Source: a virus. From it: a stretch of 64,000 nucleotides of DNA. The notes under the pieces are model-generated. The model searched no databases. It was not told where the DNA came from and saw only the letters and a program-made list of their open reading frames with translations. Made by a program: the position numbers and the translations under genes. Below, in pieces: positions 1 through 64,000 of this stretch (position 1 is its first letter; every line of letters starts with the position of its first letter). The stretch is taken from IMG/VR virus record IMGVR_UViG_3300018080_000142, positions 1 through 64,000 of that record; one strand, written 5' to 3'.

Positions 1-2100
1 CGTGAACATATCGCTTATGGCGTTCTCTGCAATTTGTTACAGATCAGTAACGATATATACCAGTATCCAGGTTTTGTGCGCAGGGATGTTGGTGATACTG
101 CAAAATATGAAGGTGCTTACGCTTTTTACTGCCCTGAAGATATCTACGAGCTGAGGGATTTTTCCATTCAACCAGGTGATAAGCTTGTCAACCATGAGTA
201 TCGTACACCATTTGACCCGACTGTAACGGCACAAACTGGTTGCCAGGGATATGGTCGTGAGGAAATGACCGGTGCTGACGGAGCATACTCATTCTACCAA
301 AAGTTCTATCTACATAATGGTAGCGGGGATCCGGATGATAACGGTGTAATTGATGTAGAGCATGAAATATTATTCTATACACGGCATGAACAAGGTGATA
401 CCGATGAAACGACAAGCCTTCAGTTTGATCCAAGGGATCCGACAAAGGAATTACAAGGCCAATGTGCTGCTATAATCCTTCCGGATCCCGATCGTATCAG
501 CTATAATACCAACCTTGGTATTGCAGTTCTTGACATCGATGAATCAACGGATGGAAATAAAGGATATACAAACCTGCTCGAGAGTGATCCCAGGATGTTG
601 ATTTGTTCTGTCAAAAGGGAGAATAACAGTCCATACGGAGGAACTGGCGATTCAGCACTTGCAAATACGAATTATATCGGGACCGGCCATTTCCAGAAAA
701 TCGATGATGCTGTTCTTGCCGATATCAATGCCGGTGGTAATTATATATTCAATGACATCGATGTATTCGGAGGTGATGCATTTGTTTGCCTGTTTGACCT
801 GATGCGTCTTATGCAGGACGATGACCAGGAGGGATCCTACGATATGTTCAACCATTCAATCATCGTTCCCCTCGAGACAAGAATAAATCTTGATCTCAGA
901 GAGGGAAATCATGTTGGTAAAGACAGAAGTTATGACGGCACGAACAATCCCAGTGGTTTAAGAAAATTCACTACCGGGCATAAATGGGAGGAATTCAATT
1001 ATAATGACGGCTACACATCTGAAAACATTCAGGATTACTACCTACCATTACCGTATAACTTCCAGCTTCAAAACAGATTCGATGTTCGTAACAGATATTC
1101 AGATACAAAGACCTATGGAGAACTCGAGGATTCCTTCCGTAAGTTCTCAGCTCTGAACTATATCGATCTTGATACTCATTTCGGTCCTATCAATAATATA
1201 CGCAGGAAATTCAACCGCTTGTTGTACTGGCAAAGGGATGCCGTTGGATATATTCCAATTGAAGAACGAGCCCTTACACAGAATGCTGCAGGCGAACCTG
1301 TTCAGTTAGGTGTGGGAGGTATTTTCGAAAGGCATGATGAAGTGATTGAAATGATCGGTAACAGCAATCAATTTGGCCTTGCTGAATCACCTGTTGGTTT
1401 CCATTGGTATGATTCCATAAGAAAGATTTACGTTACCCTGACAGACTCTATGAAGTTCAGCCGGGATTCACTCGTCAAGGGTCTGGATAGGTATTTTACC
1501 AACGGTGTTCCAAACGATATGAACATCTATGATAATCCTGCCTACGATTACGGTATTGTATCCGGTTACGATCCCAGGATTAAATTCATATTCACAACTT
1601 TCTTTTTCCCTGATGGATCGAATGAAACGATCGGAATGAACATCAGGAATAATAAGTTCGTTGGATTCTATGATTTCAGTCCTAGAATGTATTTCGAGTA
1701 CAAAGACTGGATGTACGCCCTTGATGGTACAAGCCTGAATATATGGCAGCATAACACAAACGAGATCAGATCCAGTTTCTATGGCACGACATACCCTGCT
1801 ACATTCTCGGTCATAGTCAAGGAAAGCAGTAACGTTGAGAAGATCTTTGACAGATGGGTAATGATAGCAAGTGAGAATTTCTTCTCAGAACTTGACTATG
1901 AAAACTCCGAGCAAAGCGTAAGTGAGTTCATTCTCAATAACAGGAATATTAAAAGGAGAAACAGGAGATGGTATGGTAATTTTCCACTCGTAACCAGGGA
2001 AAGACTTGTCGATGGATATCTTAAGATTACCTTTACAACAAATTCCGTCAGCGAGGTTACATTCAATGAGATAAAAACTTTCATAAGAAAAATGATATAA
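1..2100 (+). CDS. Tail stabilisation/muzzle-like virion protein (crAss-like), 5'-truncated by the window edge
   Basis: Frame is open from base 1. Motifs FGGDAFVCLF, YSDTKTYGELEDSFRKF..NYIDLD..GPI and LYWQ..AVGYIPIEERAL..VQLGVG resemble crAss-like tail stabilisation proteins. It lies just upstream of the cargo/RNAP genes. Confidence 0.65.
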   Translation, partial: REHIAYGVLCNLLQISNDIYQYPGFVRRDVGDTAKYEGAYAFYCPEDIYELRDFSIQPGDKLVNHEYRTPFDPTVTAQTGCQGYGREEMTGADGAYSFYQKFYLHNGSGDPDDNGVIDVEHEILFYTRHEQGDTDETTSLQFDPRDPTKELQGQCAAIILPDPDRISYNTNLGIAVLDIDESTDGNKGYTNLLESDPRMLICSVKRENNSPYGGTGDSALANTNYIGTGHFQKIDDAVLADINAGGNYIFNDIDVFGGDAFVCLFDLMRLMQDDDQEGSYDMFNHSIIVPLETRINLDLREGNHVGKDRSYDGTNNPSGLRKFTTGHKWEEFNYNDGYTSENIQDYYLPLPYNFQLQNRFDVRNRYSDTKTYGELEDSFRKFSALNYIDLDTHFGPINNIRRKFNRLLYWQRDAVGYIPIEERALTQNAAGEPVQLGVGGIFERHDEVIEMIGNSNQFGLAESPVGFHWYDSIRKIYVTLTDSMKFSRDSLVKGLDRYFTNGVPNDMNIYDNPAYDYGIVSGYDPRIKFIFTTFFFPDGSNETIGMNIRNNKFVGFYDFSPRMYFEYKDWMYALDGTSLNIWQHNTNEIRSSFYGTTYPATFSVIVKESSNVEKIFDRWVMIASENFFSELDYENSEQSVSEFILNNRNIKRRNRRWYGNFPLVTRERLVDGYLKITFTTNSVSEVTFNEIKTFIRKMI

Positions 2101-2102
2101 TC

Positions 2103-4199
2103 ATGGCAAATTCAGTAGACAAGCTAAAATGCGGTGGAATGAAAAGAGGCCGTGGAAAGCAGGAAGGTGGAATTGTTACCGGTGACGAAGAAAAAGTCGG
2201 GCTTCTCGGTAATAACCAGTTTGGCTCCTTTGGTCTCTCAACAATGGCAGGTTTTGGAGATGAGATCCTGGGTAATAAGATTGATGAACTTCTGTCAGGT
2301 TATGATATCCGGGAGAACCCAGCTGAGACTGTTAAGCGTGTCGATACTCTTAACGTAGGTCGTGACATAGGAGCCACAACATTGAAAGGAGCTGGTGCAG
2401 GATTTGCTGCTGCCGGTCCGGTTGGTGCGCTCATAGGTGGTGGTCTCGGCCTTCTGGGATCCGGTATTAAAGCAATAGCGGGAAAGAAAAGAAGGGAAGA
2501 AGAAAGGAGAGAGGCAGTTTCCAAATGGTCGAATCTTTATTCCGGGATGTATAAAAACTACCTTGATGAATCCGGCTACCAGGAAGGCGGTATGATCAAA
2601 GGAAAAGGCGGACCTAAATCAGATGCTATCCGCATGACAGCCGTTGATGGGTCATTTGTTGTTCCTGCAGAAAATGCAGAGATTGGTATGGAACTCGGCA
2701 AAACCCTTCTGGGATGGGATGATAATACTTTTGCTGACAGAATGAACGGCGGATCCAATGTCATGGTAAGTGATGGTGAGGTGTTCTTCACTCCCGAAGA
2801 AGTCGGCATACTCAGGTATCACGGTGTAGACCTTGATCAGCTGGCCCCGAAAGCTGAACCGGAATATAAGCCGAAACCTAAGCCGAAAGCCAAGGCAAAG
2901 CCCAAGCCGAAACCAAAACCTGCTAAGAAAACTCCGGTAAAGAAAAGTATTCCGAGTTCAACGGCCAAGAGACCTTCAGGAACGAAGGCTTTAAAAACTT
3001 CAAGACCGCCACATAAGCAGGTCAATCCACAACCGCACAAACCTACTGAAGTAGGCGAAAGCAAAGCTGTAGAACTGCCTAAGAACAAAAATACCTTCAA
3101 GGGAAGCAAGAAAGCCAGCACTACACCAGTTGGTGATGGAAGTGTTCAAATGTTAAGAACGGGAGGGTTAACCAGGTCAAAAGATTACGGTTCATCAAAG
3201 AAGCCTTATCCAAAAGTTGCAAGCAGTAAATTCATGGATCCGAAAAACAGAAGGTATCCCGTAACAACAAAGGAGGATTGGAGTGATGCTATGGGACTTG
3301 CAAAAATGCATGGACATACAAGTATTATTGCAAAGTTGAACAAACATAAGTTTGCCAATAAAAAGGCTGATGGTGGTGAAATTCAGAATCTTCAGAATGG
3401 TGGATGGAAGTATGATCCGGAGAGTGGCTACGTAGTCAGCCAGGCAGGTGATATTGCCTATGACCAGGAAGGAAATGAATTCCGTACAGGAACATCCGGA
3501 CAGCTCGAGTTGTCAACAACCAAGACACCTTACGGTCAGAGTATATATAATGAGGTCTACGGCGCACAGGCCGAGGATACCTTTGCTGACAGTGACGGAT
3601 CAAAGGAAGGTGACGAACAGGAGTTCAAGCGCAAATGGTATGAATTTGCTCCGGAACTTGCCGGTACACTGCAAACCCTTGGTGGTGCATACGGATTTAT
3701 GAGAGCTGGCAGACGGCCGGATCTTAATGTAAGCCGTACTCTCAAGAAACTCAGCGGTGAAGTTCGCAGACTGTCACAGTTCGGTTACGAACCGGCAGTA
3801 CTTAATGCCCTCGATACCCAGATAGAAAAAGCTCGCAGGGATACCAACCGGGCAATTACAGGTGCAGGTGGATCCCCGATGGAGGTTATGGCAAAGCTTC
3901 AGAACACCCTGTCAACGGTCATTGACAAAAAGGCAGGGGTATTGTATGCTGATGCTGCTGAAAAAGCCAGGAAATTTGCTGATGTACTTCGTGTGGATAC
4001 TGCAATCGCAGGACAGGAATTTGACATTGACAAGATCAATCTTGACGATTGGTATCGCAACCAGGAGGTCTTTGCAGATCTTTTCTCGGCCGGTGTATCG
4101 AATATCATCGGTGCGCGTCAGCTGAAAAGCGAGCAGGACTTTTTAAGGAAAACAGGTGGTACATGGCCTGATTTCTCAGCATTAAAAACTCGTACATAA
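2103..4199 (+). CDS. Putative virion cargo/ejection protein
   Basis: Glycine-zipper hydrophobic segment (GAGAGFAAAGPVGALIGGGLGLLG), repeated xxGG motifs and a K/P-rich tract. Sits between the tail protein and the virion RNAP as in crAss-like phages. Confidence 0.55.
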   Translation: MANSVDKLKCGGMKRGRGKQEGGIVTGDEEKVGLLGNNQFGSFGLSTMAGFGDEILGNKIDELLSGYDIRENPAETVKRVDTLNVGRDIGATTLKGAGAGFAAAGPVGALIGGGLGLLGSGIKAIAGKKRREEERREAVSKWSNLYSGMYKNYLDESGYQEGGMIKGKGGPKSDAIRMTAVDGSFVVPAENAEIGMELGKTLLGWDDNTFADRMNGGSNVMVSDGEVFFTPEEVGILRYHGVDLDQLAPKAEPEYKPKPKPKAKAKPKPKPKPAKKTPVKKSIPSSTAKRPSGTKALKTSRPPHKQVNPQPHKPTEVGESKAVELPKNKNTFKGSKKASTTPVGDGSVQMLRTGGLTRSKDYGSSKKPYPKVASSKFMDPKNRRYPVTTKEDWSDAMGLAKMHGHTSIIAKLNKHKFANKKADGGEIQNLQNGGWKYDPESGYVVSQAGDIAYDQEGNEFRTGTSGQLELSTTKTPYGQSIYNEVYGAQAEDTFADSDGSKEGDEQEFKRKWYEFAPELAGTLQTLGGAYGFMRAGRRPDLNVSRTLKKLSGEVRRLSQFGYEPAVLNALDTQIEKARRDTNRAITGAGGSPMEVMAKLQNTLSTVIDKKAGVLYADAAEKARKFADVLRVDTAIAGQEFDIDKINLDDWYRNQEVFADLFSAGVSNIIGARQLKSEQDFLRKTGGTWPDFSALKTRT

Positions 4200-4211
4200 A
4201 CATATATAATC

Positions 4212-5819
4212 ATGGGATTTCTTTCTTACGGAAGTGCCAGGGCATTAGCTCACCGGCATGATTTTCAGCGGGACATTGACCGGCTGTACCAGAGAGAAGC
4301 CTACAGGCAAAGTATAGAAGCAGAGAAAGCCAGGAAAACAGAGTACTATGCTCAGTTTATGAAAGAACCGGTTGCTGTTGCACCCTACAATGTCAGAAGG
4401 CTTGAGAGCTATATGGACGATCTTAACAACCGCGTGGCAGATTTCATGATCGATCACGGACCTGCAGTCGAGACAGATATCAACCTCAAGAGACAATTCT
4501 TCAAACTCACGGATGAATATCTGAATAACGATATCATCAGGGAAGATATGCAGGTTCAGAATGAATTCCAGAAACTCAAGGATAATACTGATAATCTCAC
4601 TCCGAGGCAATGGGAAGCCGAGATGGAGAAATATACCAACTATATCAATGAAGGCGGTGATCCGTACATATATTCCAATCCTGTAATTCCGAAGTATGAC
4701 GAGATCCTGCAGGCTGCGGCAACATTCTTACAACCTGATGCAAGATATGACGATGTAGGAAACTTAATCGAGGCCATAGAAGAAGTTCCAGAGTGGAAAT
4801 ATGTTGCAAGGGCAAATGCTGATATTGGTGATCCAGATATCGGTCCAGTAATCATGAAACAGTTCGAAGCTGTTGAAGAAAGGCAACCTGGCCGTTACAA
4901 GAATGCTGTCGATATGCACATAAATAATATGAAGGCAGGAGAATCGGTTAAAAGGCAGTTCCGGGCGTGGGATCCTGCATACACTACGGATCAACAGATA
5001 AGAAGGAAGAACCAGGAGCAATCGGTGAGACAGTATCCTTATTGGAGCGCAACCGTTGCACCGAAATGGCAGGTAGGAAATACAATCCCTGGTGATATGA
5101 AGTTCCTTCACTTCACTGGATTTAATGCAGTAAACCGGTCATGGAATCTTGGTTCAGAAGGTCAGACTGTCAAAGTGAGGGATAAAGAAACTGGTCAGTT
5201 CAGGGATGTTCTTCTTAAAGGAGCATTGGTCGCACGTAACGTAGGAGAAATTTCAGTTGAAGCAGATGGCGGTCTAATCCGTGTTGATGTCAGTGCTGCT
5301 GTACATCCAAGTGCTGAGGCAAGTAGGGAAAAAGAAAGATACTTTCTCGATGACGAGGAAATAACTGATAAGCAATACAGTGATCTCTTAAATGATCTGA
5401 ACAAACGTAAGCGCGAAAAAGTTCTGGCAGGCGAAACTATTGAAGGATTACGGATTGAAAAGGAAACTATCTATAGCAATGAACAACTTTACAAAGATGC
5501 TGGTTTTGAATCAACAGGAGTCTATGAGGAAGGTATTCTTGATGTTGGTCTTGATAAAAAAACTGGCAGGTTTCCAGTTTACACAGGATCTATCTGGGTC
5601 CCTGGAAATTTCAGCAATGCCAACCTGATTGCTTATGAAGAATCATTCGGTGCAACACACCTTAAAGATATCCAGCCTGAAATGAGGACAGAAGGGATAA
5701 TCAACAGAGCAGTAGCCGAGGGTAACTATGGATTTGCAGCACAGGTTTTAAGCGACACTTACGGAGGTAATTGGAGATTTGATTCTGAAACAGGTAAATT
5801 TATTGAGATACAGGAATAA
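4212..5819 (+). CDS. Hypothetical protein, probable virion cargo protein
   Basis: 535-aa ORF tightly packed before the RNAP gene. Function inferred from position only. Confidence 0.45.
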   Translation: MGFLSYGSARALAHRHDFQRDIDRLYQREAYRQSIEAEKARKTEYYAQFMKEPVAVAPYNVRRLESYMDDLNNRVADFMIDHGPAVETDINLKRQFFKLTDEYLNNDIIREDMQVQNEFQKLKDNTDNLTPRQWEAEMEKYTNYINEGGDPYIYSNPVIPKYDEILQAAATFLQPDARYDDVGNLIEAIEEVPEWKYVARANADIGDPDIGPVIMKQFEAVEERQPGRYKNAVDMHINNMKAGESVKRQFRAWDPAYTTDQQIRRKNQEQSVRQYPYWSATVAPKWQVGNTIPGDMKFLHFTGFNAVNRSWNLGSEGQTVKVRDKETGQFRDVLLKGALVARNVGEISVEADGGLIRVDVSAAVHPSAEASREKERYFLDDEEITDKQYSDLLNDLNKRKREKVLAGETIEGLRIEKETIYSNEQLYKDAGFESTGVYEEGILDVGLDKKTGRFPVYTGSIWVPGNFSNANLIAYEESFGATHLKDIQPEMRTEGIINRAVAEGNYGFAAQVLSDTYGGNWRFDSETGKFIEIQE

Positions 5820-5822
5820 TCC

Positions 5823-8800
5823 ATGCCAGATACTACTCGAGTATATGATCCCAGGACCGGCAAGATCACTGAACCAGGTGAAGAAAAATTCACCGGTGAT
5901 ACAGCTGCAGGTTCACCGATCGACCTGAGACCGGATGCACCAAGAGCCTACGATCCGGTAAATAACCAGATAGGTATACAGATCGATGGTGAATTCCAGC
6001 CTATATCCAGGGAACAGCATTTCTATGAAAAAGGGGTAATTCCAAAAGTTGAAAAGCAAATTGAGCAGTACGAAGAAGAACTGAGAGATTTCCGTGAAAA
6101 GATCGAGGGAACGAAATATATCACCGAGGATGAAAAAAGAAACCGGATCCTCGAGATAGATATGGAAATTACCAAGCTTCAGCAAGATCAACGCAGAGCA
6201 GCTCGTCAACAACAACCGTTCGATACTTTTGCCTTACCGGGACCTGGTACAGCCGGTGTGTCGATCCAGATGGATCCCGAGAAGCAAGGCGAGATGAAAC
6301 GGATAAATGAAGAAATCATCAGGCTTGCCAAAGAACGCAGGAACTTGGCAGAGGATCTGAAACCTGTCAGCGAGGAAGAAAAACGGGATATCAGAAACAA
6401 CTACGGTGCATTTGACGGTTTCGGTGAAATAAAAATGCATGAGAAATATGGTGTTGAAAGGTCTATGAGGATCTACCGGGAAGCTGTTTCCGATCAGCTC
6501 GATGTTCTCGCAAAGGCAAGAATTAAAGTCAACAAACCAGAAAATATCATCTCCTATGACAATATCCTGTTTGGCAAGGAACCTGAATTAAAACACACCG
6601 ACCAGGCTGGTCTCGATAAAATATGGGAGGCAGCAACTACGGATCCTGACTATGCTGACGGTGACTACGCTGCAAAACGTAAGATCCTGCATCAAAAGGT
6701 CAAAGAATTCCTGTCTGACAAAGAGGGCATAGAGGACAAGGAATCTGCATCATACAATATACTCTCGAATCTGTTGACAAAGTTCGCTCAGTCTGATGAT
6801 GGTAACTTCACCATTGAGGGACTGAAACTGTATGCCGAGCATATGTCTAACCGGGTTAATTCCATGATGGAATATTTACAGGGCAGTTTAAGCCAGGTTA
6901 AAGACGAGGATCCCCACGAGGAAAAAAGGAAGTTTGACCAGCTTGAGAGGCAATATGGCAAAGATGCTGTTAGGCAGTGGTACAATACGTTGATGTCAGA
7001 TGCCTTCCAGCTCAGGCTTGTACAGGATCAGCTTGATAAGATTCTCAAGATGCCTGAAGCTCGCAGGGGATTGAAAGATGCTGGTAAAGGATTCCTTGCC
7101 ACCCCCGCCCATGAACTCATGTTGGGAGTTTATCAACTGGCCGAGGCAATGAATGTTAATAAGATTGTTGATAAAGTCAATGACGGCAGGGAACTTACTT
7201 TCAGTGAGGATCTTGCATTGAAAGCTTATGCAACGATAAACTATGCTGGTAACTATGATACTGAAAGCACGGTATACAAGGCTACGAAAGGTATGGTTGA
7301 GATGCTTCCGTACATTGCCGAGTTTCTTATCTCCGGTCCTACATACAGTGCCATTCGTGGTGCTGCATTGAAAGGAACGACAAAGCTTGCCAGAGGTGTT
7401 ATCGGCCGGCAGGCCACTTTCCGGCTCGGAAAGAAAATATATAATGTTGCTGACCTGGCAGCATTGAATCTTGCCAGAGTCGCCGGTACAGCCGTTAGAC
7501 CAATTGCCATACCTCAAATGCCGGTGACCAAATCCTTGCAGAATATCCGTGATGATGTTGTTCTGAACCCAACGATGGAAGGTATTGAGGCTGAGGTGCT
7601 GAAAAATACCGGGGATCCACTGGCAGAAGGTATAGGAAAAGGTTACTGGTCTGCTTTCTCAGAACTGTTTACGGAAAAAATGGGAAGGCACATAATGAGA
7701 GTTATCCCGTTTGCCGGCAAGATCGGGAAACAGCTTAGCGGAAAGCAAATGGTCCAAAGGACCGTCCTGGATAGATTTATGAAGCTGAAAGGGATACAAA
7801 GTATTGAAAAGCTTGGCAGTTATATCAGCCGGAACAAGCTTGGTTGGGATGGCATCATGGAAGAATATCTCGAGGAAGTTGCCAACTACTATATGGAAAC
7901 TGCCGTAACCGGTGAAAGAGTCCACGGGAAAGAATTCTGGGATCAACAGCTTGTTACCTTTCTTACAGTAGCCGGTTTCGGTGCATTCATGAAACCTGTT
8001 CAGCTTACCCTTCATGGTGCGGTCGGCCACAAGATGAAATATACAATGGAAACACCGGAGGGTGAGATCAAGACAGTCAACCTTCCAAGACAGGTTCACC
8101 AGGATCTGATGAAGATAGTTGGTAAACCCGGTGCTTTCATTGATGACGAGGCCATAACCGGTTTCTTTGATAAATACAAAGGTGAACTCTCGAGAGAACA
8201 GTTCGATCTTCTGATGCATTTGACGGTCCAGGAAGGGCAGAAAAAGGCTCAGGAATTTGTAGCTACTCATGGTCCTGGCAGGGCAGCCAAGAGAATTGAT
8301 GAGGACGAGCTGAAGCCGGAACAGGAAATTACAGAACCCGCTCCGGAACTTTCAAAGGAGGAAGTGAGTGAGATTGAAGAAGAGAACAGGAAGATTATTG
8401 CCGAGCATCCTGACCTGGCAAGACTCGATTTACTTACGGAGGATCCTGCCACCGGTCAGCTGTTAAGTCCTAGCGAAACAGTTATTGAGCAGACACATCA
8501 GCAGATTGCCGATGAACTTGCAGAAAAAGCTGAATATGATCAGTTCGGTAATGTCACCAACCTTACTCCGGAGATTGAGAGACTTGTAGAACAGGAAGAA
8601 ACTCTGTCCAGATACAAGGATGAAATGCATGACCGGTCTGTTGATTTCGAGGATCTTTCAATATCTGATAAGCAGGAACGACTGTCCATTGAACTGCGTG
8701 AAGGAAAAACGCTGAAAGGTAAAACAACTCCTGTTACAGACCGCAGGTTTCAAGTTGAGCTTAAAGATGGCAGGAAGGTTGATGTATGGTTTCACAGGAA

Positions 8801-11800
8801 CCTGGCTCCTGATGTTGAGAAAAAAGCAAGGAAGGCAATCAACAACCATGAAAAGGTTGAACTCAGGCTTCAGGATTGGCAGGAATGGAATCCCGACAGG
8901 AATATCACCGATGAAAGCGGAGTACCATACGAGGACAGGATTCAGGCATGGATAGGTGAGAATCCCGTTGGTGCTGTCCGTGTTACCGACTTCCGCGAGA
9001 AACGCGCCCGTGCTGAAAGGGCAAGAGAGGACAGAGAGAGAGCCGTTGGTAAGCTGGCCGAGAGTACCAAGGAATTCTTTGAAGGGTTTGCCGTAAAGAA
9101 AGCTTACTCGGACGAGGAACGCAGGGACCAGGCGAAGAAGTTCATCCAGATGGTTAAGGATGCAGGTGTTCTTGCCGGCGTTGAAGTTCAGATAGCAGTC
9201 CAGAGACTTATCGAATATATCCGCGAGCTTACCAATATCGATGATGAGCAGAAAGGATATCTGATTGCACTTGTCAACCAGAACAAAAAAGAAATTGAAA
9301 GGATTGCCGCGCAACAGAGAATTAAGGAAAAAGGCTATGCAAGGAAGGCAGAGGAACTTTCCATTGATAACCTGGTCATTCCATCCATAGAAGGCGTTGC
9401 ACCTTCCGGGGCCCAGAAAATAGATGCCTTCCTTAACGGTTACGCACCAGTATGGAAAGGACTGTCTGAAAGCCTTGAAGTATCGAAGGAATCTGTAGAA
9501 AAAGCTTTTTACCAGATAGCCAGGAGAACCGATGCTTTGGGTAGCCTTCAAAATGAAGCCGTTTTTAGCTATTTTCTCGAGGGCTTGTATGCCGAGGACA
9601 GAATTAACGATGCAATAGTAGATCTCTTAAGACGCAGCTCCATATCGTCTGTACTAAGCTTATTTAACTTTTATGGTAACGTTAGGCTGACGAAACAGTA
9701 TGGAATGCTGTTTAACGGATCAACGTTCTCCATGAAGCTGCTTAACCCTTCTGAGAAGTACGATGACTTTGTCAACAGCTTTACCAATGCCGTAAAAAGG
9801 TATGAACACAAAGGATACACTGGTTACGAGGCGTTGCGTCACAGGATCTATGCACACAATGAACAGCGAGAGGAATTGTTCCATTCCAAGAATCAGGATT
9901 ACTCATGGTACTGGGATCAATCTGCCGAGCAGAGAGAAGAACTGAGAAGAACTCAGCATGAAAGGGATATCGAACTGCTTGGAGAGTTTACCGGCATTCC
10001 AACCGACACCTGGCGGGAGTACTTCACCAGTCAGACAAAGGAAACAATGGCAAAGCCTACCAAGGATGCTCCCAGGAATGCCGAATACACCACTTACGAC
10101 AACTTGCTTGCCCATGATACCTACCGGGGAAACTATCCCAGGATCCAGAGCAACATAGCTTTTAATCTTGGATTCGGTGTAATATACAACCGTGAGGAAA
10201 AGAGGCCGAGAACTCTGGAAGAATTCAAGGAAGCATTCGAGGTTTACTTTCTGCGTGGGAATGAAACCACCGGGGCATTGTCAAACCTATATAAGCTGAG
10301 TACGGCCATACAGGAGCGTGATGAAATCGGACTGTCTGGGATCGATGTAAAGGGAGACCGGTTCAGCTCATTTGTACAAAGAAGCCATCTTTTCAATGCA
10401 GCGGAGAACATTCGCAGGCTTAATGTGGATAACCGGATAACCAGGTTCTATCGTGATAAGGATAAGGAAATGGAAGTTGTCCTGGTCAACGGTCTGCACA
10501 ATACAAAGGTAAACAGGGGTAAAAAGGGAACTCATACGGTTAATCTCTCGAGCGAGGATTTGTGGCTGACCCAGATGGATTTCTTCCTACAGGAAGGTGA
10601 CACATACCTGCACTGGTTAGGTCAGTTCGGTGATAAACCGGCCGTATACTTTGCCGAAGTTCCAAAAGAGACTGAGATTACCAGCGAAAAGATATCTGCA
10701 CTCAAGAAAAAATTCCCGGATTTTGACAAGGCTGTTAAATGGGTTCACGATGAATATATCCAGCTGAATCAATCCTTTTTTAATTCCTTCCTTCTCTCCC
10801 CTACGAAAGATATTGATGCCCGCAAGAGAGAGCGTATGGATATTGCAAGGAACTTCGTCTACAACTTTGCGGTGAACATGGAGTCTTCCAATAAGATATT
10901 CCACGGCAGTCAGGAATCTTACAATGATCTCACGGATATAGTTAAACGTGGAGGCTCTACCAATTCACCAGGTTATGTATTGAATCCATACATAGAAGGC
11001 GGAGTAGGAGAAACCTTCCAGTTTGCATTGATTGAGGATCCAACATTTCTTGGACTCGAGGCATTTGACGGAGAGGAATTCATGTCAGCTGACTATGCTG
11101 AAAGAACTCAGGTATCGATGGGATCCACTCTCAGTAAAGTTGACCAGGAGGGCAATGAAATCCTTACTACAACGAAATCTCTGTTCAGCACAATAAATTA
11201 CGATACCGGTTACCGAGGACTTACAAAGACAAACCGGTTGAATATTGAAATACTTGCCAGTGCTTTCCCTGGTAGCAAGTTCGAGCATATCAGGGATTTT
11301 ATGAAAGCACACAGCATCGATGTACTTGCCGGAACTTCAGGAACCAAGAAAAGTGAGATGAATCCTGACAGGAAAGCAGTATCTATCAAGCTCTGGGATG
11401 AAGAAGGAAACTTGCTGAAGAAACCTGTCATACCTGAAAATTCAATTATTGCCAGAAATACAAGTGATGTTTTTGTGCAGCAGGATCTAAGGCATTCTAC
11501 TGAAGGCAGTCCGACAAATATGCCTTCACAGATCCCGGCGAATATGCAGGCAATCGAAAATGGTGTAGAGATCTCCCGGAAGATATTCCGCCTGCAGGTA
11601 AAAGTCATGGCTGAAATGGTCCGTGAGTTTGACGGTAAGAAGATCGATGATGTAAAGATTAAATGGCTTAAAGACCTGGTCAATGAAAATACTCAACCGG
11701 ATCTGTATCGTCTGCTCGAGGCGGGAATGACTCCTTATGAACCATCCTTTGCAAACTTCATGCGCAAGATGCTTTCTTCGGAACTCACCAGGAAGGCACT

Positions 11801-14800
11801 TGGAATACCGATAAACAGGATAACCACTATTGAGATCCTGGATCCTGGTACGACCGGTGATGAAGGTCTGTTGAAAGGCAGAACTCGTTATACGCATAAT
11901 AATGAAGAACATATCCTCTTACCGGAAATTGCATCGAATGTTGATGGTGGAAGGTATGAGAATACCAAGTTTGAGGGCCGGCCGGAAGAAGCTGTTAAGT
12001 ATGTTAGAAGGAATAAAGGAAAACATCTTGACCTCTTTACGCTTGGCGGTGAACTTATGGAATGGGAGATCTACGGCAGGGATGGTGTTATACCTGGTGA
12101 GCTGATGATATCAAACAGAGTGCCGGGAACAAACCTGCATTCGCATACTGTTGGCAGGCTGAAAGTAGGTTTTCCAGCCGGAAACTTTACAATGCTTGAC
12201 AAGGAGAGCCAGAGGAACAGCGGTTCTGACGCTGATGGTGACCAGCGGTTTAATCAGGTTTTCTATAAGGATAAGAACGGCAATATCGTTGAGGACGAAC
12301 CGGATCAGGAAACAAGGGAAGGTCTTGCCAATGATATAATGAGATTGATGGCCGAAGATTACATGAATCCGGCCTTCGATACCAGGGTAAAAAGTCCGAT
12401 CAATACAGAAGCTTATGATCCCATTCTCGATGTTATCTCAGAAAAAGAAAAGCGTGTAGAGTATACCATGCTTGATCCTCGGGGTTATGACCGGGCAAGG
12501 AATGAAAATATGGTTGGTGTCAAGATGAAGGGAATCATGACTGATGCCGTGACCACGTACAGCCTGATAGCAAACAGGAATATTCCCTTCAAGTCAACGC
12601 AACAGATAGGTAATGTGAAGCTGACCGGTTTTGTCAAGGATCCTCTCGGTTATATGAAGGAACATCTTGCAAACTTTGTCAACCTCGCCTTTGACAATGC
12701 TGCTGATCCAAAGATTGAAAGGCTCGGTTTGAATGAGCATACAGCGAATATGTTCGTCATTGCATTGCTTGGAAACCGGGGGCTGGATACAAGGAATCAG
12801 GATGAGATACTGAAATACATTGAAAAGATCGCAAAGTATTTCACTTCACCGATCATGCGTGACTTTACAGAACGGATGAGAAGGGATTCCGGTGGCATGA
12901 GAGCTGTCGATCTTAAGGACGTGGCGAAGAATCTGAAGAATAAATACAAGCCTGAATCTGTTGACCAGATGATTTCGTTCTATAAGAGGGCAAGGGAGTT
13001 TCCGGATCTGAGGAGGTTCTATAGTCTCACACAAAATGCACCTGGCAGTGTGGTTGAATACGTTCTTGATCAGTCATTGTATGACAAGGTCAGAAACAAT
13101 GGGTTTAGATTCATCGATGTTAAGAGACTTTTCGGTAAAAACGATCTTCCGATAGTCCAGTTTGCATCATCCGCAGGATCTCTAAGAGTATCCAAAGATT
13201 ATATCTTCGAAGATACTTTCGATCAGTCGATTGTCGGCCAGGAGCTATACCGGTATATCAGTACGCTTCTTCGCAAGAAACCTGGTGGGTTTACAATGGA
13301 TCAGCTTATCTCTGTATCCAGGGGAATCAACAATATGGCTGCCATACGTGCCATAGGTGTCAAACAAAACATGAGATCTCTCGAGAGTGAGCTTCTGTCA
13401 AATCTTGATAGCTACCGGGAGAAATATCCCGATAATCTGTTCCTTGAGACAGTTCAGAAAGTCAGGCGTAAAGGAAATGATTACCTCGAGATACTTCCTG
13501 ACTACCGGAAAAGCAAGATCGGTGATGTGAAGCTTGCAAATACTCGGAATGATTTCGACCGGCTGAGTGATGATCTTAAGGATAAGTTCGCTGCTTATGC
13601 CTTGTATCGTTGGGGAGCAACTACAAGTACTTTCGGTGGATCCTACTACAATCTGTTCGGTGACGGATATCGTATAGACCTGTCATTGAGAATGCAGGAA
13701 GAACTTCTGTCATGGCAGTTGAATGAGCTTTCTTCCGTTGAGAAACTACAGATCGGTGAATGGATACTCAGAGCATCCAGGGATCCAAACCTGCGTAAAG
13801 TATCTGCGGTTAATCCTGCCTATGAAAATTACTACGACTATAATTCCCTTTCAACAATAGACTTTCCCATCTCTTACGAGGCAATGGACGGACTTCACGG
13901 TGTCTCGAGTATGGAGGATCTCAGCGAATATTCGGAAACACATCAGTTTGATGCCGAGGCATTGCTGGATTACATAGAGAAACAAACCGGTTCAAGGAAG
14001 GTAGTAAGGTTTGCCAAAGGAAAAGTGCAAGAATTCAGGGACAGAGCAATGAAGTTCTTCCCGCCGAACACTACTGCTCCGGAACCGTTAAGAGATATGA
14101 TGCCGTCAAGTGGTATTGGTGAGGCGTTAGCAAGTGAGGATCCGGAACTTCAGGATTTTATTTTTACCCGCCTGCGTAAAATGTATCCTGGGGTCCGGAT
14201 CTTTGCCAGCAGAGATTCTTTCATGGAATTTGTCGAGAAACATGGTGGTCGCGGTTTCAATGTCAATCCGGAGGCCATAGGTAACGCTTTCAAGAATGCC
14301 ATCCGGATCGATCCTGAGAAGGCTGAACAATCAACAATGTTCCATGAATATGCACACATTTACTGGGATGCCCTTCCAGATGACAATAATGTAAAGACCG
14401 ACCTGAGAAATATGTATTATGATCTCTATGCCGACAAGATATTTACATTGGAGGATCTTGATGAAATGATCATAATTGATATCGGTAAGGCTGGTGTAGA
14501 GCGTGGCAGGCTTAAGTTCGAAGGTTTACGACTGGAAAGATTCATGGATCTGTTAAGACAGTTCTGGATCGAGGTTAAGAAGCTGCTTGGATTTGCCAGC
14601 AGACAAGACCTGGTTGATGATCTTACGAATGATATCTGGGAGAACTCCGGCAGGATCAGAACTGAAACTGCATTTGGCGAGGCTGTTGTTCATAATATGA
14701 TATCGTACAACTTCAGTAGTGAAAATATGCCGGGTTTCAATGGTGCTGAACATACTCATTACATCGGTGACAAGCCGGTAACGAGTGTTACCTCTGTGAT

Positions 14801-17800
14801 CGGTACTGAGTTAAAGTCAGATATCTTTAATCCGTCTGCAGTTGCGATGAAAAGCGCTCAGAACTTTGAAAGGATTTACAGCAACTATACCAAGGAAAGA
14901 CTTGGTGAAAAGGAACTCGAGGAGGAAGCTCAGGCTGATCTGGTCATATGGGATGAAAAGACTGAACGCGGAAATACTGCACACAAAGTAGCCGAAAGTG
15001 TGTTTGGCAATGCCATTATAACAAAGGATGACATAGCATGGTTTGAAGATCCGGCTGATTATCGCAAGCTCAGGAACAAACTACTCGAGATAAAAGACCA
15101 CATACTTGCAAGATTCCCGAAAGCAGAGTTCTATCCTGAACGTCATGTCATATCCAAGAAATTCAAGATAGGTGGTTTTGTTGACCTGGTCGTTGATATC
15201 GGAGATAACAAATTGCTGGTATATGATTTCAAGACTGTTGAGAGCCAGCTTGCAGATGATGAAGGTAAAGCATTGCCTGATTACAAGAAAGCTTACGGCC
15301 TGATGAAACCGCCGTTCCAGCATCTCAGCAACTCGAAGTACACGGAGCATATGCTTCAAACGAATATGTATTCTTCCATCCTCGAGGAACAAACGGATCC
15401 GGAAAAACCAGGTCAAGTAAATCAGGTAGTTGAAGTGCGTATCGTACCGATTATTCGTAAAATTGATCCGGAAACGGGAAAATTCACGGATGTTAAGCTT
15501 GGCAATGTTGTCAAGATCCCGAGAAATGATAAAACAATTCAGATCGCTGAAAGAGTGATGGGTCACAGTGTTCTACTACGTGAGGATTTTGACAGGATCT
15601 ATCCGGATTTCAAGGCCAACCTAGAGAAGCTGAAGGTAGCTCCTGTAATAATAAAGGATACGCTCACTGCATTCCATTTTGTAAAGCAGCTGTCACCTGA
15701 TGTAAGTAAGTTCAGCAGAGCTAACGTTTCCGATGCAAGGACTGCCGGCCTGCAGGCGATGAAAGGCATCCTCATTGACCGTGGGTTTGATATGTCAGAC
15801 TTCCGTGGTCCAAGAAAGATGAGTTTCGAAGAACTATTCTACATAGCATATGCTGAGAAACATATCACTAAGCAGATGTTGCTGGATCCTGACAGCGGTG
15901 TATCGCTTGATTCTTTGTTTCCGGAACAGGAAGTGTATAAGAAACTCACTCCAAAACCTAACCCGGCTGCTAAAAAGAGCAGTTGGCACAGAGTAAAACT
16001 CGGCGATAAGGATTATTTACTTCAGGACGTTGGCATAAACAATGCTTCTGTCGGTGATGATGTCATGCGTATATATGATTTCAAATGGAAATCCGGCCGG
16101 ATGGGAAGGAATCATTACAGGTATACTATCCTGAAAATCGATAAGAAAAAAAGAAGGTTCTTTATCCACAATGTAGATTCCGGTGAGGATCACTGGGTTT
16201 CCGTACCTGGAAAGACCGATGGATTCCTGAAGATCCATGCCGACTTGCCGGAAGGTGTCCAGGAACCGGGAGAAGATTCCTTTGTCTCGAGATACATCTA
16301 CGAGGCTGAATCAATCAGAGAAAAGCATTACAAGTCAGATTTCAAGATCGGTGAACCGGCCGAAACAGTCGAAGGTGAACAGGAGCGCAACCGCAAGGAA
16401 AGGCAGTTAAGAGAGATCTGGAAGTTCTTCAGGCAGTATGATGACATGGAAAAGGTTGAGGAATTCCTTAACGATGAAAAAGCAGTGGAGGACTTTTATG
16501 AGATAATGGCATCTGTAGATGCAGAGTTCGGTACACACCTGCAACTATTCATACGTGATGAAGGCGTAAATAATATGCTTGCCAGTGCTGTCAGGAGGGA
16601 ACTGCAGGGATTTGAGGATGTCCCTGATCAATTACTTCCTATGACTACGAACCTGTATTACATGCTCACAATGAACCAGAAGGAAGTCTGGAAGAACTTT
16701 GATAGGCTTAACACTTTCAGGCTTACCATGCCGGCTAGGATGATAGAAATGCGATTTGTACCACTGAGTATGTTTACCACACAGACTGCCGTATCGATCA
16801 AGAAATATAATCAGGAGGCATTTGATCTTACCAGGTCATTCCGAAGATTCGCCAGAGGGAAAGTAAATGTCGAGCTACTTATTGTTGAGGATGGTGAAAG
16901 GCTTTACTGGCGCAGGCCGACTTCTGCAATGAAGGAGGATCACCCACTTGAGTTTGAATTTCTCAAGGAGCTTTACAGATATTACGAATACTTCGATCCT
17001 GAGATGAAAAGATACAAAGATACCGAGCAGGGTTTAACAAAAAGGATCCCGGTGACACAAATCTTTGCATCCAGGAGTGAAATGATCGACAGGTATGGTG
17101 GCAAATGGGGTCCTGTTCTGTACCAAAGATTACAACCAAAGGCTTATGATCATGTTAAGGTGAAACTTATACATGAGATCAATAAGGAAACCGGTGAGGT
17201 CAAGTATCTTGAGGATAGTGATGGTAAACCAGTTTATAGGACATTGAAGCAGATCAAGGAAGGATTCATATTTGACAGGAGTGATCCTGTTGAGCTGGCG
17301 AAGATACTTGGTCCGAGATGGAAAAATATAATGCGTATACCCGGTACTGTACCTGTAGCTGGTAAAGCCGGGCTACTTAATCATTATATTAAGCAGGCAA
17401 TCCAGATATATCGCAAGGGTGGTGACCAGAATAACCTATCAGCCAATATTAATCAATCCAAGCGAAGAATTCCGATGGCCGGAAAAGGATCCACTGTATA
17501 TGCTACTGAACATTACGTAGAGGCCGAAGAAAAATCCATCAACAGCATGATGAAACGGTTCTACCTGAAAAGGATGATGGCTCCCCTGGATTGGATGCTC
17601 GATATGTATGGATCCTATTCGTCAGAATCCAAAGACGAGGATAACTTGATCATGAAATATCTGCGCGTCTGGGGTGAGTACCAGCTGTACGGAAAGAAGC
17701 CGACTGCTGCATTTGAATGGCTTGGAAGTCAAACAATGTCAGATCTAGTAGACGTTGGTAACAGAGCTAATAGCTGGAATAAGATTCTCTTTTCATTGAA

Positions 17801-19424
17801 AACACAGTTTATTAACCTTGCCATTGGTCAGGGAATGGACATAATTCGGGAACCTGGTGCATACATAAGAGGACTTGAGAGAATGTTCGGTTCGGGTGGT
17901 CCGATTAAGAATATTACAAAGGCATGGAGGATTCTGCGTAGATACAAGCTTGCAAACATTGTTAGTGATGTTACATTCGACCAGATTGATAAGGAATTCA
18001 GACTTATGGGTATAGATCTGTCAAAAATTGAGAAAGTTGGTTTTTGGCCTATGGAAGCAGCTGAAAAGCTTAACCAATTTCCAATATTTATAGGTTTGAT
18101 GACCGATGCAGAGTGGAATGCTTATGACAGTACAGGTAAAGTAGTTGACAAGAAAAATGCAATGTCATTCTGGCGAGCCTTAATGCTTGAGGGCAGGGTC
18201 CAGGATATTCATGGTGATTACGGTACAGAAAATGCAGCACCTTTATGGCTAGGTAATACAGGTAAAGCATTACTTCAGTTCAGGAAATGGTTACCAGCAA
18301 TGATCTGGGCTCATCTTGCCCCGTATCATATCGACAGGAATATGGCAGTACGCAGTGGGATCCTGCCAACAGTACATTTGATGGCTAAAGTGATCTCGTA
18401 CAATGTAAGGACCACACAGGAAAAGCAGGAGCAACGTGCCAAGAAAATAGAAGAAATGGCTGAGCGCGGTGAGTTTGCGAATGAAGCATTCTTCAGGAAT
18501 GTAAGCGAATATATGGATACCCTTGTACATGCCGTAAATGGTAAGAAAATACAATGGAAGGATCTCTCTGAAAGTGACAAGAGGAATATCCGTTCATTTG
18601 CAATAGAGGTAATGTTATATGCTGCTATGACATTTACGTACCTTGCAATAATGGGACCTGGTGATGAAAAGACATTCAGGGATTACAGAAAAAGAATATT
18701 TGCTCCATTGTTCAAACGATATCAAGGTGATGTTTTCTGGATCTTTACACCTGATAACTGGCAATATTTCAGCGAACAGATGGTCCCAATGATCAGCATT
18801 ATAGCAGGATCAGTGAAATTTATGTCTGATGCTACCTGGTATATCTATTCGCTTATCGATCCTACAAAAGCTCCCAATGCACTGTATAATAAAGATACAT
18901 TAGTTGCAAGAAAGGGATTCCCAAAGTTTATCGTATCGGGATCATATATAGCGCCCGGTGGTAGTTTGATGAGACATGCAGCAGTAATGATTCGCAGAAA
19001 AAGATTGAAACGCACTCCGGTTGACCTTGAACAGTTCGGTCTGACTTCGGAAGATTTAATTGATTTCGGTGTTCAGGAAGGTGAACTTAATGAATTCAAC
19101 CTGATCGAAATGTCATACAAATATGAAAGGATAATGCGTGACTTACGGCAGGCTGCCAAGTACAATGCATTAAAGAATAAAAATATCGATCCTGATTGGT
19201 TCATGGATCTCGAGACCGGTGAAGATCTGTTACGGTCGGAGGCTGACCAGCTGAAAGACTTGCTAAGAATGATCCAGATTGAACAGCAGGCACTGGATGG
19301 AGAGATCGATCTTGAACAGGTTCAAAAGGATGCTGCAGAGTACCGGAAACTGGAAAAAGCTCGTCAGGCACGTCCAAAGAGAAAAACAAAGCGTAAATTT
19401 AGAGAGGCAATACAACAAAAATAA
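5823..19424 (+). CDS. Giant virion-associated DNA-dependent RNA polymerase polyprotein (two-barrel RNAP with zincin-like and PD-(D/E)xK domains)
   Basis: 4533 aa. Catalytic-type motif GSDADGD (DADGD at 12228-12242) preceded by ISNRVP (beta-prime R-x-P motif). HEYAH at 14343-14357. PD-(D/E)xK motifs (RGNTAH, GFVDLVV, VYDFKT, MLQTNMY) at about 14750-15450. crAss-like synteny. Confidence 0.8.
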   Translation: MPDTTRVYDPRTGKITEPGEEKFTGDTAAGSPIDLRPDAPRAYDPVNNQIGIQIDGEFQPISREQHFYEKGVIPKVEKQIEQYEEELRDFREKIEGTKYITEDEKRNRILEIDMEITKLQQDQRRAARQQQPFDTFALPGPGTAGVSIQMDPEKQGEMKRINEEIIRLAKERRNLAEDLKPVSEEEKRDIRNNYGAFDGFGEIKMHEKYGVERSMRIYREAVSDQLDVLAKARIKVNKPENIISYDNILFGKEPELKHTDQAGLDKIWEAATTDPDYADGDYAAKRKILHQKVKEFLSDKEGIEDKESASYNILSNLLTKFAQSDDGNFTIEGLKLYAEHMSNRVNSMMEYLQGSLSQVKDEDPHEEKRKFDQLERQYGKDAVRQWYNTLMSDAFQLRLVQDQLDKILKMPEARRGLKDAGKGFLATPAHELMLGVYQLAEAMNVNKIVDKVNDGRELTFSEDLALKAYATINYAGNYDTESTVYKATKGMVEMLPYIAEFLISGPTYSAIRGAALKGTTKLARGVIGRQATFRLGKKIYNVADLAALNLARVAGTAVRPIAIPQMPVTKSLQNIRDDVVLNPTMEGIEAEVLKNTGDPLAEGIGKGYWSAFSELFTEKMGRHIMRVIPFAGKIGKQLSGKQMVQRTVLDRFMKLKGIQSIEKLGSYISRNKLGWDGIMEEYLEEVANYYMETAVTGERVHGKEFWDQQLVTFLTVAGFGAFMKPVQLTLHGAVGHKMKYTMETPEGEIKTVNLPRQVHQDLMKIVGKPGAFIDDEAITGFFDKYKGELSREQFDLLMHLTVQEGQKKAQEFVATHGPGRAAKRIDEDELKPEQEITEPAPELSKEEVSEIEEENRKIIAEHPDLARLDLLTEDPATGQLLSPSETVIEQTHQQIADELAEKAEYDQFGNVTNLTPEIERLVEQEETLSRYKDEMHDRSVDFEDLSISDKQERLSIELREGKTLKGKTTPVTDRRFQVELKDGRKVDVWFHRNLAPDVEKKARKAINNHEKVELRLQDWQEWNPDRNITDESGVPYEDRIQAWIGENPVGAVRVTDFREKRARAERAREDRERAVGKLAESTKEFFEGFAVKKAYSDEERRDQAKKFIQMVKDAGVLAGVEVQIAVQRLIEYIRELTNIDDEQKGYLIALVNQNKKEIERIAAQQRIKEKGYARKAEELSIDNLVIPSIEGVAPSGAQKIDAFLNGYAPVWKGLSESLEVSKESVEKAFYQIARRTDALGSLQNEAVFSYFLEGLYAEDRINDAIVDLLRRSSISSVLSLFNFYGNVRLTKQYGMLFNGSTFSMKLLNPSEKYDDFVNSFTNAVKRYEHKGYTGYEALRHRIYAHNEQREELFHSKNQDYSWYWDQSAEQREELRRTQHERDIELLGEFTGIPTDTWREYFTSQTKETMAKPTKDAPRNAEYTTYDNLLAHDTYRGNYPRIQSNIAFNLGFGVIYNREEKRPRTLEEFKEAFEVYFLRGNETTGALSNLYKLSTAIQERDEIGLSGIDVKGDRFSSFVQRSHLFNAAENIRRLNVDNRITRFYRDKDKEMEVVLVNGLHNTKVNRGKKGTHTVNLSSEDLWLTQMDFFLQEGDTYLHWLGQFGDKPAVYFAEVPKETEITSEKISALKKKFPDFDKAVKWVHDEYIQLNQSFFNSFLLSPTKDIDARKRERMDIARNFVYNFAVNMESSNKIFHGSQESYNDLTDIVKRGGSTNSPGYVLNPYIEGGVGETFQFALIEDPTFLGLEAFDGEEFMSADYAERTQVSMGSTLSKVDQEGNEILTTTKSLFSTINYDTGYRGLTKTNRLNIEILASAFPGSKFEHIRDFMKAHSIDVLAGTSGTKKSEMNPDRKAVSIKLWDEEGNLLKKPVIPENSIIARNTSDVFVQQDLRHSTEGSPTNMPSQIPANMQAIENGVEISRKIFRLQVKVMAEMVREFDGKKIDDVKIKWLKDLVNENTQPDLYRLLEAGMTPYEPSFANFMRKMLSSELTRKALGIPINRITTIEILDPGTTGDEGLLKGRTRYTHNNEEHILLPEIASNVDGGRYENTKFEGRPEEAVKYVRRNKGKHLDLFTLGGELMEWEIYGRDGVIPGELMISNRVPGTNLHSHTVGRLKVGFPAGNFTMLDKESQRNSGSDADGDQRFNQVFYKDKNGNIVEDEPDQETREGLANDIMRLMAEDYMNPAFDTRVKSPINTEAYDPILDVISEKEKRVEYTMLDPRGYDRARNENMVGVKMKGIMTDAVTTYSLIANRNIPFKSTQQIGNVKLTGFVKDPLGYMKEHLANFVNLAFDNAADPKIERLGLNEHTANMFVIALLGNRGLDTRNQDEILKYIEKIAKYFTSPIMRDFTERMRRDSGGMRAVDLKDVAKNLKNKYKPESVDQMISFYKRAREFPDLRRFYSLTQNAPGSVVEYVLDQSLYDKVRNNGFRFIDVKRLFGKNDLPIVQFASSAGSLRVSKDYIFEDTFDQSIVGQELYRYISTLLRKKPGGFTMDQLISVSRGINNMAAIRAIGVKQNMRSLESELLSNLDSYREKYPDNLFLETVQKVRRKGNDYLEILPDYRKSKIGDVKLANTRNDFDRLSDDLKDKFAAYALYRWGATTSTFGGSYYNLFGDGYRIDLSLRMQEELLSWQLNELSSVEKLQIGEWILRASRDPNLRKVSAVNPAYENYYDYNSLSTIDFPISYEAMDGLHGVSSMEDLSEYSETHQFDAEALLDYIEKQTGSRKVVRFAKGKVQEFRDRAMKFFPPNTTAPEPLRDMMPSSGIGEALASEDPELQDFIFTRLRKMYPGVRIFASRDSFMEFVEKHGGRGFNVNPEAIGNAFKNAIRIDPEKAEQSTMFHEYAHIYWDALPDDNNVKTDLRNMYYDLYADKIFTLEDLDEMIIIDIGKAGVERGRLKFEGLRLERFMDLLRQFWIEVKKLLGFASRQDLVDDLTNDIWENSGRIRTETAFGEAVVHNMISYNFSSENMPGFNGAEHTHYIGDKPVTSVTSVIGTELKSDIFNPSAVAMKSAQNFERIYSNYTKERLGEKELEEEAQADLVIWDEKTERGNTAHKVAESVFGNAIITKDDIAWFEDPADYRKLRNKLLEIKDHILARFPKAEFYPERHVISKKFKIGGFVDLVVDIGDNKLLVYDFKTVESQLADDEGKALPDYKKAYGLMKPPFQHLSNSKYTEHMLQTNMYSSILEEQTDPEKPGQVNQVVEVRIVPIIRKIDPETGKFTDVKLGNVVKIPRNDKTIQIAERVMGHSVLLREDFDRIYPDFKANLEKLKVAPVIIKDTLTAFHFVKQLSPDVSKFSRANVSDARTAGLQAMKGILIDRGFDMSDFRGPRKMSFEELFYIAYAEKHITKQMLLDPDSGVSLDSLFPEQEVYKKLTPKPNPAAKKSSWHRVKLGDKDYLLQDVGINNASVGDDVMRIYDFKWKSGRMGRNHYRYTILKIDKKKRRFFIHNVDSGEDHWVSVPGKTDGFLKIHADLPEGVQEPGEDSFVSRYIYEAESIREKHYKSDFKIGEPAETVEGEQERNRKERQLREIWKFFRQYDDMEKVEEFLNDEKAVEDFYEIMASVDAEFGTHLQLFIRDEGVNNMLASAVRRELQGFEDVPDQLLPMTTNLYYMLTMNQKEVWKNFDRLNTFRLTMPARMIEMRFVPLSMFTTQTAVSIKKYNQEAFDLTRSFRRFARGKVNVELLIVEDGERLYWRRPTSAMKEDHPLEFEFLKELYRYYEYFDPEMKRYKDTEQGLTKRIPVTQIFASRSEMIDRYGGKWGPVLYQRLQPKAYDHVKVKLIHEINKETGEVKYLEDSDGKPVYRTLKQIKEGFIFDRSDPVELAKILGPRWKNIMRIPGTVPVAGKAGLLNHYIKQAIQIYRKGGDQNNLSANINQSKRRIPMAGKGSTVYATEHYVEAEEKSINSMMKRFYLKRMMAPLDWMLDMYGSYSSESKDEDNLIMKYLRVWGEYQLYGKKPTAAFEWLGSQTMSDLVDVGNRANSWNKILFSLKTQFINLAIGQGMDIIREPGAYIRGLERMFGSGGPIKNITKAWRILRRYKLANIVSDVTFDQIDKEFRLMGIDLSKIEKVGFWPMEAAEKLNQFPIFIGLMTDAEWNAYDSTGKVVDKKNAMSFWRALMLEGRVQDIHGDYGTENAAPLWLGNTGKALLQFRKWLPAMIWAHLAPYHIDRNMAVRSGILPTVHLMAKVISYNVRTTQEKQEQRAKKIEEMAERGEFANEAFFRNVSEYMDTLVHAVNGKKIQWKDLSESDKRNIRSFAIEVMLYAAMTFTYLAIMGPGDEKTFRDYRKRIFAPLFKRYQGDVFWIFTPDNWQYFSEQMVPMISIIAGSVKFMSDATWYIYSLIDPTKAPNALYNKDTLVARKGFPKFIVSGSYIAPGGSLMRHAAVMIRRKRLKRTPVDLEQFGLTSEDLIDFGVQEGELNEFNLIEMSYKYERIMRDLRQAAKYNALKNKNIDPDWFMDLETGEDLLRSEADQLKDLLRMIQIEQQALDGEIDLEQVQKDAAEYRKLEKARQARPKRKTKRKFREAIQQK

Positions 19425-19430
19425 TTAATC

Positions 19431-20030
19431 ATGGCGTACACGGATTTCACTCCTAAGACTCATGTTCAGGAAGCTCAAGACGGAATGGGTTTCAAGATAT
19501 GGGATGAAAGCACCTGGAACGGTGAAAGTGGAAATACCACTTCGGCAGACCTATTTGTTTTTTTCATCAATGATGATGAGGAAACCATCGAATATGATGT
19601 CTACCCGTTGATAAGTGGTGTTGATACTACCAAGTTTGACGAATACCTTGATCGTGACGGTCATATTGTTGACCTGGTCGATCTTACTATTGACGGTGCA
19701 GCAGCTCCGGAACGGTTCGAGGATGGATATTACATCATCAGGATAGTCTACAATGACGGAACCTATGGTGCTGGTGCAGAACCTTATTATGACAATACCC
19801 AGGCATTCCTTGCTGAGTATCGCTGCAGAAAACGTAAGTTACCTGCCACACTGCTTACGTGGCCTATCGATGATGATGTAAGGCGAAAGAACTGGGATAT
19901 CTACCTCGTAGGGCTTTATCTCGAGTCAGCTGAAGATTCTGTCGATCTCGGCAAGAAAGTCGAATTCAGACGAATTATGGCTCTTATAAAGGCTATCTTC
20001 GATTACTATGAAATAACCGAATGCTTTTAA
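19431..20030 (+). CDS. Hypothetical virion protein
   Basis: 199-aa ORF in the structural operon. Confidence 0.5.
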   Translation: MAYTDFTPKTHVQEAQDGMGFKIWDESTWNGESGNTTSADLFVFFINDDEETIEYDVYPLISGVDTTKFDEYLDRDGHIVDLVDLTIDGAAAPERFEDGYYIIRIVYNDGTYGAGAEPYYDNTQAFLAEYRCRKRKLPATLLTWPIDDDVRRKNWDIYLVGLYLESAEDSVDLGKKVEFRRIMALIKAIFDYYEITECF

Positions 20031-20033
20031 GTC

Positions 20034-20297
20034 ATGCCACTCAGCTATACACAGACAGAGTATGATAATATCGTTCTCGGGATAGCAGAACATGAGATCC
20101 GGATAACAGATAAGCTCGTTGCCATGAAACGTCAGAACGATCCTGACTGTTGGAGGCAAGAAAATGAACTGATGATGCTGCAGAACTGCCTGCATGCATT
20201 GAAACATTATGATGTCGATGCAGATTTCTTATCAGATGAAGATATATACTATCTGCATGAATTGTGTGTCCTTGTCATACAAAGTTGTCCTTTATAA
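20034..20297 (+). CDS. Hypothetical protein
   Basis: 87-aa ORF. Its stop overlaps the next start (TAATG). Confidence 0.5.
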   Translation: MPLSYTQTEYDNIVLGIAEHEIRITDKLVAMKRQNDPDCWRQENELMMLQNCLHALKHYDVDADFLSDEDIYYLHELCVLVIQSCPL

Positions 20298-20704
20298 TGG
20301 GAAGCAAAGAATTCGGTCCTGAGCAGGATTACCCGCCAATATCCCCACCATCGGGGAAACCGTTTCTATTAAGATCGGACGGGCAACCTGCGACTTTCCT
20401 GGACCTGCTGGATACAATAAATTCCTACTCCGGCCACGCAGGAAAATTCCTGATGGTAAAGCTTACAGAGGATGGTGTAACCGTTTCAGCCGTATCGGTA
20501 GAGACCGACAAAAATTATGTCCATAACCAACCAACGCCTTCCGATGACTGGGGAACGATAAATCATGCAATGGGAAAATACCCTACTATAAACATATTTG
20601 ATGACTCTGGAAACGAGGCACACGCTGACATATCTCACGTAGACATTAACAATGTTACCATAACTTCGACAATAGCATTTGCAGGAACAGCATATTTTAA
20701 CTGA
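20297..20704 (+). CDS. Small tail/tail-fibre-associated protein
   Basis: Start moved to ATG 20297 because of TAATG coupling. Has an FLDLLDT..SYSG repeat like that of the next gene and a YVHNQ..W.INH.MGKYP module seen in phage tail proteins. Confidence 0.55.
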   Translation: MGSKEFGPEQDYPPISPPSGKPFLLRSDGQPATFLDLLDTINSYSGHAGKFLMVKLTEDGVTVSAVSVETDKNYVHNQPTPSDDWGTINHAMGKYPTINIFDDSGNEAHADISHVDINNVTITSTIAFAGTAYFN

Positions 20705-23700
20705 TGAGTTCAGATTTTTACGTACCGGTAGATATGCATGGTCTGGAAATCCAGAACCATAGACTTCACCAGATAAGCGGTGACCTGGGATCACCTAACG
20801 ATGGTGATATCTGGTTTAACAATACTACTGACGAGCCAAAGGTCAGAGCAACCAGGGGATCTACCAGCCAGAACCGAGCGATGATATCTGATGACGATGA
20901 TTTCCACAACCGGCTGAATATTGTCACCAGCATACAGGATGTTGATGAATTGCTGATCTGGGATGACAGCGTTTCGGAAGTTGATCACCAGCAAAAATAC
21001 AGAAGGATAACCAAGGCGAATCTCTTTGCCGGGATATCAACCATTCTTAATGCATACAATGAAATAATCGTTGACTCAGGTACAAGTCCTTTACAGGCTT
21101 CCGGAGAAAGTGAATTCAGAGTCTCAGCTGACGGTAGTATCCTTCAGACTGTTGGATCCAGTCCAGGCGGTATTGATCAGGTTGATATAGACTGGTTATT
21201 GCAGAATGTAAACACTGTACTCGCCGGACCGTCCAGCGGTGGTGATGCTGTTCCTACCTTCCGCGCCCTGGTCGATGATGATATGCCTACCAGCTACAGC
21301 GCTGCTGATTGGGATACTGCGTATACACACAGTCAGATAGTTTCAGGAAATCCACACGGCACTGTTATCACTGATCTCGGTTATGGTGTTGTAACCACAC
21401 TCGGGGATCCTGGCTTGGATAGCAATCTTGTTACAGAAAAAGCTATCAGGACAGCTATTGCAGGATTAACCAATACTTTTGTTGGACTGACAGACACGCC
21501 CTCTGATTATACTGGCGGGGTGGGTGGATACATAGTTATGGTAAACAGCACCCCTGATGGTCTCGAGTTCGTGGATCCATCCGGATATGCTCTGTCAAAC
21601 TTTGATGATGATCTCAGCTACGAAAACCCTCTTACCTTCCAGAACGGACTCACAAGAGCTACTAATACTATAACCTGGGGTGGAACGCTCAATGCCGTGA
21701 CAGTAATAACAGGTACTTCTACATATACTTGGACTCTCAGCAACACAAACCCTTCACCTTCTGGATCTGCAAAGTTGTTTGCAAATTCCGGTGGTGGTGT
21801 AACAATACAGGGTTGGGATAATACTGACTTTACAGGAGATTATTCAAGGATATTTGTTGACCAGACCGGTGCTTACATGGAGTCAAATGTCTCAAGTGAT
21901 CTTAAGCAGTTTGTAGTTGTTCAGGACTTCATAAGAATATCCGATGCTCAGGACTCAAAGGGAGCAATTTATGCCGCTGACTATGGAACAAACGGCAGGT
22001 CTGATGATCGGTGGATACCCGACTGGGGAAATGTCAAAACTTACATCGGTGGTCAAAGCACCAACTCACTTATACAAAGTCCCGGAGCCGGCCAGGATAC
22101 CTATGCTATTACATGGGATAACGGCAATACAGAATACACGTTGACAGCATTTGCCGGCGGAGCTACTTCTTTTATAGGATTGACAGATACTCCGGCCAAT
22201 TATACCGGTTCGGCAGATTACCTTTTGTTTGTAAATTCTACTCCGGATGCCGTTGTCTTTACAGATCCATCTGGATATGCGGTAAATAATTTTAGCGGGA
22301 CTCTTACGGCTTCATGGACAATAACAGGGACCAATACGCTTATACCAAGAATAAGAGCATCAAGCACGGGTGTTGGCTCAGTAAACATGGAAATACAAAC
22401 CGGAATTACCTTCAGTGTTGCTGCCTATGCAAATGATGACTATACAGGTAATTATGGCGAGATCTACATAACCGATGATAATGCTTTCTTAAGGCTTGAC
22501 ATCGGTGCAAATGAGAAAAAGATAGATATCTCTACAACGGCAATGACCATAACTGACTCGGATGATTCTACCGGGTTTATTTACGCTGCAGACTACAGTA
22601 CTGCAGGTATGGCAAATGACAGGTGGTTACCTGACTGGGCAGCTGTAAGGGATCATATCGGCGGTCAGAATGTTACGACAGCATCGGGTGGGATCACCAA
22701 TCCAACAGCGAGTGAGGATGGTTATGTAATATTCTGGGACAATTCTAACAACAGATATGACCTGAAAGCTGAGAGTGGTTCAGGGAATCATAATATACTC
22801 AGTTCTGTTCATAGTGATGCTGCTACTACGACAGTCCTGAGAGGGATGATTATAACTGGTCAAACAGCTACTCCACAGTGGGATGGCCTTGCTATATCTA
22901 CCGATGTCAGTAATGTTCTCAGGACTGACGGTACAGATATATCCTGGGGAGATCTGAATTTTGCTGATCTTGGTACGACTCCTACCACATTTGCCGGATA
23001 TGGAATAAGCGATTCACTTGCAAATCTTAATACTGCTGTTACCGATGCTACCCTGATTGATACTACTGACTCGAGGTTATCTGACGACCGGGATCCAAAT
23101 GCTCATATACTTTCTGGGGCAAGGCACACAGCTTCCGGACTGACTGTTGGATATGTCATAGCTGCAGATGGTGCAACAACATTCTCATGGAGGCAATTGT
23201 TGGGATCTGAAATAAGCAACGATCTTGGTTGGGGAGGCGGTGTCTCTGTTACCAGCCAGGGAAATGATCAGATATTGACTTGTACAGGCACTACAGATGT
23301 TATGACGGCAGAGGATAATCTTACCTTTAACGGAACATCTAACGTGCTTACCATTACAGGAACAATAAATCTTACCGGTTCTGTCACGGACATAGCAATC
23401 TTTGATTCTACTGTTGAGGATTCTTTCTCGAGAGTCAGGATAGATGCCGGTTTGAACAGTGATACCATGCTGTCCTGGATGGAGAACGGAACTACTCAGG
23501 CAAGCATGGGTTGGAATGCTTCAGATAATCAGCTGTACATTATCAAGGGTTATGCTGGCGGGATCGATGCCAACGAGAAGCTGGCAGCTTTCGATCCTGA
23601 TGGGGCTGTCCGGTTATTCTATAACAATGCCGAGAAACTTGCAACCACGGATACAGGAATATCAATTACAGGATCTGCCATTCATACGGGAGGTACTAAC

Positions 23701-24693
23701 GCAAATGTCGAAGTTCTTAACGATGGTTATATTGACATTGTAAAAAATTCCAACTCGGCATCCTGGGCGAGAGGTATACGATGGTATTCCTACCAGGACG
23801 CTGCTACACTCGGGATTTATGCTTACGGAGCTACCAGGGGTGCGCTGGACTATATTGCTATTGGGGAGTCGCATACCGATGAGCTGGCTAAGTTTATTCG
23901 CAATGGTGCTGTTGAACTTTACTATAATAATTCCAGAAAACTGTATACCACAACAAATGGTATTGAAGTTACTGGTAGTATTATCACTGAGACTACAGGT
24001 GATGCTTTGGGCGGTCAATTTATAACAGGGACTACTGATACCAATGACTATTACGGTGTTTCCAATCTTGTTCTAAAGACTACGGGAGCATCCTTGGCAG
24101 GTCATGGGCCGGCATTGTACTTTTCATATACAGACAGCAGTTATACTAACCAGACCCTTGCTGCTATTGCAGTAACAAAAAATGATTCAGGACAGTACGG
24201 TGGAGAGTTTGAGGTCTGGGTCAGGAATACTACCAATAATCCTGTTTCCGGGATCTTTATAAATGAAAATGGCAGAGTATATCTGAAAAACCTTGCATCG
24301 AGTTCAGAAACAGTTACACTGCGATGGACTGCAAGCGGTACTCCTGCCGGTCATGTAAGCTATCCAACATCAGATGTGAGATTCAAAAGCAACGTTATCG
24401 ATTGGTATGTTGATGCATTGCATGTACTTCAGCAATTCAGACCGAAACAGTTTGAGTGGGCATCGGAACCAGGAAATAAAAGGGTAGGATGGATAGCTCA
24501 GGAGGGGATGTTACATATACCTGAAATGTTCCCGTACATTAAGAATACTGACAGGTATTCACTTGCTGAATTTGAAATACTGCCATATTTTCACAAAGCA
24601 ATTATAGAAGTTAATGAAAAAGTTGAATCTCATGAGGAAAGAATTGCAAGGCTCGAGGCCAGGATTGTTGAACTCGAATCGCAGTTGACGTAA
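20704..24693 (+). CDS. Tail fibre/spike with C-terminal intramolecular chaperone (peptidase S74-like)
   Basis: T/G/S/D-rich beta-type sequence with internal repeats. C-terminal SDVRFKSNV...GWIAQE...coiled coil is typical of S74 chaperone domains. Confidence 0.8.
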   Translation: MSSDFYVPVDMHGLEIQNHRLHQISGDLGSPNDGDIWFNNTTDEPKVRATRGSTSQNRAMISDDDDFHNRLNIVTSIQDVDELLIWDDSVSEVDHQQKYRRITKANLFAGISTILNAYNEIIVDSGTSPLQASGESEFRVSADGSILQTVGSSPGGIDQVDIDWLLQNVNTVLAGPSSGGDAVPTFRALVDDDMPTSYSAADWDTAYTHSQIVSGNPHGTVITDLGYGVVTTLGDPGLDSNLVTEKAIRTAIAGLTNTFVGLTDTPSDYTGGVGGYIVMVNSTPDGLEFVDPSGYALSNFDDDLSYENPLTFQNGLTRATNTITWGGTLNAVTVITGTSTYTWTLSNTNPSPSGSAKLFANSGGGVTIQGWDNTDFTGDYSRIFVDQTGAYMESNVSSDLKQFVVVQDFIRISDAQDSKGAIYAADYGTNGRSDDRWIPDWGNVKTYIGGQSTNSLIQSPGAGQDTYAITWDNGNTEYTLTAFAGGATSFIGLTDTPANYTGSADYLLFVNSTPDAVVFTDPSGYAVNNFSGTLTASWTITGTNTLIPRIRASSTGVGSVNMEIQTGITFSVAAYANDDYTGNYGEIYITDDNAFLRLDIGANEKKIDISTTAMTITDSDDSTGFIYAADYSTAGMANDRWLPDWAAVRDHIGGQNVTTASGGITNPTASEDGYVIFWDNSNNRYDLKAESGSGNHNILSSVHSDAATTTVLRGMIITGQTATPQWDGLAISTDVSNVLRTDGTDISWGDLNFADLGTTPTTFAGYGISDSLANLNTAVTDATLIDTTDSRLSDDRDPNAHILSGARHTASGLTVGYVIAADGATTFSWRQLLGSEISNDLGWGGGVSVTSQGNDQILTCTGTTDVMTAEDNLTFNGTSNVLTITGTINLTGSVTDIAIFDSTVEDSFSRVRIDAGLNSDTMLSWMENGTTQASMGWNASDNQLYIIKGYAGGIDANEKLAAFDPDGAVRLFYNNAEKLATTDTGISITGSAIHTGGTNANVEVLNDGYIDIVKNSNSASWARGIRWYSYQDAATLGIYAYGATRGALDYIAIGESHTDELAKFIRNGAVELYYNNSRKLYTTTNGIEVTGSIITETTGDALGGQFITGTTDTNDYYGVSNLVLKTTGASLAGHGPALYFSYTDSSYTNQTLAAIAVTKNDSGQYGGEFEVWVRNTTNNPVSGIFINENGRVYLKNLASSSETVTLRWTASGTPAGHVSYPTSDVRFKSNVIDWYVDALHVLQQFRPKQFEWASEPGNKRVGWIAQEGMLHIPEMFPYIKNTDRYSLAEFEILPYFHKAIIEVNEKVESHEERIARLEARIVELESQLT

Positions 24694-24735
24694 TTTTGTA
24701 TATTTACCTATATTTTTGATTTAATACTTATTGTT

Positions 24736-25320
24736 ATGGAACTTACTAATGATGATTGTATTACGGTATATAACGGTCTCAGTGAGATCGTTCAACCGGA
24801 ATTTGCAGACATAAAGGATCTGCCGGACAGAGAGCAGTACATCTATCACATCAAGTTTGTCTATGCTGTTTCATATAACAAACGGATATTGAAAGATATC
24901 GTAGATTCACTGCAGGAAACCTCGAAAGCAAAGAAGGAATATGAAGATTACCTCGCAGAAAGAGACAAGTTGCTTCAAAGATATTCCGTTAAAGATGACA
25001 ATGGAGCGCCCAGGGAAAGAGTTGAACAACTCGGCGCTGGCCTTATGAGGCGGTCTTACATTGTTCCGGACCTGGCCGATCCAGCAACTACTGCATCGAA
25101 GGCAATTAAAAAATTGGAGGAAAAGTCAAAGGACATTATTGATCAACGGGAAAAACAGCAGGAGGATTTTAAAAAATTGTTAAAAGAGAAACCCAAGAAG
25201 CTGGACCTGAAATTCGTTACCTGGGGCATGATACCTCGGGGATTACAACCTCAATGGATGGATGCAGTGATGTTCATGATAGATCCTGACTCGAAAGAAC
25301 CAACAGAATCAGATAAATAG
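24736..25320 (+). CDS. Hypothetical protein (helical, charged)
   Basis: 194-aa ORF with an AT-rich leader. Confidence 0.5.
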   Translation: MELTNDDCITVYNGLSEIVQPEFADIKDLPDREQYIYHIKFVYAVSYNKRILKDIVDSLQETSKAKKEYEDYLAERDKLLQRYSVKDDNGAPRERVEQLGAGLMRRSYIVPDLADPATTASKAIKKLEEKSKDIIDQREKQQEDFKKLLKEKPKKLDLKFVTWGMIPRGLQPQWMDAVMFMIDPDSKEPTESDK

Positions 25321-25329
25321 TTATAAATC

Positions 25330-26469
25330 ATGACAGATCAGAGATTTCCCGCACAAAGCCCGGACTCCGGTAAAGAATTCCTGGAAGCCACAACATTCAA
25401 AGGAGATCCTGGGGATCCTGGCCGGGTCATACTTGCAAGCCCGCCATTTATTGCCATACCATGTGATGATGATGACAGCAACCCGGTATTTACAAATGCA
25501 GAGTCATTTTTTTACATCATCGATGGTAACCAGATTATTGCTGACAATGCCACTCCGGACGGCTGGTCAGTATCCGTGGAGAGCCAGACGGATTGTACTG
25601 TTGGTCTGACAGGAAACCTCGGAATTGCAGTATCGGCAATAACTGCGGACACGGCCGAGTGTGTGATCAAGGCATCAAAGGCTGCTGAGAACGACTTATA
25701 CGCCAGGATCTATATCAAGCGTATCAATAAAGGTGAAAAAGGTGATCAGGGTGATAAGGGTGTCAAGGGTGATACCGGTTCGCCAGGCTCAACGGGTGCG
25801 GCTGGTTCAGACGGGACCGGTGTTGTTGTGGAAAAGTTTGTTGTGGAATGCAGGGCATCAGTACCGGGCGATGCAACGAATTACGGTGATGACAAGATAA
25901 GGCTGGACTTTGATTCCGCACATGGTTTTGTTGTTGGTGAATATCTGCTGGTGCTTGACGCTGCTCCGGCAGAAGCGGTGATACTTGAGGTAATAAGTTC
26001 CACGGCAGTGAAGATTGACAAGGGATATCTTGCTGATGTAAATGATATACCGATTTATTCCATGCGTCATTTCAGATCCATTGCCGATGGTGTTGGTCAG
26101 ATACTCAGGTTTGATAATGTCTGGGCCGTTGGTGACAAGCCTTGGGAATTATTTCTTATCATGGACGATGAGGATGCCGGAGAGGACTTAACCTGCAGTG
26201 CCGGATATGCTCAATACCCTGCTTCCGGTTACAATTACTTTATCAACAGCAAGGTCTATAACTCTGCCGAGGACATCGATGGTGCTAATCTGCTGGACTT
26301 AAGCAGTGCGGTTGTATGGAAACGACCGATGGTATCAGCAACAGATCCGCGAAAGGATGTGTATTTGTATGGGTTACCTTATCCCGGCAATACCTGGTCA
26401 GCTGACTACTCCGGGGTTACTTTTGAACTGCATTTCGTTAAGTTCCAATTTGATATCGATTTCCCATAA
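25330..26469 (+). CDS. Collagen-like repeat virion protein (fibre/decoration)
   Basis: G-X-Y run GEKGDQGDKGVKGDTGSPGSTGAAGSDG and N-terminal KGDPGDPG. Confidence 0.6.
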   Translation: MTDQRFPAQSPDSGKEFLEATTFKGDPGDPGRVILASPPFIAIPCDDDDSNPVFTNAESFFYIIDGNQIIADNATPDGWSVSVESQTDCTVGLTGNLGIAVSAITADTAECVIKASKAAENDLYARIYIKRINKGEKGDQGDKGVKGDTGSPGSTGAAGSDGTGVVVEKFVVECRASVPGDATNYGDDKIRLDFDSAHGFVVGEYLLVLDAAPAEAVILEVISSTAVKIDKGYLADVNDIPIYSMRHFRSIADGVGQILRFDNVWAVGDKPWELFLIMDDEDAGEDLTCSAGYAQYPASGYNYFINSKVYNSAEDIDGANLLDLSSAVVWKRPMVSATDPRKDVYLYGLPYPGNTWSADYSGVTFELHFVKFQFDIDFP

Positions 26470-26534
26470 AATTATTCTTTATTAAAATCCACATATATTG
26501 CTATCTTAGTATTGTTAATCAAAAACGGAAAACT

Positions 26535-26984
26535 ATGAAAAAGCTAATTTCCCTTCTCACCTTTCTCTTTTTCGTTCCACTCTTACTTTTCTCTCAGGAC
26601 GTATTCCCTGGTGACACCTCGACTGTCATCATAATACCGGAGAGCTGGACGGAAATGGCAGAAAATCCAAGATTGTGGTTATTTAATGTCGGAACACTCG
26701 CCGGGGCCGTCTGGGTCATTGCCGGAGCGTTTATTATATGGCTGAAACTGCCAGCCGATAAGAAATGGCCCAAATTGGTGACAGGAATAGTCATTGCACT
26801 GGTCCTGTCGATTGTCACGAAAGTTATAAATTGGGGTTTATTTGCCGGAGATCCTTGGCTGGAAACCATACTTGGCGGCTTAGGTATCGGCGCTGTTGCT
26901 GGTGGTATATCTGATATTCAAACGATGAAAGTAGCGTTGAGTATCATACTATCATTAATACGCATACGAAAAACGCCATTATAA
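26535..26984 (+). CDS. Membrane protein, holin-like
   Basis: Signal-like N-terminus plus 3-4 hydrophobic helices. Last gene of the structural operon. Confidence 0.45.
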   Translation: MKKLISLLTFLFFVPLLLFSQDVFPGDTSTVIIIPESWTEMAENPRLWLFNVGTLAGAVWVIAGAFIIWLKLPADKKWPKLVTGIVIALVLSIVTKVINWGLFAGDPWLETILGGLGIGAVAGGISDIQTMKVALSIILSLIRIRKTPL

Positions 26985-26996
26985 GTTTTCCATTTC

Positions 26997-27030
26997 AAAA
27001 AAAAGAGGGGCTAATAACCCCCTTTTTTTT
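26997..27030. terminator. Bidirectional intrinsic terminator between convergent arms
   Basis: AAAAAAAAGAGGGG-CTAATAA-CCCCCTTTTTTTT, with A and T tracts on both sides, at the junction of the + and - blocks. Confidence 0.8.
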
Positions 27031-27544
27031 ATTTGGCTTTGGCGATATGTGGAGCGAGGCCGTTTTCTTCCTTGTTCTCCTGATCGGTATGGGAATACCC
27101 GGCCAGCTCGGATTCATGGAACACAAGGTAAGCTTTGTTAATGGCCCAGTCAATGATTACCGGGAATGACCAGTTCTCTGCTTCCTGCGGTATGAACGGG
27201 AATATTTCATCGCCTCTACATACCGGTAAGGTCACATCATCGGCCACATCAACGGCATAATATCTCCTGAGATTCCTTGTCACTGCTCCCTTGGCCTCGG
27301 GTGCTTGATAGGTTGTGGGTATAATTACGCCACCTTCGGTTTTCATCTCACCGGGATCCTGCTCAATAGCGAAAATACGCCCGTTAAGAGGTTTTACTAC
27401 ATTATTGGGTATTTCTACCACTGCCATAACAGTTTGTCCTTTGTAGTCCTCCCCTTGCATTCTAGGAAGGTCATCCAGGCTAGTTGGTAAGCCGGTTGAA
27501 TCATTTGGCTTTCCGTTGAACTCGGAACTTGCTTGTTTTTTCAT
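27029..27544 (-). CDS. GroES-like co-chaperonin
   Basis: VKPLNGRIF...EMKTEGGVIIP matches the GroES N-terminal/mobile loop. C-terminal YLVFHESEL. Confidence 0.65.
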   Translation of the reverse strand: MKKQASSEFNGKPNDSTGLPTSLDDLPRMQGEDYKGQTVMAVVEIPNNVVKPLNGRIFAIEQDPGEMKTEGGVIIPTTYQAPEAKGAVTRNLRRYYAVDVADDVTLPVCRGDEIFPFIPQEAENWSFPVIIDWAINKAYLVFHESELAGYSHTDQENKEENGLAPHIAKAK

Positions 27545-28410
27545 CAGTCATGCTTTTTAGTTGATATTAATTTTTCAAATCTACGAGTTTCTTCCCAATA
27601 CTTATCCTTGTTCAACGGGATCTGCACAATCATCTCATCATCGATGTATTTACAGAGCCGGTCCGCTTCGATAGGATAATCCTCCCTGGCTATCTTTTTT
27701 GCTTTTTCCTTGTCAAAGCATGAATCCAGTCTCAACGTCTTGTAGATATCCCTTCCATCGATTCCCGGCAGGATATCCCTTACGATACTGAAATGTCTGC
27801 AACTATAGAACCCGCCGTTGTCTTTGTAAAGTTCTGCAGCCGGGTGAGCAGCTTCGAACACGATATGTTTATTATTCGTGATCAGTTCTTTGCATTTCCT
27901 GGCCTCAGCTCCCCATAGCAGGAAAACTACCTGGTGGTCTTTCTTGTTCAATCCCTCGAATACTGCTTTCAGGATTTCGTCCCAACCGATATCCTTATGA
28001 CTATTCGGTTTTCCTTCCTCTACGGTAAGCGTTGCATTAAGCAATAGGAAACCGAGATTTGTCCATCCGGACAGATCATTGCGAGGGAAATATTCCTCGT
28101 AGGTCTCATTATGGAAATACTGTACATTAAAATCCGTGTAGATCTCCTTAAAGATAACCTCGAGTGAAGGTGGCCGTTTTTCCTGCTGAGTGGAAAATGC
28201 AAGTCCATCGGCCGTACCTTGAGTATGGTATGGATCCTGGCCTATGATGACTACCCTTGTCTTGTCAAAGGGACAGCGATCAAAGGCACGGAAAACAACA
28301 TTACCGGGCGGATATATATTCTTCCGCTTTCTTTCTTCGGTTAGAAAACGCCTCATCTCCTGCATTTTCCTGCTTTCCATGACGGGGTTTAAGATATCTT
28401 TCCAAGTCAT
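27544..28410 (-). CDS. ung: Uracil-DNA glycosylase (family 1)
   Basis: VVIIGQDPYH, ADGLAFS, PPSL, LLLNATLTV, FLLWG and HP motifs. Confidence 0.93.
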   Translation of the reverse strand: MTWKDILNPVMESRKMQEMRRFLTEERKRKNIYPPGNVVFRAFDRCPFDKTRVVIIGQDPYHTQGTADGLAFSTQQEKRPPSLEVIFKEIYTDFNVQYFHNETYEEYFPRNDLSGWTNLGFLLLNATLTVEEGKPNSHKDIGWDEILKAVFEGLNKKDHQVVFLLWGAEARKCKELITNNKHIVFEAAHPAAELYKDNGGFYSCRHFSIVRDILPGIDGRDIYKTLRLDSCFDKEKAKKIAREDYPIEADRLCKYIDDEMIVQIPLNKDKYWEETRRFEKLISTKKHD

Positions 28411-28420
28411 AATTTATCAA

Positions 28421-28720
28421 TTAATCATATCGGGCAATAGCAATATCAAATAGCTGACCGATGAACTTGGAATTTCGAAGAACAGCATCTTGTAGATCTG
28501 AAACTGTTTCATGTCCTAGAGCATCGTAATGGAAATTTGTGTCAATCATAACGAGCAGTATGCTATCTGATTCTGACAAAGCTTCGATGGTATAATCCAG
28601 AAGTTCCATTGTAACTGAACAGCATTCATGTGATCTATCGTTTTGTTTCGAATCGAAAAAGATTTGCAGGCACTGCAGAAACAATATTAATAGCAGTAGT
28701 GGCAATATAATTTTGTTCAT
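28421..28720 (-). CDS. Hypothetical protein with N-terminal hydrophobic segment
   Basis: MNKIILPLLLLILFLQCL N-terminus. Confidence 0.45.
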   Translation of the reverse strand: MNKIILPLLLLILFLQCLQIFFDSKQNDRSHECCSVTMELLDYTIEALSESDSILLVMIDTNFHYDALGHETVSDLQDAVLRNSKFIGQLFDIAIARYD

Positions 28721-28722
28721 AA

Positions 28723-29190
28723 TTATAGATGTATATCGTTAAAGTAAAACTTGTTGTACTTGTAATGGTCCGCAGGCTTTGGATGGATATCGTATTCAAC
28801 CTGCAGGTGAGGTATCAGTTCCTCAATATACCTACGCATATCATCTTGCTTGTATCTCGAGAAATCTTCTGTAATGGTTACCATTCTGGTAGTTCCGTCA
28901 GGCATTTTTATTCCCTGGACAGTAGATCTAAGATCAGCAAAAAGAACCTGATGGACCTGTTTTTCGGATAAGCCCTGGAAGGTTTCCGATTTCATGCATT
29001 CCTTACGAATTATCCCGCCGAAGTAGTAGGCATATTGGTTTGGCGTAATGTCACTTTCGACTCGTTCGATGATTGCATAGCCTCGTCTGCCTTCCAGGTT
29101 TTTCCTCTTGAATTCAAGCATATCTTCTTCCTCGAAAATAAACTTACCGTTTATTACAGTGAAGAAATGCTTGTACTTGGGTTCACGCAT
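28723..29190 (-). CDS. NinB/Orf-like recombination accessory protein (tentative)
   Basis: Pattern T.NQ.AYYFG.I ... EKQVHQ ... S.Y...DM..YIE resembles NinB-like proteins. Confidence 0.4.
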   Translation of the reverse strand: MREPKYKHFFTVINGKFIFEEEDMLEFKRKNLEGRRGYAIIERVESDITPNQYAYYFGGIIRKECMKSETFQGLSEKQVHQVLFADLRSTVQGIKMPDGTTRMVTITEDFSRYKQDDMRRYIEELIPHLQVEYDIHPKPADHYKYNKFYFNDIHL

Positions 29191-29882
29191 TACCAGTCCT
29201 CAGCCGTGACCTGTCCTCCGCTGTCCTCGGATCCGGCTTGAGTGGCTTCCCCTTCAATGGGTGTTGCATACTTCTTGAACTCCTGGGATTCCATGATCTT
29301 CGTCTTGAGAAAATTCGGTATCAACTCGAACTTCTCATGATCGAACTGTTCTTCCCCCTTTTCAATCTTCTCCCAATCCCATATGTAAGTTGGATTGATC
29401 TGGTCAGGCATTTCCATGTCCTTTGGACGCTTCATGATCGCCTGCATCTTGAGATTGGTGTTTTCGTTGGTGACCTCGGCCACTTCCTGTCCTTGGTATG
29501 CTTTCTTCCTTTTATGCATGAACTGAATGAGACAGGACTTCCCGACCATGACCGCAGGATCGAATTCCTTCATTTCTGCAGCACTTAACGGAACACCTCT
29601 CCATGCTGAGACCAGCTTGGACAGATTTGAGTTTTCCTTGGTACTCAAGGTGAATTCCTCGCTTACCACGAACGGTTGTTCACCTTTTTCCTCGTTGAAA
29701 ACAGCCTTGAACTTCGGAAGCTCCCAGGTCAGGAAAATTCGGTGTACATGACCTTGCAGCTGACCTTGATAGATGTTCGGAACAGTTCCAATATCGATGA
29801 GAGAGTAACATCTTGCAACAGTCGTACTTGGTTCAGGCAGTTTTACGGCTTTAAAGTTTCCAGATGATGTTGCTTTTACCAT
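29190..29882 (-). CDS. Putative ssDNA-binding/replication protein (NGO0469-like)
   Basis: ARCYSLIDIGT...FLTWELP...EFTLS..ENSNL.KL..AWRG and an acidic C-terminal tail ending EDW. Confidence 0.55.
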   Translation of the reverse strand: MVKATSSGNFKAVKLPEPSTTVARCYSLIDIGTVPNIYQGQLQGHVHRIFLTWELPKFKAVFNEEKGEQPFVVSEEFTLSTKENSNLSKLVSAWRGVPLSAAEMKEFDPAVMVGKSCLIQFMHKRKKAYQGQEVAEVTNENTNLKMQAIMKRPKDMEMPDQINPTYIWDWEKIEKGEEQFDHEKFELIPNFLKTKIMESQEFKKYATPIEGEATQAGSEDSGGQVTAEDW

Positions 29883-29967
29883 GATTAAAAATGTTTAAAA
29901 ATTAATAATAGAGATTTATAAAAAATATAATTTCTGAATGACCGTAAAGTTAATGAAAAATCACGAC

Positions 29968-30333
29968 TTAACCTTGAGATTCAATACGTTTACGCCATTC
30001 TTCATATCGTTTTGCCTCACGAATTTTCCGCAGTTCCTTCCTTCTTCGCCTTTTCCTGAAATTGTGACGCTTCTTAATAACTATGCGGTGGTTATAAGCT
30101 TTTTTTCGGACCTTGAGTGGAAGTCTGAAATAACCCACGCCTTTTACATAACAATTTATTCCTATCCTGAAGTACCAGCCTATGCCATAGCTGGAAAAAA
30201 ACAGCCTCACGACCTTTTCAATATGGTCGTGAGACATGCGGATATTCTGCTCGTTGAGATCCTTGCGGATCTGAGCGATAATCCCGTGGTGCGTTTTGGG
30301 ACCTTTGTAGTCTTTTATCTTACCTGCTGACAT
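29968..30333 (-). CDS. HU/IHF-like basic DNA-binding protein (tentative)
   Basis: Two N-terminal helices, then VKGVGYFRL resembling the HU/IHF G-F-G-x-F motif, then a very basic tail. Confidence 0.4.
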   Translation of the reverse strand: MSAGKIKDYKGPKTHHGIIAQIRKDLNEQNIRMSHDHIEKVVRLFFSSYGIGWYFRIGINCYVKGVGYFRLPLKVRKKAYNHRIVIKKRHNFRKRRRRKELRKIREAKRYEEWRKRIESQG

Positions 30334-31390
30334 AGGAATCCTCGTAGAAAACATTCATGCCATCGATGATGACTTCTCCATCTTCCAGCTTCTGCTTAAC
30401 TATTTCATCATTGGCTTTTATCCATTCCCTTACCGCTGTTTCATCAAGCGTCAGGAACTTTCGCGGAACTTTCGCGAAATCATACACATCGAACTTGATA
30501 TTCTTCCTGATGCCTTTCCTAGCTTCCTTGATTTCTTTCTCACTACCCTTAATTTCCTTTTCAGTCTCAGCATCAATCTTTTTCTTCATTTCCTCGCTTG
30601 TCTTGGCTGAATCTGATTCGGCTTTTGTTCTGGCAGTCATTATACCGGCCATTGCATCTTCACGGGATTCTTCAGACTCGCTCTCAGTAAGTAGAAGATT
30701 GGCTTTATGTTCGGCCAGGAGATTCTTTACATCCTGTACCATCTGCTCATAGGATTCTCTGTAATGAATGAACTCGTCAGGCTTTGGAATATTTTTGTCT
30801 ATGATTGTGCTGAGAATTTCACAATCAGCTGATTTAAGGCATCCACGGGATGTTTTGGCCTGACCTGTCTTGTCATTCCAATTCCCACCATATATCCTGG
30901 CCGTAAGCTGACTGCGGATCCTGATTATCCTATCGGATTCTTCATTTTTTTCCTTGGCCTTCTTCTCTGCTTCTTTTGCCACCTTCTCAGCCTCGATCTT
31001 TGCGGCGGCAGCCTGGATCTTCTTGTAATTGGTGATGGCTGATCCGATAGCTGATTTCACTTCCTCGAGAGGTTTACTCAGAGTTTTTGCAAACTCATCG
31101 ATCATCTTACTGGCTTTGTAATACGGATCTTTACGTAGCTTCCTGACCTTCTCAATGTTTCTCAGGATTTCGTTCAGCTCAGAGATATTATTCTCGGCTA
31201 TAACGAGGGAATCATCGGTTTCAACAGCGATTTTGGCTGCATACTGTTCGAAATGTTTGATCTTGGTATCGATCTCAATGAACAGTTTCTTTACCTGGAT
31301 CGGTTTGAGCAATGACTCTCCTTCTTCCAGGATTTCTTGAGTTTGAACATCCTTTACGTCAGGATCCTCAGTTTTGTTATTTGCTTTCAT
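30320..31390 (-). CDS. Coiled-coil hypothetical phage protein
   Basis: 356-aa, K/E-rich helical ORF with C-terminal KVPRKFLTLDE..VRE motif. Confidence 0.5.
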   Translation of the reverse strand: MKANNKTEDPDVKDVQTQEILEEGESLLKPIQVKKLFIEIDTKIKHFEQYAAKIAVETDDSLVIAENNISELNEILRNIEKVRKLRKDPYYKASKMIDEFAKTLSKPLEEVKSAIGSAITNYKKIQAAAAKIEAEKVAKEAEKKAKEKNEESDRIIRIRSQLTARIYGGNWNDKTGQAKTSRGCLKSADCEILSTIIDKNIPKPDEFIHYRESYEQMVQDVKNLLAEHKANLLLTESESEESREDAMAGIMTARTKAESDSAKTSEEMKKKIDAETEKEIKGSEKEIKEARKGIRKNIKFDVYDFAKVPRKFLTLDETAVREWIKANDEIVKQKLEDGEVIIDGMNVFYEDSYVSR

Positions 31391-31627
31391 TCAGTCCTCC
31401 ACTATTTTAGAATTATCAAGTAATATTTTCATAACCCTGCGCCTGGCTGCCTTACTTGGATAAGTCAGCGTGGCAGAGTATTTGTGCCACTCAGGTTGAA
31501 CTCTTGTCTTGGCCCAGATTTCATAACCTGTCTTTTTATCTGCTCCGGACCCTATCGGATGCAGGTCACGCTCCCGGATTATTACCCATCCGGCATCGGT
31601 AAGCTTTTTTTGATCAGTTGCATTCAT
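31391..31627 (-). CDS. Hypothetical protein
   Basis: 78-aa ORF coupled to its neighbours. Confidence 0.5.
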   Translation of the reverse strand: MNATDQKKLTDAGWVIIRERDLHPIGSGADKKTGYEIWAKTRVQPEWHKYSATLTYPSKAARRRVMKILLDNSKIVED

Positions 31628-31857
31628 GGTGATGTTTTTATTAATCGTTCAAGATAATCTTCTATATCATCAACAGATGTTGATTTTGTTTTTTCAACAT
31701 AAACTTCAATATCACCGTCAGCATTTTTATCAAAACGATACCAGTTTATCCTATAATAGAACTGATCCGCCAGTTCTTTTGCCTTCTCTATGTCCTCAGC
31801 TTCAATTACTATGGACATTCTCTGGGTATACTTAACTTCTACGTCAAATGTTTTCAT
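31624..31857 (-). CDS. Hypothetical protein (DpnD/PcfM-like pattern)
   Basis: FDVEV......IVIEAEDIEKAKELA pattern. Confidence 0.4.
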   Translation of the reverse strand: MKTFDVEVKYTQRMSIVIEAEDIEKAKELADQFYYRINWYRFDKNADGDIEVYVEKTKSTSVDDIEDYLERLIKTSP

Positions 31858-31859
31858 AA

Positions 31860-32087
31860 TTAAAATGCATTCAAGTCTTGTTTTGGTAATTCTTCAAGTT
31901 TCTCCATTTCCCAATCCTCCCTTGTGCTATTTAGCTCATTGAGATTCATGTAATACAGGTTAGGACTGATCATCAATCCACAATGGGCGCACTCATGACT
32001 AACGGTAGAAACCGGTTTGCTGTCGCTATACGAATTCATCGCTTGACCACAGTTCGGGCATTTTTCTGAATAACTATGTCCACTCAT
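31860..32087 (-). CDS. Zinc-ribbon protein
   Basis: CPNCG...CAHCG. Confidence 0.55.
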   Translation of the reverse strand: MSGHSYSEKCPNCGQAMNSYSDSKPVSTVSHECAHCGLMISPNLYYMNLNELNSTREDWEMEKLEELPKQDLNAF

Positions 32088-32126
32088 AATAAATAGTTTA
32101 ATGATTTGGGATGAAAATAATTTCAG

Positions 32127-34028
32127 TTAAAATCCTTCAAATATGGATCCCTGGTTACCGTCCATGTATGATACAAATGGAAACCTTGTGAACTTGGAAT
32201 TCTCATCCTTGGGATCCTCACGTTCATAGATCCTCCTGGACAGCCGGTCATACCTGAATATAGGATAATTGGTCTCATTCGTTGTTTCCCCGCCACGCTG
32301 CTTATTACGCATCGCCTGAACATGAAATCCAACCTTGTCAGATAGCCATTCATTGCTTTTCTCCTGGTGAACACACACTATAGCATTGGCTTTGGACCAC
32401 CATCTCTGGCCACCGGTTAGCAGTGCATGTGACGGCGGTTTGTCAAGATCTCCGGAATCCTTTATCGTCTTAGGATGATGGCAAATGAGATTTATGAGCT
32501 TATACTTCGTGTTGAGCCTCCCTTCAAAATTCAGCTGTTGCTCAATATAATGGTCAACATCGGTAAATCTATGGTTCAGTGCAGACCAGGGATCTGTCAG
32601 GAAACCTGTGATACCATGCTGTTTGATCATCTGTCTTTTAATTTCCCGCAGTTCTTCAGGAGTATACCCTTCTTCACGGTCAACAAAGAAAAAATACTTG
32701 TCAATAAAGCTTCTCCACGTTTCACGCATCTCATCATAAGTGGCTCTCTTGCTGTAACCAGGTTCAACAGGCTTGTTGATAAGTATTGAAACCATTATTT
32801 CTATCAAATCTGCCGGCGGGTAGTTCTCCGGGCAGTAAATCCCCCATTTCCATTTATATTTTACGGCAGAAATAAGCATCAACACCAGGGCAAACGATGT
32901 CTTACCCTGTTTTGGAAATCCGTTTATAACGATTGTCCATCCTCTTATCCATTTGAAAAACGGATCCAATGATGCAAAGCCTGTCTCTACTCCTGATGTT
33001 TTACCTTCGTGATAATTTTTATGGATCTCATCCTCATGATCCGAAGCGATAGTAACACCTTCGATCGGGAATACCTTTGCATTTTCAATGGTTCCTGCCA
33101 GCAATGCCTTGCCACGCTTTATCAAAAGTTCATTGGGATCATTTATAGGTTTACCATCATTATCCTTGTAGTCACCGAATCTGATATACTTGCATCTTTC
33201 GAAGCCTAGCCTCCTGGCAAGTTCCTGCCTAAGTTTTACTCCTGGTGGATCATCATCCGTAGCAATGTAAAACATCTCAATATCTTTAAGATCATCCAGA
33301 ACAGGATCCAGGTAGTCCAGATTGATGCTGCTCATAATCCTTATCTTACCGGTCTCAATGTAATATTTCTTCTCATCATCGGTTATGGACGCTCCATTCG
33401 GAACAGATATCACCGGTGTTATTCCTGCTTCATGATATGCCAGGACATCGTTCTCACCTTCGGTTATTACTGCCCATTTCGAACCTTTGATACTGTCGAT
33501 ATTGTACGGGATCAGGCTTGCACCCGGTATCATTTTGAAATTCTTAACAGGATCCCGGAACTTAATGTTCACAAGAACATCATCCTTTTTGTACTTATAG
33601 TTGATGCATTTCTTGGTTACCCATTTACCTTGCAGGTGTTCTTCACCAGGGGAAATTCTGTTCAGCAGTATTGATTCACTGTTCATTGAAATATCGAAAT
33701 GACGCAATGTACTGACACTGATTTTTCTTTTTTCCCAGAACCACTTCACAACCGGGTCGCTTATCGGCAGGTAGTCATAATTCTTCAGGACAGGTTTAAT
33801 CTTTGCGCGGGACAGATATTCCTCAGTAAGAACATATCCGGATTCCTTACAATGATTACATCTCCACGGCATAGGATCCTTACCAAGATTTACTGCAAAC
33901 TTTTTTTCCTTGTGATGTTCCGGCTTCCTGGTTGGAGTACAGATCGGGCAGGTGATATAATGCTCACCATTTCCGGACAAAGGGATATTAATCTCAAATA
34001 TCCCCTTGCTGGTCGCTATCTTGCTCAT
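32127..34028 (-). CDS. Bifunctional primase-helicase (T7 gp4/Twinkle-like)
   Basis: Zn finger CPIC...CNHC, TOPRIM motifs ITEGEND and ATDDDPPG, SF4 Walker A GFPKQGKTS. Confidence 0.88.
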   Translation of the reverse strand: MSKIATSKGIFEINIPLSGNGEHYITCPICTPTRKPEHHKEKKFAVNLGKDPMPWRCNHCKESGYVLTEEYLSRAKIKPVLKNYDYLPISDPVVKWFWEKRKISVSTLRHFDISMNSESILLNRISPGEEHLQGKWVTKKCINYKYKKDDVLVNIKFRDPVKNFKMIPGASLIPYNIDSIKGSKWAVITEGENDVLAYHEAGITPVISVPNGASITDDEKKYYIETGKIRIMSSINLDYLDPVLDDLKDIEMFYIATDDDPPGVKLRQELARRLGFERCKYIRFGDYKDNDGKPINDPNELLIKRGKALLAGTIENAKVFPIEGVTIASDHEDEIHKNYHEGKTSGVETGFASLDPFFKWIRGWTIVINGFPKQGKTSFALVLMLISAVKYKWKWGIYCPENYPPADLIEIMVSILINKPVEPGYSKRATYDEMRETWRSFIDKYFFFVDREEGYTPEELREIKRQMIKQHGITGFLTDPWSALNHRFTDVDHYIEQQLNFEGRLNTKYKLINLICHHPKTIKDSGDLDKPPSHALLTGGQRWWSKANAIVCVHQEKSNEWLSDKVGFHVQAMRNKQRGGETTNETNYPIFRYDRLSRRIYEREDPKDENSKFTRFPFVSYMDGNQGSIFEGF

Positions 34029-34680
34029 ATTGCTTTTTCCGCTGTTCTTCAGTTATGGTTTCCTTTTTGGCTTTCTCAGCTGATTTAAACCCGGCTAAAA
34101 GCTTATTCGCCTCGGACCTCCAATCAATTTCATAATACGCATTCATTGGATTCAGCCATTTATCTGCCATCATGATCCTGCGATTGAATCCTCCCTTTCG
34201 TTCCAGCTCGAGATATTCGAGGTAAGCATTTCTTTGGCTTGTCAGGAATTCGCGGGAATATCCTTTTCTGACCTTGATATAATTGCTTAATGCTCTTTTC
34301 TTGGATCCAGGCCAGATTACCTTCCTTTGCCCATCAATCAGCTTTGTCCAGAAAGCATTCTCAAATTCAACTTCGATATCTGCAAATGCACTCTCCCACA
34401 TAGTAGTGATCTTAGGTATCGGAGTATTTTCCGGGTATATGAAACCTTTATCGACCAGGTCATGCAATAATGCTTCTTGCTGATCCGGGGTGAAGCCGGT
34501 TTTCCGGTAGGTTTCGATAACATCGACCTCCTTTTTGTTTTGAACGCAACGATAGATATAATCCATCAGAACGTATGCACTGCAGTTCAATCCCATATTG
34601 ACCCTTGCAGAATGGTTGATGGTGGTAGAACCAACTATTGTCGGTTTGCCTACCTTGAATTCATTTACTTTTTTTGCCAT
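33994..34680 (-). CDS. Putative replication initiator/replisome organiser
   Basis: N-terminal wHTH-like segment (LHDLVDKGFI) plus FENAFW..WPGSKKRA..NY and ADKWLN motifs of phage initiator C-terminal domains. Directly upstream of the primase-helicase. Start adjusted. Confidence 0.45.
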   Translation of the reverse strand: MAKKVNEFKVGKPTIVGSTTINHSARVNMGLNCSAYVLMDYIYRCVQNKKEVDVIETYRKTGFTPDQQEALLHDLVDKGFIYPENTPIPKITTMWESAFADIEVEFENAFWTKLIDGQRKVIWPGSKKRALSNYIKVRKGYSREFLTSQRNAYLEYLELERKGGFNRRIMMADKWLNPMNAYYEIDWRSEANKLLAGFKSAEKAKKETITEEQRKKQYEQDSDQQGDI

Positions 34681-35038
34681 TTTCTTCATTGTTGATTTCA
34701 GAAGAAGGTAATTTCCAGTTAACCATGTCAACAGTCTTTGTACTCTTACGGAATATCTCAACGTTGGTATTGACATCAACGGCTATTATCCAGTTTTCGG
34801 AGTGATCGCCGTGATACTCATAGAATGGAAGAAATATTTCATCCTTCCTTGGTTCGACAAAATATAACTTATCACCAGCAATTGATGTGAATGAAGCTAT
34901 TTCATTGCGCTGGTCAACATGGTTATGCCATGTCTTTAGTTCAATCTTCTCACCTTTTTTCAGGTGTTCATCGACACGTTTTCTTGCTGCTTGATTCTCA
35001 AGCTTCGCAACTTTCGGGTTCATTTTTCTAGTTGTCAT
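34661..35038 (-). CDS. Hypothetical protein
   Basis: 125-aa ORF overlapping both neighbours. Confidence 0.5.
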   Translation of the reverse strand: MTTRKMNPKVAKLENQAARKRVDEHLKKGEKIELKTWHNHVDQRNEIASFTSIAGDKLYFVEPRKDEIFLPFYEYHGDHSENWIIAVDVNTNVEIFRKSTKTVDMVNWKLPSSEINNEENGKKSK

Positions 35039-36539
35039 CGCTTAACAGATTATTTTTGGTTTTATCGTCCATTGCATATTTTTCACGGTTCTCAATAAGC
35101 CATTTGACTTTCTGGAACTGACCAAGCGTTACTTTACCGCTTACATCGTATTTCCTCTCAGCCAGCCAGCGGATCTGCCATTCTCTTGCCGGCTGTGCAG
35201 ATATCAGTTCAGAAGCCATAGCTTTCGTATATTCAATGCCTTCCTGGTACACTCCCATATCGATGATCCACTTAAGCTGTTTCTCGGTGGCCGGCTCAAG
35301 CATTTTCTCAGAATTCCACGGTCTCACTTCCGGAAGTTTCAGAAGGTTGATCTTCTTATCGGAACCGTAGCGGATCCTCATACGCCTCTCACGCTTTTCG
35401 CGTTCCTCGAGTAATTTCTGCCGGTGTTTCTCCGGAATGAAAAGTCTTTCCTCGATCGGTTTATCTCTTTCCAGCTCCCAGGCATTTACCAGGGATAGAT
35501 TACCAGAATTATCCACGAAATCAAGAACTATACAGTCCGAACTGCCTACCCTTTCCTGAAACATATCTGATTTCAGCCTTGTTCCCCGGCCGATACTCTG
35601 GATATATAGTGTCTCAGACTGCGTAGGACGCGCCATAATGATACATCCGACATCATCATGATCGAAACCCTCAGTGAGTATGTTAACGTTTGTCAGGACG
35701 CTTATTTCACCTTTTCTAAAGCTTTCGACAATTTGTGTCCTGTTTGGGCAGCGAGTAGTATCACTAACGACAGTATCAGCATTAATCCCATTATCACGGA
35801 GAACACGACCCAGATTATACGCATGATCAATGTCCACACAGTAAGCAATAGTTTGTCTATTGTCCGCATATTCCTTGTATTTTGCAGCGATTAAAGTATT
35901 TCTTAACTCGGAATCCACCTTCTCAGAAAGCTGTTTAAGATTAAAGTCACCACCGGTTCGTTTAACCCGGCTGATATCTGCCGGTGTGCGGATCTGGTAT
36001 GCTGTCAGCGGTGCTAACCAACCGTCCCGGATCCCATCCTCGATAAGATATTGAAATGTTATCTCCTGAGCAATATTTGTCAGGCTGAGACCGTCAAGCC
36101 TTTTTGGTGTAGCTGTCCAGCCGGTAGTCAGTTTCGGTTCAAAATGCCTTACTGATTTCAGGTAAGATGGAGAGACATAATGATGTGCCTCGTCTATGAT
36201 GAGCAATTCAAATTCTCTCGGATCTATCTTGTCCAGCCGGTTATAAATGGTCTGAACAGATGCCACGACAATTTTCTTTTCGACTTCGAATACCGGTCCT
36301 TTTATTATGCCCACATTCATAGGCCAGTACTGCTCAATCTCATGGTAAGCCTGCATGATAAGTTCTTCCCGGTGTGCCAGGAACATAGTTCTCTTGAAAT
36401 GCTTTGCGAGGTCAACGGCTTGCATGCGCTTACCGGTCCCGGTAGCCTGCACGATCAGCTGCTTATTGATCCCGTTATCGTATTTTTCCTTTATTGCCTG
36501 CTTGCATGCAATCTGGTAAGGTCGCCAGCGTATATTCAT
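35028..36539 (-). CDS. SF2 DEAH-box helicase (ResIII/Irc3-like)
   Basis: ATGTGK, LAHREEL, IIDEAHH, TATPKRLD, LTEGFD and QSIGRGTR motifs. Confidence 0.9.
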   Translation of the reverse strand: MNIRWRPYQIACKQAIKEKYDNGINKQLIVQATGTGKRMQAVDLAKHFKRTMFLAHREELIMQAYHEIEQYWPMNVGIIKGPVFEVEKKIVVASVQTIYNRLDKIDPREFELLIIDEAHHYVSPSYLKSVRHFEPKLTTGWTATPKRLDGLSLTNIAQEITFQYLIEDGIRDGWLAPLTAYQIRTPADISRVKRTGGDFNLKQLSEKVDSELRNTLIAAKYKEYADNRQTIAYCVDIDHAYNLGRVLRDNGINADTVVSDTTRCPNRTQIVESFRKGEISVLTNVNILTEGFDHDDVGCIIMARPTQSETLYIQSIGRGTRLKSDMFQERVGSSDCIVLDFVDNSGNLSLVNAWELERDKPIEERLFIPEKHRQKLLEEREKRERRMRIRYGSDKKINLLKLPEVRPWNSEKMLEPATEKQLKWIIDMGVYQEGIEYTKAMASELISAQPAREWQIRWLAERKYDVSGKVTLGQFQKVKWLIENREKYAMDDKTKNNLLSDDN

Positions 36540-36542
36540 AGA

Positions 36543-37130
36543 TCAGAAATTTGTAGGTAATTTTTCGCTTACCTGTTCGGCAGGTACTTCTTCGTATTCA
36601 GCATCGTCAGCCCTCATCTTATTAAACTCACTTTTTAGCATAAAGCGCGTATGAGCCTCACATTTATTGCACCAATTATCATCAGAATCGCCTGTTTCGT
36701 AAAGTTCGATAACATTGTTGCTATTAGGATCCACCCATGCCTTAGTTTGGATGTTAATGCCTCCGCATTGCTCACAAACCAAAAGAGTATCATCTATGTT
36801 TGTGATATAATTTTCCAGGGCAAGTTTCATTTCAAAGATATGCCCGCGAAACTTCCTGTCTACATCTATGTAACCTTGGGTTACCTTGTCTGCATGAAGA
36901 ACGGTTGCATGATCTTTCATGCCGAAGGTCTCGCCGATCTTGGATGTACTGCAGTTCGTCATTAACCTTGCAAAGTACATACATATCTGTCTTGCTTGTA
37001 CAACTTCACGCCTTCTGGTTTTTATCATGATCATCCCTTCGGATACGCCAGTGAATTTACTCACTGTCTTAAGAATTCTGTCCAGAAATTCCGGACCTTG
37101 TAAGTCATTTCTCAAAATTACTTGTGCCAT
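36543..37130 (-). CDS. DnaA C-terminal (domain IV) HTH protein fused to a zinc ribbon
   Basis: RRREVVQARQICMYFAR...S.IGETFG.KDHATVLHA is the DnaA domain IV signature, followed by CEQCG...WCNKC. No AAA+ domain. Confidence 0.8.
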   Translation of the reverse strand: MAQVILRNDLQGPEFLDRILKTVSKFTGVSEGMIMIKTRRREVVQARQICMYFARLMTNCSTSKIGETFGMKDHATVLHADKVTQGYIDVDRKFRGHIFEMKLALENYITNIDDTLLVCEQCGGINIQTKAWVDPNSNNVIELYETGDSDDNWCNKCEAHTRFMLKSEFNKMRADDAEYEEVPAEQVSEKLPTNF

Positions 37131-37212
37131 AATTCTCTTTTATTTGGTTTAAGAAGAAAATAATTAAAGGGCAGGCATATCAACGATCAAACAGTCCTCG
37201 GCTATTTTTTCA

Positions 37213-37833
37213 TTAATTATCTATGCCTGCCCTCGTTAAAAGATATTCGTCAAGTGATTTGTACTTATAGCGAATCTTGCGTGGACCGCCACTTTTATCA
37301 GTTGTCTTGAATCTCTCTGGAAGGAATGTCGTTGGAAACAGTGCATTTGCAGGGATTATCTGCCCTTTCTTGTTAACCTGCGGATGCGTGATTATTTTTT
37401 GCACATAAATGTGGTGGATCTGGAATACCCACTTCTGATCGATGGCAAATCTTCGCCATGCATCGTTCTGATTGTAATTTCCCTTTACATCGATAACTGA
37501 ATAATACAGATCACGCTCACTTGAGTAATTAGCTATTATTGGATAGCTTTTTACACTCTGGGTAAGTATATCGTTGTAACCCACATATAGCTTCTTATGC
37601 AGTTCTTTCGACCAGTAGATCAGGAAATCTGCCTTGTATTCATGGCCGACCAGTAATTTAACGGTACGCTCCTTTGTTTTGGTCTTAAGCTGTTCTATAA
37701 AGCCTATTGTGGCTCCATCGAACAATTTAAATGATTTGGGCTGATATTTCAGGAGAGTTATGTAACCATGCTTTTTCAGTTCATCCAGCCACCAGGAAAA
37801 GTACATTTCCTCATTGCTTTCAAATTCATTCAT
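37213..37833 (-). CDS. Putative PD-(D/E)xK endonuclease (DUF1064-like)
   Basis: FES..E...YQP..F.L...YKADF...IDVKG pattern. Confidence 0.5.
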   Translation of the reverse strand: MNEFESNEEMYFSWWLDELKKHGYITLLKYQPKSFKLFDGATIGFIEQLKTKTKERTVKLLVGHEYKADFLIYWSKELHKKLYVGYNDILTQSVKSYPIIANYSSERDLYYSVIDVKGNYNQNDAWRRFAIDQKWVFQIHHIYVQKIITHPQVNKKGQIIPANALFPTTFLPERFKTTDKSGGPRKIRYKYKSLDEYLLTRAGIDN

Positions 37834-38116
37834 TCCCTAAAAGTTCATTGATTCGTTCATCCATATAATTCCTTGGTTTGATAGTAAACCTGCTCTGGAA
37901 ACGCCTGGGAAAGCTATCCGGGAACCAGAGATCCTTGTTCGGTGATAGTTGATATATATGAATAAGTTCTGCCTGCTTCGTCATTGAGAAAGATTCCCAG
38001 TTCGGATACAAGCTTTTCCACTTCTTCTGAGCTTCCGCTACTGGACTGACCCCAACGGGAGCCGCGCAGTATAAACTCATAGTAAGAAATGTAAGTAAAA
38101 CCATCCATTTTCTCAT
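37826..38116 (-). CDS. Hypothetical secreted/membrane protein
   Basis: Signal-peptide-like N-terminus. Confidence 0.4.
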   Translation of the reverse strand: MRKWMVLLTFLTMSLYCAAPVGVSPVAEAQKKWKSLYPNWESFSMTKQAELIHIYQLSPNKDLWFPDSFPRRFQSRFTIKPRNYMDERINELLGNE

Positions 38117-38164
38117 AGATTTTTTTTAGTTAGACATTACGATCCGGGAGTTTCCGGGAAAGAT

Positions 38165-38190
38165 AAAAAAAGAGCATTACGCTCCCTTTT
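38165..38190 (-). terminator. Possible intrinsic terminator
   Basis: Short GAGC/GCTC stem next to an A7 tract (U tract on the minus strand). Confidence 0.4.
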
Positions 38191-38214
38191 ATACACTGCT
38201 AAGGTACAGAATTC

Positions 38215-38358
38215 CTACATATTATCATTGAGTTTCCCCTCTTTTTTTGCCCACTCCCAGAATTCCTGTTCATTTAGCTCGGCTTCTTTTGCCAGTTGTT
38301 CCAGAACTTCTGGATGATCTGACAAATATTCCAGGTAAAGTTCCTTAATTTTCCCCAT
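38215..38358 (-). CDS. Small hypothetical protein (47 aa, not in the ORF track)
   Basis: MGKIKELYLEYLSDHPEVLEQLAKEAELNEQEFWEWAKKEGKLNDNM*, starting just after the DnaJ stop. Confidence 0.5.
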   Translation of the reverse strand: MGKIKELYLEYLSDHPEVLEQLAKEAELNEQEFWEWAKKEGKLNDNM

Positions 38359-38362
38359 GATA

Positions 38363-38659
38363 TTAACCTATTAATGAATATGCTGCATTTATTTTTTTCA
38401 TCATCTTTTCACACCTTGCAATATCGTCCGGATTCCTGTCAGGATGCCATCTCATAGCAAGTTTGTAGTAAGCTTTCCTGATCTCATCTGTGGTTGCCTC
38501 TGTGGTAACCCCAAGTACAGTATACGGATCCTGTTCATGCAATACCTCCCAGGCTTCGTCAGGACTCATCCTCTTAAAGAAAGCCCTGTTCCATTGCTGT
38601 TGATCCCCGTAACCTTCCTTCTCGGGATTGTAAGTTTTATAGCCGTCTAGGAATCCCAT
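38363..38659 (-). CDS. J-domain (DnaJ-like) protein
   Basis: DPYTVLGV...EIRKAYYKLAMRWHPDRNP...INAAY with an intact HPD motif. Confidence 0.9.
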   Translation of the reverse strand: MGFLDGYKTYNPEKEGYGDQQQWNRAFFKRMSPDEAWEVLHEQDPYTVLGVTTEATTDEIRKAYYKLAMRWHPDRNPDDIARCEKMMKKINAAYSLIG

Positions 38660-39138
38660 AATGTATAATGACCATCAACTATGCCTGGCTTCTCGGTACT
38701 GGCAGATTTTGTAGTCTCAGCTTCCTTCATCCTTTGTTTCAATATCTTTCTTCGCTTTTCATAGATGTGCTTACGCAACGGTCCTAGCAGATAATTGATA
38801 CTGTAATCATCCAGATCTTTCGGAGCCTTTATATCATCCCAATGATTCTCACCGAAATACTGCTCCAATACTTTGCAGGTTATATGAAAGTAAATATCTG
38901 CCCATTCACTGCTCATAGGTGCTTCAAGAGATCGTGTATAAATGAAAATAGCCACTTCAACATCTGTAGCAGTTTCTTTCTTTTGGACCATATTTGCAAG
39001 TCTTGCTACCGTTACCTGGGCAAGCAATCTCTGCGGTATGGTATCCGCCCACGCCTGAGAGTGAGTCAGAATCGGTGATTCCAATGCATCCATCAGGTCA
39101 AACCAATGACTGTCAAATGTTTTCGATCTGGACTTCAT
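38647..39138 (-). CDS. Hypothetical protein
   Basis: ORF overlapping its neighbours. Start uncertain. Confidence 0.5.
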   Translation of the reverse strand: MKSRSKTFDSHWFDLMDALESPILTHSQAWADTIPQRLLAQVTVARLANMVQKKETATDVEVAIFIYTRSLEAPMSSEWADIYFHITCKVLEQYFGENHWDDIKAPKDLDDYSINYLLGPLRKHIYEKRRKILKQRMKEAETTKSASTEKPGIVDGHYTLWDS

Positions 39139-39358
39139 GTGGTGTTTCGTTAGTTGGCAGACCAAGGGATCTCAGGTGTTTGCAGTATCGCCTTGTACGG
39201 TAAGCCGGGCAACTGCATCCCCAGTGTCGGTTCTTCTTATTCTGAGCAATTATATAAATGCGGTTGCTCGTTTCAGATCTGATTTCAAATCTGTTGGTCC
39301 ATTGATCATTGTCAGGCAATGCAATGGATGGATCAATATACAATGTCGGTTTATCCAT
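39113..39358 (-). CDS. SWIM zinc-finger protein
   Basis: WGCSCP......CKH. Confidence 0.7.
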   Translation of the reverse strand: MDKPTLYIDPSIALPDNDQWTNRFEIRSETSNRIYIIAQNKKNRHWGCSCPAYRTRRYCKHLRSLGLPTNETPHEVQIENI

Positions 39359-39359
39359 G

Positions 39360-39815
39360 TTAAAATAGTGTTAATTGTTCCTGTTGTTTTTCTTCTCTTG
39401 GCATGAATATCAGCTCATCACACATAACATACTCTTGCTTACCCTTTTTAACCCTCATACCGTTATAAGTGAACCCGTGATGATATTCACCATCATCTTT
39501 CAAATAATTCAATTTCGAGGCTTCCTGGTGTGTATGAGACTTCCCTTTGTAATATTCGATCGGAACCAACCGGTATGTGGTGACATTCGTTCTTACGCCA
39601 CCATAACTACCTGTAAATTTCATTCCCGTTGATATTCTCAGACCGTCTTTCCACTTAAAAGGCTTTCTGAAAGTACTTTTCTGGCCTATCATATCTGCGC
39701 TGTAAGATTCTGCTATATCGCCTCCTGGGATAGATCTGCCTTTATCAGCATCCCAGGAACTACTCTTAAATCTTGCAGGATCAGCATAGACTATGTTCTC
39801 AACATTTTCTTTCAT
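39360..39815 (-). CDS. Hypothetical protein
   Basis: 151 aa, ending in EQLTLF (resembles a beta-clamp-binding motif). Confidence 0.5.
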   Translation of the reverse strand: MKENVENIVYADPARFKSSSWDADKGRSIPGGDIAESYSADMIGQKSTFRKPFKWKDGLRISTGMKFTGSYGGVRTNVTTYRLVPIEYYKGKSHTHQEASKLNYLKDDGEYHHGFTYNGMRVKKGKQEYVMCDELIFMPREEKQQEQLTLF

Positions 39816-40270
39816 AACATATTGGCATCGGCAAAACTGAAGTGTGATTCATTAGTTATGATAATATGATCGAGTACCTGAATAGACAATAATTTCCCGG
39901 CATCAATAATCATATCAGTCATATTTTTGTCTGAACCGCTAGGCTCAACATTGCCTGACGGATGGTTATGTGCTACAATCAATGATGTTGCTTGAGCTTT
40001 CAGAGCCGTAGCAAACATGATTCGATTATCAACAGTAGTGCCTGCCATGCCTCCATTCGACAAATTCAGTACGCCGAGTACTCGATTTGAATTATTCAGC
40101 AAGATTACTTTAAATGACTCCTGGATCCTGATACTGTCCGGATCCCATACCCTGCGTAGAATTTCTACGGCTGCATCTGAATTCTGTATCTGCGGACGAT
40201 CCGAAGCTTTTATCTCTGGATTGTACTTCAGCTGGATCTCACATACCTTGGTTAACTGCTCATTATCCAT
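39812..40270 (-). CDS. radC: RadC-like JAB domain protein
   Basis: QESFKVILLN...AHNHPSG..EPS..D...VLDHIII. Confidence 0.88.
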   Translation of the reverse strand: MDNEQLTKVCEIQLKYNPEIKASDRPQIQNSDAAVEILRRVWDPDSIRIQESFKVILLNNSNRVLGVLNLSNGGMAGTTVDNRIMFATALKAQATSLIVAHNHPSGNVEPSGSDKNMTDMIIDAGKLLSIQVLDHIIITNESHFSFADANML

Positions 40271-40282
40271 GTTCGATATTTT

Positions 40283-40546
40283 TTAATCCCAACCTTCGCA
40301 ACCGCAGTAATAATCGTCATGCTCACCATCCTTGTTGTGACCAAAGAATGCCAGTTCAATATCTGAATCAACCTCGTTACTGCATGAACGGTAATATAAA
40401 CATCTGGCTCTCCGGCCAGTTAGATCAGGAGCTTCTGTAACTGTTTCTGCTCCCTCTTTTAGACCAATACAGATTGCACAGGTAGGTTTGCCTGTCCTGG
40501 CATCCGTAGCATTAGCGGTATGACCGCATTTCATCATTACTGTCAT
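40283..40546 (-). CDS. Cys-rich small protein
   Basis: CGH, CAIC, C....C and YYCGC.GWD motifs. Confidence 0.5.
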   Translation of the reverse strand: MTVMMKCGHTANATDARTGKPTCAICIGLKEGAETVTEAPDLTGRRARCLYYRSCSNEVDSDIELAFFGHNKDGEHDDYYCGCEGWD

Positions 40547-40784
40547 CGTATTTCAGTGTTTTTTGGATTGATTTAAGTCTCTTAATTACTCTTTTCAGGT
40601 CTTTACCGGGTATGACAATAGTACATCTGCCAAACTTATTCTTCGATGTAATAGGTTCTATAATAATTCTTTCTCTGTCAACACTTCTCCATATAACTAC
40701 TCCAATACATTTGAATGTACCATTTCTACCAAGGAAAATCGTTTTTCTATTTTTCCTCCATTTAATCCATGATTCATGCACCAT
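40512..40784 (-). CDS. Hypothetical protein
   Basis: Basic 90-aa ORF in operon. Confidence 0.4.
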   Translation of the reverse strand: MVHESWIKWRKNRKTIFLGRNGTFKCIGVVIWRSVDRERIIIEPITSKNKFGRCTIVIPGKDLKRVIKRLKSIQKTLKYDDSNDEMRSYR

Positions 40785-41001
40785 AATCTGGTCCTCCTTT
40801 CATTGCATCCGGATCCGGACCATCATCCCATTTCTCGCCGCAATCGTTACATCCATTCTCGAACCAGTCTATTTTGTTTACCACGTAATGTTCACTACTA
40901 ACAGAGTGTGAACCGCAATTTGGACAGGTTAGACCATCTGGATACCTGGTATTCCAGGGCGCTCTTGGATCATTGTCTGATCCTGCAGGTAAGTTGCTCA
41001 T
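40774..41001 (-). CDS. Zinc-ribbon protein
   Basis: CPNCGS...CNDCG. The N-terminal NLPAG..DPRAPWN motif is common in Bacteroidota phages. Confidence 0.55.
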   Translation of the reverse strand: MSNLPAGSDNDPRAPWNTRYPDGLTCPNCGSHSVSSEHYVVNKIDWFENGCNDCGEKWDDGPDPDAMKGGPDYGA

Positions 41002-41342
41002 TTTTTCTTCTTTTTGGGTTTTGTATAATAACCAATTCCGGTATGCTGACGCGGATTCTTGAAAATCTTATTCAGCTGTTTCGGATCAACAGCTTTGCGA
41101 TACAACTGACCGCGACCTTTCTTGGGATGCTTGATATATGTGGTCACACTCATGGTAGTCAAATAAACATTTATCCTGCATTCGAAACCTTGAATCTTCT
41201 TGAAAAATGATATCATCCCAATATTATCCTGTTCTATCATTTCATTCCAATCATGCTTTTCTGCAATACCGATTACACGAGCTTTTCTAACCTTTGTTAG
41301 AAATGAATAGCCTTTAACGAACTTAGTTTTTAATCCTTCCAT
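40998..41342 (-). CDS. Hypothetical protein
   Basis: 114-aa ORF downstream of the AATTATTTTC motif. Confidence 0.55.
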   Translation of the reverse strand: MEGLKTKFVKGYSFLTKVRKARVIGIAEKHDWNEMIEQDNIGMISFFKKIQGFECRINVYLTTMSVTTYIKHPKKGRGQLYRKAVDPKQLNKIFKNPRQHTGIGYYTKPKKKKK

Positions 41343-41376
41343 GTTGTTAAGAATATTTTAGAAGAAAATAATTGCT

Positions 41377-41586
41377 TTATTCTTTCCCGGTATCAGGAAT
41401 TTCAGGCGGATTTGGCTTTTCTGCATCCTCACCACCGCGAATTTTCCGCTTACGGGAAAATTCAAGACGGTCATGAAATCGCTGGATAGCGACCTGGTCA
41501 GGTATATTTACATCAACCTCGATCCAGGTCTTACTATCCACTTGGACCCGTTTTTTCTTGGTCTGGGTCTTTTCTGATTTCTTCAT
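41377..41586 (-). CDS. Hypothetical protein
   Basis: 69-aa ORF in operon. Confidence 0.45.
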   Translation of the reverse strand: MKKSEKTQTKKKRVQVDSKTWIEVDVNIPDQVAIQRFHDRLEFSRKRKIRGGEDAEKPNPPEIPDTGKE

Positions 41587-41589
41587 TGA

Positions 41590-42525
41590 TCAGACATTTA
41601 TCTCCTGAACATCCAGCTTGAACTTGTCGATGAGATGGTCAGCCCAAAGATTGCTGTTATTTGCGATTTCACCGATATCCATAGTTCCCGGACGCATGAT
41701 ACTGGTTCCCCAGTTGTACAGATCCCAGACAGTGCCAAGCTGATCCTGGTCACGCTTTTCCTTGACAATCTTCTGGGTGAACTCACTCAGCTCATGGGTA
41801 TTGAACGGCGTAACAGATCCTTTGTAATATGCAGACTTGATCGCATCGATGTAAAGACCACCGACAACCTCTTGGATGATTTTCTTTTCAGATGGCAGTT
41901 CATGGTCTTTCATCGTTTTCATGATGTCATTCTGCACTTTCCAGATCTGTCCGAGGTTCTTGATCCAATGCCTCAGTTTGAATTCCATATGCTCCCAGGG
42001 CATGCCGCGTTCCTCAGCATATGAGTATGTCCTCAGCAAAGTACCACCATAAACATTGAAATTAATACATTGCTTGACGTTCATGCCAAAAGCAACACTT
42101 ATGCCATGATCATTCAGTGTAATACCGATCGCTGCATTTCTTGCATCAGCAGTACCTTCATCGTCACCTTCATAAACACCCGGCAGCTGAATAAGGTTTA
42201 TCACCTTATCAAACTTCCACTTCTCGATCGGTGCAAGGGTTCTGTTGTACCCTTTTTCGGTATCTGCATCACTCAGGAAGGTGTGGGAAGATTTCTTCTG
42301 TACACTGATCTTTTCCTGCACATAATTGAAATCTTCTTCCTCAAGCATACTCATGATTGATGTCATAAGCATCCAGATCTGGACAGGTTTTGTCTCAAGC
42401 ACCCGGCCGTAACGACCTTCCTGCCTGATACTTTTACTCAGCATATCCATAGATATGTTCTGAACTTTGTCCTCAACGAATTCATAAGTTTTTTCCATTT
42501 CTCTAAGATTTATTTGATTCGACAA
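41590..42525 (-). CDS. DUF932-like protein (tentative)
   Basis: AIGIT....GISVAFG.NV..C.N and TVWDLYNWGT motifs. Confidence 0.45.
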   Translation of the reverse strand: MSNQINLREMEKTYEFVEDKVQNISMDMLSKSIRQEGRYGRVLETKPVQIWMLMTSIMSMLEEEDFNYVQEKISVQKKSSHTFLSDADTEKGYNRTLAPIEKWKFDKVINLIQLPGVYEGDDEGTADARNAAIGITLNDHGISVAFGMNVKQCINFNVYGGTLLRTYSYAEERGMPWEHMEFKLRHWIKNLGQIWKVQNDIMKTMKDHELPSEKKIIQEVVGGLYIDAIKSAYYKGSVTPFNTHELSEFTQKIVKEKRDQDQLGTVWDLYNWGTSIMRPGTMDIGEIANNSNLWADHLIDKFKLDVQEINV

Positions 42526-42799
42526 CTTCTTTCAATATTTTGCCTTGCTGGTTATACTTCTCGAGCTTTTTCTCAGCATCAACATACCGGAATGCCTGCG
42601 GGAATTCCTTCTTACGTTCTTCTGTCAGTACTGCTCTGTAGAAATCCCGGTTGCTCCGATGCTTCTCGAGCAACAGTTCTGCTGTTTCAGCATCAAGCGA
42701 TGATGCCCAGTTTCGAAACGAATCTTTGCTCATTACGAGTAGATCCTTGCCCAGTACCAGCATCGCTGACCGGAGCTTATCTTCTGTTGATTCACTCAT
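42503..42799 (-). CDS. Hypothetical protein
   Basis: 98-aa ORF downstream of the AATTATTTTC motif. Confidence 0.5.
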   Translation of the reverse strand: MSESTEDKLRSAMLVLGKDLLVMSKDSFRNWASSLDAETAELLLEKHRSNRDFYRAVLTEERKKEFPQAFRYVDAEKKLEKYNQQGKILKEVVESNKS

Positions 42800-42852
42800 T
42801 TCGTATCGTTATTAAGATTTTAAAGGAAAATAATTGCTTGGTTCCAAGCAAC

Positions 42853-42893
42853 AAAAAAGGGAAATAAGCTACTATACTTCACTTATTTCCCCC
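42853..42893 (-). terminator. Intrinsic terminator closing the tmRNA transcript
   Basis: Minus strand: 10-bp stem GGGAAATAAG...CTTATTTCCC followed by TTTTTT. Confidence 0.8.
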
Positions 42894-42894
42894 G

Positions 42895-43350
42895 AACACA
42901 GATAGCTGTCAAGCAGCTAACCGATGCTCTTGATCGAAACGACTTTCGCCGATTAAACCTGATTGCTACAATATTCCAGGCCGATTATACGCTGTCAAAA
43001 CATTCAGCCCCAGGCATGAGGACTTCCGGATAAACGGTGTTAAAGCATCGCCCTCAAATGCGTCACCATGTAGCTGACATCAGGTGTTGATGTCTGTAAT
43101 ACGACCGGCCAGTATTACGCTACACTCCGGCATTTTCTGAACAACTGGCAAATTACAAAGAGCGCCGATGGCGGGAGCGACCGCTTTACCGGGGAGATCT
43201 CGAGTGTCGTGAGACACCCGTACCATCCGGCTATTCCCTATCCAATCATCACGACAACACCGCAATAATGGAAAACAGGAGCCATCTATTTGTGGAGCTG
43301 GGCGGTAACGAGCCGCCGTCCAAACGTACCGTTCCTGGTACAGCAATCAG
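42895..43350 (-). ncRNA. ssrA: Circularly permuted (two-piece) tmRNA gene
   Basis: Acceptor piece ~43350-43293 ends GGAC-GGCGG-CTCGTTA-CCGCC-CAGCTCC-A. Coding piece starts at 43011 (GGGGCTGAATGTTTTGAC). The acceptor stem has 7 bp with G3-U70. Tag ORF 42950-42909 reads GESRFDQEHRLAA*, with the stop in the loop of a TAGCTG/CAGCTA hairpin. Confidence 0.9.
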
Positions 43351-43352
43351 TA

Positions 43353-43360
43353 CAAAGTTA
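43353..43360 (-). promoter_or_regulatory. Bacteroidota-type -7 promoter element upstream of the tmRNA acceptor piece
   Basis: TAACTTTG (TAnnTTTG) just before the first paired base of the acceptor piece. No canonically spaced -33 TTTG seen. Confidence 0.5.
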
Positions 43361-43397
43361 GTTAAAAGTTTAAAAAGGAAATAATTTCAAGACTTCA

Positions 43398-44327
43398 TCA
43401 GGATCTCGGATATCTTTCGTGATACAATACCCATAGATAATCCTTATCAAGCCTGTTAGCAGTACTTTCATTGTATTCAAAGTCCCGGTCGTTCATAATG
43501 GTAAAGGATCCGCTCCAACGGCCACCACGCTGAGACCGGTACTGTTCAACCTGTTCTTTTGTCACTTTCGCACCAAGCAAAAGACGCATTACATGATTCT
43601 GCCTGGGAGTTTCCAACAGAAGTAATTTCTTCATCAGGAACCGTCCAAACGATCTTGGCATACAGTCAAGCTGTTCTGCCCGGCCATACAAACCATATAC
43701 CGGTGGAATGAGTTTTAACCACTTTTGCTTACGCCTGTTAACAGCAAGGAATTCATGCTTACGATTCATATATTCTTCCTGGGTAACTTCACGTCTGACT
43801 CCGAGGATCAGCTTCCATAGCTTAGACCAGAGAATTGTTACAATCATTTCAGGTATTGACCAGAGATAATAAAGGATTTCTGCCCATACCTTGCCACACA
43901 ATGACAATGCCCATAGATGGAAATCAATAGTTTTCTTCCCTGCTCTTTTGCTGAAGGAAAACCTCCAAGGTATTTGATGATAGAACAACCACACTGAGAA
44001 TGTTGGTCTGGTCTTGCTGATCATTTGCAATGTTGTTGACAGGTGGTCACGACTCATATCCATTCTGTCATAATAGTGTGGATATCTCCAACCGAACAGG
44101 AAATGACCATGTGGACCACCTTCTTTTCTTTCCCAGCATGAACGGATCCCTTTTTCGAATCTTGGATCCTTATAGGTTCTCCTGGCCCTCTCAGTACGTG
44201 ATATCGCATCGCCTCTGCCTTCATCACCATAGCGGTCATAATGGAGATTCTTGCAGAGCATCATATTGTCCTGAACAAAGAACATATGTTCCTGACTGTC
44301 CGGATCGTAAATCACTTCATAACTCAT
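43398..44327 (-). CDS. Hypothetical protein
   Basis: 309-aa, W/R-rich ORF. No family recognised. Confidence 0.6.
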   Translation of the reverse strand: MSYEVIYDPDSQEHMFFVQDNMMLCKNLHYDRYGDEGRGDAISRTERARRTYKDPRFEKGIRSCWERKEGGPHGHFLFGWRYPHYYDRMDMSRDHLSTTLQMISKTRPTFSVWLFYHQIPWRFSFSKRAGKKTIDFHLWALSLCGKVWAEILYYLWSIPEMIVTILWSKLWKLILGVRREVTQEEYMNRKHEFLAVNRRKQKWLKLIPPVYGLYGRAEQLDCMPRSFGRFLMKKLLLLETPRQNHVMRLLLGAKVTKEQVEQYRSQRGGRWSGSFTIMNDRDFEYNESTANRLDKDYLWVLYHERYPRS

Positions 44328-44638
44328 GATTCGCCTTCTTTACCTAAATATAAAGTATCTAATGTTCTAGCAATTTTTAAAACTATCTCTTGAAGTCTTT
44401 TGATCCTTTCGTGATCAAGAAGTTCATGATTGCCAGATAGCGGTTCTGACAATATTTTCGCTACTTCAGATTCCATTCTTTTCATTCTTGTTTATTTAAT
44501 ATACTGCATATCTACTCGTTACCTCTTTTTGTCCGTTCTCAAATTCAATAAGGATACTATTCATTTTGCCACGTGCGATTATTATACATTCCCTGCCCTT
44601 CATGGTTGCACGTTTTGAATTGTTTCCCCAACGGTATT

Positions 44639-44944
44639 TCATTCTTGTTTATTTAATCTATTTAATCTATCAATTTCAGCAGCTATTAAGGCACCTGCAA
44701 CTTTAAGTCTGTGAATCTTATTTTTATCACCTGATAATTTTTGTTCTAAGCCCCACACATCATCTCCTGATTCAAATTCTCCATCAAAAGATTTTACATA
44801 GGCATCAGTTCCATTTGCAGCCAATATTGCAGCTACCTTAATTAATGCTCCATCTGTATGCTGATCATCATGTTCTGATGTCCATCCATGCTTTTCAATT
44901 TGTTCTGCCCTTTCTTCGGCAATTAATTCAATTCCTGTTTTCAT
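44639..44944 (-). CDS. Conserved phage hypothetical protein
   Basis: IAEER.EQI.KHGWT.EHDD...RLKVAGALIAAEIDRL is a widespread small phage protein pattern. Confidence 0.65.
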   Translation of the reverse strand: MKTGIELIAEERAEQIEKHGWTSEHDDQHTDGALIKVAAILAANGTDAYVKSFDGEFESGDDVWGLEQKLSGDKNKIHRLKVAGALIAAEIDRLNRLNKQE

Positions 44945-45204
44945 GATTCTTGTTTATTTAATGAGTTCCAATAATCCTCAAAAAATTTAAATGCAATTGA
45001 TTTGCTTCTTTTTCGTTGAGTTTGGATAATTGCATCTTCAGCCACTTCTTTAAAGGCTTGGAGAATAACATCAATACGCTCTTTTTTTAATTCCTTCGCT
45101 CGTAAAAAATCAGATGATTTAGTTGATGTACCTAAACGCCATGCGATTTCCTCAGATAATTTTTCTATCTTCTTTAATAATTGCTCTGCCTTATCTTGTA
45201 TCAT
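44941..45204 (-). CDS. Hypothetical protein
   Basis: 87-aa ORF with ATGA coupling. Confidence 0.5.
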   Translation of the reverse strand: MIQDKAEQLLKKIEKLSEEIAWRLGTSTKSSDFLRAKELKKERIDVILQAFKEVAEDAIIQTQRKRSKSIAFKFFEDYWNSLNKQES

Positions 45205-45207
45205 TAC

Positions 45208-45399
45208 TTAATCTTTTATATCATAATGCCATGCCCATGATTTAGCAGTATCCCTAAATATTGTTTGTGCATCTGTTGTCCACCAGCCTTTACACCCAAG
45301 CCATTCTAACCAAATGTAATTAACGTGCCTCTGCAATAAGTAAACATCCTGACCAATTCCATCATGCCAAACCGTTTTGATTCTTCTTTTATCTCTCAT
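45208..45399 (-). CDS. Hypothetical protein
   Basis: 63-aa Trp-rich ORF in a packed run. Confidence 0.45.
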   Translation of the reverse strand: MRDKRRIKTVWHDGIGQDVYLLQRHVNYIWLEWLGCKGWWTTDAQTIFRDTAKSWAWHYDIKD

Positions 45400-45748
45400 T
45401 ACTTTGGGGTTTGGTTAAATTTTTTAATTTCCTTTATGGTTGCCATACATACAGGTTCGGATTTTCCTTGCTTTGCTTCGCATTTAATACCAGAATAACA
45501 GACATAAGCATAACAACATCCATCAATACATAAATCACATTTTTCGTATTTCATCATTCTCTATTTTAAAAGAACAGCACACGACCCAGATTGAAGAAGG
45601 CTTTTATGGCGGGTAATTCCTGTCTCTTTATAATCGGGCAACACCCAAGATCACCAAAGGGACCTCCATTGCCGTCTTTTTCAACGGGTATTCAATGCGC
45701 CTTCATAACCTATGGTATTTCATTACTGTATTCTCCCGGTGTGCTGTT

Positions 45749-46213
45749 CTATAAGTTAAGGTATATCAATGTTAACAACGTAAGCCAGAATAACCTCCAA
45801 ACAAGCATTAGAAACCCTGACTGAAGGAATACAGCTCCGAAATATTGGCTGATCGGATCTGAACTGATATGTAGGGGTTTCTTAAGAATGAACCAGCCGG
45901 TAGTAAGATCATGAACTGTCCACCATAACAGCCACATTATCGGATACCACATGAACATATATGTCCATCTGCCAAGAACTACCTGCACTGAGATGATTGC
46001 GAAAATGACGAATAACGCATAGATATTCCCCCAGGTTTTCCATGCATATGATGGTTTGATGGGATTCATAATAACAGTTTCATTTCTGAACCTGTATTTT
46101 TTTATTTCATCAGTTATGCATTTATCCTGCCATGAAGCTATAACAGTACCAAGAGTTACAGCTATGACTGTTAGTGTAAACATTAAAATTTCAGTTTCCA
46201 TAATATTAATCAT
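45749..46213 (-). CDS. Multi-pass membrane protein
   Basis: About four hydrophobic segments. Start adjusted. Confidence 0.55.
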   Translation of the reverse strand: MINIMETEILMFTLTVIAVTLGTVIASWQDKCITDEIKKYRFRNETVIMNPIKPSYAWKTWGNIYALFVIFAIISVQVVLGRWTYMFMWYPIMWLLWWTVHDLTTGWFILKKPLHISSDPISQYFGAVFLQSGFLMLVWRLFWLTLLTLIYLNL

Positions 46214-46637
46214 TATAAGTCCAACTTGCTGTAGCAAAAACCGGGTAGAAATATCCATCAACATGGATCCGGTTATAAGATTTTCTGTATCTACTCTCCG
46301 GGACTGTATCCCACCATACAGGAACACCTTTCTTTATATAATCATTCCAGCCACAAATAAATACTTCATAAAGGAATACTTGCTCAGTATGAGGTCCAAA
46401 TGGTTTTGTAATCCGAATCTTCGACCATTTCTCATTAGAGCATTTTCCTTCGGCCACTACATAGGAGCCTACTTCACCGGCCAGGAAATATTCAATGTCC
46501 TCGATGTAACCTATGAATTTTTCATTGCCCTGCAGTTTTCCTGCCTTTGGTGCGACAGTTCCGCAGCAGGTCACCAGGATGACAGCAACAACTATCATCA
46601 CAAACAGTATGAACAATCTCTTAGTTTCTTTTTTCAT
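46206..46637 (-). CDS. Putative lipoprotein
   Basis: MKKETKR, hydrophobic core, then LVTC lipobox-like site. Start adjusted. Confidence 0.55.
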   Translation of the reverse strand: MKKETKRLFILFVMIVVAVILVTCCGTVAPKAGKLQGNEKFIGYIEDIEYFLAGEVGSYVVAEGKCSNEKWSKIRITKPFGPHTEQVFLYEVFICGWNDYIKKGVPVWWDTVPESRYRKSYNRIHVDGYFYPVFATASWTYND

Positions 46638-46638
46638 T

Positions 46639-47073
46639 TTATTCAAAATTGATGTATTTAATCCATGAAAACGGCCGGCGTATCTTCCAATAGGCATAGA
46701 TATTTGCATACTGATTGGCTTCGCGCTTGAAGCAAATACTCCTGTTGGCTCGCCGCCAGTAGTAACCGTTGATAATATTCATGACAAAGAACAATCCATA
46801 CAGGATCCAGTAAAGGAACAGGGCTGGCAGGGCAATGAACCAATTAATCAAAAAACCCAGTATGATGAATAGAAGCAAACCTGCCAGCCCACATTCCAAT
46901 TGCTGTTGAATATGTATTGTCTCACGATTATAATTCATCTGATGCTGCATTGCCCACTTGTGACGATAGAATGAAAAAGGAAAGATTGTTACGGTATATA
47001 TACCGAAAACACCTATCAGCGGGAATACCAGGTGTATTCCCTCGAAGTTGAAGTTAAAACGGGGCAGTTTCAT
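46639..47073 (-). CDS. Membrane protein with degenerate zincin-like motif
   Basis: VTIFPF...RETIHIQQQLE...ICFKREA resembles the HExxH..QQ.E...FEREAY family, with substitutions. Confidence 0.5.
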   Translation of the reverse strand: MKLPRFNFNFEGIHLVFPLIGVFGIYTVTIFPFSFYRHKWAMQHQMNYNRETIHIQQQLECGLAGLLLFIILGFLINWFIALPALFLYWILYGLFFVMNIINGYYWRRANRSICFKREANQYANIYAYWKIRRPFSWIKYINFE

Positions 47074-47581
47074 TCGACCAGGATTGTTGTATATATTCAT
47101 TCCATTTAATTTCTTCATCAGCATCATTGGACACGCCAGGGATCATGCTCACAACGGCATCTCTTAATGACTTGATAAAATTGATATTCATTTCATAGCT
47201 GACCTCACGGCTGACTATAGCATGACGCAGATCCTTTGCCAGATCTTTCTTGGTATGTGCTTCCGGGTAGACCAAGGGTATTTCCGAGTAGTCTAATTTA
47301 CGAATTTCTTTAATTACATCAATAGCACCATATGGATACCTGATGCATACATCCTCGTACAAGTATAAATAATCCTCTGTAGTGAACAATATTTCATCGG
47401 CAGACCAATTAGATATATCTGGTGTCGGATGTCCCAGGAACATCCATATCGCCTGACACTGGGCCTCGAACGGACCATTTCTGAATGATCTCTCGTCAAC
47501 GGCATATGTTTCTATCATCCATCCGAGGAAATGCCTTTTACTGACCGGATATGTGTTCAGGACCTGGATCACTTCTCTCAC
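47054..47581 (-). CDS. Hypothetical protein
   Basis: 175-aa ORF in operon. Confidence 0.5.
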   Translation of the reverse strand: MREVIQVLNTYPVSKRHFLGWMIETYAVDERSFRNGPFEAQCQAIWMFLGHPTPDISNWSADEILFTTEDYLYLYEDVCIRYPYGAIDVIKEIRKLDYSEIPLVYPEAHTKKDLAKDLRHAIVSREVSYEMNINFIKSLRDAVVSMIPGVSNDADEEIKWNEYIQQSWSNETAPF

Positions 47582-47973
47582 CTATGGCCTTGGTTGTACC
47601 TTTGCATTGACTTTTTGGAAAACCTTATGCTGTCCCTCACACGCCTTGCTTTGCCTTTTGCACGCAATCGTTTTCTCCGGATATCTGAAATAATCTTATC
47701 GGATATCAGGCCACGCTTGCCAATGTCAGTAAATTCCTTTATAAACTGGTAGTATTTTTCTTCATCAATGCCAGGCTTTTCAATCCGAGCATCTTCATCT
47801 ATCTTAAGATATTTAAGCAGATCATCGCAGAAACTTACCATAGAACAGTTAAAGTATACCCATATCAGATAGCTCGGACCGGCTTGAACTTTCAATACCT
47901 CACCAACCTTCATTTCAGCATATTTACCGAAACCAAGTACGCTTTTTTCAGTAAGTGTTCTTAAATATTTCAT
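47578..47973 (-). CDS. Protein with FGKY module (ExoX C-terminal/DUF3820-like)
   Basis: LGFGKY....VGEV.....PSYLIW. Confidence 0.55.
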   Translation of the reverse strand: MKYLRTLTEKSVLGFGKYAEMKVGEVLKVQAGPSYLIWVYFNCSMVSFCDDLLKYLKIDEDARIEKPGIDEEKYYQFIKEFTDIGKRGLISDKIISDIRRKRLRAKGKARRVRDSIRFSKKSMQRYNQGHR

Positions 47974-48099
47974 AATATATGCCTAAGTATCAGTATTGAA
48001 ACCGTAACAAGTATAACCATGACGATACCCAGGAAAATATACAGACACCATCCAGTAGGATTCTTGTGGCCGTAATGAGAATTTATATCGTCCTCAAAA

Positions 48100-48459
48100 T
48101 TATCCAGATGTGATTGCTCTGTCATGTTTATCCTCAATTTTTAGATTTTTACGCAGATAGATCTCGTAACCGATGAAATGTACATGATAGCGGCATTGCC
48201 TGATCACCTGCTCAACAACGCGGGTAATCATTGTATGCTCGCTTATCTCCCTGGCATACTGAACTGTCCTCATAAGCATTCTATAAGTGTTCAGCAAATG
48301 GTTGTCATGAAATTCATGGATCGGTACAATCCTGTTGTCTCTGGTCACCCATTTATATTCTTCGAAACCGGAAGGTTTCTCCATACAGAAGTTCGGCAAC
48401 TTAATGTTTTCGAAAATATTACTGACATTGAAATCACTGACTTTATTGGTTGCTTTCAT
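48100..48459 (-). CDS. Hypothetical protein
   Basis: WVTRD.RIVPI.E..D.HL.N motif of small phage proteins. Confidence 0.5.
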   Translation of the reverse strand: MKATNKVSDFNVSNIFENIKLPNFCMEKPSGFEEYKWVTRDNRIVPIHEFHDNHLLNTYRMLMRTVQYAREISEHTMITRVVEQVIRQCRYHVHFIGYEIYLRKNLKIEDKHDRAITSG

Positions 48460-49550
48460 AATTTTGCCTTGTTTATTATGGTTACAAGAAAGTCAATAAC
48501 TGCTAGACCATTCGCCCTGCTATGTATAATTTCAACAGCAGAACCGGTTGGAGTATGTAGAATAACAGACATCTCGCCATCGCCTTTATAATGAACAGTA
48601 AATGCATATTCCCTGCCATCAACTTTCAGAGAATATGTCTCTGTAAAAACAGACGACACGGTTTTAAGCTTGAATTTAAGTTTCAGCATTTTGGCTTGCT
48701 TGAGTAAGTTATCTGCAGCTTCCTCGATTACATCATCAAGTTTTTCAAGGGTATCTCCGTACTTATCTTTGGCCTCGTCATAGATATTATCGATATCTTC
48801 CCGTAGATTCTTTTCAGCTCGTTCCATAGTTTCTTCTTCTTTTGTCGATTCGACTTTTTCGGGTTTAATATCCTCTGCATTAACAGCACCATCAAGAATT
48901 TCAAGCTCACTCTCATCTGGTTCTGGCTCATCATCTGAATCCGGGATTTCATGGTCTGCATCAGCAGGATCTGCACCAGCAAGATCTACATCAGCAGGAA
49001 TGGTTTCTTCTGAGGAATTTTCAGTCGGATCCTCCAAAACTTCTTCAACATTCTCGGCAGGTTTTTCAGCAGGTGTCTGTTCAACAGCATCCCTTAGTGT
49101 AGTTGTATGGCAGGGATCAGGTTCAGGTACGGGTGGATCCTCTGGAAGCTCAAGCTTTTTCTGAATAGCCTTGGGTGGATCCAGTTTCTTACTCTCGAGC
49201 CCAGGTTTTTTCTTCCTACCACGCTTGGCCTGGCTTTCAACCTTTTTCTCAAAATCCTTAATCCTGCGCTCCCAACCCTGACGCAATGACTCATAGCGTT
49301 TCGGAGTCATGTCAGTAAAGATATTGTCGGTTTCGATACGCAGAATTGTCAGCAAAAGTTCCAAATGTACACGCGGGATCTTTGTGGCTATGTAAACCGG
49401 ATTCCTGGCCGCAGAGACATAGTTCGGTATGATACCTGCTTCACCAGCTATCACACCCGGTCTTTTACCTGACTTGGTGATTTCTTCATCGATGATACCT
49501 GAAAGTATACCAAGCTGTTCATCATTCAGCTTATGGACAATTTCATTCAT
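48456..49550 (-). CDS. Hypothetical protein with possible N-terminal HTH and acidic disordered core
   Basis: IAGEAGIIPNYVSAA (HTH-like) followed by a long E/D/P-rich region. Confidence 0.55.
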   Translation of the reverse strand: MNEIVHKLNDEQLGILSGIIDEEITKSGKRPGVIAGEAGIIPNYVSAARNPVYIATKIPRVHLELLLTILRIETDNIFTDMTPKRYESLRQGWERRIKDFEKKVESQAKRGRKKKPGLESKKLDPPKAIQKKLELPEDPPVPEPDPCHTTTLRDAVEQTPAEKPAENVEEVLEDPTENSSEETIPADVDLAGADPADADHEIPDSDDEPEPDESELEILDGAVNAEDIKPEKVESTKEEETMERAEKNLREDIDNIYDEAKDKYGDTLEKLDDVIEEAADNLLKQAKMLKLKFKLKTVSSVFTETYSLKVDGREYAFTVHYKGDGEMSVILHTPTGSAVEIIHSRANGLAVIDFLVTIINKAKL

Positions 49551-49776
49551 AATCTATATTTTTCAACAACAGGATTTCACCGTTTGGGAATTCAATAGGT
49601 TGTGGAGCAATTGAGCATTCCCTGCGAATCTTTGATGTTATGCTGTCAGAATACTCCTGCCAGGCATCATAGATCTCGATCTTACCATTGGCGTAACCAA
49701 TAGTGTAAGAAATAATACATACCGCTATCAAAATAGCCGTTGAAATTGCTATGAGTAGAATCACCATCGTTCTCAT
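49543..49776 (-). CDS. Small membrane-anchored protein
   Basis: N-terminal TM helix. Confidence 0.45.
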   Translation of the reverse strand: MRTMVILLIAISTAILIAVCIISYTIGYANGKIEIYDAWQEYSDSITSKIRRECSIAPQPIEFPNGEILLLKNIDYE

Positions 49777-49979
49777 AACTCAACAAGTCTTAAAGCGTCA
49801 TACTTGTCAGCAATAGCAAGAACCTGGTTACCATTACCGACATAATGACCGGCCGGATAATGACCAACAACCTTCAGTCGTTCGTCAGCACCAATAGCAT
49901 TGTTTATACCAAGCGACTTCATAGCCTGTTGTGACAACCTTACGTTGACAATCGCGTTAACCGGAATTTTGTTTTCCAT
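49773..49979 (-). CDS. Hypothetical protein
   Basis: 68-aa ORF with AT-rich leader. Confidence 0.5.
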   Translation of the reverse strand: MENKIPVNAIVNVRLSQQAMKSLGINNAIGADERLKVVGHYPAGHYVGNGNQVLAIADKYDALRLVEL

Positions 49980-50015
49980 CTTTTCTGAGTTTTAAATGAA
50001 TAAATAGTCTTTGCA

Positions 50016-50399
50016 TTAACGAGGTTCCTCCCAACGTCCGAAACTCCACACTTTTAATATCTTGGGCGGTTCACCACCACCAACACGAAGTAGAAATTCA
50101 CCATCAGATGCAACAGTATCAAGAGCCTCAGACATGGTATCAAAAGGACCATTCGTCATACCAAACCAATCCTTGAACTTAACACCTATGGCAAATGCAA
50201 TTCTACCTCTACTATCCTGAGTTTCATCCCAAAATGCTTTAGGTGCATTTTGAAGATTTATGGCTTCATTTTCGAGTTCAAGCTTGTCAAACTCTGCAGC
50301 CAGGAGAAGAATACATTTCTCAATATTACTGTTCACACCAGTATATGAATAATCACCTGTAGTCAGGATCTTTTTAATCTTTGGAAGTATTGCCATCAT
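50016..50399 (-). CDS. Hypothetical protein
   Basis: 127-aa ORF downstream of the AATTATTTTC motif. Confidence 0.5.
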   Translation of the reverse strand: MMAILPKIKKILTTGDYSYTGVNSNIEKCILLLAAEFDKLELENEAINLQNAPKAFWDETQDSRGRIAFAIGVKFKDWFGMTNGPFDTMSEALDTVASDGEFLLRVGGGEPPKILKVWSFGRWEEPR

Positions 50400-50450
50400 T
50401 ACCAGGTTTTAAATGAATAAAAGAGAATTTGAAGGGAAAATAATTGCTTG

Positions 50451-51005
50451 CTACCGACCATCACCAAGCTGCAAATTACCCGCCTTACGAACATAGTCAT
50501 TAACCACCCTGATCCGATCACCGTTGAAAATATACAACGGATTGATGAAAAATAACCACTGATACTTCGTCCGGGCAATGATCTCCGCATCCAGCAACTC
50601 AGCCAACGCACGGTAAATCGTTGCTCGAGAATACTCAGTCTTAACCTCACATTCATCTATGTCAAACAATATCTGTAACTCATCCTTACCCAACATCGGA
50701 GCAATATAAACCATCAACACATTAATAGCCTTGTCACTCACATTAACAGTCTCCTTGATAGAATCATGAAATACCTTCGTGAACTGATCATCATCAACAA
50801 CCTTCCTGGTAGCTACAAATAACGACTCACCCTCAACAACATCACCAGTCTCCTTGTCAACCAACTGACCAGTCTGAGTAATAACCTTATTAATCTTACT
50901 CTTACCCTTCTCAGCAATATGTACCGCCAACATCTTCTCAAAAGGATTCTCAAGATAAACCTTGTGATCCCTCATAGGTGTTAATTCCTTCTTGTTCTTC
51001 CCCAT
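50451..51005 (-). CDS. RepL-like replication/maintenance protein (wHTH)
   Basis: VDDDQFTKVF...SRATIYRALAELLDAEIIART....FFINPLYIFNGDRI resembles the plasmid RepL family. Confidence 0.65.
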   Translation of the reverse strand: MGKNKKELTPMRDHKVYLENPFEKMLAVHIAEKGKSKINKVITQTGQLVDKETGDVVEGESLFVATRKVVDDDQFTKVFHDSIKETVNVSDKAINVLMVYIAPMLGKDELQILFDIDECEVKTEYSRATIYRALAELLDAEIIARTKYQWLFFINPLYIFNGDRIRVVNDYVRKAGNLQLGDGR

Positions 51006-51021
51006 CCCAATATGTAGTTTA

Positions 51022-51142
51022 TCTCACAAATTTATAAATATTGAGACAAATATTCTCAGAATCCTAGACAATCTGTCTCAAACTTATCAACAATTTGAGA
51101 CGCAAAGTTGCACCAGTGAGAAACTGCGTATCGATCCTGAGA
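51022..51142. repeat. Cluster of TGAGA/TCTCA sites (iteron/operator-like)
   Basis: TCTCA at 51022, 51054, 51076 and TGAGA at 51042, 51096, 51117, 51138 (last three exactly 21 bp apart). Inverted repeat GTCTCAAA...TTTGAGAC at 51075-51101. Confidence 0.6.
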
Positions 51143-51640
51143 ATGACCCCCCATGAGTATCAGCAACTTAACCAGTTCCCCTTCTTATTCTTCAGGATCG
51201 CAGATCCAAAAATCTGCTCCTGAAAAAAAGATCCAATGCCATCATAAAAAAATCAACAGCTTTTCAACAACTGCCATCCACCAAATCCGGCAACAGATAC
51301 ACTCATAACAACCATTCAATACACTTAAACAACCTATCACAAGACTTCAATACACTTGCATCCCTATACATCCCTTAACAAAATTCACAAAATCCACCAA
51401 CAAACCACACCACCACATATACCCCATATCCCCACAACCAACATTGAATTGCCTATGTCCAGGCACGTACAGAGTTGTAGGGGATGGAAAGATTTTGTAG
51501 GTTTGTAATGGCTTTTACAAGTTCATTCAGTTCATTCCCCATTACCCAGAGCTTTGTGGAAAGGATGGTAGGGTCATTGGTCCGATCACCTTCCACAAGG
51601 CTTTTGTAATTTTTTGTGGAAAGTATGGCGGGGCCTTTTC

Positions 51641-51668
51641 AAAAAAAAGCCAGGCTTTTTGCCTGGCT
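51641..51668 (-). terminator. Intrinsic terminator
   Basis: AGCCAGGC-TTTTT-GCCTGGCT stem next to an A tract (U tract on the minus strand). Confidence 0.65.
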
Positions 51669-51756
51669 ACAATGAGACTATCGCTGGTTACAACTTAATG
51701 TGTCCCTCCACCAGCATCACAAACATCTCATCAATCATAACAATAACTTTCTTAAC

Positions 51757-51791
51757 AAAAAAAAGCCGTCAGGCTTTTACACCCAACGGCT
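51757..51791 (-). terminator. Intrinsic terminator after the SSB-like gene
   Basis: AGCCGT...ACGGCT stem plus an A tract, 10 nt after the stop at 51802. Confidence 0.6.
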
Positions 51792-51801
51792 AATTTACTC
51801 A

Positions 51802-52401
51802 TCAATCCTCGAAGTCTGCTTCGGCAGGAACCTGAGCGATCTGACGAAAGCGTGACAGTCTCAGCTGGTCACGACCGTCATATGGCTCATTGACAACGGT
51901 GACACGGAATGTCACCTGCTCATCGCGAGCCATATCCAGGCCTTCGATCAGGTTTGTCCCTTCCGGGATACCGAGCGCCATTGCAAACTGGTTTGCAATA
52001 TTGGCGCAGGTCTTCGTCTTTTCCTCATCAACTGCCCGAACCAGATCATCACCTTTCTTGGTACAAGCGTAGCCCTCTACGTTCTCATACTTTCCAGACT
52101 TGATCTGTGCCTCGGAGAGTTCTTCGTACTTGACATAACCCTCGAAGTTCAGCCTGTGAGTCAGACCGCCTGACTTCCCTTCCTCGGCATTGAGAACAGT
52201 TATCGCTAACTGTGGACAAGCGTTGGACCATGCAGGAAGCTCAGCTTTCGGCTCATGGCTGTACTGAGTAAATGAATCCAAAATTTCATAGCGAGACAAG
52301 CGAACAATGTGTTCGCCCTCACTCAGCAGATTGAATTCAGGTCTGCTGGTTTCGAATGATTGAATAATGTCATTCATGGCATAAAAGTTTAAGTTAGACA
52401 T
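51802..52401 (-). CDS. Putative ssDNA-binding protein (DUF669-like)
   Basis: LLSEGEH.V.. N-terminus, FRVTVVNEPYDGR C-terminal strand pair, acidic tail ADFED. Confidence 0.45.
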   Translation of the reverse strand: MSNLNFYAMNDIIQSFETSRPEFNLLSEGEHIVRLSRYEILDSFTQYSHEPKAELPAWSNACPQLAITVLNAEEGKSGGLTHRLNFEGYVKYEELSEAQIKSGKYENVEGYACTKKGDDLVRAVDEEKTKTCANIANQFAMALGIPEGTNLIEGLDMARDEQVTFRVTVVNEPYDGRDQLRLSRFRQIAQVPAEADFED

Positions 52402-52486
52402 CTACCGGACATGACCATGCCAAGATCATTATCCGGCGTTAACAGGAAAATAAATAACTTTTGTTGTTAAAAATAACAGCACTCGA

Positions 52487-52696
52487 CTACTCGAGTACTG
52501 TTATTAATCTCATTCCTTCTTGCCTGTCTTTCTTCCAAACAGCTTTCGAATTATTAAGACAAGCAAGGATGATAGCAACCTGGTCTGTTATACCAAGCCT
52601 CTCCTTAGCACGTTTGTACCCATGCTTTGTGAGCCTATAATTGATACCATCCACTGTCATGACCATCCAAGTATGTGTTGATGCAACATAGCACAT
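52487..52696 (-). CDS. Hypothetical protein
   Basis: LTKHGYKRAKERLG...LITVL pattern (small RelE/DUF4258-like fold possible). Confidence 0.4.
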   Translation of the reverse strand: MCYVASTHTWMVMTVDGINYRLTKHGYKRAKERLGITDQVAIILACLNNSKAVWKKDRQEGMRLITVLE

Positions 52697-52857
52697 AGCT
52701 GTCTACCATGATGTGTCTTACATATGTCCTTGTCACCCATGCGTAGCTCATTTAAAATGATCTTCACATTGACCACGTCATTGACAGCCTGCACACTCAT
52801 GTGTGCATCAAACTGATTGCTGATAATCTTTTCCATCATCATTGAGTATTGGTTCAT
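52657..52857 (-). CDS. Hypothetical protein
   Basis: First ORF of the minus arm. Confidence 0.35.
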   Translation of the reverse strand: MNQYSMMMEKIISNQFDAHMSVQAVNDVVNVKIILNELRMGDKDICKTHHGRQLCAMLHQHILGWS

Positions 52858-52989
52858 AATAAAAAATAACTTTTTTCTTTTTGGGCCCCATTATCATATA
52901 TATCAATGCCCCCCTACCCCAATTCCATTCTCGTTTTTGGAAATCCGGGCATATTACCTCGTCCACACATATTCACTATGTTGATAAGT

Positions 52990-53035
52990 TGATATCACTT
53001 TTGGGGGGTATAGCAAAAGTGATATCATATCTTTG
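52990..53035 (+). promoter_or_regulatory. Perfect 14-bp inverted repeat (operator-like) abutting a TAnnTTTG promoter element
   Basis: TGATATCACTTTTG-N10-CAAAAGTGATATCA (52990-53027), then TATCTTTG (53028-53035), then ATG at 53040. Confidence 0.65.
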
Positions 53036-53039
53036 TAAG

Positions 53040-53288
53040 ATGAGTACGAAGAAGGTCAGTTTAGGTGGGGTCAGGATAAGTCCTGACATATATGAGAAGT
53101 TAAAGGAGAGGCACAGGAAGGTAGCGAGGGTTCGGTTGCGTACTGGTAACAAGATTACATTTTCGAGTTGGGTTGAGGAATTGTTTGGGGCTTATTTGCG
53201 AGGTCAGGATTCGAGGGATGCGTTATTTAAGAATGCTGGTCAGTTACGTGGGAAGGAATTGGATGATATTATTAAATTTGAAGATTAA
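53040..53288 (+). CDS. Putative ribbon-helix-helix DNA-binding protein
   Basis: VRISPDIYEKLKE...ITFSSWVEELF (beta strand plus two helices). Start moved to ATG 53040. Confidence 0.5.
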   Translation: MSTKKVSLGGVRISPDIYEKLKERHRKVARVRLRTGNKITFSSWVEELFGAYLRGQDSRDALFKNAGQLRGKELDDIIKFED

Positions 53289-53489
53289 CTGAATAAAAGT
53301 TATCATCTTATTTAATCTATAATAAGGTGTAAAAATGGAAGATAACTCAAAAGATAGAGAAATTTTCTTTGATCCCAGTTTAACTATGGGAGAGCGAATT
53401 ATGAATCATAAGTTTGCCAGGATGGATATTTGGGAGTTTTTGGGTTGGCGTCCTGGGAAGAAACCTAAGAAGAAAAAAAAGGATAAATA

Positions 53490-53822
53490 ATGGTTACAGG
53501 TCGGGAATACAGGACAATTATGGCGCGTGGGTATATGTTCAGCAAGCGTGAGATGCACAAGTATCGTATCCGGGCTGTTTACAATGCTGTAGGTGATATT
53601 GCGGTGATGGGTGATGCATATGTAAATGATTTTGCCAGGAGGTGTACTCGGGTTGAGAATGGTGAGGTAGGTGTTATTGAGATGAATATGCGTGGTGATG
53701 GTTTGACCAAGGTTGTGAGTGTTATTGTTTTTGGTGATTTGGCAAGTTGGCATATGTTTGCGTTGCGGAACATGGATATATATGGTGGTAACAAGAAGGA
53801 TCTGGCGAGTTTGTTAAACTGA
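53490..53822 (+). CDS. Hypothetical protein
   Basis: 110-aa ORF with strongly G/T-biased codons. Confidence 0.5.
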   Translation: MVTGREYRTIMARGYMFSKREMHKYRIRAVYNAVGDIAVMGDAYVNDFARRCTRVENGEVGVIEMNMRGDGLTKVVSVIVFGDLASWHMFALRNMDIYGGNKKDLASLLN

Positions 53823-53845
53823 CAAGTTTATTAAATTGATATATT

Positions 53846-54205
53846 ATGTGGATAAGTGGATCTGAACACGACAAGGCGTTGGATAATAATTTGTATCCGA
53901 TTACTAAGAGGTTTCAAGATGAGGCTAACCGGATGAAGGCTGTAGGTATTGAACCGGCGCTTGTGATGTGTGATCCTGAGCATTTTTACATGCTGAAGAA
54001 AGAATTGTACCAGTTTACGAGCGCTAGTGTTGTTTCCCGGCGGATGGGTGTTCCCAGGCAGAGTTTTTACCTGCTTGTGATATTTGGGATTTCCTTACTT
54101 GTTCATGAGATGGCTGAGTACCGTGGTATAGATATTTTCGGTCGCATTCCGGATAAGGATTTTGACGGGAAGTTACCAACCAGAATTAAGGAACATGAGT
54201 TATAA
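53846..54205 (+). CDS. Hypothetical protein
   Basis: 119-aa ORF in operon. Confidence 0.5.
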   Translation: MWISGSEHDKALDNNLYPITKRFQDEANRMKAVGIEPALVMCDPEHFYMLKKELYQFTSASVVSRRMGVPRQSFYLLVIFGISLLVHEMAEYRGIDIFGRIPDKDFDGKLPTRIKEHEL

Positions 54206-54398
54206 GAAAGAGAGGATAGGTTACAAGACCCGGCGTGAGATTGAGATTGAGAGGGTGATAAATTACCTGAGATTAAAGAATCTGAATCCGCTCGAGGCGC
54301 TTGAATTCATCTGCAGTTTACCTGATTTGTTTGATGTTTCTGCTCCGGTTCAGGAAGGAGATAAGTTTATTTATACTGTAACAGTAAAGAAGTCATGA
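54195..54398 (+). CDS. Hypothetical protein
   Basis: Start adjusted to ATG. Coupled to the next gene. Confidence 0.45.
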   Translation: MSYKKERIGYKTRREIEIERVINYLRLKNLNPLEALEFICSLPDLFDVSAPVQEGDKFIYTVTVKKS

Positions 54399-54781
54399 AA
54401 TACAAGGTTGGTGACAGGGTAGAGATAGTTGGATATAGTGCAGCCTTCTGGTGCTATGAAGGGAAGAAACGGGGTCGGTCGAGTGGTTTTGTAATGCATG
54501 ATATGGAGCCGAAGCTTGTTGGTAAGAAGGCTACAATTATTGATTGTACTGAACCGCAACCGGGACATGAAAGTTACGCTTTGGATATTGACGGTTACGG
54601 TTACAGGGCATGGTTTGGTTTGAAACAATTAAAGAAACTGTCTATGGCAGGTTTAGTTAGACTAGCTCTTAAGAGGTTCTTCCGGACGATGGCAGACCGT
54701 CTGGAAGACCTTTTGGGAGTGATCATTATTGTACGAGGTCATAAGATGTTTGTTAAAACTGAAAAGTCCAGCAAGAGATGA
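54395..54781 (+). CDS. Hypothetical protein (KOW/SH3-like N-terminus)
   Basis: MKYKVGDRVEI...AWF..KQL. Confidence 0.5.
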   Translation: MKYKVGDRVEIVGYSAAFWCYEGKKRGRSSGFVMHDMEPKLVGKKATIIDCTEPQPGHESYALDIDGYGYRAWFGLKQLKKLSMAGLVRLALKRFFRTMADRLEDLLGVIIIVRGHKMFVKTEKSSKR

Positions 54782-54966
54782 AAGCAATAATTGTATTATC
54801 GATCATTCTGCTGGTAGCAATTGTGATCATCTTTATACTGGTGAGGGAACTTATACAGATGACCAAAAGGATTGATAAGATAACTGATATTGCTCAGAAT
54901 GCAATCAAGAGGTATTATGATGAACTTGACAAAAAACTTGAGGAAAATAGAAAAAAACCTGTTTAA
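54778..54966 (+). CDS. Small membrane-anchored coiled-coil protein
   Basis: N-terminal TM helix. Confidence 0.5.
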   Translation: MKAIIVLSIILLVAIVIIFILVRELIQMTKRIDKITDIAQNAIKRYYDELDKKLEENRKKPV

Positions 54967-55240
54967 GAAGCTACCGCCGTCAGTGACCAGATCATACTGG
55001 TGGAGGGAACAGACTCCGTGGTGGTACAAATTGATATACCGGTTCCTTCCGGGGCTTTATGTGAGGATTGAGATGTGGAGGATCTGTAGAAGCAGAAAAT
55101 ATTTTACAAGGAAATACCTGAGCGGCATGTGCGGAGATATTGATGGAGCCAAAAGGCATATTATTAAAGATAGGGAAGCTGGCAAGAATGACTTTGAAAA
55201 TATGTCCTACGAATTTAAAATAATTGATTTCAGTAGATAA
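54917..55240 (+). CDS. Hypothetical protein
   Basis: ORF filling the gap in the operon. Start uncertain. Confidence 0.4.
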   Translation: MMNLTKNLRKIEKNLFKKLPPSVTRSYWWREQTPWWYKLIYRFLPGLYVRIEMWRICRSRKYFTRKYLSGMCGDIDGAKRHIIKDREAGKNDFENMSYEFKIIDFSR

Positions 55241-55263
55241 TTTTATACTTAATACTTATTATT

Positions 55264-55749
55264 ATGAAGAATCCACAGAGAGTTATTCAGTACATCGGCA
55301 CGAAGATTATCGCTGCCATTCCAATGAACCGGGGGGAATACAACAAGTATCGCGGTTGGCAAATGCCGGAAGGTGAGGATCCTGATGATGCAGGTTATCA
55401 TGTGATGTATCTTGACGGTTACGAGTCCTGGTCACCAGCCGGGGTTTTTGAGGAAGCGTACCGGCCGACAAGCAATATGAACTTCGGTCTTGCCATCGAA
55501 GCCATGAAAAAGGGTAAGAAGGTTGCCCGGCATGGTTGGAACGGCGTGGATATGTTTTTGTTCCTTGTAACCTATAAGGAAGGAACTGTCCAGTTATTGC
55601 CAGGAACCTCACCAAAACCAGGTACTGCTGTAAAGACGGCTCCGTTACTGCCTCACATTAACATGAAAACAGCTGATGGGAGTGTTGCAGTAGGTTGGCT
55701 TGCTTCTCAGACTGACATGCTTAGTGATGACTGGTTTATAGTTGAGTGA
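55264..55749 (+). CDS. DUF2829 (Tad2-like) protein with an extra N-terminal domain
   Basis: C-terminal half MNFGLAIEAMKKGKKVARHGWNG...INMKTADG...GWLASQTDMLSDDW fits DUF2829. N-terminal half is a YIGTK...GYESWSP..VFEEAY module. Confidence 0.8.
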   Translation: MKNPQRVIQYIGTKIIAAIPMNRGEYNKYRGWQMPEGEDPDDAGYHVMYLDGYESWSPAGVFEEAYRPTSNMNFGLAIEAMKKGKKVARHGWNGVDMFLFLVTYKEGTVQLLPGTSPKPGTAVKTAPLLPHINMKTADGSVAVGWLASQTDMLSDDWFIVE

Positions 55750-56417
55750 TGGAAAAAGAAAAAAAGCCAACATATAAAGATCTCTACCTTGAGGCATGGG
55801 ATGCTTTCGAAAAATACTGGGAGGATGCGGGCATACCATGTTCAGTCAGTTGGGAATTAAATCGACCGGATAGCGGTTCATTACTGAAAGTTTATGTAAG
55901 AATACGGATAAGCATCAACCAGTATGGACCACGACTTCTGGTCCATAGTATTCAGATAATTGATCCGCTAAAAGAGGATATCTGGCTTATTGCCTTGAGA
56001 GCAATGTTGAAGGCCGGTGCTTCAAAGATCTATGAATCCATCGTACTCATGCACCGGGAAGGAGACAGCGTAATTTCCGATAGGGTATACGATAAATATC
56101 CTCTAACTCCTGATGAATGTTTTGAGAAGGAAGAACGACCGGAATTGACTGAAAGTGAAAAACCAGTTCTTCTTGAATTCTTCTCCGGTGATAAATCACT
56201 TGGCAGATATCCATGTCCTAGCAGATCATCCCATGAGGAAAGAATTCATATAGCAAATCTGCATAATGTCGGTCATTTCGACAGTTACACTTTGGACGGT
56301 GATCGGGTTAAAGTATGGAAAGTTGATAATTTGTATGTGGATGCTGAAGGCAATGTATGGAAACACAAGACGAAAAATGGAAGAAAAGGGAAAAAGGCTA
56401 AGGGATCTGGCAAGTGA
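55746..56417 (+). CDS. Hypothetical protein
   Basis: 223-aa ORF in operon. Confidence 0.5.
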   Translation: MMEKEKKPTYKDLYLEAWDAFEKYWEDAGIPCSVSWELNRPDSGSLLKVYVRIRISINQYGPRLLVHSIQIIDPLKEDIWLIALRAMLKAGASKIYESIVLMHREGDSVISDRVYDKYPLTPDECFEKEERPELTESEKPVLLEFFSGDKSLGRYPCPSRSSHEERIHIANLHNVGHFDSYTLDGDRVKVWKVDNLYVDAEGNVWKHKTKNGRKGKKAKGSGK

Positions 56418-56727
56418 ACCGAAACCGGAGTTCGCTTATTCCAAGGGTGATCTGGTCAAGTACAACGGACAGTCCTATGTCGTTTACTCACAGTTCAGGA
56501 AGGTCAGGGTCGGTCTGGGCAACTGGGAATGCGAATACCAGCTCTGCCAGCTTAATAAGGAAGGAAAACCTGACAGGCGTATTTGGGGAGCAGGATGGAG
56601 CAGGAAAAGAATAAGAGTTGTCGAGAGTCAGCTGGAACTGATAAAAGAGAAATACTACCTTGAGGAGAACCTGGGTTATCCCAGTGATGATCTACAGAAA
56701 TTTCTTCCTAGAGAAAAATTTTTGTAA
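56377..56727 (+). CDS. Hypothetical protein (KOW/SH3-like)
   Basis: YSKGDLVKYNG...VVESQLELI. Start adjusted. Confidence 0.45.
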   Translation: MEEKGKRLRDLASEPKPEFAYSKGDLVKYNGQSYVVYSQFRKVRVGLGNWECEYQLCQLNKEGKPDRRIWGAGWSRKRIRVVESQLELIKEKYYLEENLGYPSDDLQKFLPREKFL

Positions 56728-56771
56728 ATTAGCCGTGTTGATCAACAATTTATAAATTAAAACTAGATGTC

Positions 56772-56993
56772 ATGACACCAGAACCAGCAGGAAATGCACC
56801 AAAGGCAGTGCCGGTAACCGAATCTCCGGAATATCAGGCTCTACTGCAGAAGAACAAGAAGCAATCGGAAACGATTGAAAAACTTCAGCAGAAGATCGAA
56901 AATCTCAAGAACAACCAGCAAGGACTTTACACGCAGATAAAGAACTTGAAGGAGAAAGCTGGCAAACCAGCACATCCGCACATCCAGCATTGA
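56772..56993 (+). CDS. Small coiled-coil protein
   Basis: Heptad-rich 73-aa ORF followed by a terminator. Confidence 0.55.
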   Translation: MTPEPAGNAPKAVPVTESPEYQALLQKNKKQSETIEKLQQKIENLKNNQQGLYTQIKNLKEKAGKPAHPHIQH

Positions 56994-56997
56994 TTTC

Positions 56998-57037
56998 ATC
57001 CCGGTAGGTTTTTAACAGGATCTACCGGGATTTTTTT
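56998..57037 (+). terminator. Intrinsic terminator
   Basis: 10-bp stem ATCCCGGTAG...CTACCGGGAT followed by a T run. Confidence 0.8.
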
Positions 57038-57064
57038 ATTTGTTATATATAAAAATTTATTGTT

Positions 57065-57985
57065 ATGAGAATTAAGCAGTTTAAGCTCCTGTCAAGGGGT
57101 GAAGAAGGTATTCAGGTCCATGCAAAGGAATTCATTGCCGGAGAGAAATACCAGGTGATCGATGATGTGCAGAGAACGAGGAAACTCAGCGTTGATAAGC
57201 CATTGGTCGAAGAAGTTCAGAAGTTGAAATATTTCTTTCTTAATCTGACCGGACACTGGATCGAGCCTTACAGCAACCACTACGACTCCGTAGAGAAAAA
57301 AGTACTTTACGTAAAAGGCGAAGCAAAATCCAGCCACGTCATTCTGAAGGATCTCTGGAACAGAACATTCGTTACCGGTGCAACAGCCGGTGATAATGGA
57401 AGCTTTGTCATCACCGGAGAAATCGAAATCACACCGGAAAAAAAGATCGGTCTTGCCACTCCGCTTATCCATCAGGAAGATGATTTCGGTTTTCACGCGG
57501 ATTGTTTGAAAACTCTCAATGATATATCCGTAAAGATATCTGAGTACTTCGCATCGGGTACGGCACTGGTTGAAAGAAAAATCAAGGAGCTTCCGAGCAA
57601 ACCTGGTATGACTGAAGAAGAAGTTGCTGATGAAGAACTCAGCAGGATGGTGCGAAATAATATTATCGCTCCTATGGAGGGAATCTCTGCCGATGAAGGT
57701 GACGAACAATCAGATACCGGGCAACCAGCACTGAATGAAAGCACCAAGAACATTGATGGTAAGCATCTCAAGGAAGCAGGTATTGAGGAACCGGATTTCG
57801 AGCCGAAGAAACCGGATCCATACGGTCCGCCTGCAGCGACCATACCGGCAGATACCACCGGGGAAGTTCCTACACCGGCAGAACAGAAAGCAACTGATCC
57901 AGGAGATCTGAGCAGTATGGAACATTCCGAAAGCATGGGAATATCGGAACAGGATGAAAAGGAAGGTGACGAGGAAGAATGGTAA
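57065..57985 (+). CDS. Hypothetical protein with acidic C-terminus
   Basis: 306-aa first gene of the packaging operon. Confidence 0.6.
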   Translation: MRIKQFKLLSRGEEGIQVHAKEFIAGEKYQVIDDVQRTRKLSVDKPLVEEVQKLKYFFLNLTGHWIEPYSNHYDSVEKKVLYVKGEAKSSHVILKDLWNRTFVTGATAGDNGSFVITGEIEITPEKKIGLATPLIHQEDDFGFHADCLKTLNDISVKISEYFASGTALVERKIKELPSKPGMTEEEVADEELSRMVRNNIIAPMEGISADEGDEQSDTGQPALNESTKNIDGKHLKEAGIEEPDFEPKKPDPYGPPAATIPADTTGEVPTPAEQKATDPGDLSSMEHSESMGISEQDEKEGDEEEW

Positions 57986-58761
57986 GCATCCTGTTTAACA
58001 AAGACCGTAGGGTAGAATTCTCAAAGGATACACACACCTACACCATTGCGGGAAATCCTCTGCAGAGCGTAACCAGGTTACTCAGCTCGGTAATGATTCC
58101 GTTTGAAAGCCAGAAGATTTCCTATGCAATGGCAAAAGGTGATCCGGGCAGGCAGAAAGAGATCCTGGAACAGTGGGAAGAAAAGCGTGTCAGCGCTGAG
58201 AACAGGGGCAACTGGATCCACGACAACATTGAATCGTTCGTTAAGTTCGGCAATTATGATGAGAAGCTGCAATCTGTGGTTAGCCAGATGAAACCAGTTC
58301 TCAAAGAAGGCTACCGGTTCTATTCCGAAGCAATGGTATACTCAACGGAGCATATGGTTGCCGGGCAGACAGACCTGGTCGTACAGAGGCAGAAATCGCT
58401 TAATTCGGTATTCGATTTCTATGATCTCAAGACTAACGAAGCGAAAGGGATCCAGTTCGACAGTATCTACCGGAAGAAGGATCCGCACCGGCACTACAAT
58501 AAGTTCCTGCTTCCACCGCTTGACCACCTGGAAGATTGCAACTACAATATATATTCCCTGCAGCTCAGTATGTATGCACATCTGGCTCAGGAAACCTGGG
58601 GGATCAAGATAGGAAAGCTTGCAATACTTTTCATTGATAACGACCTGCAGCTGCATCAGTATCCCGTACCATACATGAAAATGGAGGTAAAGAAACTTCT
58701 CGACAGCAGGAAAAATCTCAAGAGCATTCCAGCAACCACTGATGATGATGATTGGGTATGA
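57979..58761 (+). CDS. PD-(D/E)xK nuclease
   Basis: HTY...SVT, RGNWIH, SEAMVY...AGQTDLV, YDLKTN and YSLQLSMY motifs. Confidence 0.8.
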   Translation: MVSILFNKDRRVEFSKDTHTYTIAGNPLQSVTRLLSSVMIPFESQKISYAMAKGDPGRQKEILEQWEEKRVSAENRGNWIHDNIESFVKFGNYDEKLQSVVSQMKPVLKEGYRFYSEAMVYSTEHMVAGQTDLVVQRQKSLNSVFDFYDLKTNEAKGIQFDSIYRKKDPHRHYNKFLLPPLDHLEDCNYNIYSLQLSMYAHLAQETWGIKIGKLAILFIDNDLQLHQYPVPYMKMEVKKLLDSRKNLKSIPATTDDDDWV

Positions 58762-59288
58762 GCGTTTTTAAAGTAGATAGGAACTTCCAGATAATTCTTA
58801 ACAAAGATGCCGTTAAGCTTGTCCCGGAACTGTCAACACTCAGCCAGGAAGAACTGAGGTATGTCATCCTGGTCGTTGATTATGTTGACGGTCCCTTCCG
58901 TAAGAAACCTCTCGAGGAAAGGAAACTCATGGCAAGAAGGCAGATCTATAAGAACTCAGCCAGGGATCCGGAAAGTGAGAAGGTGAGAATTGCAATGGAA
59001 GCTTATAAAGGACTTGTCTTTGATATTCGCAGGGAAACCGTAGATGTTTTCAGCACAAAAATCACAGCACTACAGAAAGAGGCATTGGAGCCGAACATTA
59101 CCTATACACGTATGATCGAGATCGACAAGACAATATCTTTCATGCAGGACCGGATCACATCGATCAACCACGAACTTGATGTGGAGGAAGGGGAGGAAGT
59201 AGAATTGAAAGGACAGAAGAAACTTTCTTACATCGAGATATGGCAGGGCAGGCAGCGTAAATTCGCCGAGTATCAGAAAAATATGTAA
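58752..59288 (+). CDS. Hypothetical protein (candidate terminase small subunit by position)
   Basis: Helical 178-aa ORF coupled to terL. Confidence 0.4.
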   Translation: MGMSVFKVDRNFQIILNKDAVKLVPELSTLSQEELRYVILVVDYVDGPFRKKPLEERKLMARRQIYKNSARDPESEKVRIAMEAYKGLVFDIRRETVDVFSTKITALQKEALEPNITYTRMIEIDKTISFMQDRITSINHELDVEEGEEVELKGQKKLSYIEIWQGRQRKFAEYQKNM

Positions 59289-61438
59289 TGGGTTGGCAGA
59301 AACCATATGTCCCGATAACAAAAAGAAAGAATTTCAATCCCTACCCGGTTGCAGGGAATATACCCTTATTCGCTGATGGCAAGACAAATCCGAAGGTAAT
59401 CGGTACAAAGCCGTATGAAGAATTTTGGGATGAGCAGTTTGATCGCTGTATAAACGGATACAGCACCGGCGGTATCGATATCCCAGGAAGATATTACTTC
59501 TACCTGAATTTCCATATCCTTACCGGTCTTAAAGGTCCGATGTACCCGATGTTTGTTGACCTGGACCTTGAGTACTACCGTCTTGTGGATTATGTTAAGA
59601 AACACCAGAAACCCGGTATAGTATCTCCCAAGGCCCGTAGAAAGGGACTGAGTGAAAAAGCGCAGAACATACTGAGCCACGGCATAAGGTTCATCCAGGA
59701 CTACCGTGGAGCCATCGCTGCCGGTCTGGATACTTACCAGGTCGGGCTCAGGAAAAAGTTCGATGCTGCGCAGTCAAAGTATCACGATGAATTGCGACTG
59801 AATGTCCTAAAGGATAATGAGAAAATGTTCCATGTGGGATATGAACGCAAGGATCCCATCGGTGGTTTCGTAGTTGACGGTCATGGTGGCCGTCTTTCTT
59901 TTGAAACAATGTATGACGATGCCAAGAAACTTGAGGGTGAGTATTTCCATGATGTAGTCTTTGAGGAATCCGGTCAGTTTAAACTACTTGGTGAGGCATT
60001 CGAATCAATAAAGCCTGCCCTGGAATTCGGATCGCTGATGGCCGGAACATTCTATATCTACGGGACCGGTGGCAATATCCTGTCAACATCCAAGGACTTC
60101 AAGGAATTTTGGGATGCTGCAGAGACCTATGGACTGGAAAGATTTTGGGTTCCCGGAACACGGATGTATTATCCATTTTTCGGTAACAAACTCAGTGAGT
60201 ATCACACAGATCCGGACAACGGAAAGAAAATTGACGCAATTCCGAACTTGAGGCATATGAAACCATATCAAAGACTTGGTTGTGAGGACATTGAAGCAGC
60301 CAGGGAATATATCCTCAAGAAAAGGGTAGAATATGCCAAACTGCCTAACAAGAAAAAACTGAAGGAACACAACCAGAACTATCCTCTGACCATTGAAGAA
60401 GCATTTACATCAGGTGGATCCAATAACTTCAATGATGAGTTGATCTACTCGAGATTGTTTGATATAGAAGGCGATACCGGGATTTACAAGCCTATTGTAC
60501 TCGAGTGGCTGTATGAGGTCAATGAGGATGGCGTGAAAAAGCGAAAGCTTCCTCTCGAGGTGAGGTGGAGGCCGGCAAAGAAAAATGACAAGGAAGGGTT
60601 GATCGTATGGGTATATCAGTTTCCGAGAAAGGATCTCATAGATCTCGATGTCGGAGGTATTGACGGCTACAACCAGGACCAGACTCAGACAGGATCCTCT
60701 CTGGGTGCAATGACCGTTGTGAGGCAGGGAAATAAGGTGAACCTCGAGAAAGAAGGAATTCACCGGGCAGAATATCCGGTCTGCCTGTATTACCAGCGCC
60801 CTGCCAGGAAAGAGATCTTTTACGAGATCTGCCTGATGATATCTGTAATGTACGGACTCAGAAGGAATACTATGGCGAATGCGGAGCAGGACTTTGTCAT
60901 AGACTACTACGTAAAAAACGATGGCAGGATATATCTCTCACCGCGTCCGAAATCGTTCGAATCGCAGAAGTCGCAACAACTTCACAAGTATGGTGCGAAA
61001 ATGACCGGTTATTCAAAACCGATGATCCTGGGACTTGTCCAGAGCATGATCGAGGATTTCATCCAGTTCTATAATTTCCCACCTATGTTGCGTGACATGC
61101 TTGCTTATGATGAAGAATACATAGGTACTGACTGGGATTCTGTTGACGCGCTGGCCTATGCCAAGATGCGCATCGAGGATATGAAAACCAGACCGCGCCA
61201 GGCTCCGGATGAATCGGATGATACTTATGACGAACCTGAATGGAAATATGACAAGGATGGGAATGCTATTTTAGTTGAGAGAGAACCGGCCGACAGAGGC
61301 TCCAAACCAAAGAAGGGAACACCGCTGGAAGGCCCCGGAGGATGGAGACACGGATTCAGTTATGATGAAATTGACAAGGAAGAAAAAAAGCACCGGGAGG
61401 ATCTTGACAGCGAGACTGATTGGCAAAAAATACTCTAA
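59288..61438 (+). CDS. terL: Terminase large subunit (crAss-like)
   Basis: Walker A-like KARRKGLS, Walker B VVFEESG, YGTGG coupling motif, YPLT.EEAF, nuclease GGIDGY and D..DA. Confidence 0.88.
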   Translation: MGWQKPYVPITKRKNFNPYPVAGNIPLFADGKTNPKVIGTKPYEEFWDEQFDRCINGYSTGGIDIPGRYYFYLNFHILTGLKGPMYPMFVDLDLEYYRLVDYVKKHQKPGIVSPKARRKGLSEKAQNILSHGIRFIQDYRGAIAAGLDTYQVGLRKKFDAAQSKYHDELRLNVLKDNEKMFHVGYERKDPIGGFVVDGHGGRLSFETMYDDAKKLEGEYFHDVVFEESGQFKLLGEAFESIKPALEFGSLMAGTFYIYGTGGNILSTSKDFKEFWDAAETYGLERFWVPGTRMYYPFFGNKLSEYHTDPDNGKKIDAIPNLRHMKPYQRLGCEDIEAAREYILKKRVEYAKLPNKKKLKEHNQNYPLTIEEAFTSGGSNNFNDELIYSRLFDIEGDTGIYKPIVLEWLYEVNEDGVKKRKLPLEVRWRPAKKNDKEGLIVWVYQFPRKDLIDLDVGGIDGYNQDQTQTGSSLGAMTVVRQGNKVNLEKEGIHRAEYPVCLYYQRPARKEIFYEICLMISVMYGLRRNTMANAEQDFVIDYYVKNDGRIYLSPRPKSFESQKSQQLHKYGAKMTGYSKPMILGLVQSMIEDFIQFYNFPPMLRDMLAYDEEYIGTDWDSVDALAYAKMRIEDMKTRPRQAPDESDDTYDEPEWKYDKDGNAILVEREPADRGSKPKKGTPLEGPGGWRHGFSYDEIDKEEKKHREDLDSETDWQKIL

Positions 61439-61483
61439 TAATTTATTATTCTCACGATTTTTTTATATTTTTGGATTGGTGTA

Positions 61484-63700
61484 ATGTCAATTTTCCCTGA
61501 TATAACTGATAAGGACTTCTCTTTACGCGGGAAAGAAAACCCCGATGTAAAGCAGATGCTTGATTATGCTGTCCTGCAATGGGAGGCCCGCCACGACCGG
61601 CGGGAGAGAGTTGAAAAGCTCTACAATTCCTTCAACGGTATAGTTGACGAAGCCGAAATAAATTCCATAATCAAGACCACAGGGAAGAAATCCAAAACAA
61701 AATATGTCAAATACCGGTTAGGCAGATCCAAGCTTAAGCAGCTCCACGGCGAATTTCTTGAGATACCCATCCAGCCAATTGTCCGAAGTACCAATCGTGA
61801 CGCTCAGAATGAAAGGATGCAGAAATACAAGAAAGCACTGGCATTGTCAGTAGCAAAACCTTTCATCGAACAGGCAAGAGCAATGGGATACGATGTCTAT
61901 TCCGGTGTTGAAATACCCGACAAGAACGATAAAAGCTTCTGGAACATCAACAATTTTAAGCTTGCCAATGAGATCATAATGAATCATATCATTGAGGACA
62001 AGCTCACAAACGAGAGGCTTAAATCAGAATTCCACGCTAACTTTGTTGATCTCACCATTGCGGCCGAGGTTCACGGCAAAAACGAACGTGATGCCGATGG
62101 AAAGGATACCTACCGATTTATTCCGGCAAAATTTGCCCTGTACGAAGAAACAGTATTCGATCCATTCCTTGACAGAACACCATACAAGGGTGAGGTAAGA
62201 TTCATGTATTATCATGAACTCCTATCAAACCCTGAATTTAATCTCGACCAGGATCAGCTTGGAAGGCTGAAAGAGATCAGGCAAGAATTCAATACCGAAG
62301 ATAGGCAGGGTAACATTGAAATTATCAATGGTTATCCCGCCTTCCCGGTTTATACGATCCAATGGAAAGGACTGGAAACGGTCTACGTAAAGATATCCCC
62401 GGCGAAAGATTCCGATGAACCTTACAAAAGGATCCTCAGCAGGGAATATTTCAATGCCAACAAAGGCAAACTCCGCAGGGATGTCCAGAACGGAAAGTAT
62501 AAGATCATAAGGAAATACCGGGAAGTGATCTGGACAGCCTCACGCATTACAAAAGACATTTATACCCCGGCCAAAAAGGAAGAATACATAATCCAGAGAC
62601 TCAATGAAAATGGCCGGCTTACCGCTGACTTTGACTATACCGGAATGCTTTTCTCAACAGTCAACGGAACCAGGGTATCGATCCAGGAGATCATATATGA
62701 ACTCGAGAGGATCTATGATGATATCCGGTTCATGATCAATAAGGAGATCCGTAAGATCAGGGGCGACACGCTTGCCTATGACGATGCATTCCTGCCGAAA
62801 GGTAAGCGGTTCATTGATATACTTCACAGTATAAGCGAGGACGGTGTTGTTCGATTCAACTCATCGGCTGAAGGTAATCTCAGCGCATCCGATGTTGATA
62901 GCAACAAAGTGGGAATACAATCCCTTAACTTGGGACAGAGCCAGACACTGCTCGTATTGATGAATCAGGCAATGGATATCGAAAGGGTCATGGACCGGAT
63001 TACCGGGATGAATGAATCGCGCCAGGGACTTGAAAAGGCAACTACCACGGCTACGACCAATATAAACAATGTCGAGGCTTCCAGATCAATGACATACGAT
63101 ATGTTCTATTTCATGTCGGATTACATCGAGAGGGTTCTTGAGAAACTTTGTGAAAAAACAAAACTGAACAAGACATATCATGGACTCGATTCACGTCAGT
63201 TCATTTTCTCGGACGAGGAAATAAAATACCTGATATCAACGAAAAATCTTATCTACCACAACTACGCGGTTTCAATAGTTGATGGTAAAAAGGAAAGAGA
63301 TACCATTCGGAAGATTGAACTTCTGTTCCCGCAGGAGATCAATGCAGGTATGCTCCGAACGAAAGACGTAGCCAAATTCTATATGGAGAGCAATTTTGCC
63401 AAGGCCATCAAGATACTTGACCAGGCTCATGAAGAACTTGCTACGATCCGTAAACAGGAAATCAAAGCTTCCCAGGAAGCGAAACAGCAGGAGGTTGAGG
63501 CCAAGCTTAAAATAGCTACCGATGACCGCGAGGACAACCAGCAGCATGACAAGGAAATGGAACTGCTTCGTACCGAGGGCAAGAAAGAAGTGGAGGTTCT
63601 CAAAGGTGCTATGAAGGCCACCCAGGATTTTCAAAATGATCTTGGGAAAGCCAACATCGAAAAACAGAAATCATCCCCTGAAAATCCATTCGAGACTTAA
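61484..63700 (+). CDS. Portal protein (crAss-like)
   Basis: 738-aa gene after terL. MDRITGMNESRQG motif and C-terminal coiled coil. Confidence 0.8.
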   Translation: MSIFPDITDKDFSLRGKENPDVKQMLDYAVLQWEARHDRRERVEKLYNSFNGIVDEAEINSIIKTTGKKSKTKYVKYRLGRSKLKQLHGEFLEIPIQPIVRSTNRDAQNERMQKYKKALALSVAKPFIEQARAMGYDVYSGVEIPDKNDKSFWNINNFKLANEIIMNHIIEDKLTNERLKSEFHANFVDLTIAAEVHGKNERDADGKDTYRFIPAKFALYEETVFDPFLDRTPYKGEVRFMYYHELLSNPEFNLDQDQLGRLKEIRQEFNTEDRQGNIEIINGYPAFPVYTIQWKGLETVYVKISPAKDSDEPYKRILSREYFNANKGKLRRDVQNGKYKIIRKYREVIWTASRITKDIYTPAKKEEYIIQRLNENGRLTADFDYTGMLFSTVNGTRVSIQEIIYELERIYDDIRFMINKEIRKIRGDTLAYDDAFLPKGKRFIDILHSISEDGVVRFNSSAEGNLSASDVDSNKVGIQSLNLGQSQTLLVLMNQAMDIERVMDRITGMNESRQGLEKATTTATTNINNVEASRSMTYDMFYFMSDYIERVLEKLCEKTKLNKTYHGLDSRQFIFSDEEIKYLISTKNLIYHNYAVSIVDGKKERDTIRKIELLFPQEINAGMLRTKDVAKFYMESNFAKAIKILDQAHEELATIRKQEIKASQEAKQQEVEAKLKIATDDREDNQQHDKEMELLRTEGKKEVEVLKGAMKATQDFQNDLGKANIEKQKSSPENPFET

Positions 63701-63725
63701 TTTTTTTATTTAATACATTATTATT

Positions 63726-64000
63726 ATGACTGATGACACACAAACAAAAACAGGATTCCAGGAAGTCGATGAAGAAGATGACTTCGAATTCGGGGGTACT
63801 GGGAAAGGAGAAGGTGGATCTGATGAAGGATCTGAAGGAGGATCCGCTGCTTCCAGAAGTTCCGGGGGCGATGATAGTGACGATAGCGGGTCGAAAGGTG
63901 ATGATGGGGCAGAGAGCAAGAAAGGATCTGAGTCAGGCGCTGCAGGAGATGGCAGCGGAGATATGGCTGGCTCGGCAGAAGAAACTGGCGATGATACCGG
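63726..64000 (+). CDS. Acidic G/S/D/E-rich protein (scaffold-like by position), 3'-truncated
   Basis: ATG at 63726 after an AT-rich leader. MTDDTQTKTGFQEVDEEDDFEF... stays open to the window end. Confidence 0.6.
   Translation, partial: MTDDTQTKTGFQEVDEEDDFEFGGTGKGEGGSDEGSEGGSAASRSSGGDDSDDSGSKGDDGAESKKGSESGAAGDGSGDMAGSAEETGDDT

Follow-up and report, generated by a model that had tools for sequence, protein, structure and literature searches.

At positions 42853-43360 on the minus strand, IMG/VR record IMGVR_UViG_3300018080_000142 carries what is very probably a genuine and selectively maintained gene for a two-piece tmRNA without pseudoknots, one of a family found in phages of Bacteroidota. 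These positions refer to the 64,000-nt stretch of the record that was analysed (the window). The gene is circularly permuted: an acceptor piece is followed by a spacer and then by a coding piece, which reads GGGGCTGAATGTTTTGAC from 43011 and has a tag reading frame of its own (Table 1). A first-pass annotation made from the letters alone had proposed such a gene. The proposal was borne out by the alignment to the permuted-tmRNA model RF04321 in permuted order, by the two-strand fold and by a gap of only 8 nt between helix P2 and the resume codon, with the stop-codon hairpin and the terminator coming after the tag. All the elements quoted in that annotation were recovered at their minus-strand positions, including the stop codon in a hairpin loop like that of tmRNA helix 5. 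CCA is indeed not encoded, because the spacer begins with CAA right after the discriminator A (ACAA).

Table 1. Elements of the permuted tmRNA locus, all on the minus strand of the window
Element	Position	Strand	Basis or remark
Promoter-like intergenic motif, weak copy, consensus about AAGCAATTATTTTCYTTTWAAA	43368..43385	(-)	putative promoter
Box TAACTTTG	43353..43360	(-)	fits TAnnTTTG; ends 2 nt ahead of the acceptor piece
Acceptor piece, 58 nt	43293..43350	(-)	sequence, RF04321 alignment, two-strand fold
3' strand of inter-piece helix P2	43350-43323	(-)	in acceptor piece
GGAC	43321-43318	(-)	in acceptor piece
T-stem GGCGG/CCGCC	43317-43313 / 43305-43301	(-)	5 bp
T-loop CTCGTTA	43312-43306	(-)	non-canonical
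Acceptor 3' strand CAGCTCC	43300-43294	(-)	followed by discriminator A at 43293
Spacer, 281 nt	43012..43292	(-)	begins CAA; presumably excised
tRNA-like domain 5' half, GGGGCTG + shortened D-loop analogue AATGTTTTGAC	42994..43011	(-)	G3 pairs with U70
P2 5' strand AGCGTAT, CCTGG, TGTAGCAATCAG	42959..42993	(-)	internal loops between; MFE fold
Resume context GTTTAATC	42958-42951	(-)	ahead of resume codon GGC
Tag ORF GGC...TGA, 13 codons, GESRFDQEHRLAA and stop	42950-42909	(-)	own tag; starts GGCGAA, ends UUA GCU GCU UGA
Hairpin TAGCTG-CTTGA-CAGCTA, helix-5-like	42903..42919	(-)	TGA stop in loop
Intrinsic-terminator-like hairpin GGGAAATAAG...CTTATTTCCC, then TTTTTT	42853..42891	(-)	sequence and fold
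Second hairpin after the terminator	42852-42833	(-)	hairpin scan

The box TAACTTTG follows the consensus TAnnTTTG, which we take to be the Bacteroidota -7 promoter box. The same consensus was present 39-51 nt upstream of GAC in 10 of 34 family members, with a background of 2.4%, and its counterpart in L352, a syntenic homologue described below, is TATATTTG. Many of the remaining members are located directly behind a tRNA gene. Copies of the AAGCAATTATTTTCYTTTWAAA type similar to that at the present locus lie upstream of minus-strand genes at ~37164, 41372, 42834 and 50444 of the same genome and also upstream of genes in the relative G001. A sigma-70-like match within the coding piece was at chance level and was discarded. 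At the other end of the locus, the hairpin scan listed only the second hairpin, the 13-nt loop of the terminator being outside the criteria of the scan. An equivalent terminator is present in L352.

Detection of the gene by standard models depended on their thresholds. At gathering thresholds Rfam gave no match at the locus, and ARAGORN at default stringency made no call on the native, the spacer-shortened or the re-joined one-piece version. With permissive thresholds RF04321, the merged permuted-tmRNA model of Rfam 15, matched in permuted order over its full length (model positions 1-213) with 37.5 bits. Searched against all of Rfam the match had an E-value of 1.1e-5; with RF04321 alone and the 93.7-kb genome as search space it was 1.9e-7. 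The covariance-model check suggested in the first-pass annotation thus gave a full-length match with a score below the gathering score of 47 bits, which is an operational cut-off and no biological feature. Its other suggested check, ARAGORN on native and re-joined sequence, yielded a tmRNA only at -ps80 (native) or -ps90 (re-joined); the tag called under these settings, GLEYCSNQV followed by a stop, overlaps helix P2 and was rejected as implausible. Across family members RF04321 scores ranged from 35 to 64 bits, and verified relatives straddle the cut-off (35.3, 40, 44.4, 44.9, 46.2, 48.0 and 48.6 bits). Members with a shortened D-loop analogue scored 48.6, 48.0, 44.9, 44.4 and 40 bits. Because a member with canonical loops and a 266-nt spacer reached 62.1 bits, we ascribe the low score of the present gene to its variant elbow and not to the length of its spacer. 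The one-piece model RF00023 did not match the locus, and the beta_tmRNA model matched it only in part, with 13.8 bits.

The pairing between the two pieces that had been proposed was reproduced by the unconstrained two-strand minimum free energy structure (RNAcofold, -79.6 kcal/mol). This structure contains a 7-bp acceptor stem GGGGCUG/CAGCUCC with G3-U70, a 5-bp T-arm and an interrupted inter-piece helix P2 of 7+2+5+12 bp (~26 bp), and the terminator and the stop-codon hairpin form in it as well. Between the two pieces the interaction energy was -16.9 kcal/mol compared with -5.7 ± 3.0 kcal/mol for shuffled acceptor pieces, the best single shuffle reaching -20.6 kcal/mol. In these calculations the predicted pairings exceed chance.

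Comparison with L352 (SDBU01016907.1) provided evidence for selection. L352 is a syntenic orthologue in a related phage and the closest relative among the tmRNAs compared; in both genomes the tmRNA is followed by a 98-aa and a 311-aa gene, the products of which are 33% and 57% identical, respectively. At the nucleotide level identity was 79% in the acceptor piece and 85.5% in the coding piece from its 5' end to the resume codon, the first 27 nt being identical, compared with 52% in the flanking 98-aa gene and 63.5% in the 311-aa gene. The tag ORF was 64% identical, the first ~190 nt of the spacer 61% and its last 90 nt 43%. Helix P2b reads CCAGG/CCUGG in our phage and CCAAA/UUUGG in L352, which corresponds to two double compensatory changes, and the T-stem reads GGCGG/CCGCC and CGGGU/ACCCG, which corresponds to three more. 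The tag of L352 is GNNQFAKAEHRIAA followed by a stop, and the tag end EHR[L/I]AA directly before the stop is kept between the two. The five double compensatory changes together with the kept tag end are direct evidence that purifying selection has acted both on the structure of the RNA and on the C-terminal end of the tag. The folds of L352 and of a further member, L354, have the same architecture as that of the present gene. L352 has the same P2 layout and a partly homologous spacer; it differs by a spacer length of 740 nt and by a 6-nt T-loop of the UUUCGAC type.

Compensatory changes were also seen across the family as a whole. Searching IMG/VR with the 5' motif of the coding piece returned 73 contigs, in which permutation was scored by a T-arm and a complementary acceptor strand; 35 loci were permuted, 24 one-piece and 15 unresolved. 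The permuted loci include the present gene and L036, and one of them, L325, was later dropped because of a doubtful parse, so that 30+ permuted copies exist in IMG/VR beyond the present one. Their spacers are 20-281 nt long, ours being the longest. Mini versions of tmRNA that have no CDS also exist in viral contigs. The covariation set comprised 36 distinct permuted members including five genes from Suoliviridae. The acceptor stem was paired at all seven positions in 36/36 members with compensatory changes at positions 4-7, while G3-U70 was invariant in all of them; together with the discriminator A73 (A43293 in our phage) it forms the alanine identity set. In the T-stem, covariation is seen at positions 1, 2 and 4. 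P2a, the first 7 bp of P2, also covaries and was paired in register in 76% of cases compared with 37-55% with a shifted partner. Compensatory changes in homologues, the lack of which would have refuted the proposal according to the first-pass annotation, were thus found both against L352 and in the 36-member set. The present gene has the features common to the phage family, i.e. permuted order, no pseudoknots, no encoded CCA, a 5' motif of the Bacteroidota type and a GGC resume codon behind a UUAAA-type context.

The first-pass annotation knew of no such gene in crAss-like phages, and the novelty that this implied was not supported: RefSeq entry NC_055868.1 (crAssphage cr50_1) has a 'tmRNA, SsrA' feature at 39374-39869, and RF04321 matched five Suoliviridae over its full length (cr124_1 with 63.3, cr50_1 with 60.3, cr10_1 with 49.6, cr273_1 with 46.2 and cr131_1 with 35.3 bits). 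Table S1 of PMC9004378 lists cr10_1, cr50_1, cr114_1, cr115_1, cr125_1, cr130_1, cr131_1, cr272_1 and cr273_1 as 'Permuted', and the same paper reports a two-piece tmRNA in the OM43 phage Melnitz and 53 two-piece forms among phage genomes. In other literature on crAss-like phages tmRNA was mentioned only as an ARAGORN annotation step. Permuted phage tmRNAs without pseudoknots are therefore on record, being annotated in Suoliviridae, and little studied, and because the family is already annotated in public records the novelty of the present gene is modest. The Suoliviridae genes share with it the order of acceptor piece, spacer and coding piece, the lack of pseudoknots, a discriminator A followed by a non-CCA tail, and GGC after a UUAAA-type context. 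They differ in having a normal D-loop (UGG), canonical UUCGA T-loops, spacers of 70-214 nt and a gut instead of a sediment origin. Moreover, their tags start with GN and end with VA, GA or AA, whereas the present tag has the form GE...LAA. No nucleotide similarity to the present locus was found by blastn among INPHARED phages or the Suoliviridae genes.

Two-piece tmRNAs are also encoded by Alphaproteobacteria, a betaproteobacterial group and cyanobacteria (RF01849-RF01851) and by marine T4-like phages such as Melnitz (PMC9004378). Like them, the present gene is circularly permuted, with a spacer, presumably excised, between two pieces that pair with each other. The clade-specific alpha, beta and cyano models do not fit it, however, and its lineage signal is that of Bacteroidota. 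Permuted IMG/VR copies with the look of the alpha, beta and cyano types encode CCA, unlike the present gene. According to the literature, the alpha, beta and cyano two-piece lineages retain one or more pseudoknots. It is plausible that the phage family arose from a permutation separate from that of these lineages.

The origin of the gene from a Bacteroidota-type tmRNA is indicated by several features. The 5' motif GGGGnTGA(2-4 nt)GTTTTGACAGCG matched more than 120 bacterial genome contigs, and 78 of 80 titled loci belong to Bacteroidota; most of these are Bacteroidales, and genera from sediments and the sea are among them. Of the Bacteroidota one-piece genes 81 were delimited. Their tags have the form GE...LAA (GENNYALAA in 54 of the 81), their resume context is TTTAAnT-GGCGAA compared with GTTTAATC-GGCGAA in our phage, and CCA is rarely encoded, the commonest tail being CAA as in the present gene. 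Because the 5' motif, the resume context, the GE...LAA tag and the CAA tail all match, we regard the tmRNA as Bacteroidota-type. At the RNA level it thus shares GGGGnUGA..GUUUUGACAGCG, UUUAAnU-GGCGAA, the tag form and the lack of an encoded CCA with the one-piece SsrA of Bacteroidota (RF00023). The latter has a median length of ~399 nt and canonical T-loops, whereas the phage RNA is permuted, ~210 nt in its mature form and free of pseudoknots. Bacteroidota one-piece tmRNAs carry four pseudoknots. Since it lacks PK1-PK4, has the permuted order and gave no RF00023 match, the gene is not filed as a classical tmRNA. The one clear deviation from the Bacteroidota type concerns the T-loop: all 80 loops that were parsed start with TTC and have U54 and A58, both of which are absent from CTCGTTA. 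The first-pass annotation had gone further and considered the gene an independent permutation of a Bacteroidota-type ssrA in a phage. The Bacteroidota type was upheld by the 78 of 80 loci, the context, the tag and the tail. A permutation event in this phage was not, because the RefSeq feature, the five Suoliviridae, Table S1 of PMC9004378 and the IMG/VR copies make the permutation a trait of a widespread phage family.

The full IMG/VR record of the phage is 93,679 nt long, complete according to CheckV, has a GC content of 42.9% and encodes a 4,533-aa protein, primase/helicase, TerL and portal. Its TerL shares only 23-28% identity with that of Crassvirales, for which reason we consider the phage a distant crAss-like one. 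Across the whole 93.7-kb genome there were no tRNA genes, no tyrosine integrase and no SmpB, which extends the earlier statement that smpB is missing from the window. According to public sequencing runs the phage sequence is present in sediment and seawater metagenomes; no public RNA runs containing it were listed. Run X1 contains the phage and probably represents the source sample; a 25.4-kb contig of this run matches 35 nt of the T-arm and acceptor end and may carry the tmRNA of the host. Two of the runs, X2 and X3, contained identical short contigs matching the phage with no variants and are uninformative on expression and variation.

No tmRNA gene was found in the complete relatives G001 (80.5 kb) and G007 (94 kb) or in the fragmentary relatives identified via TerL and the 311-aa protein. 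G001 retains the genes downstream of the tmRNA in synteny. Weak RF04321 matches in G001 and G007 were inside coding sequence and were rejected. A search for relatives via the upstream 309-aa protein gave no matches. Because it is absent from both complete and several fragmentary relatives, the tmRNA gene is dispensable for the lineage. Lying in a variable region, it has the behavior of a mobile accessory gene.

The present gene belongs to a subgroup marked by a shortened D-loop analogue, GAAUGUUUUGAC, with one G in place of UGG. Among the 36 members three have the short D-loop, and exactly these three have non-canonical T-loops (CUCGUUA, UUCGAAG and UUCGUUG), compared with none of the 33 members with a normal D-loop. 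In our phage the T-arm has its 5-bp stem and lacks the canonical UUCRAnn loop. A metagenome scan for the short-D-loop variant added L346, L350, L352, L353 and L354. The subgroup contigs (L352, L346, L354, L343/L355, L290/L348/L351 and L353) share GAAUGUUUUGAC and unusual T-arms with the present gene, and apart from L352 their spacers and tags are unrelated to it. In L346 exactly the same T-loop, CUCGUUA, is combined with another T-stem and another acceptor stem; in L354 the loop is CUCGUUG, likewise on a different stem, and the tag is GNIFLQEVRLAA followed by a stop. Three lineages in IMG/VR and about four in metagenomes thus far combine the short D-loop with a variant T-loop. There was no TerL match to our phage in the phages of the other subgroup members, which is a weak negative as the comparison had no positive control.

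The first ~190 nt of the spacer are homologous to the spacer of L352 and contain a 16-nt identical block, UCCCGCCAUCGGCGCU. Within them the first ~120 nt can be folded into a closed two-hairpin domain, GAUGGC/GCCAUC, in which four pairs are changed on both sides; the comparison of these two sequences is suggestive of a structured domain. Folding of the spacer relative to shuffled sequences showed no significant excess (z -0.87). The spacer contains no ATG ORF of at least 20 aa and gave no Rfam match, and a two-block spacer pattern, which had been validated, found no matches in IMG/VR. The L352 spacer has no ORF above 54 aa. Conceivably, the subgroup is a functionally distinct tmRNA variant with a co-adapted elbow, and the precursor of the present tmRNA also delivers a second small RNA from the spacer, released by the RNase P cut and the 3'-end trimming that free the two tmRNA pieces; we consider this doubtful.

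How the gene would work can be outlined by analogy with established tmRNA biology, from which we infer transcription, processing, charging, tagging and a benefit for the phage. A single transcript would start just after the TAACTTTG box and end at the terminator. RNase P would cut 5' of G43011, and the acceptor piece would be trimmed after A43293 and receive CCA from the CCA-adding enzyme of the host, which must also complete the host tmRNAs, whose genes lack CCA. The resulting acceptor piece of ~58 nt and coding piece of ~150 nt would be held together by the acceptor stem and the ~26-bp helix. The alanyl-tRNA synthetase of the host is expected to charge the RNA via G3-U70 and A73, and SmpB and EF-Tu of the host would deliver it to stalled ribosomes. 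Translation would then resume on GGC, 5 nt past the UAA of UUUAAUC. E. coli tmRNA has UAGUC-GCA at the resume position. The product would receive the degradation tag (A)GESRFDQEHRLAA, ending in LAA. The phage may benefit from extra ribosome-rescue capacity, or from a tag of its own, during infection.

Several observations count against a functional tmRNA, i.e. the sub-threshold RF04321 score, the miss by ARAGORN at default settings, the T-loop lacking U54 and A58, the D-loop analogue with one G less, the lack of PK1, the lack of a phage SmpB and the absence of the gene from two complete and several fragmentary relatives. PK1 is important in E. coli tmRNA. If the RNA did not support productive trans-translation, it could still be a real and conserved tRNA-like molecule, either a decoy or modulator directed at the tmRNA and SmpB of the host or a mimic with another use for the phage. 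A role of the former kind is reported for the CDS-less form of mycobacteriophage DS6A. The non-canonical T-loops and the shortened D-loop, which affect just that elbow of the tRNA-like domain that contacts SmpB, would fit such a role, as would the missing PK1 and SmpB and the CDS-less mini versions in viral contigs; PMC11915505 cites a CDS-less phage tmRNA that inhibits endogenous tmRNA in E. coli. Yet a pure decoy needs no tag, while the tag frame of the present gene is intact, follows a resume context of the Bacteroidota type and ends canonically with LAA before the stop, and EHR[L/I]AA is kept in L352 although the ORF is only 64% identical in nucleotides. On balance we regard a decoy as unlikely.

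Nor do the data point to a captured tmRNA gene that has lost its function and is decaying. The low score, the odd T-loop, the absence of the gene from two complete relatives and several fragments, and the longest spacer among the IMG/VR members could be read in this way. However, conservation is higher in the RNA parts than in the neighboring protein genes, five double compensatory changes separate the gene from L352, neither the helices nor the tag frame are broken, and independent lineages have the same variant of the T-loop, which makes decay very improbable. Even less credence is due to an incidental likeness to tmRNA, whether of an attP remnant or of a protein-coding region. According to PMC4383910, the 3' end of ssrA is carried by phages that use this gene for integration; here, both halves, the tag and the terminator are all there in permuted order, and the genome has no tyrosine integrase. 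An 88-aa ORF with a TTG start is indeed present at 43346-43080 on the minus strand, but its start codon lies within the acceptor piece, neither PHROG nor Pfam gave a match to it, and it is not kept as an ORF in L352. Thus we favor the view that the locus encodes a functional two-piece tmRNA.

With the present gene this stripped-down two-piece family, known from crAss-like phages of the gut, now also includes a divergent lineage from sediment. The specific interest of the gene lies in the variant D-loop/T-loop subgroup, in the length and partial conservation of the spacer and in its being missed by default tools; annotation with ARAGORN defaults and Rfam gathering scores overlooks part of the family. 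The RNAs of the family are among the smallest tag-encoding tmRNAs. Because they combine the lack of pseudoknots with, in the subgroup, an altered elbow, they are natural minimal substrates for studying what is needed for SmpB binding, frame setting and tagging. The patchy, accessory distribution of the gene suggests that phages gain by tuning ribosome rescue or protein tagging in their Bacteroidota hosts.

The spacer between the two pieces of the permuted tmRNA gene was compared with that of its syntenic orthologue L352 (contig SDBU01016907.1). The first ~190 nt of the window spacer showed 61% identity to the L352 spacer, and a 16-nt block, UCCCGCCAUCGGCGCU, was identical in both. In the consensus fold of this segment GAUGGC/GCCAUC formed the closing helix, and four pairs were changed on both sides. 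The L352 spacer, with a length of 740 nt, contained no ORFs >54 aa. The conserved segment may constitute a second functional RNA.

The spacers of the further short-D-loop permuted tmRNAs (L343/L355, L290/L348/L351 and L353) had conserved blocks of their own in common: UCCAACCG..., CUUGrGGGAU..., GAGGAGC... and UUUUCCyCCCC. Because these blocks were unrelated to the window spacer and had no match in Rfam, we concluded that in these tmRNA genes the spacer position is taken by another conserved element. The spacer of another permuted tmRNA, L036, matched the DUF3800-VIII RNA motif at 7058-7120 (+) with 37.6 bits, just short of the cut-off of 40.2.

Features of the window phage and of related loci
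Feature	Location	Strand	Remark
4,533-aa ORF	window 5823-19424	+	
309-aa protein	window 43398-44327	-	directly upstream of tmRNA
Conserved spacer segment	window 43103-43292	-	homologous to L352 7270-7482 (-)
Intergenic motif ~AAGCAATTATTTTCYTTTWAAA	window about 37164, 41372, 42834, 43385, 50444	-	
Intergenic motif ~AAGCAATTATTTTCYTTTWAAA	G001 about 49284, 54459, 56070, 59832	+	
RAGATH-22 / RAGATH-9 RNAs	L030 879-1045 (cr50_1) and L031 2934-3112 (cr10_1)		scores above threshold

The 309-aa protein had no match in Pfam or PHROG. L353 encodes a weakly similar homologue at 9662-10597 (25% identity, E 7e-14), about 2.4 kb away from the permuted tmRNA of that locus. In the gut crAss-like phages cr50_1 and cr10_1, RAGATH-22 and RAGATH-9 RNAs and several tRNAs were located near the permuted tmRNA genes. 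The 4,533-aa ORF of the window phage has the size of the giant virion proteins that contain RNA polymerase in crAss-like phages.

In the window phage and its complete 80.5-kb relative G001, the repeated intergenic motif preceded the start codons of replication/early-region genes at a distance of 15-35 nt. It probably represents a phage promoter class.

Very short elements consisting of the tRNA-like domain alone were seen in four viral contigs (L072, L064, L135 and L152), where GGGGCUG is followed after about 40-50 nt by the T-arm and acceptor end, the tag region being absent. The T-loop of L072, AUCGUUA, resembles that of the window tmRNA, CUCGUUA. In the sediment run X1, probably the source sample, a separate, deeper 25.4-kb contig (depth 21.5) matched the T-arm and acceptor 3' end of the window tmRNA (43287-43321) over 35 nt with 4 mismatches. 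This match may represent a tmRNA or tRNA of cellular origin, perhaps that of the host.
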